The notes beneath the pieces are model-generated. The model saw nothing but the letters and a program-made list of their open reading frames with translations. It was not told the origin of the DNA and made no database searches. This document shows, one piece after another, positions 1 through 64,000 of a stretch of 64,000 nucleotides of DNA. The stretch's first letter is position 1; each line of letters opens with the position of its first letter. The stretch is from Octopus vulgaris (taxonomy: Eukaryota). The position numbers and the translations under genes are program-made. The stretch covers positions 154,008,001 to 154,072,000 of the forward strand of contig OX597815.1 in assembly GCA_951406725.2 (NCBI GenBank). The letters are read 5' to 3'.

Positions 1-479
1 GATCGCAGCTGATACAAGGACCTGCTTGATCAAAGCTGATTTCGTGTTACATAAGGAGAATACAGAAAGTTATCCAATTAATTTCATAGTAATTGCCAAC
101 ACCAATTCTTGTTACGATTGGTTTGACGTCTATGTATCCATCTTTATATCTAAGATACATCTTACAGAATGACGTTCCTCAGTCAAGTAATATACTTGAC
201 TATTTATCTTAGTTATTGAAATTCCTTTCGGTAACAGGAGCTTATTTGATGATGTGCAATAACACTTAGTACAATATCATCTAGCATAGAATATTAATTC
301 CTATCAAACACTTAACGAACGTATTCATTTCTCTTGCATGATTTGAACACGTTTCAAAAGGAAAATAAATCATACAACGGAACTGTCATTAAGATTTTAA
401 ACGTGTACGTATGATGCGTTGTATTTGTCATTGCAGGAGTTACAGAGAAAAATTTATATTAAATAGTAATTGATATCTT

Positions 480-840
480 CTATCGTTTTTCTTGTTTCAG
501 TCGTTGGACTGAGGCCATGCTGGGGCACCGCCTTGAGCGGGGTAGTAAAAAAAATTCAAGTACTGATGCTTTTTTCTTTAAAGCCTGCTACTTCTTCTAT
601 TGGTTCTGTTGCTGAACAGCGGTTGTGAAGTGGTGGTGGTGGTGGTGGTGAGGGCGACAAATACAGACATAAAAAGATGCACACATATACGCACGTTTGT
701 ATATGTATATATACGGGCTACCGCAAAGATTTTGCCTATCAAATCCACTTATTTGGTCAACACGGGGCTGCGCGTTGGGACTGACCACTAAACCAAGAGG
801 TTGCAAAGCTAGATTCTTAACCACACAGTCATGCCTGCAC
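480..840 (-). mobile_element. tRNA-derived SINE, family A, degenerate
   Basis: Reverse complement carries the head gcaggcatgactgtgtggttaagaatctagc and the tail aaggcggtgccccagcatggcctcagtc, as in the copies at 29570 and 43606. Confidence 0.75.
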
Positions 841-894
841 CTATTAAAAAAATCAATAGGATTTCAATGGCAACAACCAACGAAGAAAAATTCG

Positions 895-1553
895 GGATCT
901 CGACCTTTCAACCTACAGATTTAAAAAATAATTTTTTGTAACTAAACACTTTCAAACTTCGGACACTGGTAGAATGTGTCATATAAAACATCTTTTAATG
1001 TCAACATTTTTGAGAAAAACTTATATTTACGAAGTTATTTCACGTTAAAGTTGTATTTCGGTAATTTCAACCAATCAACGATGTGTATTCAGCTGAATAA
1101 AATTTCTGCCGTTGTTTGTCAACAACAACTATCGGCTGTGTATTTTCCTTTTGTAACTGTTATTTATGACATCGTTCGTGCGTTTGCACTGGTTTTAGCT
1201 TTAAAGTTTTAGGGTTAGGTTTAAGGTTTTAGGGTTAGGGTTAGGGTTGGGTTTTAGAGTTAAGGTTTTAGGGTTAGGGTTGCCATAAATAACAGTGACA
1301 AACTAAAAATACACCACCGGAAGTTGATAAACACCAGCAGTAATTTTATTCAGTCGAATACATGTCATTGATTGGTTGAAATTACCGAAATAAGACTACT
1401 TTAACGTGAAATAACTTCGTAAATATAAGTTTCACTTAAAAATGCTAAGAATAAAAGATGTTTTATATGACACACTCTACCAGTGTCTGAAGTTTGAAAG
1501 TGTTTAGTTGCAAAAAATTATTTAAAACATTTGTAGGTCAAAATATAAAATCC
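895..1553. mobile_element. Non-autonomous DNA transposon (MITE) with ~230-bp imperfect TIRs and a TTAGGG-rich core
   Basis: 895-~1125 is the inverted complement of ~1323-1553. GG...CC termini. 8-bp TSD aaaattcg at 887-894 and 1554-1561. A TIR fragment recurs at ~4417-4467. Confidence 0.88.
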
Positions 1554-2380
1554 AAAATTCGTTCTACGTATGCAAGTGCTGCTAAGGGAAATACAATTAC
1601 TATCATGTAAAGGACAGAGTGTTATGATGATTGCCCTTATCAATGTGAAATGTTTATGAAGAAGTCTGTGACAGAAACAATGTTCTCGAAAGTCAATGAT
1701 ATGTTAGCACAGAATAGTATGCTGAAATCGATTATCTAGAGTAAGGCATGTTGTTGACTTTAACAATATTGCATTAACTGGGAATGCATTTGATCGATAA
1801 CATATTGCAGATATCTTAATCTTGTGTTTTGTTTCGTACTAGACAACCTGGCTTTGTTAAGACATATCTCAATCATACCGTATTAAATAATATAAAGATG
1901 CACAGGTACACTAGACGTACCCTAGCTTAAGCAGCGAATATTCAGAAGAAAACGAAAGAAAAAAAGAATCTTTTAGGGTATTAAGGCATGTAGTATAGGT
2001 CCATCTTAGCATATAAGACCTGAACGGATTCGTTGAGAATTTTTGTTTACAAAAATGTGCGTATTATATGCTATGAAATGCGGTACTTATTTAAGCTAGC
2101 TTTCTGTTTGAAATTCATGAGATTTTTTAAAATAAAGATGATCCTCCCTTTATGGGTTAACGGCCAATATCTAAATTATAGACCATCAATAACACTTTGG
2201 GAAATTAACACTACTGGAATTCGAAACGGCAATTAATCGAAATTACTGATTTAGTCAGTTGACAACCCTAACCCTAAAACCCTAACTCTAAAAGAGCGGA
2301 AGGACGATATTCCCGTTGATTCATTGTCCCTGTGTTGTGATAAGTGTCAATAGATTTAAAAATCACTAGTTCAATGCAGA

Positions 2381-2753
2381 AGGCGGCGAGCTGGCAGAAA
2401 GTTAGCACGCCGGGCGAATGGCTTAGCAGTATTTCGTCTGCCGCTACATTCTGAGTTCAAATTCCGCCGAGGTCGACTTTGCCTTTCATCCTTTCGGGGT
2501 CGATTAAATAAGTACCAGTTACGCACTGGGGTCGCTATAATCGACTTAATCCATTTGTCTGTACTTGTTTGTCCTCTGTGGGTAGTAAAGAAATAGGTAT
2601 TTCGCCTGTTTTTACGTTCTGAGTTCAAATTTCGCCGAGGTCGACTTTACCTTTCGGGGTTGATAAATTAAGTACCAGTTGCGTACTAGGGTTGATGTAA
2701 TCAACTGGCACTTCTCCCCAAACATTTCGAGTCTTGTGCGTAGAGTAGAAAAG
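2381..2753 (+). mobile_element. Dimeric SINE, family B (aggcggcgagctggcagaa head)
   Basis: Two tandem monomers sharing gagttcaaattccgccgaggtcgacttt. 20-bp TSD aatcact(a/t)gttcaatgcaga at 2361-2380 and 2754-2773. Confidence 0.88.
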
Positions 2754-2973
2754 AATCACTTGTTCAATGCAGATATAACAAGATGTTCGCTGATAGAATA
2801 TGATGATAAATAATTTTTTTACTGCAGCGTTTACAACAAATACTCCAGTTTCAACACGAATTGAACTTTTGAGGTATGGAATTCGAGATAATTATAAAAC
2901 TAAAGTTTTATCACGTTCATTAGTTATTAATTGTTTTCTTCATATTTTGATTTTTATGATTTTCTTTACACAG

Positions 2974-3087
2974 AAAGATCTTATTCCGGATGATATCATG
3001 TTAATAGACACATGGGATTCCATCTTTCTCTGGATTGGAAATGACGTAAGGCACGATGATAAAAAACAAGCCAATACGCTAATTCTG
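2974..3087 (+). CDS. Villin/advillin-family gene, internal exon (gelsolin repeat 6): KDLIPDDIMLIDTWDSIFLWIGNDVRHDDKKQANTLIL
   Basis: Polypyrimidine tract and acacag acceptor, ctg|gtaaga donor, 114 nt, phase 0. Matches the gelsolin-repeat motif DLxxDDVxLLDTWDxIFxWIG. No upstream exon recognised in the window. Confidence 0.93.
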
Positions 3088-4141
3088 GTAAGATGATATT
3101 TTCTTTCAATACAATTGTATAAATCCCACAGAAACTTTAAAATCCGTGCGAACGTAAAGCTAAAACACATAAACTCACATGCAAATCTATACTGGATTTT
3201 CAGGTAAATTCGTTCTATTTCGCACTCCATCTCATATGTCTGAAAAGAGATAAAATTTATTCAAATTTCCAAAAAGATAAATAAAAGTTGTAGAGGAAGA
3301 ATGACAAAAAGTCGTGTTATATTTCTTGTACCAGTCTCAAGGTTTAAAATAAATGAAAAAAAAAAAAAAGAGAAAGCGAACGATTTTTTTCTGACAACCT
3401 AATGTGTACGAGTCAACAAGAGAGCTGCTGACAGGTTTCTTTGCCTCTTAAAAATATATTCAACAAGTCTCAAAAATCACAAGGAGGTACATTCGGATGA
3501 TGACATCCAGTATACATACCAAATGCAAAAGCAGGCGATATGACCCCTGGTGGAATGCAGTCAGCTGTGTTAGGGCCCGTACCAAAAGCAAAAAACAAAA
3601 TATATTTCCTAAGACATGCTATGGCGTGGGATGTCATATAGACTTATGTTTACTAATCTAAAAAGTCATTGCTATTTTTAAGTTGACATTCTACCATTGT
3701 ACTTTATGTCTCATCACTGAAAATTCTTCAATATAAACACTAATTATGCATAAGGGCCAGTTTTAAGATCTGTTTGTTTTTTCTAACAACCAAATTAAAT
3801 ATTCAGTTTAGAATTAGGGTTGTGTTAGGAATGTTCTTTACACTTGGAGCTGATGATAAAATACTTCAAATTACTGTGCACGAGGAGAAAAATAATTTTT
3901 AATGCGATAATTCTGTCATTGAAAGGAATGTAGAAGTGAAGACTCGCACCCAGCGATTGCTTAAATGCATTTGCATCACTGATAGTATATATCTAATTTC
4001 ATTAATCTCCCCTCAACTCTCCCTTAGGTCCCTGTTTATATCAAAGAACCAACAAACAACCAATCTATTATACTTTCTGTAAGAAAATAAATGTGCTTTC
4101 TAAAAAGATATAAAAATAAATATACTTAATATCATTTTCAG

Positions 4142-4264
4142 CAATATTTAGAAAATGACCCCGCTTTTCGACATACCGATATACCAATTTATCGTGTTTA
4201 TCAAGGATACGAACCTGCTATATTTTCCGGTTTCTTTACTGACTGGAACGAAAGCTTTTGGGAG
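4142..4264 (+). CDS. Villin/advillin-family exon (end of gelsolin repeat 6): QYLENDPAFRHTDIPIYRVYQGYEPAIFSGFFTDWNESFWE
   Basis: ttttcag acceptor, gag|gtaagt donor, 123 nt, in frame with the previous exon. Matches the villin/gelsolin motif YLxxDPxxRxxxxPIxxVxQGxEPxxFxGxFxxW. Confidence 0.95.
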
Positions 4265-4464
4265 GTAAGTGTAAATTGGTAAAAACATTCTGCAGTTTTT
4301 AGTTACATTAAAAGTTACTACTTTTCAATGGATTTATCTGCCAATGCTAAAAATGAAAACTCAAAATTATTTAAAGATATTCATGTCGTACAATTTCTTT
4401 GTTTGCTAAATTTTAGGTATTTCACGTTAAAGTTATCGTATTTCGGTAATTTCAACCAATCAAT

Positions 4465-4588
<124 letters not shown>

Positions 4589-5394
4589 CGCTGTTGCAGC
4601 TGGCACCTCACAGTTAATTATCTGAATTTCACTTTTCCTGATCTTCAGACTGGATATGAAGAGTAATTTGTATTCTGTCGTATACTTGAAATGAAATAAG
4701 AAGATGTAAGGTGACAGCTGCAATATCCAATAATATCTTCCACCCCATGACATTGAGTAACGTTTAGAGTTTCTCACCTTGACCTTCATACACTGCGCTC
4801 ACACACAAACACACACACGCACACGCACACACAAACGCACACATACACACACGCACAAGATACACCAACTAATAGTTACCAATTTCAATATACGAAAACG
4901 AGGTGACAAGGGAGAAATCAGAACTATATTTAAGTTTCACTAATATGAACATACAGGTATTCTTTCAAATCGGTCAAGCAATGATAAATAATAGATATTT
5001 CAGGTTGTTTTAATCTTTGGTTCTATATGTAAGATAATACAGTATCTTATCTCTTTGCGTTCATTTATTGACGTCATCTTACCTATTTGGTATAACTCAT
5101 CATATACTTTGCTCAAAGGTTTTGCAAACATTAATGTCATTTACACATATTGCAAGGCTTCCAGCGAATTACAATACACTTTTATTTTTATAATATTCTA
5201 AATACACAAAAGGTAGTTCACTATAAAACGAAGTGATTCCCCTACAGCTCTATACTCTGTAATTTCTTCTAAATTAAGTGCAGCCTTTTGGCATAATCAG
5301 TAAAATAATTACGATATTTAGTCTCACATTATATAATCAAATGCTACCGGTGTAATCTTTTAATGCGTCCCTCCCGATTGACAGATCACGTTTA

Positions 5395-5680
<286 letters not shown>

Positions 5681-5771
5681 ATATAAATTCCATCCAGACA
5701 TTATTGTTTTTACCACTATATATGTGTGCGTGTGTGTGTGTGAGTATTTGTGTGTGCGCACACGTGTGTGT

Positions 5772-6387
5772 ATTATCTATTTTTATACCTGCGATCACAT
5801 TGTTTACATAGAAGTATTTGTATACGAAGCATCGTAATTTTCACTGCTGGTTCTGATATCTATAGAAAACCTGAAGAAATGCACTTAGAAATTAGAATAT
5901 CGCACTGCTAACACAAAAGTAAGGCACAATATTAACTTGTAAACCTATAATAATATACTTGGTATGTATTATAGTTGCAAAATGAAATACTGTCTCCTTG
6001 CTAACAATATTTACGTATCAGTTGCTAGGAATGTGTGCAAATACATATATCGCTCTATCTAATCGTATTACACTACTAAAATTAGTGTGTATTCATACAC
6101 TGTTGCAGATGGGTTGGACGTGCTGCTGATGAAATATGTATATACACCCATTGCCTATTTTTTTAATGTTCGATCGCGTTGTTTACATAGACGTATTCGT
6201 ATACGAAACGTCCTAACGTTCAGTGCTGGCTCTGAATTTTATAGAAAATCTTTAGAGATAAACCTTAAAATGAGAACATCGCACTGCTAACAGAAAAATA
6301 AGACATAAAATTGACTTGCTAACCTTTAATATACTTGATAGTATGCTTTAGTTGCAAAACGACATACTGTGTTCTTACTAGCAATTA
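5772..6387 (+). repeat. Diverged tandem duplication (~5772-6010 and ~6150-6387) in the villin intron
   Basis: Collinear blocks, e.g. ttgtttacataga, tatacgaa, tatagaaaa, atcgcactgctaaca, tagttgcaaaa. Confidence 0.8.
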
Positions 6388-6459
6388 TCACACACACATA
6401 CATACACACACACGCATGCACACACACACAGACGCACACACATACACACACATATATAT

Positions 6460-7123
6460 AGGGGGTACCCAAGAGAAACCAGAATCTTATAATATTATTT
6501 TATTCACTAAATATTCTTCATTTGAAGTATCCATCTGAAGCAATGCGTTGGTCCAGACGCGTTTTCTACCGTTCGAGGCAGTGTTGGAACTCTTGCAAAG
6601 TGGTTCCTTTTAATGCCACCGTTGTTTTGTTCTTCACCTCTTCCACATCTGCAAATTCTCTAGCACCAGCTTTCGTCACCAGTGATGGCCTTCAATCAAA
6701 AAAAGGTCCTGATAAAGTTCAGTCCTGACCACTTTTGATCTTCCCTGAGCAAGTGAGGCACACATTTTGCTGCAACTCTTTTCATTCGTAATTCCTCGCT
6801 CAAAATTTGTTGGCAGGAGCTCCAGGACACACAAGTCATATCAACAAGTTCGTCAATTGTTCGGTGGTGTTCCTCCAAGATCAGTTCATTAATTCCTAAA
6901 GTGTGTAGAGCACCCGTAAACTTGTGTTTTTCTCATGGTAGCGCCCTTGTAAGCTGTTTGAAGTATGACATCTGTTTCGGCCGCTGTTTCCCAATTTCAC
7001 GGAAGCACACTATTCCTTCGTTTCAGCCATCACAGAAATCGACGAACAGGGGAGAAGCACTGCAAAGCAAAGATGCACCACGTGGAAGTAGGACTATACT
7101 TGACGACGCCGGTCGGTGTGCTC

Positions 7124-7125
<2 letters not shown>
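6460..7125 (-). mobile_element. Mariner-like transposon remnant, internally deleted
   Basis: ORF 6696-6878 has QILSEELRMKRVAAKCVPHLL, the mariner HTH plus WVPH-like linker. Flanked by TA repeats. Confidence 0.8.
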
Positions 7126-7200
<75 letters not shown>

Positions 7201-7444
7201 TATGTATATATATATGTAAATATGTATATGTGACCAGTGAATAAATGAATTTAAATAAAGTTAGTGAATTATTTGGACACTATATCCTAAACAGACCAAG
7301 TTCTTTATGCCAATATATTGACACTTTAAGTTCCTCAATAGGAGGGAAGCGATCAGGAGTCATATCTCACCGAGCGTTTAACGAACGTAAAGTGGTTATG
7401 AGTTTGGTTAAAATTCTGTCTTAGCGTTTTGATTAATATGTTGC

Positions 7445-7750
7445 TGAATGAAACCTGAAGGTTTCTTGGCTTGATCATATCACAAATGATAAAGTGTTGA
7501 GAAGAGCTGACCTAAGTGAACTGCAAGACACCATCACAGCTAGACGAAGGAACCTTCTTGGCCATGTATTGCGCTTATCGTTGGAGAGACCGGCAAGGAC
7601 ACCCTGTACTCGGTTGAAGGAGAAAAGAAAAAGAGAGGCCGCTGAAGACAAATGTAAAACACTGCCCCGGGAGAATGACCGGGATGGGTGTCACTCTGGA
7701 AGCTAGTGCAGTTTCATACCGCTTGGAAAATTCATTGCCCATGTTCTTTC
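7445..7750 (+). mobile_element. RTE-clade LINE 3' fragment
   Basis: LKVSWLDHITNDKVLRRA...RRRNLLGHVLRL, the typical RTE ORF2 C-terminus. Confidence 0.8.
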
Positions 7751-7966
7751 AAATAACAATAACAAAATGAATGTTGGATGTTCTGATTACAACTAGTGAA
7801 ATATTTAAATTTTAACCACTAACTAAAATAGAAGTTCTTTTCAAAGCGGGCATATAGTTAAATTACACACACACGCTCCCCCACACACATATACTCTCTC
7901 TTTTTCTCGCAGGCACACGCGCACACTGGAACACAGACAGCATATGTGTGCACATACACACATATA

Positions 7967-8019
<53 letters not shown>

Positions 8020-8957
8020 AAAGAGAGAGAGAGAGAGTGGCTAAGAGTCTGCAAGTATTTGTGTACGATATATATTAGGCGTATGAAATGTAATGTATTT
8101 TTGTACAAATAATCTGAAATCATATCACAAATAGTTTACAAGTCAATAAAAGTTATTCTTGAAAACAATCAGTTAGCATAGAGCTAATGGCCAAACAGTA
8201 ACGTTGACACGCTCTGCGTCTATATATCCTCTATTTGAGACCTCTTCGAAGACGAGGACTTTAGTAAGCAGCATATTCAGTGTTGCATTCTTTAGACATT
8301 TCATAAGATCTACAATGCAGTACATGAAAAAGAAAACATATGTACCGTATATGGTGTTGTTATGAGTTTTCGGATATGTTAAAGGTGGGTTAGCAAATTC
8401 AAAGCACGTAAACTTGATTTGTACATGTGTATCGGTGAGGACAAACCAACCGTTCTCAATAGTGACATAGTGAAAGTAATTGAAGAAAATCTGACAAAGT
8501 ATCTGTGACATGTCACGGAGGCTTAATAGGTTTCCTCACCCTTTCAAAATCGAAGTGTAACTAGTGATGAGAACTAAATAGCATATACCAACACTAAACG
8601 TAAAATCATACTCCAGTTCACACACTCAAACTATCACTACACCGAAAAGAGATTTTGGTGTGCGTTTGGTGAAATACAATATCTTATTTTCCCTTTCTTT
8701 CTCTTTTCTAATTTTTTTCAGTCATTAGACTGCTGGGGCACCACTTTGAAGAATTAGTAGTCGAATGCATCGACGCCAGTACTCATCTTGGACAAGGGAA
8801 AAGTATCACCGTAGAATTTTAACAACTTGAAAGTGTTAATCAAGTATTCGTCAACAATCTGCTCAGGTCCACAGAGAGCGAATCAAGATAAATTTATTAG
8901 ACTGGGGATCTCTTCCTCATCCTCCCTTCACACCAGACCTAGCACCATCAGATTTAC

Positions 8958-8993
<36 letters not shown>

Positions 8994-8994
8994 C

Positions 8995-10180
8995 ATAGAG
9001 TCCTATTAATTCGTTATGAATCTCTCAACAAAGGACACAACGATAGTGTTGATGATGGTAGACACGTTTTATTGTTTTAACACATAAAAATGTGTTTAAA
9101 TATTACTATTAATCAGTGCCCGTACTCGGCAGCGGGCACACGCTTCAAGTGAGACTTGAAATCTGTGCACACGTTGCGGATATTTTCCTTCCTTATGCTG
9201 GTCCGCATGCAGTTGACGGAGAAGTTAAGCTCCTCGCCGTTGATGTCGAGGACTTTACAGGTCGACGTAAGCCGCACGTTATAGTCGAGGGGGTTGAGGT
9301 CGGACGACTGCGGCGACCAAAACTCCTTTGACCCGAAATTCATGTTCGACCCCAACCTCTCATTCATGGCCATGACCGTGTGGGCTAAAGTACTGTCCTG
9401 CTGAAAGATATAGTCTACCGCGGTGAGCTTGTAATCGCGAAATACACCTGCGGCATCTTCTCGCCATTCAAAGCCGCTACTTCGAGCATCATGACAGAGG
9501 ATGGGTGCTTGGTCGTGGACATGTAACCGACCTAGGAAGCGTCCTGAGTGAAGCTGACAACGCGGTCATTCTGCTTGTTGACGGTTGGATCGACCATGAA
9601 ATATTTTTCATCAGAAAAAATGAGAATTCGATTGCCATGACATTTGAAGTGGTTGAGAAGGTGACGATAGCGCTCCCGACGTTGTTATCGCATATGGCCA
9701 GTGAGCAGAGGCCTTTCTACGCGACTGAAGCTCCTGCCGCTCTCCTCCTTAACGGTCCTGGACATCGTGGCTCCCGAAATATTGTTGTTCTTCTTGAGTG
9801 CAGTCATTTTGTGCTTCGGATCACTTTCGAAGGCCTTTACAACAGCCAAATGGTTGATAGCTTAAGGTCTGCCTGATCGAGGTTGATCATACAGATTTTT
9901 CCTGTTACTGAGCCTCTCCGTAATTCTGTGGACAGTCATCCGGCTGACGTTGAACCGCTTGGTGATGTCAGACTTGTTGAGGCCCGCGTGCAGGAGAGCA
10001 GAGATCTCAATTCTTTTCGCTTCCATCTCGATACACCTGCATGCAATGGAAAAGACGTGTTAATGACACGTGCTGGAAAAGCAGAACTTTAAGCATGTTC
10101 GACCGTACTTTATCTATCACACACATTAAACTCCCGAAAGATCACAACCGAGAGTAACAGGACTTTTGCAAAGCCCCGTA
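8995..10180 (-). mobile_element. maT/DD37D-like Tc1/mariner transposon with pseudogenised transposase (~10026 to 9113)
   Basis: Minus strand gives MEAKRIEISALL...PRSGRP, IFSDEK, FQQD and WSPQSSDLNPLDY, with in-frame stops. TA-repeat flanks. TIRs poorly matched. Confidence 0.85.
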
Positions 10181-10190
10181 TATATATATA

Positions 10191-10375
10191 GTTAATCCAA
10201 ACACTACAACGCGAGGACGTGGAACAAGTATAGTGTTATTGGACGCTCAGGAAAGGAAAGAAAGAAGGAGGATTTAACGTTTCGAGCGGTGCACTTGGTC
10301 AGAAACATAGAAAAAGGAAAGGTCCAAGGCAGGGAAGACGGAGAAGAAAATCACCAACAATAAACCTGCGGTCAC
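10191..10375 (-). mobile_element. Penelope-like terminal repeat fragment with a degenerate hammerhead motif
   Basis: Minus strand ctgaccaagtgcaccgctcgaaacgtta (~10275-10302). Abuts (TA)n. Confidence 0.55.
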
Positions 10376-11359
10376 ACACACACACACACGCGTACACACA
10401 CACACGCGTACACGCACACACACACACACACATATATAAAGCGTAGGCAGCTATACACAATGTAAAACGAAAAAGGAAAAATTCCATCGTCACTAATTGT
10501 GACTAAGGATGCTGGTTAGAACTTATATTATATTTCTAGAAACATGAGTTAAAACTCATAGAACTGCAATGAAGTGCATTTTTCATGTATTGACAGGAGA
10601 GATAATCGCTCCACAAGCGAAACTAGATCACTGGAGCCGACTAGTTTCGTCTGTAAAATTGCAGACTCGTCTACAGTGACTACTGCATCGCCGAATCGTT
10701 TAGCCAAATCCACACTGTCTGTATATATACTCACCATATTTAACGAAATGCTTATGTGAATACACACATCACACACATATACACACACATACATACATAC
10801 ATACATACATACATACATACATACATACATACATACATACATACATACATACACACAAATACACACATATAACATGATAATCTATTTTATATAAGTAAAT
10901 ATAATTAGACTTACTGTCAAGATTTTCTGGGGTTAAAGCTGAAATATAAATCATGCTTATCTGAAACTAACTATTGCGATGTTTAATTCTTCTGAGAAAC
11001 TCTTCAAACAAGTATATTGAATGATATTTAGTGCAAAAAAAGTATACAAAAACAGAACAAAAAAACTCCAAACATTGTGTTTCGCAAACACAAAATGCAT
11101 AAGAATTCTGTATTGAGATATGTGTATTAACATTAATCAACTTGTCACATGCGATTAAATGGGATGTAGAGCAGACGCATTATTAAATGTAGTAATGTTT
11201 ATACAAAGTAATGTTCACAAAAATGTCTAACGGGAAATCTTTCGTTTGTTTTAAATTATCTGTAAAAACCGATTGATTATGCGTCTTTTTGTGGAGCAGA
11301 TTAATGAATACGTTGTAAAAACAAAAGATATAACACTATATAAATTGTTTATTCAATAG

Positions 11360-11431
11360 AATGATACAACATTCGAACAGTTAGAAAAACAGCTGAAGTT
11401 GAACAATATGAATGTACCGTTGTTTGAAGTG
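11360..11431 (+). CDS. Villin/advillin-family linker exon: NDTTFEQLEKQLKLNNMNVPLFEV
   Basis: tcaatag acceptor, gtg|gtaagt donor, 72 nt, phase 0. TFEQLEKQL resembles the villin-family T/SYEQLKxEL helix that follows repeat 6. Confidence 0.85.
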
Positions 11432-12313
11432 GTAAGTTATTAATTTTCATTAAGTTTATAAGCTTTATATATTGTTTCCCGTTACATCCTTATTCAGAAA
11501 AGTAGTTCGCTCTTCGTGTATTAAAACAAGGTTTTCGGAAAATAAATAAGAATTGTTAATGACTATGGGACGCCATATCTTCTGAATTACAAAAACTTTA
11601 TACTCAGACGAACAGAAATCAATGCTTTGAGGTTTTCTAAGGCAACGAAATTAGTATAAAACGTCATAGAAATTTTAACCCCAACTCTCAGTTTTCAGTT
11701 CAAATTTCGACTAACGATTTCTTTTATCTCTTGCCTAGTTTAAAGAAGATTTATCTGATTAAAAAATAATAAAACCATTAACATTATTTGACTAATTAAT
11801 GGCATTGATGGCGTTTAAAAATTAATAAACATTTAATAACAGCGCCAAAAAGTTCTCAATGTCGCAGTGTATAAAATCTTTCATTTCTCAAGTTTATGAA
11901 TCAAAGATGGAAAATATTGAGAAACATAACTTCGAATTTTGAATGGATACACGTTTGACCGAGTTTTAATCTCTAAATAAAATTTCAGTAATAAATTATA
12001 TCGCAAGTGTACATGACATACGAGTTGTCATTAAACCGAAATGATCTTCATTTCACTTGAAGTGATATTTATCAATATTTTCTTGTGTTAATATAGCTAT
12101 TGAAACATGAACACTTTTATTCCTCTTTTCTGTGAATCATATAGCATTTCTAGTGAATCATATTGCGTTTCTAGTTTACAATGGAGCACTGAAGCTTTAA
12201 AATATGAAAGCCATAAACATCCTTTACCAACTTTTCTCTATATGCTCTAATGGTACGGCTACTATAAAGATAATTGCATAAAATTCATATAATCGCCGGC
12301 TTTTCTTGTGCAG

Positions 12314-12430
12314 CCTTCAGCTAAACACAGTGGTCAAACATTCAAGCAAGTACCAAAATATGCTTATTCCATGTTGGCTGGAAGATCTCCTGATATGTTA
12401 CCCTCCGAAGTTGATCCTTCAAACAAAGAG
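12314..12430 (+). CDS. Villin headpiece N-terminal subdomain exon: PSAKHSGQTFKQVPKYAYSMLAGRSPDMLPSEVDPSNKE
   Basis: ttttcttgtgcag acceptor, 117 nt, headpiece motif YxxxxL...LPxxVDPxxKE. Ends at a non-canonical gag|gcaagt donor. Confidence 0.9.
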
Positions 12431-13690
12431 GCAAGTATTTCTTTTTAAAAGTTAATGTTTTATTTATTTTATTTTTTCTTTGTATTTGTAAAAATTTACA
12501 GATCTGGGGTTGGTTTAACTGCATAACATTTCATGAACTATTTATTGACTTAAACCTCGTTCCAACGGGAGAGCTCAGTATATGAATCACATGACGGAAA
12601 GTTACTAGCATATTGACGAGTGTGACTGCTAGTACACGTTAACGAAGAAGTAGAGTGGTACTCTTAACATTTCCATTTGAGAGATATCCTGAACTAAAAG
12701 CCGTTTTCCCTATCCTATTCAAGGTTTATATTGTATCAATAGTTGTGAAACATTTCTTAACAGGTATAGTAAAGCATTTCAATATCGGATGAAAAGAAAT
12801 CAAATTCCTAATACAATAATTGAGTTGTAAGCTCCTACAGGGTACTTATCAAAAAGCGAAACAGCATCATTATAAAAGCGCTGGTAATACATAACAGCTA
12901 ATTGACCTTTTGGAGAGCGAACAGTTGCCTTCTTGACTCAGCCAGTTATGACTCTCACGTCTGCCTGAGTCATTTTAGTAACTTAGGTTTCTTTAGAATT
13001 TGAAATGGTGTCATTGTATCGTACAGGAAACCATCTACAGTTTATTGTTCTTTTTGTTGTATAATCCAATATCAGACAGCTCTAGGCCAAATTATCGATC
13101 ACTTGGAGAATTCTCCAGATATATTATATCAAATATTTTATATCTGAGACTGAGAGACCTACGGCACATTCCATATTGTAGCAGTTGTTTTTATGGAGTG
13201 CATTATATTGGTATGAATATTCTCACACTCTCTGCAGTCTAGCTTAATAGCGTAAAATGGTAGAAGCAACAATAGACGCAATAGGAGACACAGGCAACTC
13301 AGTGTAGAGTCATGGGATGGATTGTAATAAGTTATATTTAGATTGCCTACTAGTATCTATTACTGCGATACTTTAGTTAGGTCCAGTAGCATTATAGATT
13401 AAAAGCCGAAAAAGAAAAACTGAGTTGTTATAATCCCTTCTTGTTTACCAAAGTGCTATAACTTAGCGGATCTACTGTTACCGGAAATGAAATAAAGTGC
13501 ATATGTGGGAGAATATTTGAGTAGTTACTTGAAAAAGGGTGTAATTAACTGAGAAAACGATATTCATTGGCACCGGATAAATGACATAAATACAGAAAGG
13601 TTTATGGGAGCTGACTGGTCTGTCAGAAATTTGAATATAAAATACTGTAACTCTTAAGGACACTTAATTTTCTTTTTTTTTTTTTTTCAG

Positions 13691-13804
13691 CGACATCTAA
13701 CTGAACTGGAGTTTATGAGTGTCTTTCGAATGACATATGCCGACTTTTTCAATTTACCTCAATGGAGAAAAACAGACTTAAAAAAGAACCTTGGCCTGTT
13801 TTGA
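13691..13804 (+). CDS. Villin headpiece terminal exon: RHLTELEFMSVFRMTYADFFNLPQWRKTDLKKNLGLF*
   Basis: Long poly-T tract and cag acceptor. Matches the HP35 pattern (HL..F..VF.M....F.NLP.W....LKK..GLF). TGA at 13802-13804. Confidence 0.96.
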   Translation, partial: RHLTELEFMSVFRMTYADFFNLPQWRKTDLKKNLGLF

Positions 13805-13946
13805 TAGAGCAATTACATTTCGAACAGCAAATTATAATAGTTTAAAATATCAATGGAGGCTGTCAAGGACCAGTGAAACCTCGAAAGTTATTGGTGTTGA
13901 AATAAGATACTAATGACAAATACATTTAACAGTTTGAAATGATTCA

Positions 13947-13952
13947 AATAAA
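13947..13952 (+). promoter_or_regulatory. Candidate polyadenylation signal of the villin-family gene
   Basis: First AATAAA I find after the stop, ~140 nt downstream. Weak evidence in AT-rich DNA. Confidence 0.4.
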
Positions 13953-15919
13953 GTTTTGATGAATATGATAAAGTTTAACAATTACAGTTAAAAAGAAAAT
14001 ATCTGTTAGCTTACGGTTTGACAAAGACATTGTTTGAGAATTCAAAATGCAGGTTCTCTCATTTTCCCCAGCTCCTAGAATTTTCTTCTATGATTACATT
14101 ATTGGTGCTGATTTATTAGAAAAACTCTTCATAACATCACGGCAAGTAAGAAAATCGAATCTTTTTGTCGGATTGATAACATTCAAGCTAAATTCATGGA
14201 CATTATCATCTTTGAAGTATTAATAGATGAGCGTATCAAACAAAAGAAGATGATTAGAATACCTATGCATATTCATTTTTACATACTCAGAAGTTAGCCA
14301 GTTTGTTTCAAAGGAAACCTCGCATTTCACTGACTAATTCTTATCATCTTCAAAGTACTAAAATAAATATTCATAGAGACGTAATGTCGAGATAAATAAC
14401 GTCATAAAAACAAGCCCGCACATATTACATTTATATGCACATAGATATTGGGTTATTTTTTACATATCAACAGTCATATCTTAAAGATGTATAGGAAGCA
14501 TAACTTAAATCCGTTCTTGCAGACATTTGCTTCTATTATTAAATCAACCAAGAAAAAAACATGTGCAGTTAGATATTACATCTCTGACGCTAAAAAGAAA
14601 ATGCGATAAGAGTTATTACACCTAATTGATCAGATAATAGTCGTTCTAGAATGGTGAATAATGATTCCAATGACAAAATTATACATTATGCATAGCCTGT
14701 CCTAGGAAAACCAGTTTGTTATTTCTATTAAAATTTACATTGCCAGGAGTTTATTGTTTGATGTTTAAAAGTGAATATGTTGATGTAAAATCTGGTATGG
14801 CTGACTAAACGTTTTATAGTACTTCTGGTTCTGTACGAGGAACCTAGAAATTCTACAGTTAACGAATCACACATCCATCTTACATGGACCCCGCTATCTA
14901 ACGTCTATAAGACTGAAGTTAGATGAACAAACTCCTTGGAAGTTAACTGATGCAGTTCAGCAACAGTAATAGAAGGAAAACTACAAATATTTCATATGTT
15001 AGTTCGATAGAGTATTTATCGACCAACTCTGATATTTTCAGTGGTTACATTGTTTCACAGATTGTATTCTTGAAAGGCTTCCAGACATTATTGTAGAATT
15101 ATGAAACTTGGCCTGAATGCTTCAATAGTGATATCAAAGACAAGTTAGTGAACTTAATAGAAACTATTAAACATTTTGGGAAGAGGAAAATAGCATCAAA
15201 ATATTTCTTTTTATATGAGTATCAAATTGCAATGCGTTTGCGAAATGTAAATTTTCACAAAATGGTTGCAGTTATAGAAAATCAGAGAATGAAACCAACA
15301 AGAAACGATATAATCTCATTCGATTTCTAATAAAATGTAGTCATTCATAAGAAGACGAAAAGAAATCGCAAAAATATATTCTTGTCTTTTTGATGAAAAC
15401 AATACTTGCTGAAAATGTCTGATTTCGATATAAGAACTCGATATAAGAACAGTAATAGATACATAACATAAATAGAATCAATCACACACCGAAGTCAAGC
15501 TTTAGTCTCTTGTTTGTATGTATTTTCAAACGGGGACTGTTTTAAAAATATGCTGAGGGATATGTGAATACGTAGCATTTTTACAATTTTATTAAAAGAA
15601 GTATATAAAGATATTGTAGGGTAAATTCAGTAGGATAATCCCCAGATAAAAACCGAGATGCAACTGTTTATGGATGACATGCATAGTAAACTACGAATAC
15701 TATTCTATATATATAACAGTTTTTCGAATGGCTGTTTGGTTAAAAAGCTCTATTTTTAACCATACGATTCCGGATTCGATTGCACTGTATGGTACCTAGG
15801 ACAAGTGACTTACGTCATGGTCTGGACAGTGTGCCCAGTAACCTTTATCATAGTGTCGTATGAAATGAATATTTGATAGACAAAAATTCGAAATCTCTCT
15901 GTCTCTCTCTGTCTCTATC

Positions 15920-15967
<48 letters not shown>

Positions 15968-16104
15968 ACACACACATGACCATCTTGGAGTATTATAGGT
16001 TCTCTGGCAAATCAATTATTTATGACCTATATAAACAGCAAGCCGCATACATGGATCACAACTGGACCCCTAGACCTTTGGGACTCCCTATCTCTCTTTC
16101 TCTC

Positions 16105-16157
<53 letters not shown>

Positions 16158-16686
16158 GTATATACATGCAGACACACTCACACACACATAAACACACACA
16201 CATGTATATATCTAAATCAGAAACCATCATTACTCCTATTGCTTAAGTGGACAGACACCACACGTAGCAAATTCTCAGTCTATCTGCCTGTCACTCTCTC
16301 TCTAACACGCATGCACGCACACCCGCGGACACACACACACACACACACATACACACACACATACACAGATGAACATACATTTCATTTGAGAAATATTTTC
16401 CATTCATTATTTTAAAATTACAAGTTGTTCCAAAAGTAGTCGAGATTAAAGTTCAACGAATTTCTATTTACATAAAATAGAAATTTGCCATAAAATTAGT
16501 AAAATGTCAGAAAAGCTGTAAATGAATTGAAAATATATTCCATTCTAAAACTATTTGCTCATGTTTTAAAATTACAATCAGTTGTTTAGCTTTTTTTTTT
16601 TTTATTAAAAGTGACTTTGTGTTAAGTTTAAAATTTGTTTTGCTAATGTGTCTTTAGATTTCTGGTTTAGAAGAATGTACTGCATC

Positions 16687-16835
<149 letters not shown>

Positions 16836-16959
16836 TATACGTATAAAATACATATAAATATATATATATATATATAATATATTATATATACATATACGTA
16901 TGCCTATATATTTACATATATAAAGACATACGTACATATATATGATATAGCCACCCTTG

Positions 16960-17635
16960 CTAGCTATGCAGATGACACAAAAGTCTCTCAGACAATGGAA
17001 GATCCTGGCAACATTCCACATCTGTAACAGGTGTTAGACGCAATAAACAGGTGTGCTGAGGACAACATGCAATTTAACACAGGAAAATTCTAGATCCTAC
17101 GATACCAGCACACAAAGCTAAACGACATGCAGACAGGATACATTGGCTCAGGAAGAATTATAATGCCTAAATCAAAATCAATGCGTGACCTGGGCATTGA
17201 CATGGGCAATGATGCATCTTTTCAAATGCATATTACCAATTTGGTAATAAAATGAGGACGGCAAGCTGGATGGATCCTGCGAAGTACCATAGCAAGGGAA
17301 AATGAGATATTAATGGTCATTTGGAGGACATACGTCCTCAGCAGCTTGGACTACTGCTCTCAACTATGGTCCCCACACAGTATAAAATTCACAGTGGAAC
17401 TCGAAGCAATCAAATGAAGCTACATTAAGAAAATCATCTCGATTCAACGTATCAGCTACTGGGAAAGACTGAAAGAAGTAAAACTCTTCTCCCTAAAACG
17501 AAGGCAGGAAAGATATGCAGTGATGTACATTTGGAAAAGCATGCAAGACCTTATACCAAACTTTGGCATTGAAAGTTACTCAAACTGCAGAACAGGGCGC
17601 TACTGCATAGTGGCAAAGATCCAGTATCGCCATCA
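16960..17635 (+). mobile_element. CR1-group LINE, 3' RT fragment
   Basis: SYADDTKV, MQFNTGK, DLGI, LDYCSQLWSP, SYWERLKEVKLFSLKRR, with stops and frameshifts. Confidence 0.88.
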
Positions 17636-17651
17636 AAATATATATCTCTAA

Positions 17652-17718
<67 letters not shown>

Positions 17719-17724
17719 TATATA

Positions 17725-17970
17725 CTTTATTTAAAGCAGCAGATAATTCAACAAAACCTGTTACTCTGAGTTTCACGTTCCCGTTCGTCGGACAGTTTTT
17801 GCTAGATCCTACGATACCAGCACACAAAAACTGTCCGACGAACGGGAACGTGAAACTCAGAGTAACAGGTTTTGTTGAATTTTCTGCTGCTTTAAATAAA
17901 GCATAGTAATCTACCACTGGTATTTGAGTACTCTTTTTTCCACCTTGTTTCACATTTATGTGTTTACTCC

Positions 17971-17972
<2 letters not shown>
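17725..17972 (+). mobile_element. Penelope-like terminal repeat with an inverted partial copy (76-bp arms, 17725-17800 and 17826-17901)
   Basis: Arms match with one mismatch. Embedded in (TA)n. Contains a minimal hammerhead-like motif. Confidence 0.75.
17831..17868 (+). ncRNA. Candidate minimal type I hammerhead ribozyme (mirror copy on - at 17758-17795)
   Basis: Stem I ctgt/acag, core ccgacga (CUGANGA with U4>C), stem II acg-ggaa-cgt, gaaa, stem III (a)ctc-a-gag(t), cleavage triplet GUA. Confidence 0.6.
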
Positions 17973-18014
<42 letters not shown>

Positions 18015-18156
18015 GAATTAGAGTAATTCATATTTTATATATTTATACTGCGGAATTTGATTTAATTATAAATCTAATTTTTCCTTGTAAGTTTGGAGCC
18101 ATACTCCCTAATATCATATATATATATATATATATATATATCAAAATACATCTCTC

Positions 18157-18197
<41 letters not shown>

Positions 18198-18225
18198 TAT
18201 ATGTGTGTGTGTGTATATATATATG

Positions 18226-18263
<38 letters not shown>

Positions 18264-18324
18264 TGTATATATATATATATATGTATATATATGTATGTAA
18301 ATATATATATATATATGTATATAT

Positions 18325-18643
18325 GTAACTGTCTTAAGGCTGTATCACGCGCGGAGACAGAAATAATCCGATCGCGCAGTTAAACCATTGGGAGTGAAGG
18401 ACTCCTAGCGTTTGTTAGGGCATCCTTCTAGGAGAAAGTAACTCAGGTAACTGGGATAACTCCGACATAAAACCTACGGCTCAGTGGTTACCGATGATGT
18501 TGGCTTGTTCTTCTTTTCGGAGTATGGCTGCAGTTGCTTGCCTTTCCTCACTTTAAAAAAAATATTCTCGCACAGGCATTGCACGATAACAACATTGATT
18601 AAGCTTCGTGCAATGGCCATACGCGATAACGAGGGGGCAGCCA

Positions 18644-18647
<4 letters not shown>
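18325..18647 (+). mobile_element. Interspersed repeat resembling an RTE-type 5' region
   Basis: ccttctaggagaaagtaactc...aaaacc resembles RTE 5' UTR motifs. TA-flanked. Family not certain. Confidence 0.4.
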
Positions 18648-18697
<50 letters not shown>

Positions 18698-18700
<3 letters not shown>

Positions 18701-18815
18701 AAATTGTAAAGATAATCTGGACCTCGACTGAGAAAAGAAAACTCTGAATGACCCGTCCCAGTTTTCTTTGTATCGTGTGTCTGGATGTTTTGCGTTCTTG
18801 TCCCATTTTTTTATT
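18698..18815 (+). mobile_element. Penelope-like terminal repeat fragment, same family as the end of 19230-19900
   Basis: aagataatctgga.ctcgactgag...tctggatgttttgcgttcttgtcccatttt is repeated at ~19787-19900. Confidence 0.6.
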
Positions 18816-18868
18816 TTTTATATATAAAAATATAGCGGCGTACGCACACTTTGGTCTCTTATATGTAA

Positions 18869-19010
<142 letters not shown>

Positions 19011-19216
19011 AAGGCGGTGAGCTGGCAGAAACGTTAGCACGCCGGGCGAAATGCGTAGCCGTTCAAATTCCGCCGAGGTCGACTTTGCCTTTCATCCTTT
19101 CGGGGGCGATAAATAAAGCACCAGTTACGCACTGGGGTCGATGTAATCGACTTAATCCCTTTGTCTGTCCTTGTTTGTCCCCTCTATGTTTAGCCCCTTG
19201 TGGGCAGTAAAGAAAT
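19011..19216 (+). mobile_element. SINE family B monomer with tail tttagccccttgtgggcagtaaagaaata
   Basis: Homologous to 2381-2596 and 43310-43451. Confidence 0.88.
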
Positions 19217-19229
19217 ATATATATATCTA

Positions 19230-19900
19230 AATTTTGTACGACTCTATTCTTCCTATTCTTTCATTCTTTCTTTCTTTCTACCAGCTCCTTCACGATTCGT
19301 TCACTCCACTCTTCGTTCTTGCTTTTTCCCTCTTTCATATTTCCTGGCCTTCTTTTGAAGCTCAACGTCTCTCTTTCACTTCACTCTGTCCCTTTATTTT
19401 TTCTCGCCCCTCCTTAATTCATCTATCCTTTTGCCTCTGCCTCTCTCTTCTCTAATCACGTGACCGGTCTTCGGCTAAGCCTGACCTTTCTTTCTTGGTT
19501 CGACTACCATGCGTGCGACATCTATATTCCTCCCTGTGCCTGTCAAATCTTATGTCCCTGCCATAAGGCTTTACTTCCACACACCAGCTTAATTTAATTC
19601 ATCCTTAGTCGAAAGACACCCGTCGTTATGTCCTGTTATTTGTATTTCTGTACCATTTCGTTTTTTCCCACCCATGTTTTCGTATACATTCGCTGCTTTC
19701 TTCCAAGGAATCTAGTGCTCTTAGCTTAGTTTTTCCTTGGGGCTGGCCAGATTGGAGCAATCTCGGGTAAAACCAGCCAAAATTGGAAAGATAATCTGGA
19801 ACTCGACTGAGGAAAGAAAACTTCGAATGTCCCGTCCGTGTTGTTTCATATTCCTCTTTTGCATCATCTGTCTGGATGTTTTGCGTTCTTGTCCCATTTT
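19230..19900 (+). mobile_element. Probable Penelope-like element 3'/terminal-repeat fragment
   Basis: Ends in the terminus shared with 18698-18815. Has an imperfect ctgagga-aagaaaactt-cgaa hammerhead-like core. Confidence 0.5.
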
Positions 19901-19906
19901 ATACAT

Positions 19907-19952
<46 letters not shown>

Positions 19953-21388
19953 ATATATATATATGCATACACGCACGCACGTAAACACACACACACACGC
20001 ATGTAAAAACACACACATTATGTGGATAATATTTCCAATCTAGACATAACAACCGTATCTGCTACTTCGAGTGCTCCAATTCTGTGTATACACATATAGT
20101 TACTCGTTTGCTGAAATTTAGCAATAGTTTCTCTCATTGTTTTGACATCCCATATTCGATCATAACACTGTCGGTACTTTTGAAGACACGAGTATGCTAG
20201 TTTTTTTTTTAAGAATTGTCCTATAATATGTGAGTCGTAACATAAAGGTGCTGTGTTCAGACTTCTATAGTGATGTTCAATATGCATTTAGTTATAATTT
20301 CAGGATACCGGCTTGTTTGAAGAAGAAAATCGATTCTGGTGTATGCTTGAGTTCATTGGAATTTCAAACCTTTATCTAAAAGTTTAATCAAGCCAACTTC
20401 GTACAGGGGCTCTGTAATGTTCAGTGAGTGAGTTAGTGCATAATGCAAGCGAATATCAGTTATATATTTGCAGATTGCATGACTCAATAAAAGCTAAACT
20501 TTAGTGAATGTTTGGATCTTATGGAATGCTTTAATGGTAATCTGTATCAGTTGTGAAAACTGGTGCTCTCTCTCTCTCACACTCTCTCTTTTTCTCTCTT
20601 TCCGTTAAGAATCCGTGTGATATAATGGATGTTTAGGCAATTTCAATTTTGTTCTCACTTTTTCAATAAATTACTGCATAATATTGGTGTCCTTTCTCTG
20701 TGAGCTTTCTAAAAATTGCTTAAGTTCATCGTATTTGCAGTAGATCGTTCAATTGATATTCTGTAAGTTATGCGAGGATTCCATGTGGTCGATGTTCTTA
20801 TCACAGAAAATATGTTCAATTTTTGTTTGAAGCATATTAAATATTTAAGAGAAACAAAATCATACTAACGGGAATTGAAACCTAATCGCAAACACAATTT
20901 GTATCTAAGTTAGAGGGTGTTAATCTTGCGATAGAGATAATAGAACAAGGTATAATGACATTTAGGTTTTTAATTCGTACTCTCTGGGAGATTAAACTTA
21001 ACTGTGATAAATATTGATTTTTCTTCCATGTGGGCAGAAGAAAGATACAACGCTTCGTTATGATGTGACACATATCTCCGAGGAAAACAAAGCAAAAATA
21101 AAGTAAAAGATAATAGTGTATGTATAGTTATTAAACAAATATAAACATTCTTTAATATTCACTAAGGCGTGACAAAGGTTAATGAAGCATCATCATTATT
21201 TTATGTATAATCATTAGATACCAAATTTCTATTTTATCATTGTGAAGATTACAAAATGCGTTCTAAGAATCTCAAAGAAATCCCTCCATTTACTTCTTTC
21301 CTGCTATAGAAACCTGATCAAGGCTTGACATTAAATATTACAGTACAAGTAATGTTTACATACATACATGCATATATATATATATACA

Positions 21389-21540
<152 letters not shown>

Positions 21541-21944
21541 AGGGAATATAATTCCAAATTTACAGAGAATAATTCAATTTAGCAATTCTAAATCAAATTT
21601 CACATATAATATATGTATATAATTTAGAGAAAAGCCTCTATTAAGCAATTCAGCAGTGAAAGACGTTATTCACACCATATAGAAGAAAAAAATATAAAAA
21701 CCTTATTCTAAAAATCAATAAAGTACATAAACAATGAATAGTAAATAGTAGTAAATAGTTCTACGTATTAGTTTAAAATTTTAGTTAACAGAAATTATTC
21801 GCTAAGATAAGTTATAGTTATATTTTAAGTAATTTTGTTAAATGTTTTTTGATTATTTATTGTTATAACACGTATTTTTCTATATTTATTTGATAATTAT
21901 TATAATTTAATATGCAGACATTCATTTCATTAATATTTTCATTA

Positions 21945-24445
21945 CTATTCAGTAGTTTTATTTTTATAGCGTGCTTTCACTTCACTACCGAGCGTAGCTC
22001 TGTGTGCCTTAGGTATGTGCTGTGATTTGTTGTGATGCTCTGATGGTTATTGTATGGAAAGTGTTCTGCGTAGGATGTGTGCTGTGCCTAGTAGTGCAAT
22101 TTTCTGTGTGTTATATGTGTTTGTAAGTCCTGGTGTTTTTGTTATGTATTTGTCTGAATATTTTTTTATCATGCCTAATGCACCTACTATGATAGGAATT
22201 GTTTCTGTTTTTAGATTCCACATTCTGGTTACCTCTATTTCCAGGTCTTTGTACTTTGTAAGTTTCTCCATTTCTTTTAGAGACACGTTGTCATCTGCCG
22301 ATATTAATACATCGATTAGAATGCATTTTTTTCTTCATGATCTCTGACAACTATATCTGGTCTGTTGGCCTTAATTTATCTATCTGTGTGTATCGGCATA
22401 TCCCAGAGTATGGTTGCTTTCTCGTTTTCTGTGACCTTTTCTGGTGTGTGCCTATACCATCTTTTTTCTGTTGTTATTCCATAATGTTGGCATAACTTCC
22501 AGTGTATGTAGGTTCCAACTCTGTCATGTCTGTGAATATATTCCTTCTTAGCCAGGACTGGGCAGCCAGAGATAATATGATTTATTGTTTCTTGTCCATC
22601 TCCACATATTCTGCAGTTACTTGTTATATTTCTTTTCATTATATGTTTTTGGTAATTTCTGGTGGGTAGGCTTTGGTCTTGTGCTGCAATTAAAAATCCC
22701 TCTGTCTCTGCTTTGAGTCCTGAGCTTCTCAACCATTGCTAGGATTTTTCTTTGTCTATTTCTTTTGCGTTTAGTTTAGTCCAGTATTTACCATGAAGGG
22801 GATTTTCTTGCCATCGTTTTATCATGGTTCGTTGCTGTTCTATTTTTAGTTTGGATTTCATTTGTTTTATAGCTTTTGTTGTTTCTTCTTCTTTTTCTTC
22901 TTCTTCTTCTTCTTCTTCTTCTTCTTCTTCTTCTTCTTCTTCTTCTTCTTCTTCTTCTTCTTCTTCTTCTTCTTCTTCTTCTTCTTCTTCATATTTATTA
23001 GGTGGTATGATTTCTTGTTTGTATTTGTCAGCTTCCTTAAATACTGAGAACAGTTTTTTTGTTTTGATCGTGTTTTGCCGCTATTTGTATCAGTTTTCCT
23101 TCATTCTGAAGTAGATATTTTTGCAGTCCTATGGTGGTTATTTTATAGTAGTTTTCCAGCTGTATAAGGCCTCTACCACCTTCTATACGTTGTATATATA
23201 GTCTTTCTATGTCAGATTTTGGGTGATGCATCCTAGATCCTGTCATTATTTTTCTTGTTTTCCTGTCTATTTTGGTCAGTTCATTTAGTGTCCAGTTAAG
23301 GATATTGTAGCTGTAACATATAACTGGGACAGCTAAAGTGTTAATACCTATTATCTTGTTTTTAGCATTGAGCTCTGTTTTTAGTATTGATCTAAACTCG
23401 TCTATAATATTCTTTTTTTATTTTCTCTTTCATTTGTGTGTGTTGTGTCTTTTCTAGTTCATGGATTCCTAAGTATTTGTAAGTTTGGCTTTTATTTCAT
23501 TGGTTTTATCTAGTGTGATGTTGCTACTCTTAACTAGTTTTCCTCTTTTCAGGCTTACTTTGGCGCATTTTTCTAATCCAAATTTCATATATATTTCTTT
23601 GGTAAATCCATGAACTGTCATTAATAATGTTTCCAGCTGTTTGTCATTTGCAGCGTATAGTTTTAGGTCATCCATATATGATCGTTTTGCCGTAACATTT
23701 ATATCCGCTTCCAGTTCTATTTAGCATATCAGATAGAGGTGACAGTGCCAAGCAGAAAAGGAGTGGAGAGAGCGTGTCTCCCTGGAATATTCCTCTTCTA
23801 ATGGGGATGGCATTGGTTTTCATAAGTCCCTCTTTTGTTTGGAGCTGTAGAACTGTTTGCCATTTATTCATAGAGTGCCCTATGAATTTTATAATTGTTG
23901 GTGTTACTTTGTTAGTGGCTAGTGTCTCGAGGATCCATGTGTGGGGGATGCTATCAAACGCCTTTTTGTAGTCGATCCAGGCCATTCTGAGGCCTTTCTT
24001 CTTTCTGTGGCTGTCTTCAGTTATGGCTTTATTAATCACTAGTTGATCTTTACAGCCATATGAGCCTTTGCGGCATCCTTTCTGCTCTTCTGGAAACAGG
24101 TTGTTTTCGTCCAGGTGCTTGTCCAACCTTTGCGATATCACTGCAGTAAATGCCTTGTACATTGTAGGGAGACAGGTTATTGGTCTGTAGTTTTCTGGTT
24201 TTGCTGTCTCATTTGATTTGGGAATTAAGATGGTTTTCCCCTTCGTGAGCCATTCAGGCATTGTCTCTGGCTCTGCTAGTATGTTGTTAAAGTTTTCAGC
24301 CAGCTTTTTGTGCATTCCTGTTAGATATTTCAACCAGAAGTTGGGGATCTTGTAATACCCAGGTGCCTTCGAGTTGCTTAGTCTTTGCAGTGCCTGGGTG
24401 ACCTCTTCAGTTGTTATGGGGGTCCAAAATTGCTCAGATGCTGAG
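21945..24445 (-). mobile_element. R4/Dong-clade (RLE-type) non-LTR retrotransposon, 5'-truncated, few lesions
   Basis: RT motifs YRPITCLPT, EQKGCR, WIDYKKAFDSIPH, GIFQGDTLSPLLF, MDDLKLYA. C-terminal CRICG...HIISGC, RHD and KYKDLE restriction-like endonuclease region. Associated with (TAA)n. Confidence 0.93.
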
Positions 24446-24478
24446 TTTGTTGTTTTAATACTCCTTTTTTTTGGTTGT

Positions 24479-24539
<61 letters not shown>

Positions 24540-24543
<4 letters not shown>

Positions 24544-24684
24544 TAGTTTTATTTTTATTATTATTAGTAGTTTTATTTTTATAGCGTGCTTTCACTTCAC
24601 TACCGAGCGCAGCTCTGTGTGCCTTGGGTATGTGCTGTGATTTGTTGTGATGCTCTGATGGTTATTGTATGGAAAGTGTTCTTC
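24540..24684 (-). mobile_element. Second, extremely 5'-truncated copy of the same R4/Dong 3' end
   Basis: Near-identical to ~21950-22067. Sits between (TTA)n tracts. Confidence 0.88.
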
Positions 24685-24814
24685 TTATTATTATTATTGT
24701 TACTATTATTATCATTATTATATATGTATATATATATATACATATATTATTATTATTATCATCATCATTATTATCATCATCATCATTATTATTATTATAG
24801 ATCTGATGAGTGTC

Positions 24815-25247
24815 TAAAATAGTACAGATACTTGTCAGTTGTTTGACCTTAGTCAGTTGAGCATGTCCCTTAGTGGCTGACGATATGTGCATCTCTGATC
24901 ACAAGCAAAAGTAGTGGCAGAGCATCATAGCCGTGTGTTGAAAGGAATTCTTGGAGGTTTGAATAATTCGCCTTTGGAAACATGGGTGTTTCAACAGCAT
25001 TAAACAATTCTCATTCAGGTGCCTTTTGAGGGGGATAGGCTACTCGATCAGAAGACATTTTTAACTGGGCCTCACCTGCGAGGTCATGTGCTGTTTATCT
25101 TGATATGAGATCACCATGTCGCGCACATATGGTTGTGATGCATGTGCTTAGCGTACCCTTATCAGATGTGTAGTCATGATGGGTATACTGGGCTTCGGAT
25201 ATTTATACCCCAGTGTCCCATTGATGTCATGCACTGCTCTCTCACTC
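24815..25247 (+). mobile_element. Non-coding repeat with a (TAA)n tail, 5'-truncated, same family as 40393-40935
   Basis: Collinear from cttgtcagttgtttgacctta to gc.ctgctctctcac, followed by (AAT)n. Confidence 0.8.
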
Positions 25248-25307
<60 letters not shown>

Positions 25308-25329
25308 GGAGCTTACAACTTCAAAATAT

Positions 25330-27100
25330 GTTGACTGATAAATTTAAAGGGCAGAATATCATAGGACAGCAGAAAACTAGACAGTAGTTGTAAGTTCCAG
25401 AGAACAGTAGTTTGAGGAAAGAAGCTATTAGAAGAAATGAAAAGACAGGAAGCTCAATAGAAGAAACAATGTGCCTAGGAGGAGAAGCGGGTGACACTTT
25501 AAAGGTCTTCACAGAAAGAACTTGATTAGAAAGTTAATCAGAGCAAGAACCATGGAAATACTTATAGAACAGACCTGACGTAGATACATTTCGGCGATGA
25601 GTCAAAGACCCCCAACTGAAGAGAAAGAAGAGGGACCATTATGTTAACAACTCGATTCTGAATTCCATCAAGTAAGTTAAGATTATCAGAGGAAGCACCA
25701 ACCCAAAATGACTGCAATATACAACGCAAGGTCAAATTCAGTAATACGTCAGTGATGTCACTTACTTTCTTTGTATAATTTGGAATAGTACTTTAAGAAC
25801 TGGTGAATGGTCATGAGAAGTTGGCAGGATCAGTTGTAATGGTAACGCCAAAGAACAATAATACCAAAAGGATCATAAGCCACCGCACAGTCATTTTAAT
25901 CAACTATTTAAGCAAGGCTTGGCTATATGCGTTATTCGCACTAATGAAACCCTCAATAAAAATAATGATACTTAATGGAACAGGCTGATTTACAGGAACA
26001 GGAAACACTGTAGTGTAGATGTGATGTTAACAATATAGAGGAAGTTTCCCATTCGTTCATATTCCTGATAAAATGAAAGCGTTTGACTGTTAGTGTCATT
26101 GGGCACAATGCATTATTACGAAAGAATACATCATAAGCCAACCAATAACAAATGTAATAAAGCTATTACATGAGTATGTAAAAACTGTAGTTTTAATTGA
26201 AAACTCACAAGACAGTTGTTGATAGACAAGGTTGTAATCTTTCACGAAAACATTTCAATGTATTTATGGAATACATAATGAGTGAAACAACTGAGTTTTT
26301 TTAAGGAAATTGTAAGAGACAGAAAAATGAGTAATCCACGTTTTGAAGATGATATTGAATTGATTAGATAAAATGGGAAAGTTAGAGATCTAAAAGCATT
26401 TCTAGATATGACTGCTAGAAAATATGAAATGGAAACAAGTGCCGGAAGGACAAAATATTGATGAATAATAAAAAGAAATGAAAAAATAACTATAGTCAAT
26501 AAAATCGAAATTGCATGGGATGTGCTTGTACAAGACGATGAATTTAAATATTGAGGAAAAATAATAAACGGAGGATGTGAAATAAAAGGAGAAAATAAAA
26601 TGCTGGATTTCAGTAGCAAGTGCGTTTTAATGAAAATTCAAATTAATTTTGAAACAATTCAATTTTTAAGAGCAATTATTTGTACTGCACCATATGGTTA
26701 CGAATCATGGTCATTAGATGTTGAAAGTGAGATAAAGATACTAGCCCTTCAAATAAACTGTTACAAAAGTATGCTTTGCATTTTATGTTGAGAACACCGA
26801 ATTTGCGAAAATTATTGGAAAATAATTGTAAAGAGAGCGAACTACTAAACTTTTGTTAATTGTTAAAAGATCAATAAATAAATGGTTTGGATATAAAACA
26901 TGGTTTTATGACACATTGACTCTAGCAAAAAGGATCATACATAAACAAATGCAAGGGTAAAAATGAGTGTCTGAAGGACAACAACTGGTTGAGCAACATC
27001 AAAGAGTGAGTAGGGAGGAAGATAGTGGAAAATTTCAGTTTGGTTAGAGACTGACAAAGAAGAGAAGAGAGACTTCTGTTTCTTATTGTGCACTAATCTA
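25330..27100 (+). mobile_element. Highly degenerate RTE-clade LINE ORF2
   Basis: Remnants HRTVILINYLSK, RFEDDIELI, YGYESWSL and ALQINCYKSMLCI in RT order, with many stops. Confidence 0.7.
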
Positions 27101-27320
27101 TGGATTTTGATCGGCTAATATCAAAGAGAGTTGGAAAAATCCGTAAAAAAAATGTACTAAATATTTTGTTGCATTTAGTTACATATAAATCGTGTCCTTT
27201 AACGCAGAGGGAAGAGAACCTAAAGTGTAGAGGAGAAATTGGTGAGAGCTTGGTATGAACTTAGACACGTATTCTCTAAATGACCAATATATTTCAGAGT
27301 AATGACCATACAAATATATT

Positions 27321-27384
<64 letters not shown>

Positions 27385-27393
27385 CTCAATTTC

Positions 27394-27424
<31 letters not shown>

Positions 27425-28455
27425 CTAGCATTAAAGACCCGTCGTTGCCGGGTCATAGTGCTAGTGCATGTATATATGTGTATATATATGTGTACATATT
27501 ACATGTACATCTATATATATACATCTACACATAAAATACAAAGTTATATCTTGATATCGCTAGTGATAACAATACTCAAAATATATAACAGACTGGAATT
27601 GTTAGCCCGTCTCTTGTAATTTCAATCAATTGTATCTTGTCCTCCCTCTTGTATAGAAGTGTGGCTACAATACAGCCTACCTCTACTTCGGGGGTGGGGG
27701 GTGCATTAAAATTTTTTTTCCGAGACGTCCTACGTCCCAGATATAAAGGTGAAAATAAAAATTTTCCACTTTGCAAGTTCGAGTCGAGTACTCCCTTGCA
27801 CGCTCCGTTGACTCGAACCTTGCTTCTATTGTGGCGAATTTACCGCCTCTGATTAGATATCTTTCATAGTCGCACCAAGACACTTTTCGAAGGTGCTTTC
27901 CTCCATGTGTTCAAATCTTCTTTTTTCTCTACATTGTATACTTTATAGACAGTAGTCTTTTCTTTAATTTAATTTTTTATTATCCATCTGGACTATTTTA
28001 TTTCTGCATGCTAATTTTATTTTTAATTTATTCCCATTCATGTGAAACCACTTATTCAAGTTCAAGTCATTGATGCAATTTTATACCAATTGCTATTTTT
28101 ACTTTTATTATGTTACGATTATATTATACTTTAGTTTGATTTTAATTATTACTTACTACATATAATGCAATTGTTATTATTATTTTTATTGTTAAAGTGA
28201 AAATATCTGACATAAAATAGAGAAATGTTTTTGTTTCACTTTTAATACGTAATACTGAAATAGTGGAGAAGATATGATATTGCTATGGGCTCGCTCTAGG
28301 CAAGAAGTTGAACATTTTTTTGCCCATGAAACTACATGGCCTCTAAGTAAAGCATGTGCAAAATTTGAATGAAATTGGTTGTGTAGTTCTCAAGTTTTAG
28401 GGAAACACAGACAGACAGACAGACACACATTCTCAGTTTTATATATATATAAAGA
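27425..28455 (-). mobile_element. Non-autonomous Helitron
   Basis: Minus strand starts A|TCTTTATATATATATAAAA plus a (TGTC)n tract and ends with hairpin gacccg-gcaacga-cgggtc, 8 nt, CTAG|T. No TSD. Confidence 0.85.
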
Positions 28456-28647
28456 TATATATAATTATTATTAGGTTTGAAAATGGAGAGATCTAATGGA
28501 TACAAATTAATTAACATCTTCCCCTACAATTATTTCATTTCCCAACCAAAAATAAAACTACAAAACTTAATTATATAATCTTACATTTTAAAATATCTTT
28601 GGTGGAAATCATCAGTGTACAAAAAAAAACAGTACAAGAACACACAC

Positions 28648-28702
<55 letters not shown>

Positions 28703-28714
28703 CGTGATATATAT

Positions 28715-28972
28715 ATATGGTCACTATGGGCTTCGTATTGTTTTAGCCTTCAAATGACGCTACTTCGCTGGCTAAGCGAGCAGGCCAACAGAAGAAGGAG
28801 TGAAAGAAAGTTGTGGCGAAAGAGTACAGCAGGGATCGCCACCCCCCCGCCGGAGCCTTGTGGAGCTTCAGGTGTTTTCGCTCAATAGACACTCACAACG
28901 GCCGGCCTGGGAATCGAAACCACGGTCCTACAACCGCGAGTCCGCTGCCCTAAGCACTGGGCCATTGCGCCT

Positions 28973-28975
<3 letters not shown>
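28715..28975 (-). mobile_element. tRNA-derived SINE, family C
   Basis: Minus-strand head ggaggcgcaatggcccagtgcttagggcagcggactcgcggttgtaggaccgtggtttcgattcccagg has A- and B-box-like motifs. Confidence 0.8.
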
Positions 28976-29040
<65 letters not shown>

Positions 29041-29568
29041 TTATATATACATATGTGTGTGTGTATGAGGGTGTGTATATATGGCTTGCTGCTACTCTTG
29101 GTTTTTAATTTGCTACAGAATTCCTCCATAGATGGAATTTGGTGATATGACATTTTTAAGGGAGAGTGAAATTGAATGGATTCATAGAAGAATTAATAAA
29201 AGAATCTCAGAAGAGGCATTAATTCATTAATATTCATATCTGGCACCGACAAATAAAAATATTCGACCTGATAACCCCGAGCAAATGAACGAAATTCTTT
29301 GTAGTTGTTCCATCTTCTAAACTTAGCAACGAAATATCCAATGAATAAAGTAGTCTCAAAATGACTGAATGATAATGAATTGAATACCTTGGAACGTGAC
29401 TCTGACCAGGTTTGATATGGAGGCGAGTACAAACAAAAAATAGTGTGTCTAGTAATATGGAATAGTTTGCGTCGATGAAAATTAGTTTAATAAAGTGGGT
29501 TTCGGATGTGACGAAAACATAATTTCTAAGCCTCGAGTGGGTTGATCACAGTTCATTTTTCAACATAG

Positions 29569-29958
29569 AGGCGCAGGCGTGGCTGTGTGGTAAGGAGCTT
29601 GCTTCCCAACCACATGTTTCCAGGTTCAGTCTCACTGCGTGGCATCTTGGGCAAGTGTCTTTTACTATCGCCTCGGGCCGACCAAAGTATTGTGAGTGGA
29701 TTTCGTAAACATAAACTAAAGGCAGTCTGTCGTGTGTATATGTGTGTGTGTGTCTGTGTTTGCCCCATCCATCGCTTGAAAACAATGTTGGTGTGTCTAC
29801 GTCTCTGTAACTTAGCAGTTCGGCAAAAGTCACGGACAGAATAAGTACTAGGCTTACAAAGAATAAGTCCAGGGGGCGAATTCTTCGACTAAAAATCCTC
29901 TAAGTCAGTGCTCCAGCATAACCGCAGTCAAATGGCTGAAACAAATAAAAGGATAAAA
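29569..29958 (+). mobile_element. tRNA-derived SINE, family A, full length
   Basis: Head ggcgcaggcgtggctgtgtggtaag...ggttcagtctc, internal (TG)n, tail gtgctccagcataaccgcagtcaaatggctgaaacaaataaaag. Confidence 0.9.
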
Positions 29959-32900
29959 TAATATAAGCTTGTTTTATACTTGGTTTTATTCTTCACGTGC
30001 TGGACAGTTCTATTTTAAATCTCAGTTCGTACAAGCTAAACTAAACTAAAATAAAATAAAAGAGAAACGGAAAGCAAATACGTTAGTGGTCAAATGAAAT
30101 ATTCTAGGTCTATTATTCAAACAGTTATAATTACAGGAGATCTAAAAATATTTTTAAAATCTTAAATATTTCAAACGTTATTATTGATTTCACATAATTA
30201 ATTATGTAACATACTTAACGTTAATGGATTATCGATTATGTATATATGACACTATATTTGATTATTTTGGTGGGAGTGTTGTTAGTACTAGCTGCGGAAT
30301 AATTGTGATTTCAGTCGCTTTTTCGATTTGTTTCTTAGAAGCTGCTGCCATCAAGTGATTTCTTGTATGAAAACTAGTAATACACATCTTATGGCACCAG
30401 TTTAATAATAAATAATCAAAATTATTTGACTAAAAAACCTTATATAGAAATTGATCAACCTGCTAGAAATAGCGTCTAAATCTCTCCCTAAACAACACGC
30501 TGTTCAAATATGGAAATGATGTATTAGGCAATACAGACTAACATTTCCCCTTTCAAAAAGTCGATATGGTCATCATTACATTGTTTTTGTTGAAAGTTTA
30601 CTGGTTGCGATGAGAAGATTAGATAAATTCATCGAAAACATATTGAGTCGAAACGTATTTAAGTCGAAAGGGTAGTGACTGAAATAACAGTTGAAATCCT
30701 ATACATATAAAGACATATTCATACAAAGATAATTTTCGAAGAAGCGTTAAACTGTTTCAAAGAAAAATTAATCGGAACATATTAGTCGACATTAAATTCA
30801 GTAAAAGGTACTTGTCGAAAAATTTAGATAACATATTTTAAACAACTGTTTATAATTTTAATATGGCAAAAGAAAATTGATAAATGAGATATATTTTCAA
30901 TTATTGTTCAGAATACTTGCCTTTTAATAAGAAAATAAATGTAATCATGAGAAAATGTATGCCCACACTGACGAAATCCTCAGTGTGGGCATATATCCAA
31001 GATTTTCTGTCACTCTTATCGTCAGAAATACAGTCAACCAATGATTGACCTGGTGGAAATCTGTAACCAACGACGGTACTGTCCACAGATTACGATTTAT
31101 AATAAATAACATATTCCTCTCTTAACTTTATCGATGCTAGCAATCATAGTTGGACTGAAATTCAGCCAGTAACATATACAATCATTTTCAAGTACATATC
31201 CGTTGTGTTTGCTTGAACTCAATACACTGCACAGTACATATATACACGTATATTTAAGTATTTTAGTATTAATACTAAGTTGGCAATTAAATGTACAATA
31301 TCCTAAAGATGAACCGCACAGTGCAGTTCTTGAAACTAGAGATGATATTTCTAATAAATGAGTGTGGGAGAAAAATAAAAAATACCCACCGCCTTGTATA
31401 TGCGTTACAATAATAACTCATAAAATCGTAGGCTTATTGAAAATGTAATAATACAATTTCATTTACTGCAATGGATTACTTTAACTGAATCTATCTAGAA
31501 GATTAGTCAAGTATTCATAGTATCTTATGTATTTGTTAGCCTGAATATTCATATAGTAAAATATGACTCTTAAGTGCATAATCATGTAGAAATTTGAATA
31601 TTTTCTCTTTAGCATCTTAGTCATAGTACTGCAAATTATAAATATTGGTTTCAAATTTTGGCACAAGGCCAGCAATTTCGGGGGAAGGAGTTAATTCGAT
31701 TATGACTGTGCATGGAGTAGAAGGAAATACGTTACTGCAAAAACAAATCCGTATATCAATAGATTTGTTTCGTTGTCCTGAGGATACGCGGATGTTGTCA
31801 CCGTGCAGCCAGCAATTTGGCAAAGTATGTTAATTTGCGTTGGTGGTTATTTGTTGCTTGTCTTGATTTGTAGAAATATTTGGCATCCAAGCAAGAGCAG
31901 TTGATTCAAATGAAGAGCTTTTAGCATAATGATAATTTTTCCCTTCATGTTGGCGAAGACTCATGAGTGAGAGTGCATCGTCTGTTTTATTTATTAAATA
32001 TTCTACATGAATTGTAAATATTGTCGAAATATCTTGCAATAATTTGTCTTTTGCTTGTTGTGTATATTTATGTTGATATACTGATAAGTGGTTATAATTA
32101 ACGTTGGATTTGGCATATTGTTATTTAGAGTAAGATTTTGCGATGATTAATTACATAAGACATGATAAGTTGTACAAGTGTTTTGAGAGGCTAAAAGTAT
32201 GTGACACTGTATATCCAATTTGAGAATATCTTTATTGATCACTCAAATCCCATTAATGAGAGAATTAAAGAGCAATTCATTTTAGGTGATTTGTTCTGTC
32301 ATCTTGCACTTTACCCGATGCGTTTCTGTCATTTTCGTGTATAATGGATGACTGTTTTATAAACGTCGCTTAGTAAGATCAATTTGCAATTGAAAATAAT
32401 GTAGGTCTATTATGAAGCATGGTGTTTCATCTAGTGATGTTTTCAACTGAATTGCATAGTATTTTACTATTTTCACGGATTTACAGCTTGTTAGATTACA
32501 AAAAATGCCTCTCACCCACAATCAACTTAAAAGAGCTAGATGAATATACTTGGTAATTCAGTCCTACATATAGTATGCTATAAAAAGAGATGCGATGGTT
32601 ACCAATGGAACGTCGGGCTGACAATAAATATTCTTCACAAAAAGCCTTAATAAGTGCACATGAAGAAACCATATAGTTGAGAATTAAGCATGAAAGCAAT
32701 CTGAAATCAATGACTGTATCGAACGAAAAATAGAATAGCTTGAAAGGTAATTATACCTCAATAATATTTTCACACACAAATAAAGACAACACAAAGCAGC
32801 AAAACACTCACATGACACAAAACACAAGAAAAAAACAACAAAACTAGATGTTTGGGGCACTAAAATACACCAGAAAATCAGATTCAACACATACACACGT

Positions 32901-33559
32901 AAATACATAGATGCGATGGGTAAATTGTTGCCATTGTATATTTTTAATTTCGCACATGCGCATTGTTTTTTGATTTTGTCGACTACACAGTATAGTAGGG
33001 TCAGTTGGCCATGATTGACAACGATTTCTCCAAGTCAATGAGAGAATCACAAGTGAAGCGCTTTTGATCATAAATTTATTCAATTAATGTTGATTAAGCT
33101 TGAAATATCATCATCATCATGAACATCAGTATCATCAACAACAATAAGAACAACTAGTCACTGCTGTGCATATATTCAAGGAATTATTGACGCTTCTACA
33201 AACATCTTGCAAGTAAACAAAAACTACATAGTCAAATATGCACATAAAAATACTTAAGAAGGAACTAAAAAAAATAAACGAACGAAGAAGCGCATACGTA
33301 TCTGAATTCTTTATACAAAACAAGTTTTTGTTGCTAAACCCCAGTTTTGTACTGTTCGGGCAACCTTATGATCGCAAACGTTCCAGCCATCACTCAGGTT
33401 GTATGTATCATATATTACACTTTCCATTTGAGATATCGATATAACTTTTTTCCAGGCAGCAGGCGGTAACATAAGGAAAATATAAATACTATTTAGAGCA
33501 GGCTAAGTTACGACATGACAACTCCTTTGGTAGCCCGTAGCATCGATGTCGCTTCTTTC

Positions 33560-33790
33560 TTTCCTTTTCTTTTACTTATTTCAGCCATTAGACAGCGGCC
33601 ATGCTGGATCACAGCCTTGAGCAATTTTTTTAGTCGAATGAATCAACTCCAGAGCTTGTTTATTGTTAAGCCTGGTATTTTACCATCGGTTTCTTTTACC
33701 GAACCGCTATGTTACGTGGACGTAAACATACCAACACCGGCTGTCAACCCGTGGTGGAGGACAAGTACAGACACAAAGACACAAACACAC
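33560..33790 (-). mobile_element. SINE family A, 3' half
   Basis: Reverse complement of the tail and body of 29569-29958. Confidence 0.8.
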
Positions 33791-33869
33791 ATAATGATAT
33801 GAATGACAAATGAAATGGTGAAAAATGTGGGCAACAGCAACGCCCGCCGATAGATGTATATCCGAGCTC

Positions 33870-35632
33870 ATTGTTCATTTATAACACATTTCGAGGCAAT
33901 GAACAACAAAAACAACATTGAGGAGGCATTACATCTCTTACATTGACTACATATGAAGCCACTTTGAGGTAATATCAAAATTAGAATCTTCTTGCCTGAC
34001 ACGACTCCACGCCTCAGAAAAACACCTGGACGGTTGTAAGTAGGGCCTATTCAACAGAAATCTATAGGAATCCATTATCCTGAACAGGTCGGTCTTCCTC
34101 ATGACCTTCACATCCACCCGAAAAGACCAGTCAGGGTCCTCCGTGCAGAACAGGATCTCCTCCCTTCGGCCCTTCGTTTTGAGCTTACCAACAAAGCGCT
34201 CCACTGTCCCTCCCTTGTGGAAGAGGACCACAGATTCCTCCTTCGTGTCATGAAGGGGCTGTACAGTCTCCAACTTTGGTGGCACAACTCCCATCAAAGA
34301 TGCTTCAGTACACACCGGCAGTGTATCACCAACCGCAGGAGATGACCCATTTTTCTTTTTTCACTTTTTTTTCCTTTGAGCCACGGGAGGGTGGAGTTCC
34401 TCCGCCTTGTCCAGCAGATCCTCCTTTTTACCGCAGCAATCGGCTCCTTCGGTGGGTAACCATTGTTGCCCACCTTTCGTTTTCTTCCTTTTTTAGAGGA
34501 GGCTTCTACCTCCTCGACTTCCTCCTTCTCTTCCTTCAATTAGGGAGCAGGGAGTGGTACTTCTATTAACTGTTCAAGTATCCTATTTTGGTCCTTGGAG
34601 CAGTTCTGCTTGATATGACCGGGTTCCAGGCACAGATGACACTTGGAGGGGTGGGGCGTCCCTCAAGCATTACCGGGTACCTAGACCCGGCCATCCTTAA
34701 AAAATCTGGAAAAACCAGATTTTCGGCTGATTGGGTCCATAGAGACAAAACAGCTTTTGACCTCTCCCAATCAGCCGCAGGCAAAATTTTCACATCGAGT
34801 AGCTTGGTACTGCTGCCACCCAGACCCCGGCGGATAGTGTCTTCTATCCAATCGGGTTCAATTCCAGGTGGCAAACTTCTTCCCACAATAAGTGGGAAGG
34901 AATAAAATTTCACTATCCTCCAGGAGCTGGCTTGCGAATTCGCAAGTTTCTTCGCGGGAGTCAAACAACAACCACACCGTTGCAAATCCGCCCCCACCCC
35001 GAGATATATATTTAGTACCTGATATATAGTCTGCTAGCTCTTTTTCAATTATCTTTTTCGAGAATACGGTTATGGTTATGGTATCAAGATATGTGGGTAG
35101 AAGCGCCACCTCTTCCGTCCTCAGCCACACTCGCCAGCCACCTCACCAGCTTCCTCACCTCTTCCACTGTCCTAAACTGGAAGACCACTGTCCCGTATTT
35201 ACATCCTTTGGTTATATACATAATTTGGTTTGACTGCTTCGTTAGCGCTTTTTCTATTATTTCCATTTCCACCTGTTCAGCTTTTTTGTTCTTCAGCGAG
35301 TGTACCCTATAGGTGAGAGTGCTCCTCTGCATTTGCTCCATAATTCTTTTAGGCGGCGAAAACTTCACGTCGCCACCCACCTTCTGCGTTATTTTTCCAT
35401 ATTCCTTCTGTCCAACCAGGTCTACGTCCTTTCTCTTCACCTCCGCCGCCTCAGAAAAACTTCTTGTTTTCTCCAATATTCAGTCCATTCTTCTCACTGC
35501 CTTCAGCAGCTCCTCCTCCGATGAAGACAACTCAGACCCGCTAAAGTCTGAGTACATTGTCTCTCACCGCAGTAACAAAAATCAACGTCCGTCACAAACA
35601 CAAACAACAAACCAAATGAACTCTGGCTAACC
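33870..35632 (-). mobile_element. ORF1-only (gag-like zinc-knuckle) non-autonomous retroelement, copy 1; disrupted ORF ~35557 to 33947
   Basis: Frameshifted ORF chain with two ...LPTY modules, VMLEGRP, CHLCLEPGHIKQNC (CX2CX4HX4C, ~34600-34641), a K/E-rich linker and a C-terminal domain. No RT or endonuclease motifs. Ends approximate. Confidence 0.75.
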
Positions 35633-35879
35633 GGAAGCAAGCTTCTTGCCACACAGCCACACTTCGCCTATCTCATTCTTTTTTTAACCTCTACATGCTA
35701 AACATCACAGTAAATGAAACCTAAGTTGGTTGGAAACATGATCCGTCAAAATAACTTTGAAACAAGTTCAAAGGTAATTGTATAAATATAATTAGACCAC
35801 TCTTGAATTTTCGTTATCTCCCATGGATGTTTTGGATCTTTTTGCTGTTACATCCCCACCGCATTGACCTCCTCCTCCT

Positions 35880-38800
35880 GATACTGTGGTGGATGGACAT
35901 GCAGGGGAATGAACGAACTAGAAAATGAATTGCTTGACGACTACCCGACTTGATGAATGCTCCAGAAGAAAATTCCCCATGAATATGAGAAGGGTAGACA
36001 GGAGTATGATAAATAAAGTAGCACAAAATATAAATGCTATTATACTATGCATTCAGACGGAGTACATAACACAGACGGGGAATCTTCTCCGAGCTCTTGC
36101 GCTACTTGTTGAAGAGAAATTACAACTTAAAAGAACAAAAAATGGTGGAGCAAAAGAACCATGGTGGAAACGACGCATTGAAAGGGACATAATGCAGGCA
36201 AGGCAAGATCTAGAAAAAATTGAATGGTTAAGAAGAAACTGGAAAAATGGGAAAATGACCGACCGAGAAAAGTTAGAGAAGTATAAAATACGGAAGAACG
36301 GATTTGATGCCATAACAGAGCAGTTTAAACAGAGCATCAGTGCAAAAAGCCAGAAGATTTGTGAACAGAAATAAGTAGTTCGAGGAGAACAGATTGTTCA
36401 AAAATATGCCGAAGCAATTCTTCCGAACGTTAGAAGTAGACAATGGGGAAAATTTTGTACCTGATGCAAATCAAGCCAAGGGGTTGTGGAGTCGATTATG
36501 GGGAACCAAGTTGGTGCATAAAAGGGATGCAATGTGGATAGGAACAATCAAGACAGAATTACTAGGAGGAAAGAATCAAAGGAATATCGTCATAAGCATC
36601 AGTTGACGTGAAAGAACGAGTGGGTAAAGTGCGTAACTGGAAAGCCCCAGGACTAGATAGGATTCATGGTTTCTGGCTGAAGAGATGCCACGTGGTGCAT
36701 GAAAGCCTATCAGACCAATTGAATGAGTGTGTCCAGAAAGGTAAGTTCCCGCGAGGATGGTGACTGAGAGGACAACACTTATAATGAAAGATAGAAGAAA
36801 TGGGAATATGGGAATATTGTGAGAAACTACCGTCCCATAGCATGCCTAAACATAATCTGGAAAATACTCACTGGAATATGTGCGGCAAAGATATAGACTT
36901 TCCTGGCACAGGGGGAAATACTACCAAGGGAACACAAAGGATGTAAGAAGAGTTCTTAGGGTACCAAGGATCACCTGGTCATCAATAAAACAGTTTTGAA
37001 GCGTTGTAAAAAGACATCATACAAACATGTCTATGGCTTGGATTGACTTAAAGAAGGCATATGATATGGTGCCTCAATTTTGGATCTATTTCATTTATTA
37101 TCCACAAGGGGCTAAATACAGAATAATCCAATTACAAGACAAACTTATACAAAGACAAACTTGAGGAACTTAAAATACAAAAGAAGATGAAATAAAGATA
37201 GAAAAAAATTAAAAGAAACGAATGGTAATATGAAAAGAGTATAAAATGAGACGCATGCCCACTCGATCCTCGAAATCGAGTGGTTACATTTCGGCAGTTT
37301 TTTTTTCTTTTTCATATAATGAATCCACATTTCTGTTGTCTTTTTTTACTTCACATTTTACACACAGTTTAAGTCTGATTTTTTCAACTCCTCATATTCG
37401 ATTTCCGAGATTGGAATCTCTGGCAATAAAAAACTTGTCACAAAATTTGCAATTTCAGCAATTTCCCTATCGTCTACATAAAAATTGTCTTCCGACAACT
37501 TCACTTTCACCAGTTTTCCCATTTTCTCAACTATTCTTTCCGCTTTCACATCTTCTTTGTATATAACCACGACACCCTGAAACTTACCTCAATCAAACTT
37601 TGTTTTTCTTTTTTCCCTCTTTTGTACATTCTCAGTCTCACATCCTTCCTAACCTTTTCTTCGTTCTACCGACTGTTCTTTTACTTTCGATTTTTTCCTT
37701 TTTTTTTTTTGGTGGTGGTGGTGGGGGCTGACCATACCGTTCACTCCTCCTCACTTTTCTTCTTTTTGGCTTTCTGGGTACAATCCTCCTCTTCCTCTAT
37801 TTTTTCTTCCTCTGTTTGGATTTTTTCTCAATTTTATTTTCCTCTGTTTGTAGTTTCTCCTTTGTTTGTGATTTTATCTGTTCTTTTCTTTGCTCCTTTT
37901 CCTTTTTGTTACATGAGAATTCGTTTAAAGGGCTCTCGGTCCTTATTAGGCCTCTCACTCCGCATATGTAACAATTTGGCTTACGTCCCTCTACCACCAC
38001 ATTAAATGTATTCTCTTCCTCAATTTCAATCTGGTAGGGGATTCTTTCTTTGTCTTCAAATGTGGCAACAAGCCATATTTCGACACCGAACCCCAATCAG
38101 TTTAACTTATCTGTCTCTCCTATAAATCCCAGCGCAGGGTTGTTCTCTGCAACCAACCACTCTGTTTTGATTTCTGGTGGCACTCTTGATATCCTTATTC
38201 TGAACCTAATTCTTCCCTTGTAAGTGGGTAGTAATGCTATTTTCTCTGGTCTCAGAATTATGAGGGAATGTGAGACTGCCTCTTCCATTGTGGGAAACCT
38301 CATCTCCACCGTGCCAAATTTTTTTCCTCAGTCAATATATGTTGCTTTTTTAACAATTTCGCCTAGGCACTCTTCAATTTCTTCCCCTGTTACTCTCTCT
38401 TTTTGGTGGCGACCGCTTGTGTCCTGTAAATTATTGTTTTGCAGCTTCTATCTTCTGGGCGGGATTAAATTGATGTTATCGCTTTCCCTTCTCAGAAAAT
38501 TTCTTCTTTGTCCACATTAATTGGCCTTGCTTCTAGTGATACGGCTGCCCTTGCCGCAGCTGCTCTTGCATAGCCCTCCATACTGGAGGAACTAAGTTAC
38601 TATTTTCCCTCCAAATGGGGAACAAGAACAGCAAATGCAACAATACTAACAACCTTCGCCTTCGTCAAACGATAATTCACAAATAATTCACAATAATTCA
38701 CTAACTCAACACGCAGCACTGATTCAGCTTTGGGATCGATCTAGTACCAGACCTCATTTTTGGATCGTTGAATGCCTGCAGATGTTTGGTGCAGCTGATA

Positions 38801-40277
38801 ACATCACAAATTTTCTGCTGCATAGCATGTAAGAGGGGAAAACCAAATTGTACTCAACTAATGTATTCTTTGGAGAAGTTAATATTAAAAGGGGAATCTT
38901 CCAAGGAGACCTGTTTTCTCCGCTACTTTTTGTAATTGCACTAATACCCATAACAATGAAATTTGGGTAAGTTAAAATGGGTTACCGATGAGGTAAGGTC
39001 AGCGAGGTATATCAAGATAGGGTGAAGATGGTGTTGAAATCCAACCTGAATGCCACAAATGTGATTCCGCGATGAATATCTGAGCAGTTGCGGTGGTCAG
39101 ATATAGTGCGTCCATCCTCAAATGGAGTAAGGAAGAAATATCAACAATGGATAGAAAGACGAAAAAGTTGATGACGCTGCATGGGGCGCTACGCCCTAAA
39201 GCAAACGTAAACAGACTTACATGAAAGGAAAGAATGTGTGTGTGTGTATGTGTGTGTGTGGTGTGTTTGTGTGTGTCTTTGTGTCTGTACTGGAACCGCT
39301 AGACAACCAGTGCTGGTGCATTTAGTAATTATTATCGATTATTGTATAAGGAGAGAAAAGAGAACGCTTGCAGATTATTTGATAAATAGTGATGAAGACC
39401 TGCTGCAATATGCCGCAAAAGATATGGGTATAAATGCGGATGAAATGATGAGCAAGGAAGAGTTTAACCAAAGAACTGAGGGGAAGAGAAAAGAAGACTT
39501 TCTTGAAATGAGAATGCATGGACAGTTTGAAAGGAAGACACAAGACATTAAGGATATTACACCATCGTAGGTATGGCTTGAGCGAGGTGATTTGAAGCGT
39601 GCCACCGAAAGCCTGATCATTGCTACACAAGACCTGGTTCTCGCTAACAATTCAGTAAAGTATAACATCTATGAAACTTCTGACATCCAGAAATGTCGAC
39701 TCTGTGGAAAAAGTGTGGAAAATGTGACCCACTTGGTAAATGGTTGTGAGAGCCTTGCACAAAGAGAATACAAGCGCCGCCACGATAAAGTGTGTGTATC
39801 TTCATTGGCTCTTATGCTGTAAATACTAATATGACGTATCAGAGAACTGGCATAAGCATGTACCAGGTAAAGTTAGGCAGGATGATGGAAAAGTAAAGAT
39901 ACTCTGGGACTATGATTTTCAGACGGAACGTGTAATCGAAAACCGTCGGCCTGATATTGTCATATTGAAAACGAGAGACAAATACTGTTAGATCATTCAT
40001 GTAGCCATACCAAATGACGGATGTTGTGAATAAAGAGGTTGGAAATGGCAAGACTATGGAATTCGAGAGGGTAATGTAACAGTGATACCAGTGGTGATCG
40101 GAGTGTTGTGATCAATGCTATTGAAACTTCAAAACTTCTTAAGGCAAATAGAAATCCCATGCAAGATTGATATATTGCAAAAAGCAGCCATATTGGGCAC
40201 AATGCACATTTTAAGGAAAGTATTATCTGTCTGAGGTCCTTGTTGTGATTTGACAGATGACTAAAGACTGGTGCATA
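35880..40277 (+). mobile_element. Older degenerate R4/Dong-clade LINE with nested insertions and an internal deletion
   Basis: EPWWKRRIE, NWKAPGLD, NYRPIACLN, AWIDLKKAYDMVP, GIFQGDLFSPLLF, CRLCGKSVENVTHLVNGC, KRRHDKV, RPDIV. The MDD region is missing near 38995. Confidence 0.9.
37087..38751 (-). mobile_element. ORF1-only non-autonomous retroelement, copy 2, nested in the R4/Dong LINE
   Basis: 15-bp TSD cctca(a/t)ttttggatc at 37072-37086 and 38752-38766. Disrupted ORF ~38581 to 37358 with IALLPTYKG and VVVEGRKPNCYICGVRGLIRTES. 3' tail tttagccccttgtggataataaatgaaata. Confidence 0.85.
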
Positions 40278-40305
40278 TTTACTTACACTGTTGGGAAAGA
40301 AGAAG

Positions 40306-40348
40306 AACAACAACAGCAACAACAACAACAGCAACAACAACAACGACT

Positions 40349-40391
<43 letters not shown>
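40306..40391. repeat. (CAA)n microsatellite at the LINE 3' end
   Basis: Direct inspection. Confidence 0.9.
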
Positions 40392-40392
<1 letters not shown>

Positions 40393-40935
40393 AAATGCCC
40401 TGATGCAGTACCAGACTGGCTCCATGACTTCTGACCTTAACTGATAGGAAGTGTTATCATGTACATTGTTTTGTCTTGGTATAAAAGATGGGCTACAGCA
40501 AATATTCTGCTCAATACCACAGATTTGCTTGTCAGTTGTTTGACCTTAACCAGTTGAGCATGTAATGACGATATGAGCATCTCTGATCACGAGCAGAAGT
40601 AGTGGTGGAGTATCAGAGTCATGTATTGAGAGGGATTCTTTGGGATTTGAATGGTTCACCTCTGGAAACATGGGTGTTTCGTTCAACATCCTTAAACAAC
40701 CCTTACTGAGGGACCTTTTGAACGGGATGGGTTACTCGACCAGAAGAAAATCTAACTGGGCCCCACCTGCAAGGTCATGTACTGTTTATCTTGAAATGAG
40801 ATCAACATGTCGCACACATATGGTTGAGATGAATGTGCCTAGTGTACCCTTATCAGACGGGTAGTCATGATGGGTATACTGCACTTCGTATATTTCTCCC
40901 CAGTGTCACTCTGATGACACGCGCTGCTCTCTCAC
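40393..40935 (+). mobile_element. ~540-bp non-coding repeat with a (TAA)n tail
   Basis: Homologous to 24815-25247. Lies between (CAA)n and (TAA)n. Confidence 0.8.
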
Positions 40936-40974
40936 ATAATAATAATGATAATAATAATAATAACAACAATAATA

Positions 40975-41187
40975 ATCCTTTCTACTAAAGGTACAAAGCC
41001 TGACATTTGGTGAGACGAGACTAGTCGATTGCATCGACCCAATGTTTAACTGGTACTTATTTAATCGAACCCGAAGGGATGAACGGCAAATCGACCCTGC
41101 AGAATTTGAACTCAACGTAAGAGCCGGAAGAAATGTCTCTTAGCATTTTGTCCGGCGCACAAATGATTCTGCTAACTTGCCGTCTTG
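40975..41187 (-). mobile_element. SINE family B, older copy
   Basis: Minus strand aagacggcaagttagcagaatc...gagttcaaattctgcagggtcgatttgcc...aataagtaccagtt. Confidence 0.8.
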
Positions 41188-41988
41188 CTGATAAAATGCT
41201 TTTTTTTTATTTTGGCATAAGGTCGGCCACTTTTTGAGGGAAGGGTACATTTGAACTTTGAACATAAAGAGCTGGGAAAAGTAAGATAAAGATCATATCA
41301 CTTCACAATTAACATCACCAGCTATATGATAGCCATAATTCTTATTATTCAAACGGAAATCTGGAGTTTCCAGGAGAATGGTAAATAAAATTACGATTTC
41401 TGTGCAATCTAATGATTAAAACAACAATTGTATGCCAAGTATTTAGAATTCATTGAGTGTTAAAACATCTGTTTAGAGAATATAGAAAAAATGTTGCCAT
41501 TGTGTTCAGCTACACAATTATATATTACTTCGAAGCTTCCTTGATTTAATCCAAACGTACACCTTTCAAAACTAATCCACAAACAATACTGGTTAAAAAG
41601 TCATCTTGTTACATATCATTGTTAAACAGAATGTGCTGTTTGATGTAATGCTAATTTCTCTTTCTCTTTCTTTTTCCTTTTGTACTCAATATTACAATGT
41701 GAGCAATTTTCTTCTTATTGTTGTTTACAACGATGACTCATTGAAAATATGTTCTAGGATTATTTAATAGAAAATACGACTTTGGTTCTCATTACCAACA
41801 ATGGGTTTCAAAATAATTGAATGGTTACCACATGACCATGGATGGGAGGTAGATATTTCTGTCTAGGCCAAAAGTGTACTACACTCTTCTTTTTGCAGAT
41901 TTAAGAATCTCGAAAACGAATCCGGATGGAAGTTAGGACTGTACTAAGTCGAAGACATTAAGTTGCAACTTGACTGTTTAAAGCTATA

Positions 41989-42368
41989 TAGCTGTGTGGT
42001 ATGAAGCTCCCTTCCCGATCTCATGGTCTAAGGTTCAACCTCATTCCATAAGTGTAAGTCTCACTTCTGTAAGTGTCATTTCCTATAGCCTCGAGCCGAC
42101 CAAAGACTTGTGAGTGGATTTGGAAGGCGGAAGCTGAAAGAAACCGTCGTGTGTGTGTGTGTGTGTGTCTTTGTGTCTGTGTTTGGACCTCTTGACAACC
42201 AGTGCTGGTGTATTTACGTAACTGTAAATTAACTGTTCGACAAAAGTGACCGATGGAATAATTACTTGGCTTTAATATAAATAGTACCGGGGTCTACTAT
42301 TTGCTTGACTAAAATTCTTCAAGGCGGTGCCTCGGCATAGCTGCAGTCTCGTGACTGAAAGGAGTAAC
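41989..42368 (+). mobile_element. SINE family A
   Basis: gctgtgtggta...tatagcctcgagccgaccaaagacttgtgagtggatttgg...aaggcggtgcctcggcatagctgcagtc. Confidence 0.85.
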
Positions 42369-42744
42369 AGCTGTAAGTATACAGAATGGCCTTCACCTAG
42401 TGTCTCTATCTTCTTGAAAAGGTATTTGCATTACATAGTTCGCAGCAATTAACATACTCAAACACACAGATATGTCTTCGCGCGCACACATACACAGATG
42501 TTCACAAACGCACAGTTTCTTAAAAACAATCCCTACATATGTACACGCGTATACATGGATAAAACATCATACATATTACCCAGCATGATACTTATTAAAA
42601 ACAGATCAGACGTTTTTCTCTCGATCAATTCCAACTTGATATCGTTAATTGAGCGAGCTTATTTATACCAGAGTTAAATTTGATACCATCAGAATTTGTA
42701 GCTTTTTCATCAAAATCCCGAGTCTAATGAATGAAAATGAGTTA

Positions 42745-43090
42745 ATTAGTGGCAGTTTGGCACTGCGTCGAGTACAACGACAAGGGTTACAGTTGATCCA
42801 ATCATCGGAATAACCTGCGCGTGAAATTAAACAGCCTGCTCATGAAAGTGGCTGAGCACTCCACAGACACATGTTCTCTTAACGTTATTCCCAGGGAGAT
42901 TCAGCGTGACATAAAATATGACAAGACTGGCCGTTTGACCTACAGATACTATTCAATTTGCCAGTTTAGTGGACTTGAGCAACGTCAAATTAAGTGTCTT
43001 GCTCAAGGACACAAAGCGCTGCCGGGAAAAGAACTCACGATCGTGAGGTCGTGAGCCGAATACCCTAACCACTAAGTCACGCGTCTTCAC
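42745..43090 (-). mobile_element. tRNA-derived SINE, family D (gtgtccttgagcaagacactt core)
   Basis: Minus-strand head gtgaagacgcgtgacttagtggttagggtattcggctcacga, followed by gtgtccttgagcaagacac. Related relic at ~49480-49640. Confidence 0.78.
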
Positions 43091-43309
43091 GATTTAATTA
43101 ACTAATAAACAATACTGATTTTAAAATCGTCTTTCGGAATATATTGCTGATGTTCTCGGTTGGTCAGAACCTGGATCGTATTTTGAACTTAAAACATGTT
43201 GAAGGCAATCCTCAAACACAACATAAGATCCTAGTTGTGTATTGAATGAAAGACACTATCGCGCGACAAATGCTGGCTACCAAGTCAGCTATATTGGCTA
43301 AAAATCTCG

Positions 43310-43451
43310 AAGTCGACTTTGCCTTTCATCTTTCAAGGGTCGATAAATAAAGTACCAGTTATGTACTGGGGTAGATGTAATCGACTTAATCCCTTTGTCT
43401 GTCCTTGTTTGTCCCCTCTATGTTTAGCCCCTTGTGGGCAATAAAGAAATA
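43310..43451 (+). mobile_element. SINE family B, 5'-truncated
   Basis: Near-identical to 19075-19216. Confidence 0.88.
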
Positions 43452-43605
43452 TATATTGGATAAAAATCTCAAAATTTTCATAGTACAGGAATCAGAGTTC
43501 CAATTACAATTTCCTTTCCTGTAAACCACAATAAATGAAATACGATTTACGTTAGAAAAAATGATTTCATAAATAGTATTTTAATATTCATCAGTTACCT
43601 TATAT

Positions 43606-43763
43606 AGGCGCCGGAGTGTCTGTGTGGTAAGAAGTTTGCTTCTCCGCCACATGGTTCCGGACTCAGTCCCACTGCGTGGCACTTTGGGCAAGTGTCTTCT
43701 ACTATAGCCTCGGGCCGACCCAAAATCTTTTGTGGATATGGTAGACGGAAATTGAAAGAAGTG

Positions 43764-43813
<50 letters not shown>

Positions 43814-44032
43814 TGTGTATGTGTGTATGTATGTATGTATGTATGTATGTATGTATGTATGTGTGTGTGTGTGTGTGCATGTGTTTACGTCCACATAACT
43901 TATACGTTCGGTATTAGAGACCGACAGAATAAACGCCAGGTTTAACAAAAGATGAGAAATAGGGTCGATTCATTCGACTAAAAAATTCTAGCATGGCCTC
44001 AGTCTAATGACTGAAACTAGTAAAAGATAAAA
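43606..44032 (+). mobile_element. SINE family A with an expanded internal microsatellite
   Basis: Head, body and tail match 29569-29958. Confidence 0.88.
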
Positions 44033-44607
44033 GGCTATAACTAGTTGCTTCTAAATTTAAGAACCTTTTTGATAATCAACGTGTCAAAAAGGGAAGATCT
44101 TTAAAATTATGTATCTTTATAGTTGATTTGTTATCCTCAACATCTCTTTAATATTTTACAACTCAAAGAAAAAAATCAAAAAGAAAACAAAAGGCTAAAA
44201 TTCAACGGCACAATACAAATAAAACACAAAGATTTTCCAGTTTCTGCTACTGGTTAAAATCACTTGAATACAAAGCAGATCGATACATTAAATAAGAGGT
44301 TTAAAAACAATTGGGTTCGATATGTTCAATTGAAATTCTTCAAGGCAAAGTCCCAGCTCGATCAACTAAAACAAAAAAAATCAGATATAGGAATACCAAC
44401 CAGAGTCTTAATTTTTTAGCAAAAACAATTCCCATTGTTTTTTAGCAGACCTTAAAACATAATAAGCATGATAAGTAAAACCTAATTTTCCTAAGCAATA
44501 AACGAAATGATAGGGATCTCTCTTTCACGTCTCCCCTCTCTCTCTCCCTGTTACGCACACACATGCACACGCTCACGCGAACACATAATATATATATATA
44601 TAATAAA

Positions 44608-44861
44608 TATTAGGGAATAAATCCAAATTTACAGGGAAAAATCAGATTTAGGATTGAATCCAATTTTATAGTAAAATATTATATAATATTAATTAGAGAC
44701 AAAACCACTATTTTGCAAATCAAACAAGGAAAGACTTAATCAATACATAAAAAAATATTTATTTATTTATTTACTTTATATTAAAATTTTTTTATGTATT
44801 GATTAAGACTTTCCTTGTTTGATTTGCAAAATAGTGGTTTTGTCTCTAATTAATATTATAT
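44608..44861. mobile_element. AT-rich element terminus with a 76-bp inverted duplication (Penelope-like architecture)
   Basis: Arms 44681-44756 and 44786-44861, one mismatch. Terminus homologous to ~21541, ~57268 and ~18040-18112 (-). Confidence 0.7.
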
Positions 44862-44904
44862 ATATATATATATATAAGTACTTACGTGTACTTTCATGCA
44901 TGTA

Positions 44905-44951
<47 letters not shown>

Positions 44952-46437
44952 TTTATAGAAAGAGCTTCTACAGGACTAGAACTGTTTCATTCAAATGAAA
45001 TCATCATGAATATATATATATATATATATATCACCTACACATATATCTTATAAACGTACATAAGCATACAAACATGTATACATATGCACTCATACATGTA
45101 TACATATATACCTCTATACATGCATTCATACTCTCTCAAATACGCACACACATACACTTATAAATACATTCATACGTTGTATCTAGGTTACAGGTTAAAT
45201 TTGCATCAATTTTATTCAAGAATTCCATTCAGATACCTTATTATTGAATCAAAGTAAAAGCAAAATCCATTTCTAAGTTTATCTTCTTGGAAGTTTGTGA
45301 TATCCATGACTTTCTCAATAGCATTAGCCATATCGGGGAGGTGATATAGATTAATCTAAGAACTGAATTCAAATAAAAGAATAAGAGAAAGCTCGCCGTG
45401 AACTTCTAGTGTTTATATGTAATGTTTATCAAGAAAAAATAACATAACAAATAAGAAAAATGGACGCAAAATGAAAAACATTGATAAGAGATTATCAACA
45501 AGATAAATAAAAATGAGGAGAAATATTGGGCTAGCACAGCAAATGTGGTCATTTTAAATCTTTCGTTCGCATGAGGTAATGTTTTATAAAATATACGTTT
45601 TTGTTTGTTGACTAGATATAGGTATTTTTTTCTTTATGTTTGTAAATATAAACAGAATATTATATTTCCAAAATCCAGTCTAATATTCAAAAAGAAATGT
45701 TCGAAGCGAATAAAACCTAAAAATAATATGTTTACATTGAATTATCAGCTGAAGATTACGAAGATCGAAATACTTTAAACATTTTTAGCAATATTTCTGA
45801 AAGAAAAGGAAAAAATCAAAATATCACTGACAACTTTTCATACAAAGGAAATACAAATGTGCAAATACATGCTTACACATACACACACGCACACTCTTAT
45901 TTACTTTCAATTACACACACACACTCATATGTGTGCTTCTGTGTGAGTGTAAACTTTATATGTATATATTCTCAAACATAAAGAAGCGTATTCTTTCGGG
46001 CAAATTTGGAAAAATAATAAAGAAATGGATATTTGTACATTTTATAAGTGTAATTTAGTCTATGTCATGAATATACAGCATTAACTTTGATCCAATCAAG
46101 TTATTCAAAATCGAAAATATATTTACTCCAGATCTTATGAAAAAGATAATATAAAATAAACAGGAAAAAATTATAGTCTATCATTATATTTAATAAATTT
46201 AAAATGTTTCGTAAAAGTATGAAGGTACGTACTATTTATAAATGTAGAACACATTATCTATACATTACTTTGTACTAACTGTTTATGTACAATTTTAAAA
46301 ATTTTATTTCTTGCAGAAGACTAAAATCTCTCACTATTCTTCAGCTTTTATTTGATGTAAGTTTTAAGAAAAAGACATAGTTCAACAAGATGACGTCACG
46401 AGAACATTAAATTTGTACTGTTTTGTAGATCAGATTT

Positions 46438-46757
46438 TCTTCCTTTATTCCATTACTTGTTCCAGTCATTCGACTGCGGCCATGCTGGAGCACCGCCTCA
46501 AATGGTTTTAGTCGAAGAATTCGACCACACAACTTATTTTTTATAAGCCTAATACTTATTATGTCGGTTCTCTTTTGCCGAACCGCTAAGTTACGAGGAC
46601 GTAAACACACCAACAGCGTTGTCAAGCAGTGGTGGCGGACAAGCAGACACAAAACACACACACACATAAATATATACATATATATATACGATAAACTTCT
46701 TTTCAGTTTCTGTCTATCAAATCTTCTCAGAAGGCTTTGGTCGGTCCGAGGCTATAA
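46438..46757 (-). mobile_element. SINE family A, head missing
   Basis: Reverse complement of the family A body and tail. Confidence 0.85.
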
Positions 46758-46994
46758 TACAATACGCTTACCTTTTATCAAGTTCAAATCCAGCCGGGGT
46801 ATTTGATTTTATTTTACCTAAAAATACTTTTGAGAATATCTTCACCAATATAATAACTGGATAAATGTGAGGTTACATATTGAATCAAATAATGTAAGAA
46901 TATATATTTGAATTAAGGGCACTTTTTTTTTGCCGTCTTTGGTTGCTATTTCGTATATATGTACATATGTATAACGCATGTGTTCGTGTATATA

Positions 46995-47050
<56 letters not shown>

Positions 47051-47130
47051 CATACATATATGTATGTAGCTCCATATCTATCTACCAATAAATCATTCTG
47101 TTTCTCTATGTGTGTATGTGTGTGTGTAAG

Positions 47131-47177
<47 letters not shown>

Positions 47178-48205
47178 GGCTTTCTGTATTCGGTGTGGTC
47201 TTATGATGGATGCATCCGTTAATAGTAAAGAAGATAAGGAATTATTTGAAAGTCATAATTTTTTTGTTAGTTTTAACATAATTTTTTTTGTTAGTTTTAA
47301 ACCTAAACGTAGTGAAAAAAATAAGGAAAAAAGAAACAGACAAAAAAACAAACAGTTATACAAGTAGCCATTGCCACATGTAACATTAACCAAAATGGTA
47401 GTTTTCATATCGGAATGGCTACTAATCAGTTGAAGAGCTTGACTTCCACAACGTAGTTATATATTTAGAAGATAACACACGTTAAACAGTTACAATATAC
47501 TCCAGATTATTGAACGCCAACGTTTATCTGAAGCATCTGTTAGTAGAAACTCAGCTGTTTTATGTAGGCTCTCTTCGTCGCCTAGTCGATTTTATATATG
47601 GTAACATCTTTCCTTTAAAATGATAAACAGCAATTCAAAAATTGCTTGTTCGTCCATAAAATAGCTCTTGTTAAAAACCCCAACAAAAGGAAAAGATGTT
47701 TTGTTCCAATAAATTTCACATTACCAACCAACAAGTTCTTTGAACAAGCACACAAACACGCATACGTTTCTATAGATAAATAGATACATCAAACAGTTCA
47801 TAACTGTTCATATTGGCATTAAATAATGTCTTTTCAAAACACACATACAATCATCAGCCTATGAAAATACAGTTCTTCGAAATAATTTATGTCATTGACA
47901 TTAAATATTGCCGTGTCAAAACAGACATAGAGACATAAGTATTAAAGCTTGAAACAAGCTCATTGACGAAACTCGCACTTATATGTCCATCAAAAGGTTT
48001 TAATGAACAAAGTCGCAGAAAATTCACGTACGGAACTTTCGATGAAATAACGTCTTAAAAATGAATTAATTTGTCTACTACTACCATAAGTTGCCTGTGA
48101 TGTTTAAAATACAAAATAGGAATGTATAACTATATTCCACATTATCCCACATTACCTATAACACTAATCAGGAGCCAATCAAATATTATATATTAGTTTA
48201 GATCA

Positions 48206-48253
<48 letters not shown>

Positions 48254-51200
48254 TGTGGCGGGTGGGAACGTCTCTTTTTTAAATTTCACTGCACTAAAAC
48301 CAATTACAGTAAATGAAAGAACGTTTTTCTTACTCGTGGTCCAACATTCGTTGGGACAATAGAAATTGAACGATCCTCTCGGTTTCGAGACGAACGACCT
48401 AACAAGAAATAAATGTTCATCATACCGAACTGGTCTTCCAGCGAGTTCGCTCTCAACCACAATCATTTCTATGACTCGAACGCTGCTGCTAGATAGTTAA
48501 GTCAATGTCTGGTTCATCTGTTCCTTTCGCGAGTCTCGCATATGCCGTACTTGGTTTCTAGCACTGTCCTCACCGAGCAATCCTGGTGAGGGTGCCAATT
48601 TCGTCATCAGGGACACGACCATGTGTACCATGTTAAAAAGATAGACATGTGTCCACCAGCACCTGAAACGGTATGTTATCAAACTATCCTTTCTCTTAGA
48701 AGAATACAGATAATGGTCGTAGATAAGTCTGTGTAGCTCGGGACGAATAAATCAGTTAAATGATTTCAACAGTTGCTAGTGCACATGAAAATTTAAAAAA
48801 AATTAGTGAGATTCAAAAATCCCAAATGAATTTGCTTGCGTCATAAGCTTGAAGCATTATTTTATGTGCACAGGCTATAGACCACATACACTGTAGGCAT
48901 CTTCAACGTCGTCTAAAATGATTCCATCAACAGTGTTTGTTGCACATTATGAGAATGTGTACAAATACTTTATATTGGACACTTTAGTGCTACAGTAAGC
49001 TCATTTGTCAAGTGAAGAGTCTTATCATAAGGAAACGACAACTAAAATTCTCTGGTCACTTAACAACATTTGGTGGAGACATTTGCTCAAACACTGTGTG
49101 TTGAAGTGAATCTGGGAAAGCGCTTGCAATGCATGCCGCGGAATTGAATTAGATATGGAATAAAAGCATTGGCTACGATATCCGAGAGGTCAAATATCAA
49201 AAGGATGCCTTTGGAGAAGTATAGTTGCTAGGAAAAAAGTTTGAGACCAAACGCATAGTATATATTCCAACATTCTACATGCTGCATGTTGTAAGAATGC
49301 TGTCGAACAACTTTCACGAAAGGTATGGAATGCAGTCCCTGCATTATAATGTCTTTAATCATATGTGCCTTTCAAAGTAAGTAAGCACTATCTCATAAGA
49401 CCGGCTGTTCAGTTTCCATGGCGTATAAATGACCGAGATCACAGCTAACGTTCTTGAATTGGACAACCGTCCGTTGCAGAGGTGCTTATTTACAAGTGAT
49501 TGAACTGGCGCGCAGTGAAATGAAGTGTTTTGCTCAAGAACATAAAGCTTTACCCAGAAAACAAAGTAGCCCGGGAATCGAAACCTCAATATTGCAATCC
49601 TGAGTACAACACCCTACAAACGACGTTACGCGCCTTCACCTACCTTTCGAAAGCGAGTTTAATTAACTATGACCGGTGCCATCCAACTGTTAATCTTTAA
49701 CACTAATATAAAATAATCGTTGATTGGTACATGTTGCTTGTGTACCATTGTATGCTGTTCAACCATTTCAACGCATGCTTTTCAAATGCACATATTACAG
49801 CATATAAACTGAGATGTCTAGCTTGTTGCATGTGTTGCAGGTGAGTGATTTGATAAAGGTGTCGCATCAGAAGTCCTCAGCAACAAGAAAACTTACGTTA
49901 AAAGTTCTGTCAATGTCTAAGAAGCACCCCACCACATCTATTTTATCAAAATTTCTAATAGTTTTCTGCATAATCATGATGATTATACAACAGTCGACAT
50001 GAAACTGGGTAAACATAATTAAAAATTCTTGTTAGGAGTTCAATCTATATAACTGACTTAATGTTTAGGACTGAAATAACAGTTACTGTATACTATTCGC
50101 CATTTGTTGACAAACCGAACTCAATGTGTATCAATTAGGATAGCGTTTAAATAATGACATTTCTAATGGGATGTTTTATTGGGAATTAAATTAATTTTTG
50201 TCAGCATCAACGGTTAACTTGAATAAATTGCAGTGACATATAAACAAACAGGAATAAAGAATCGAATGACAGATATTTTAAAGCTATTTACTGTCAGCTC
50301 TTCGTTATCAGCAAATCTTAGTTCTTCAACTAGATTTAAGATTATATCCATTAATTTAGTTTAAACAGAGATGCCATCAGAAAAGAGACGCATTATCACC
50401 AAAGACATTTACTGAATGTGTGCAAATGTCAAGTTACTGAATGATATATATACATATATATATATATATATTAACTCCAGCACTTATCGACATCATTCTA
50501 AAACTTGTTCATTTCTTGTTTAAATAAATATTTCTTACTAATAATTCATTCAATAGAAGACAAGCAGCCAAAGCAAGTTTATCTTCAAAGCTTCTTACTG
50601 AATGTGACATATTAGTAATCATTATCTAACAAGATAGTGTACATTAGGTTCGGGGTTATTTTCGAGACGTGGCAAAGGCGAATCGAAAGTCTGAATGTTA
50701 AGTGATGAGAAGTTGCTAATAGTAATGCCTACTATTGATAAATGGCCGACCAATTTCCAAACGATGAGTAGAGTAACTGAGTAATGCTCCCACGAAATGT
50801 TGGGTATTAGAAATCTAGCGATTCCAATATGATAAAAGGAAAAGCAGACCACAGCTGAGTCTGTACTTACATTCAAATGGACCGCAAATATTTGCTGATA
50901 AAAATTTTCAGCATTAACATATAACATTACAAATTTGGGTGGAGTGGGATAAAATTAAATAGACGTCTTTGCTTGTCTTGTATTTAATGCAAATGCACCA
51001 GATATACAGTGGAACGCCTGGAGAGAGAACTCATTTATTGGTACTTTGTGGCTTGGTATTTTGATCTTCTACCTGCATGCGATAGGTCTGATCAATTAGA
51101 ATTGACTTAAAGATAGCAACACAGTAGCAAAATTTATAAATCAAACAGCCATAGAGAAAAATAATGACAATGCCGTTATTGGCAGCATTCGAAATTAGAA

Positions 51201-51388
51201 AGCGACATAACCAGAGGCTGCAAGATAGTAGAGCCAACACGCTGCCAAGCAACTAACTATTCCATGGTACGTAGAGAAATTAATTAACTATAGACATTGC
51301 GTATAAGTTAAAAATAAATTATTAATTGAAATCATTAAGATGTGTTATTAACATTTACAGAACAAATCCACACTTTGCTTCCTCTGCA

Positions 51389-51434
<46 letters not shown>

Positions 51435-51720
51435 GGAAGAATTCATGAAAAAAACAAAAGACGGAGACAGGTGGTGTAGAAAACAAACAGATGTATTAGT
51501 ATAACGCTCCGGAATTGAAAAAGTCTTTAACGTTTCGAGCCTACACTTCTCCACGGAAAGGAACACAGAAAGAAAAAAGGAGAGAGAAAAATGTGTGTAG
51601 TGGCTACCGATCTATCATGGCGAATGCCGAACAGAAGGGTCACACAGGAGACCAAAGAAGTAGGGGAGATAACAAAGTAGATGTGATCCCACAACGAAGG
51701 TGTGCGTGTGTGTAAGAGCG
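51435..51720 (-). mobile_element. Penelope-like terminal repeat fragment
   Basis: tttaacgtttcgagc motif shared with 10191-10375. TA-flanked. Confidence 0.5.
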
Positions 51721-51881
51721 TACGTATGTGTGTGTGAAAGAGGGCTGGTGATCTTCACGCGTGCCTGTGTGTATGTGTAGGTGTGAAAATGTGGGGATGG
51801 GAATTGGAATTGGTCAATGCTGGTGTGTGGGTAGTGGTGTGTTGTCATATGATGCTTTGTGTGGTATGGTGTAGTGTGTTA

Positions 51882-52530
51882 ATGTACATGCGTATGTGCA
51901 TAACAGACGCTACCACCCTATGAGAAAACGATAGAAGACTTCAGATAACTTACAGTTGACCTGATATACTAAATCCGAATGATCTTACTTCAACGAATAG
52001 CAACAATACTGATTTTCTGTATGATAAATAAACAGTCTGATAATATTTTTGTATCACATAGACGAGTCATTTTATGGCGTTGTCAATTCTTCTAAATCCA
52101 TGGCGTTTAAAAAACCTTTATATGATGAAAGATACATGTATTTATACGCATTAGAATAAACTATGTGACTATCATATCGGCATTTGTGACTTGTTTTATT
52201 GTCTATTTAAATGTACGGGCATCTGGTATATCTTTCATATCAATTACCAAAAAAAAAAAAAAATATATTTTCTTCGCTGACACATACAAGAAAAAATCAT
52301 TGTTGTCTCAGACTGAGAAGAATAGAATCAGCCTTCCACGTGGTTAGTTGTTTTGCAGATGATTGATAATTTAGTTGCAGGCGAATGCTAAATTTTGTCT
52401 TACTTTGTTCAACAAAAAAACAGGCGCTATTCTTATAGGAATTAGCCTAACACTATAAACATACTAACACATATAACATATAAATTAAATGTTTCTGTTC
52501 TTGCTTAAAATACTATCATAGATTAAAATA
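51882..52530 (+). repeat. ~640-bp direct duplication, copy 1 (copy 2 at 58254-58891)
   Basis: Collinear and highly similar from atgtacatgcgtatg to gattaaaata. Confidence 0.92.
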
Positions 52531-52550
52531 CTGCCAATGATGGTATGCAA

Positions 52551-55500
52551 TCTGTATATATAAAAGGCAAGATGTCTGTGTGTGTGTGTGTGTGTGGGTG
52601 TACGTGAATGTACGTTTATGCACGTCTACAAATTAGCACACATGTCGCTTCAATTTTAGGAGGACATTTATCCCGACCCTAGCTGTATTTTCATCAAATT
52701 ATCTTTCCCGAGTCACCCGCAGGTAGTAGTAAAAATCGATTTTCAACCTTAACTTTTACCAATTTTCAAGTTTGCTTACATGTGTTAAATCCCTTATTGC
52801 CATAGCGAAGTGAGAATGTGTGTGTGTGTGTGTGTGTGTGTGAGGGAGAGATAGAGTAAGTGACAGCGTTCACCAAAAATAAAAAAGTAAAATGTTCTTT
52901 TTTCTTAAACACGAGATATAGTATTCAAATTTAGGATGTTTTTGAAAGACACTATATTTTATAATCAGATTATATATACTTTCTCACACAACAATTAAAA
53001 TATATTTATTTTAAATCATTTATGTATTTTAAATCGTTCATATTTCTCCCCCTCTCTCTCTCACACACATTACTTTGGGCGCGAAAGAGTTTTCTTTTTC
53101 TTTAGGCGCGGAAAAAAGTGTTTTGTTGAGAATCCATTTATTTAACAACATAGAAACAAAGAGGTAGGGTAACAATTTGTTAGTGAATTACACAAGATAA
53201 ATGGGTAAAATTCATGAGGCTCTACCCCACCCCGCCCCGTTTCTAGGACTACAAAAAGGATTTTGTAGCATATTAGGAGGCCAGGGTAGATGATTCTTAG
53301 TGAAAATAGTGTGAGTGTTATCTAAAAATTTGCCTGAGGTTTTCATGGTAAATTTCAGATTTAAAAAAAATGTTTTCCATATTCTTAATCTCCATATTTT
53401 TCCACGTAAATTGAAAATTTATTGGTGAAAAGATCGATGGGTATGGAAGGTCAAATTTCCGAGGCATCCACCACACCCCACCCTGTTTTTCGGACCACAA
53501 AAAGGGTTTTGTAGCATATTAGAAGGCCAGGTTAGTTGATTCCACGCAAACATTCCGATTCCATTTTTTCTTAGTGAAAATCGTGCAAGTGTTAATCTAA
53601 AAATTTGAACTAAAATCTTTTTTCCATTCATTTCTGTTTATGAAATACTCTGTACGTAATTTTGCTTTCTCAGTGGTCAAAGCAAATGATGACTGACATT
53701 GGATACAATGACCTACAGTAATGCGCTGATTGAAATCTGACATTGGATACAATGACCTGATCTACAATAATGCGCTGATGGAAATCGAGGATGTCCTGCT
53801 CACAATGGGTGGGGAAGCGTTGAACACATTCGGTTTGGCATTCTCATTGTGACAGGACGTTAACATACTCCCACCAAAGTTACTTCTAGTGTTGTCGTAT
53901 GACGCTGATGGCCTTGCGAAATACCTGAGAGTAAATGAACCGAAATTGCTCCCTGATCAGAGGCTGGTGTACGAAACTGTCGTCAGTGCCGTTGAAAAAC
54001 AGGCGGGCGGCATTTTTTCCGTGATGCTGCTAGAGGTACCGGCAAATTCTTTGTAATACAACTAATACTTGCTAAGATTGGTCGCGAGAAACAAATTGCG
54101 CCAGCCGTTGCTTCCTCGGGAATTGCCGGGGAATAGGAAGGTGCACTCGGCATTCAGCTGCCTTTACATTTGGTGAGGGCCGAGGTTCCTACTTGCAACA
54201 TTGGCAAAAATTCAGAGGAAGCTGAAGTTCTTAGACAGTGCCGTCTCATTATATGGGACGAATGCACAATGACCAATAAGGGTGCCTTTGCGGGATCGGA
54301 CCAGTTACTGAAAGGTATCAGGGATTCTACAGTTCCTATGGGTGGTGTAACTCTATTGCTTTCAGGAGATTTCCGGCAAACCCTTCTTGTCACCCCTAAA
54401 GGAAGCTAGGCTGATGAAGAGCGCGCATGCCTTAAGTCATCCATGCTGTGGCTCCAGGTTACGACCTTAAGCCTAAGCACAAACATGCGTGCGTACTTGC
54501 TTGGTGATAGCACGTCTACAGCATTTGATGAAGACATTTTAGCCCTTGGAGAAGACAAGGTCCCTAGGAATGCTAAGGGGCGACATATCCATCTCTGAAC
54601 TGTGCAACACCATAGACAACCATTCGGATCTTTTGGAAAAAGCGTTCCTCAATCTGGAAAGTAATTATGCAGACATCAATTGGCTCAGTGAAAGAACCAT
54701 CCAGGCCCCCCAAAAAGTAGCTGTGAGTGCTATCAACGACCAACTCATAAACCGAATTCCGGATAAGGATCGCATCTAGAAATCGATTGACCCCACCTCT
54801 GACTCCCAAGATATTGTCAATTACCCTATCGAGTTTCCCAACTCATTGGAGCCAGCAGGGCTTCCACCTTACATTCTTAGGCTAAGGGTTGAATGCCCAA
54901 TTATGTTAATCAGAAACTTGTTTCCGCCTAAACAGTGCAACGGGACCCTCTTAGTAATCAAGTCCCTGACGCCCCACTTGATTGAGGCCACCATTGTTAC
55001 AGGATGCGGAAGGGGTGAAAATGCTTTCATTTCATGGATGCAGCTTTATCCCTCGGGGACAGACATGCCGTTTAACTTCCGCAGATCGCAGTTCCTGGTG
55101 AGACCATGTTTCGCAATGACTATCAACAAATTCCAAGGCCAAACACTATCGGTGGCAGTCATTTATTTGGGGTTTTCCATTCAATCAGGATAAAAAATTG
55201 ATAAACCGATTCCTTATAGGATTTCCCACTAAAATTTGCTACACCCCATTTTCAACCATAATTTTACTAATTTTGATATATTTTGCTCAAAATTGATGCC
55301 AGCATTACTTAAAACACATGGGATCTTTGAATGCTTTAAGTTCTCAAAAAAACAAAAAAAAAAAAAACAATCGATGATTGGAAATAATCGATAAACCGAT
55401 TTCTTATGGGATTTCCCAATCAAATTGCCTGCAACCCATTTTCAGCCAAACATTTACCATTTCAACGGATTTCGTTCAAATTTGATGTCAGTGTCACTTA

Positions 55501-55576
55501 TTTTGGTTTGAAATAAAGCGCTTGATCACTTAATAATCCTAACTTAATCCCAGGCAACTCCGGGCTATACTGCTAG
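52551..55576 (+). mobile_element. Internally deleted Helitron with a PIF1-helicase remnant
   Basis: 5' A|TCTGTATATATAAAA. 3' hairpin cccaggcaactccggg, then CTAG at 55573-55576. Internal RepHel helicase motifs. Confidence 0.88.
53740..55175 (+). pseudogene. Helitron RepHel PIF1-like helicase domain, disrupted
   Basis: GTGKFF, AVASSGIA, LIIWDECTM, LLSGDFRQTL, GLPPYILRLRVECPIMLIRNL, CNGT, FAMTINKFQGQTL, with stops and frameshifts. Confidence 0.92.
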
Positions 55577-55659
55577 CAAACGATATAACTATTGAATTAG
55601 CAACAAATTCTGATTTTGTTTCAGTTCTGTGGCTGTTTTCTTAGACAGTCCAAAACAAG

Positions 55660-56865
55660 GTAAGAAGTCTCTTAGAGTAAGAAAGTATGAAGAAAGAGAA
55701 ATTAAGATGAAAGGAATGAATTTGCTTAAGACTTGAAAGAGTTGATGTTATAAGAAGATAGAAATCAAAGAGACGGAATGGATGGAAGGTATAGAAGTTC
55801 GAGGAAAAAGGATACAACTGTAGAAATACTTTCTCATTGGTGGAAGCAAAACAGTGTTTAGATTAAAATGCCGGGAGTTTCGAGTCAGGCAAGGTGGCAC
55901 AAATTGATCTGAAACTAAAAAAGAAATTTCATCAGAGCACTTCTTGTGGCACTAAAGATAGAAAAGATTAAGACTGGCTACGTCACGTTGATTGTGACAA
56001 ATATTGCCGAGTTGAAGGAATAGAGGGCCCAATCATATTAGAGAATCGCTTCTGAACCCGTTTGAGGAAAATGCAAGTAACAAGATAGTGCACCTGCACC
56101 AAATATGACAATAATATCCTATGCAAAGACAAATTGCGGATTTGCAATGGCCCCGGATGTGAGCTAGTCGTTTGATCGATACAGTGATACAACCTTACGG
56201 GAAGCAGACCTGCCAATTGACTGTACGTAAGGGCCATAAGAACGATCAGGTTAGAAATTAAGACCAAGGTATTTCAAAGAAGACCTTTTCTTTTGTGGTT
56301 TGACTCATTTTGTGACACCTAAGATCTATAACTCATGAAAATGGAGGGAAGATACTGAAGAATACTGAAAGGCATGAATTTGTTATTGCCAGGGTTGAAA
56401 GTTTGTAGTCACTTCTCTCCCCATTTCTCAACAGCTTGCAGATCCACCTCAAGGTTCGCATCAAATCCCAACCGTTTCAAGGACAGCGGAAATAAAGAGT
56501 AGCATCCTTAGCATAAACATTGATAAATTGAAGAATATTGGCAAGAAGATCGTTCATGTAAGAAACTATGAAGAAAGAGAAATGAGGATGAATAGAACTG
56601 GATGACGACTGAATCCTTCAGGAACACCAGCGTTGATAGAATACCCAAAAGAAGTAACACCATCTAGAGTCACATGCACAAAACAATCAGAAATTCATGA
56701 CCTGATGACGTCAAAGATCTTTCCACACAGACGATACGCAGAGAACTTATAGAGCAAAGCAGCATGCAAAACCCTATCAAAGGTTTTGAATATATCCAGT
56801 GCTATACCACGGTCCTCTCCTGATTTATTCCTCAATCGGTTGATGCGGTCTGTATTAGCGGATTA
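55660..56865 (-). mobile_element. Degenerate LINE ORF2, 3' part (I/Jockey/CR1-group; clade uncertain)
   Basis: TDRIN..., IALDIFKTFDRVLHAALLYK, LKRVQKR, SYNINSFKS. Confidence 0.75.
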
Positions 56866-57151
56866 GCCCTCCTTTGGGTATTTACCACTTCCGAGGTTCT
56901 GCTAACTATGAAACATTTGTCGCCTGGATTTTATCTACTCCTTTCCCTAATGTTGGACATACATACGTACATACATACATACATACATACATACATACAT
57001 ACATACATACATACATACATACATACATACATACATACATGCGTGCATACATATAGTAGAAGACATTTGCTCAATGTGCCACAGATTGTGACTGAACCCG
57101 GACCCATGTGGTTGGGAAACAAGCTTCTTACCACACAGCCATGCCTGCGCT

Positions 57152-57267
<116 letters not shown>

Positions 57268-58150
57268 TTAAGGAGTAAATCCAAACTTACCGGGTAACAT
57301 TAGATCTAGGATTAAATCTAATTTTACAGTATAAATATATATATTAAATTAGAGATAAAACCACTATTAGGCAACTCAAACAGTGAAAAACATAAATCAA
57401 AACATAGAAATAAAATTCATTAATATAATATACAAAATATATAAAATATAAAATTCAAAATTTAAATTAGATTATTTGTGGGTTTATTATGTTTTTTCAA
57501 AGCCATATTATATCTGAATAGATAAATACATTTTCTATCTATTCTTACCTTAAAAATTAATACTTAAAAAATAATATTTAACATTATAATCGATTGTATG
57601 ACATAATCATAATCGTTAAAGTTTCTAGTTTGATAATAGAGTTTTTTTATAAGAAAAATAATTATTTTATTTATTTCTTAAAAAGAATATTGTTTAAATA
57701 TATTTCGTTATTTATTTAAATATTATCATTAACCTGAAGATTGACTATAACCATAATTCGAATTATTAATTGAATTTAAATTATTGTTATTCGAATTAGG
57801 TTATGGGCATGAAACGATCGTAGTAGTTTTACTTTTTATCTTATATTAAACTTTTTAATACTTTTTGATAGTTATATATATTAAAAAAAATATATATAAT
57901 TAAAAAGATAAAAAAATAAAAAATAAAAATAAAAATAATAACAATAATATATATATATATATAAATTTATAAGTATAAATTAATAATTAAAAAAATTTGA
58001 ATTTTAAATTTAAATAATTTAAATTTTGAATTTTATATTTTATATATTTTGTATATTATATTAATTTATTCTATTTCTATGTTTTGGTTTATGTTTTTCA
58101 CTGTTTGATTTGCCTAATAGTGGTTTTATCTCTAATTTAATATATATATA
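57268..58150. mobile_element. AT-rich Penelope-like element end with ~135-bp inverted arms (~57335-57470 and ~58015-58150)
   Basis: attaaattagagataaaaccactattaggcaa pairs with ttgcctaatagtggttttatctctaatttaat. Hammerhead-like motif in the spacer. Flanked by (TAA)n and (TA)n. Confidence 0.7.
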
Positions 58151-58172
58151 TATATATATTCCCACAAATTAT

Positions 58173-58219
<47 letters not shown>

Positions 58220-58253
58220 ATGTGTCTGTATGCGGTTGTGAGTCTGTGTGTTT

Positions 58254-58891
58254 ATGTACATGCGTATGCGCATAACAGACGCTACCACCCTATGAGAAAA
58301 CGATAGAAGACTTCAGATAACTTACGGTTGACCTGATATGCTAAAGCCGAATGATCTTACTTCAACGAATAGCAACAATACTGATTTTCTGTACGATAAA
58401 TAAACAGTCTGATAATATTTTTGTATCACATAGACGAGTCATTTTATTGTTTTGTCTAAGTAATCCATGGCGTTTAAAAACCTTAATATGATAACAGTAC
58501 ATCTATTTATACGCATTAGAATAAACTATGTGACTATCATATCGGCATTTTTGTCTTTCTTGTTTTATTGTCTATTTCAATGTACGGACATCTGGTATAT
58601 CTTTCATTTACGAAACAAAAAGAAAAAAAATGTTTTCTTCGCTGACACATACAAGAAAAAATCATTGTTGTCTCAGATTGAGAAGAATAGAATCAGCCTT
58701 CCACGTGGTAAGTTGTTTTGCAGATGATTGATAATTTAGTTGCAGGCAAATGCTAAATTTTGTCTTCGCTGGGTCAACAAAAATCAGGTGATATTCTTAT
58801 AGGAATTAGCTTAACAATATAACCAAAGTAACACCAAAGTATAAATTATATGTTTCTGGTTTTGCTTAAAATACTAACATTGATTAAAATA
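58254..58891 (+). repeat. ~640-bp direct duplication, copy 2
   Basis: Collinear with 51882-52530. Confidence 0.92.
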
Positions 58892-59700
58892 GAACGAGAT
58901 CACGAAAACCATACCGATCATCAACTAGGAGTTTCAAACATTTATTAAACTCAACCAACCTGTTGTTGATGAGCCGTTCAAAGACCTTGCTAACAACCGA
59001 GAGGAAACTAATCAGGACAATCTTTTTTATCAGAAGGCTCTTCATCATTCTGATTGATATTAGGCACCTTCCAGCAAGGTGGAAAACAAGACTTAGCAAG
59101 GGAAAAATTAAATAACTCAAAGAGCAAACAAGACATCTCAGGAGCACATTGTTTCACGACAAATACAAGAATGTTGTCACGAATAGATGCTTTAGACTGG
59201 TCAAACCCAGAGATCAAAGTAAAGGGGAATTTGTAGTCATAACAGATCAACGTAAAGGCTAATTTGTAGTCATAACAGACTACAAAATCAAGAGCCTATT
59301 CTGTATGAGAGGGAAACGCAGGAAGAGATACACTCGAATCATCAAGAGTGGATTTAGCGGTAAACAAACGAAGAAAGAGGTAATTTTTTTCTGCAGAGAA
59401 CCTAGAACATCTGACACTATCAAAAGCTGGGGGCTCTACAGACATACCATGATTGAAAATACTATTGTAGATTTTCCAAAAGTGGCGACTTCCAAACCGC
59501 TATGAGGCAATGGATTCACGAACCCAGCGTGCAGTAGAAGAATTAGCTTCGACAATAGCTCTTTTGCATCAACATTAGCGAGTCGAGACTGATCCCGCTA
59601 AAAGTATTGATAAAAGAGAGTCCGATGAGTAGTAGCAGATACACATTGTGCATTAAGCCAAGTCAGAGAGTGAGGTTTTACTCAGAAATTGCGACTAGGA
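58892..59700 (-). mobile_element. LINE ORF2, 5' part of RT (continues into 55660-56865)
   Basis: KQCAPEMSCLLFELFNFSL...FPPCWK, ISFLSVVSKVFERLIN, DRYGFR. Confidence 0.8.
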
Positions 59701-61440
59701 ATAAAAGTATGAATACCAATCTGTACCCACTCTAATTTTAATGGAATGGTTCAATACGGTGAACTAGGTTGTTTATAAAACAAGATGTCTTTATAGACAG
59801 AATTAAATGTCATTGGCATCAATAGTGTTGATCACTTACTAAGCACTATTTCTTATCATGAAATGTAACACAGTTTAGTCGATTATCTATGGTGATGTGA
59901 ATCGCTAACAAATGAACATATACCAAAATTTCGCAGGAATATTGATAGTTTATGTAATGTCCTTAGCTCTACTGCTTCTCCCCACCAGGCATTTAATGCT
60001 CTCAGCGGATTATTCCAATTAACTCTAATATCTACCACCGGTATATATGTGTCATTGATAGAAATATATTGACTGGGAGAATGCAACAAGTGTCTGCACC
60101 CGGATTGAAACAGTAATAACTAGAAATTCCAATCTCCTGGAATGAATACATATTTTTTGATTCGAGATCTTGTACAGATTATATGCGATCCAGTCATCAT
60201 GTGCGAATATTGATTTTTCATAATAGCTTTAAAGCTACCAAATTGGAAGAAGTGGGCTTAAGCGATTTACTAGGTCTTGATGTGTTTTATGAAAGATAAA
60301 ATCAAGCCCACTGGGATATGAGATTTTTTTATATTAATATTTATACAGGGGAATTCATTTCAAACAGTTTGATATCTTGACAGTTTGGTTAGAGAAAGAA
60401 AACATATAAAGATGAGTAGATATATTGTAATTCGATTGAGATAGAAGCGGCCAAAGATAATAAACAATAGAGTGACAGCCTGCTGTCAATTGTTAAAAGT
60501 TTTAGAAAAGCTGAAACAGCAATAACTGTCAAGGAACTTGTTACATTGTTCTCAATGTTTTAGTATCAAAATGGTAATATATCTAGTACATCACACTGGA
60601 TGTATATATGAAATATATGATATAGAAGCTCTTTATTTCCTTTAATTTGCAAAGCTCATTTGCATCTATATTATATCAATATAGTATTTTCACACATAAT
60701 GTTATGATATCTATATAATTATAGCATCATTATGTTTGTGCCGAAATTAGTGTGTGAGCTGGTGTATTAGGAACAGTAGAAGATCATGAAATTCATATAT
60801 CGCTCTTAACATTATGACTTTAAACACTCGCCAGGGATTGAATTTCTCTCTAATTCTTCAACGTCCTAGAGAATAATTAGCAGTTATCTACTGAGGAGGG
60901 CATCATAAGCCACTGAATCACTTCCATTTACAATTACAACATTTACAATTACCAAATTGGTTTTAGATAAAAGTTTCCTTGCATATGTGCTAAACCAAGA
61001 ATTAACTTGAACAGGAGATATTTAATCAAAGATTTAGGATCCGGGTGATCTGTGTCATACTAACATAAGAGGACAAATATACAACCATTTGTTACAATAA
61101 TTTCATATCCCTAAAGTAGATAACGTTCCTTCGTCAGAATGATGTAAAATGTGCTTCTGATTGGATGATGTGCCACCGCGTATGAAATGTTTTGTGGAAA
61201 TTAACATTTTGTTGATTTCATTAATAACTAAAGATCTATTCATGTAGAGTAGATATTTCAAATGTCTTTATAGAAAAAAATCACTTTAGCCAGTTAAAAA
61301 GGGGTCCATTTTACACACACACACACACACCATATATATATATGAATTAAATCAGTTTGATTCAAACTGTTTTGAGCCATACATGTAACTCCCAACAAAT
61401 TTGTTGATTGTTCGTCTTTCGTTTGTCCACTCACTTAAAG

Positions 61441-62686
61441 TAATGGAAACACCTTAAAATTTCAAACAAAGTTATTTTAATACGGAGTAGGACCGCCTTT
61501 GGCAATAATTAGAGCTTGAATTCTACGAGATGTGAACTCGTACAAAGTTTGAATTGTTTCCAAAGGAATTTTTGTCCATTCTTCAATTATGACCGTCTCC
61601 AGTTCTTGTAGTGATGATGGTGGAGGATATCGACTCCTTACCTGTCTTTCTAAAATGCACCATAAATGTTCAATAATATTGAGATCTGGCGACTGTGGTG
61701 ACTAGATAACTCTACTGGAATGTTCCTCGTGCCATTCATTAACATCTTTGGTGCATTATCATCCTGAACGATTGCTTTTCCCTCTGGAAACAATTCTGCA
61801 AATATAAGATGAATTTGATTAGATAAAATGCTTAAATAGTCTTGACTATTAATTCTGCCATGATAAGAAACCATTGAGCCAGCGGATTTCCAAGATATAG
61901 CCCCTCCCCACCGCCGCGATTATCAAAGATCCTCCTGCATGTTTAACAGTTGGAAGAAAGCAGTCTGGGTCAAATGCTTCTTTTGGCTGTCTCCACATGT
62001 ATGATCGGCTGGTGGTCGGAAATAAGGTAAAAGATGACTCGTCCGAGAAAATAACATTCTTCCAATGCTCTAGGGACTAATTCTGTAGGTTTTACTCAAA
62101 TCCAAACGCTCTGCAACGTTTGTTTTCGAAAGTAGTGGTTTTCTGATTGCCACCCTCCCGTGGATTACGGCTTTGTGCAGCTCCCGGCAAACGGTTTTTG
62201 TAGAAACTGTGTTCTCGAGGTGGTCATTAAGCTCTGCATAAATTTTGGGAGTTGTAATTTTGTGACCCTTACTAACAATTCTCTTAAGAATCCGACGGTC
62301 CCCATATGAAAGTTTTGGTTTTCTTACGAAGCTTTGTTTCAACGAGGTGGTTTTTCCCCCTTTTCTCAAAGGCTGTCATTACTTTCTAGACAGTACTTTT
62401 TGATACACCAAAAATTTCGACTGTTTCCGTTATTCTGGCGCCTGCCATACCAGCACCAACAATTCGACCTCTTTGAAAGTCCGGTAGATCTGTCATTTTA
62501 ATGAATTTTTATTACCTTTCTTCTGATGATATCTGAAAAGAAACAGCAATTTTAGCGAAACATATTAAGTAACACTAATAGTAAATCAAAAATCATAAAC
62601 ATAAATAAGCATTTGACGGGTTTATAGTTATTTCAAAATTATGATGCTATGATGCTAGGTGTTTCCATTATTTTGTCCAACCCCTG
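61441..62686 (-). mobile_element. Tc1-family transposon relic
   Basis: Right TIR aggtgtttccattattttgtccaacccctg|TA. Left end keeps only taatggaaacacct. Transposase remnants MTDLPDFQRGRIVG, TVSTKTVCRELH, IRKPLL, IFSDES, QDDNAP. Confidence 0.88.
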
Positions 62687-62916
62687 TATAGATATACATA
62701 TGTCTGTGTGTGTGTTTGAGTGTCGGTGTGAAAGAATGAGTGTGTGTGTGTGTTAGTATGTGTGTGTGTGTGTATTTTTAGTATACTGCACAAAATCAAT
62801 TGCATTAGATCTTCTTGTAACCCATGACCATTTCCTTTAGCGACATACTCTTTCTCAATCTATCTGTCTATCTCTTATTAGCTAGCTCTCTAGCAAGATA
62901 TCTACCTCCCTATCTA

Positions 62917-62953
<37 letters not shown>

Positions 62954-63019
62954 TATATGTATGCATATATACATACATATATGTACATATTTACATATAT
63001 ATGTATATACATATGCATA

Positions 63020-63366
63020 TGTGGGCACAGGACGTCACAGAAAGTAAACAACATATAATACGAAATACGAAGAAATGGAACATGAACTTTTTCGAACGAA
63101 AGAAACAAAAATGGAAAACAAGACAAGCAACATAGAGAACAACCCTTCATAAGTTGTCGGCTGTTTTTCTATTCCGTATTTCGAGCAATTCTCGACAAGA
63201 TACGCCTTCGACAAAACAGTTACTCCCGCAAGGCAAATTAAATACAATTCGGGATTTTGCGGCGGGTCAAAATTGGTTACAAAACCAGGATAGTGAAAAC
63301 GAACAGGAAAGGCTTCTAAGACTAACGAGTTGAGGTGGCAAACGCGCTGGAACAAGCTTGGACAGG
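63020..63366. mobile_element. Interspersed repeat between TA tracts, probably Penelope-like
   Basis: TA-flanked with a tttcgagc motif like 10191 and 51435. Family not certain. Confidence 0.4.
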
Positions 63367-64000
63367 ATATATATATATATATATATATCTACCTCTGTAT
63401 CTACCTATATATACATATACATATGCATATATATATATATATAAGCCCAATAGACTCCAACGAAAAATATCCACGTTGCTGCTGTAGGTATTCTCTTACG
63501 CTTCTATGATGAGGCGTAAGTTCATCAGATCTGTGGGAACTATTTAGATGAAGCCTAGAAACGGTTTCATCGAAAGAGGGAAATAAATTGCTTTAATTTA
63601 TCAATGCACTAAAGGAAACAATGAAAATTAACTCAAGATGATATTTACGAGTAAACTTATATAAATTTGTGTTCTTGTTATTTTCCATTTGTGAGTTATT
63701 GTCCATACATATCTTATTAGTTTTCACAAGGCTCTAAATTTCTTGTGAACGAAAATCTCTTGGGTATCGAAAGCCCCTAATTTCAACATTTGTTGTAATA
63801 TCGGACATTTAAATATATTATTTATATTTTCATTCTATAAATCAAGTCTTCTGGGCAAACTCACGCATAAGTATAAGTATATATATAAACAACGTATATA
63901 TATTGAAGATAAAGCTGAGCAGACATAAGAACAAACGAGTTGAGTATCTTAGTTTTCTTTGATTTCCCCCGTGCCACACAAAAATTGATCGAATTACAGC

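Follow-up and report, generated by a model that had tools for sequence, protein, structure and literature searches.

ORF1-only non-autonomous LINEs are known from the Jockey (HeT-A), L1 (HAL1) and CR1 (Ag-Sponge) groups (PMC5786205), and HAL1 ('half-L1'), HeT-A and Ag-Sponge are together described as 'ORF1-present' non-autonomous LINEs (PMC5753468, PMC5786205). In the HeT-A/TART/TAHRE system, the ORF1-only element occurs in tandem arrays with a partner that bears a reverse transcriptase (RT) (PMC4700185). Insertion into other repeats also has precedents: Tx1 resides in Tx1D, and the crocodilian Tx1-Mar and SINEU in Mariner-N4, where tandem SINEU copies that sandwich a target-site duplication (TSD) were read as sequential insertion (PMC4494074). 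For octopus, the tRNA-derived OR1 and OR2 have been named as CORE-SINEs, and the accessible parts of these sources name no partner LINE (PMC4824008, PMC4758252); an annotation of O. vulgaris gives 80 L1-Tx1 consensus families, and ORF1-only elements are not mentioned in the part of that report available to us (PMC13282606).

Within a 64,000-nucleotide stretch of Octopus vulgaris DNA (the window, to whose first letter positions refer), we analysed an insert that belongs to a multi-copy ORF1-only non-LTR lineage and is an old, decayed member of it. Judging from sequence comparisons, this lineage, whose ORF1 is under selection and whose 3' tail is common to an L1/Tx1-type LINE and a SINE, probably borrows the endonuclease (EN) and RT of the LINE. 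If so, an L1/Tx1-type LINE lineage becomes the probable driver of a SINE tail that ranks among the most abundant in octopus, and ORF1-only parasites extend to a target-specific L1/Tx1-type system. There, the parasite has retained an ORF1 of its own up to synonymous saturation, and its match to the partner is confined to the partner's last ~45 nt.

The insert and its surroundings in the window

The insert lies on the minus strand at 37,087-38,751 and spans 1,665 bp between near-perfect TSD copies. The 3' copy, CCTCAATTTTGGATC, is found at 37,072-37,086 and reads GATCC... on the element strand; the 5' copy, CCTCATTTTTGGATC, is at 38,752-38,766, also on the minus strand. A preliminary description of this locus had reported a 15-bp TSD, and the direct repeats are present, with 14 of 15 positions matching rather than all of them. 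It had also proposed that the insert, defined at both ends, splits the RT motif of a host LINE. This is borne out by an RT piece from another locus that aligns to both halves of the interrupted element, a decayed R2-group LINE on the plus strand (35,900-40,240, approximate limits) whose RT reading is broken as ..YDMVP[QH]FWI|VECL... The best solved matches of that piece are R2 proteins, and the host, presumably of the Dong/R4 type, is thus unrelated to the partner LINE considered below.

Read along the element, the leader before ORF1 amounts to ~170 nt in all. The short 5' UTR described earlier is present (38,582-38,717, minus strand), but the first ~34 nt of the insert (38,718-38,751, minus) resemble not the element but the target repeat around GATCC, at 74-80% identity, which suggests that they may be a piece of ancestral target carried over from the source copy. 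The decayed ORF1 (about 37,358-38,581, minus) comprises two predicted RRM-like domains and a K/E-rich C-terminal half, with a degenerate CCHC knuckle at 37,932-37,973 (minus); it is interrupted by in-frame stops and frameshifts, and neither EN nor RT was found within the 1,665 bp, just as the single decayed ORF1-like frame of the first reading implied. The 3' UTR contains a 9-bp hairpin (37,259-37,283, minus) that is typical of the ORF1-only clade: among 43 motif-selected variants, each position is paired in 35-42 of 43, with a few double changes. No such hairpin was seen in the 3' UTR of the partner LINE, LINE A.

The insert ends in a tail, GCCCCTTGTGG..AATAA, that is without poly(A) and is common to the SINE and the LINE-A lineage (37,087-37,122, minus strand); single-sequence folds of this shared tail gave no consistent hairpin. 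Its proposed resemblance to the tail of the SINE, referred to as SINE B, holds: the best two non-self tail matches within the 64-kb window are the ends of two plus-strand SINE copies, a 5'-truncated one at 43,308-43,451 (86% over 36 nt at 43,417-43,451, E 2e-4) and another at 19,011-19,217 (83% over 36 nt at 19,183-19,217, E 2e-3).

Other repeats in the window include long imperfect palindromes, probably MITE-like, at 17,721-17,905 (about 90%), 44,676-44,867 (90%) and 5,403-5,644 (69%), and two sets of dispersed duplicated repeats, 51,874-52,530 with 58,246-58,891 (90% identity) and 24,818-25,286 with 40,513-40,976 (82% identity).

The ORF1-only lineage and its protein

The insert is not a single-copy element. 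As a genome query, it recovered at least 51 matches (40 best of 459 candidates scored), which are strongly 3'-biased; the 30 best are 68-90% identical to it, and its tail recurs in further copies. 5'-truncated copies of the family bear TSDs of 12-20 bp. The lineage thus shows the features tested for an ORF1-only element: an ORF1 with no EN or RT, family-wide spread of TSD-flanked and 5'-truncated copies, and selection on ORF1.

This older subfamily prefers NATCC sites. The motif directly follows the tail in 12 of 14 copies of the insert's tail subtype (8 GATCC, 3 AATCC, 1 TATCC), and at each of the six loci where both TSD copies were located, it or a local variant is present in both, so it belongs to the target DNA. 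The same six loci, together with the fact that the motif in the window is host coding sequence, led us to reject GATCC as a terminal redundancy of the element. Four copies (L002, L003, L016, L080) have the same host, a short repeat with a hairpin at its end that we take to be of Helitron type, and one of these loci, L080, holds two different units in tandem within the repeat. Stacked behind a window-like element in this GATCC target is a unit of ~1 kb (L080:5500-6490), whose ORF1-like frame is much shortened and whose tail is a variant. A search for the tail-plus-GATCC pattern led to no autonomous LINE: its 26 matches resolved into 21 SINEs, 4 members of the insert's family, 1 other and 0 LINEs.

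Young relatives of the insert retain intact ORF1 frames of 470-504 aa. When an intact-frame relative was used as the genome query, many stop-free frames of 424-504 aa were obtained among the best 150 of 15,971 candidates scored. Of the 30 best ORF1 loci none had an ORF2 inside the unit, and in 27 the family 3' UTR followed downstream. Contigs from four presumed-RNA runs cover parts of young ORF1-only units; as they speak neither to strand nor to transcription, they were left out of the argument. Separately, ORF1-only subfamilies of 1.93 kb at five loci (L074, L075, L076, L079, L099) have another junction (CCAGTCT..). Behind two of these units comes a second position of the Helitron-like element that young LINE A targets, suggesting a shifted target.

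The closest named proteins carry the label Octopus vulgaris. Pfam detected only zf-CCHC in intact relatives and gave no match for the insert's own ORF pieces. A structural model built from a 29-row alignment (pLDDT 86; 37 for the single-sequence fold) has a tandem-RRM likeness, with a Foldseek match to IMP3 RRM12 at E 5e-5 and Z of 7-9.5 per domain, and ORF1 is accordingly predicted by modelling to be an RNA-binding protein. Atlas matches of one homologue (P0001) to a ZCCHC3-type double RBD and to DUF4283 (0.88; TM <0.5) serve as leads only. A homologue search returned 1,423 relatives, given without context.

Phylogenetic analysis separates the lineage from the sampled LINEs. The tree built from 39 labelled rows places the insert ORF1 inside a 23-row ORF1-only clade with support of 100/99, and all 13 LINE rows lie outside it. 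This tree was obtained after 15 of 54 rows had been dropped as unlabelled, long-branch or mislabelled, the labels having been assigned automatically from flanks; alignment A1 was read without rows U178_C1 and L089_el, whose coordinates were wrong. The tree of all 54 rows (from 60 representatives) agrees with weaker support, recovering a group of 30 without LINE rows at 90/68, and the trees contain one or two further ORF1-only lineages.

The checks suggested at the outset, intact ORFs and dN/dS below one, both turned out positively, as relatives have intact frames and ORF1 is under purifying selection. Between ORF1-only subfamilies, dN/dS over ~180 codons is 0.05-0.26 (with 6 of 28 pairs saturated). 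For the insert against two relatives it is 0.22 (0.14-0.35) and 0.19 (0.11-0.30), and for young subfamilies 0.07-0.15 at dS 0.7-1.4; for two pairs of closely related decayed copies it is 0.51 and 0.53, both intervals including 1. Given the low dN/dS and the separate clade, the lineage has long maintained an ORF1 of its own.

The tail-sharing LINE, the SINE and the mixed arrays

An autonomous LINE with the tail, for which a search had been proposed, does exist: LINE A, a 5.26-kb element with ORF1 and ORF2 that often closes arrays of young ORF1-only units. Its ORF2 contains EN, RT and zf-RVT domains and has human L1 ORF2p as its best solved match (E 6e-65, vs 4e-26 for R2). There are at least 140 matches in the genome at 95-100% identity, many with ORF2 frames of 1,132 aa and many in tandem. 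LINE A has the Tx1 features tested, namely an APE and RT ORF2 of the L1 group, a CCHC knuckle in ORF1 and a preference for repeat targets; the assignment to Tx1 rather than L1 is provisional, being based on characteristic motifs and on targeting. The last 47-49 nt are common to LINE A and young ORF1-only units (94-96%), and the last 41 nt to LINE A and the SINE (80%), while no 5'-UTR match was found between ORF1-only units and LINE A. The tail of the window insert itself has no match to young LINE A at E<=0.01; its last ~30 nt do align, however. Older A-like LINE copies (L092, L095) also bear the shared tail, and at L095 such a LINE stands in tandem with a window-like unit, one duplication being common to both.

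The tails of LINE family B and of the L202 family are related to the shared tail, so the driver of the SINE is not unique. Loci L198-L203 comprise family B, a young L1/Tx1-type LINE with a 1,145-aa ORF2 and a 5.87-kb tandem period, found in (ATT)n microsatellites, and two further families, C and D (ORF2 of 1,148 and 1,140 aa), which are likewise tandem but without the shared tail. Close to the insert, at 33,790-35,660 on the minus strand (approximate limits), an ORF1-bearing element has its tail interrupted by a SINE-like repeat. It had been taken for a diverged relative ~1.5 kb away; the ORF1-bearing element is there but belongs to a separate family, with at most 27% ORF1 identity and a long branch. 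Intact 3' ends of that family (L219-L229) carry the B-type tail, and it is possibly the ORF1-only partner of LINE B. The family yielded 2,167 candidates, and no ORF2 was present within 1.5 kb in 12 loci.

The SINE tail has 105,874 exact matches in the genome. Direct repeats of 10-23 bp (mode 16) flank 19 of 31 full copies in a locus sample enriched for GATCC sites, and in 12 of 78 cases the tail runs straight into another SINE head. Tandem SINE runs with a 184-bp period were also seen (L075:9425-9850; G000:C1:652584-653158), the next SINE being without its first ~50 nt. By eye, the head is tRNA-like; Rfam gave chance matches only, and ARAGORN found no tRNA. SINE tails show no enrichment for GATCC (21 vs 105,874 tails), and none of nine candidate junctions placed a SINE in the Helitron-like target of LINE A. 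Of 77 ORF1-only unit flanks, none was in a SINE head, one mislabelled row aside, though the self-stacking of the SINE agrees with its head as a target. The earlier proposal that the insert uses the same RT as SINE B is consequently retained at the level of the A lineage and not for its young subfamily. Because the SINE lies outside the target of LINE A and the insert's tail is without a young-A match, both are more likely to have been driven by older subfamilies of the A lineage.

Young LINE A inserts into a Helitron-like element of 0.8-1.2 kb (L181-L192, e.g. G000:C2:64610254-64613282), and the empty target site occurs 113 times in the genome. The element ends in CTAG|T in 12 of 12 cases and begins A|TC in 9 of 11 located 5' ends, with a hairpin clear in about half; we consider it a non-autonomous Helitron on the hallmarks of such elements (5' TC, 3' hairpin and CTAG, insertion between A and T). 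It holds a decayed fragment homologous to an L1/Tx1-type ORF1 (best E 8e-8, 12-sequence search), and the LINE A insertion site falls inside this fragment. Among 20 loci sampled from the top of the LINE A matches, LINE A is followed by ATGGAGGAAAGCACC in 15 and by another LINE or unit via a similar junction in 3, while 2 copies lie elsewhere. Directly 5' of the 16 copies with a full 5' end lies an ORF1-only unit in 11, a LINE in 1 and the left half of the target in 4. At four near-identical loci on contig C17 (L234-L237), a ~50-nt tail-only insertion stands between AGATGGAGGTTG repeats.

ORF1-only units are stacked 5' of LINE A up to 22 deep, with locus-specific duplications between them. The arrays are interstitial and TSD-bounded (e.g., C7 at 100.1 of 128.6 Mb). 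In a comparison of 45 units (1.78 kb), the C1 and C22 arrays carry their own locus's junction variant on 8/8 and 8/8 units, left flank included; substitutions between neighbours number up to 46 and 76 in the two arrays, and their 3'-most units are mutually nearest (25). This fits sequential insertion at a regenerated 5' junction, with older units toward the 3' end.

Competing readings and relation to known systems

That the insert is an ordinary LINE copy with an internal deletion, its tail match being incidental, would have refuted the preliminary description. In favour of this are its decay, the homology of its ORF1 to those of LINEs (38% to that of LINE A) and the incomplete sampling of LINEs; as genome searches score the best ~150 candidates, a LINE with a closer ORF1 could escape. 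Such a deletion is nevertheless hard to square with an ORF1-only structure common to many independent copies, an ORF1-only clade under purifying selection, a 3'-UTR hairpin of its own and a 5' UTR without a match to LINE A. A clade uniting the insert with the LINE-A ORF1 is rejected (p-AU 1e-7), which dismisses the sampled tail-sharing LINE as a recent origin. For the sampled LINE families this explanation is refuted, and overall we judge it extremely unlikely. The units might instead be accessory 5' cassettes, copied in cis with the LINE from read-through transcripts and not independent parasites, and the 11 of 16 full-length young LINE-A copies with a unit directly 5', as well as a unit-LINE junction common to several loci, are what this would produce. 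Solitary TSD-bounded copies exist, however, the window insert included; junctions are locus-specific across divergent units; units also lie 3' of a LINE (L124, C2 locus); and the C22 array (8 units) and C11 pair reside in the target without any LINE. Co-mobilisation in cis therefore appears improbable, and the C22 array indicates that prior LINE occupancy is not required.

The arrays could also reflect satellite-like local amplification of a single insertion, by unequal exchange or by rolling-circle copying in the Helitron-like host. The host element does bear Helitron hallmarks, units 5-9 of C7 are identical, as are units 5 and 7 of C22, and units differ by a median of 11 within arrays vs 22 between arrays. 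These identical runs and lower within-array distances show a further contribution from local re-insertion, duplication or collapse in the assembly. As the sole mechanism, however, local amplification is contradicted by the mixture of different families and LINEs within arrays and by adjacent units that differ at up to 76 sites under one junction. Moreover, Helitron flanks are only 86-95% alike vs ~99% for the LINEs inside, and the insertions were thus repeated and later than the host copies. We regard amplification of one insertion as very unlikely to explain the arrays, to whose longest runs it probably contributes.

Under the borrowing of LINE machinery that we favour, the ORF1-only unit would be transcribed and its RNA coated by its own ORF1p, and LINE ORF2p would recognise the ~45-nt tail in trans. 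The site would be set by the active LINE subfamily through its endonuclease: NATCC, often in a Helitron-type repeat, for the insert's subfamily, and ACATGGAGGAAA in the Helitron-like element for young units. Each insertion would duplicate the site and so regenerate, at its 5' junction, a target on which later LINE or ORF1-only copies could land, such that arrays grow 5'-ward with older units at the 3' end, some runs being lengthened further by local duplication. The SINE would likely depend on the same LINE lineage, via less specific or older subfamilies. We think it unlikely that the ORF1-only lineage, rather than being a passive parasite, is a HeT-A-like partner whose separately evolving ORF1p assembles together with LINE particles and influences where they land. 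Were this true, there would be ordered, 5'-growing trains of retroelements at a Helitron-like site with a captured ORF1 piece, trains that would form a readable time series of the contest among LINE, half-LINE and SINE, with the target acting as a sink. Young LINE and ORF1-only copies that are intact, together with a defined target and its 113 empty sites, make it possible to test why ORF1 is retained in non-autonomous elements and how elements come to insert in tandem at a single site. Insertion order, too, is recorded in the arrays.

Compared with HAL1, as far as the accessible parts of the sources describe it, the octopus element likewise encodes ORF1 only, and its inferred dependence is on an L1-group autonomous LINE. 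Unlike HAL1, it is molluscan, has a CCHC/RRM-type ORF1 and ends in a poly(A)-less sequence tail common to a SINE; it is also target-specific, occurs in mixed arrays and is not collinear with its sampled partner. HAL1 proper derives from mammalian L1, with both the 5' and the 3' part of the parent retained, whereas the octopus element shares neither a 5' UTR nor an ORF1 origin with LINE A and has only the 47-49-nt tail in common with it. As with HeT-A, ORF1-only units lie in mixed tandem arrays with the autonomous partner. HeT-A, however, is telomeric and of the Jockey group, whereas the octopus arrays are interstitial, of endonuclease type with TSDs, inside a DNA transposon and with an L1-group partner.

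In its targeting, LINE A resembles Tx1 and Tx1-Mar, to judge from the available text of the source, in that it enters a non-autonomous DNA transposon, and family B in that it enters a microsatellite. The octopus target differs from that of Tx1-Mar and SINEU in being Helitron-like and in containing a decayed ORF1 fragment of the LINE group; unlike SINEU, the stacked octopus parasite is protein-coding, and its arrays reach 22 units. SINE B is like OR1 and OR2 in being abundant in octopus and in having, by eye, a tRNA-like head, the comparison being one of published descriptions, seen in part. In the literature compared, likewise seen in part and with Repbase, Dfam and the octopus library outside the comparison, we did not find the combination of an independent-ORF1 parasite, a three-way tail, ordered mixed arrays and a Helitron-like target with an ORF1 fragment. 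Each ingredient has a precedent, and the octopus system works like HAL1/HeT-A plus Tx1/SINEU while being a member of neither.
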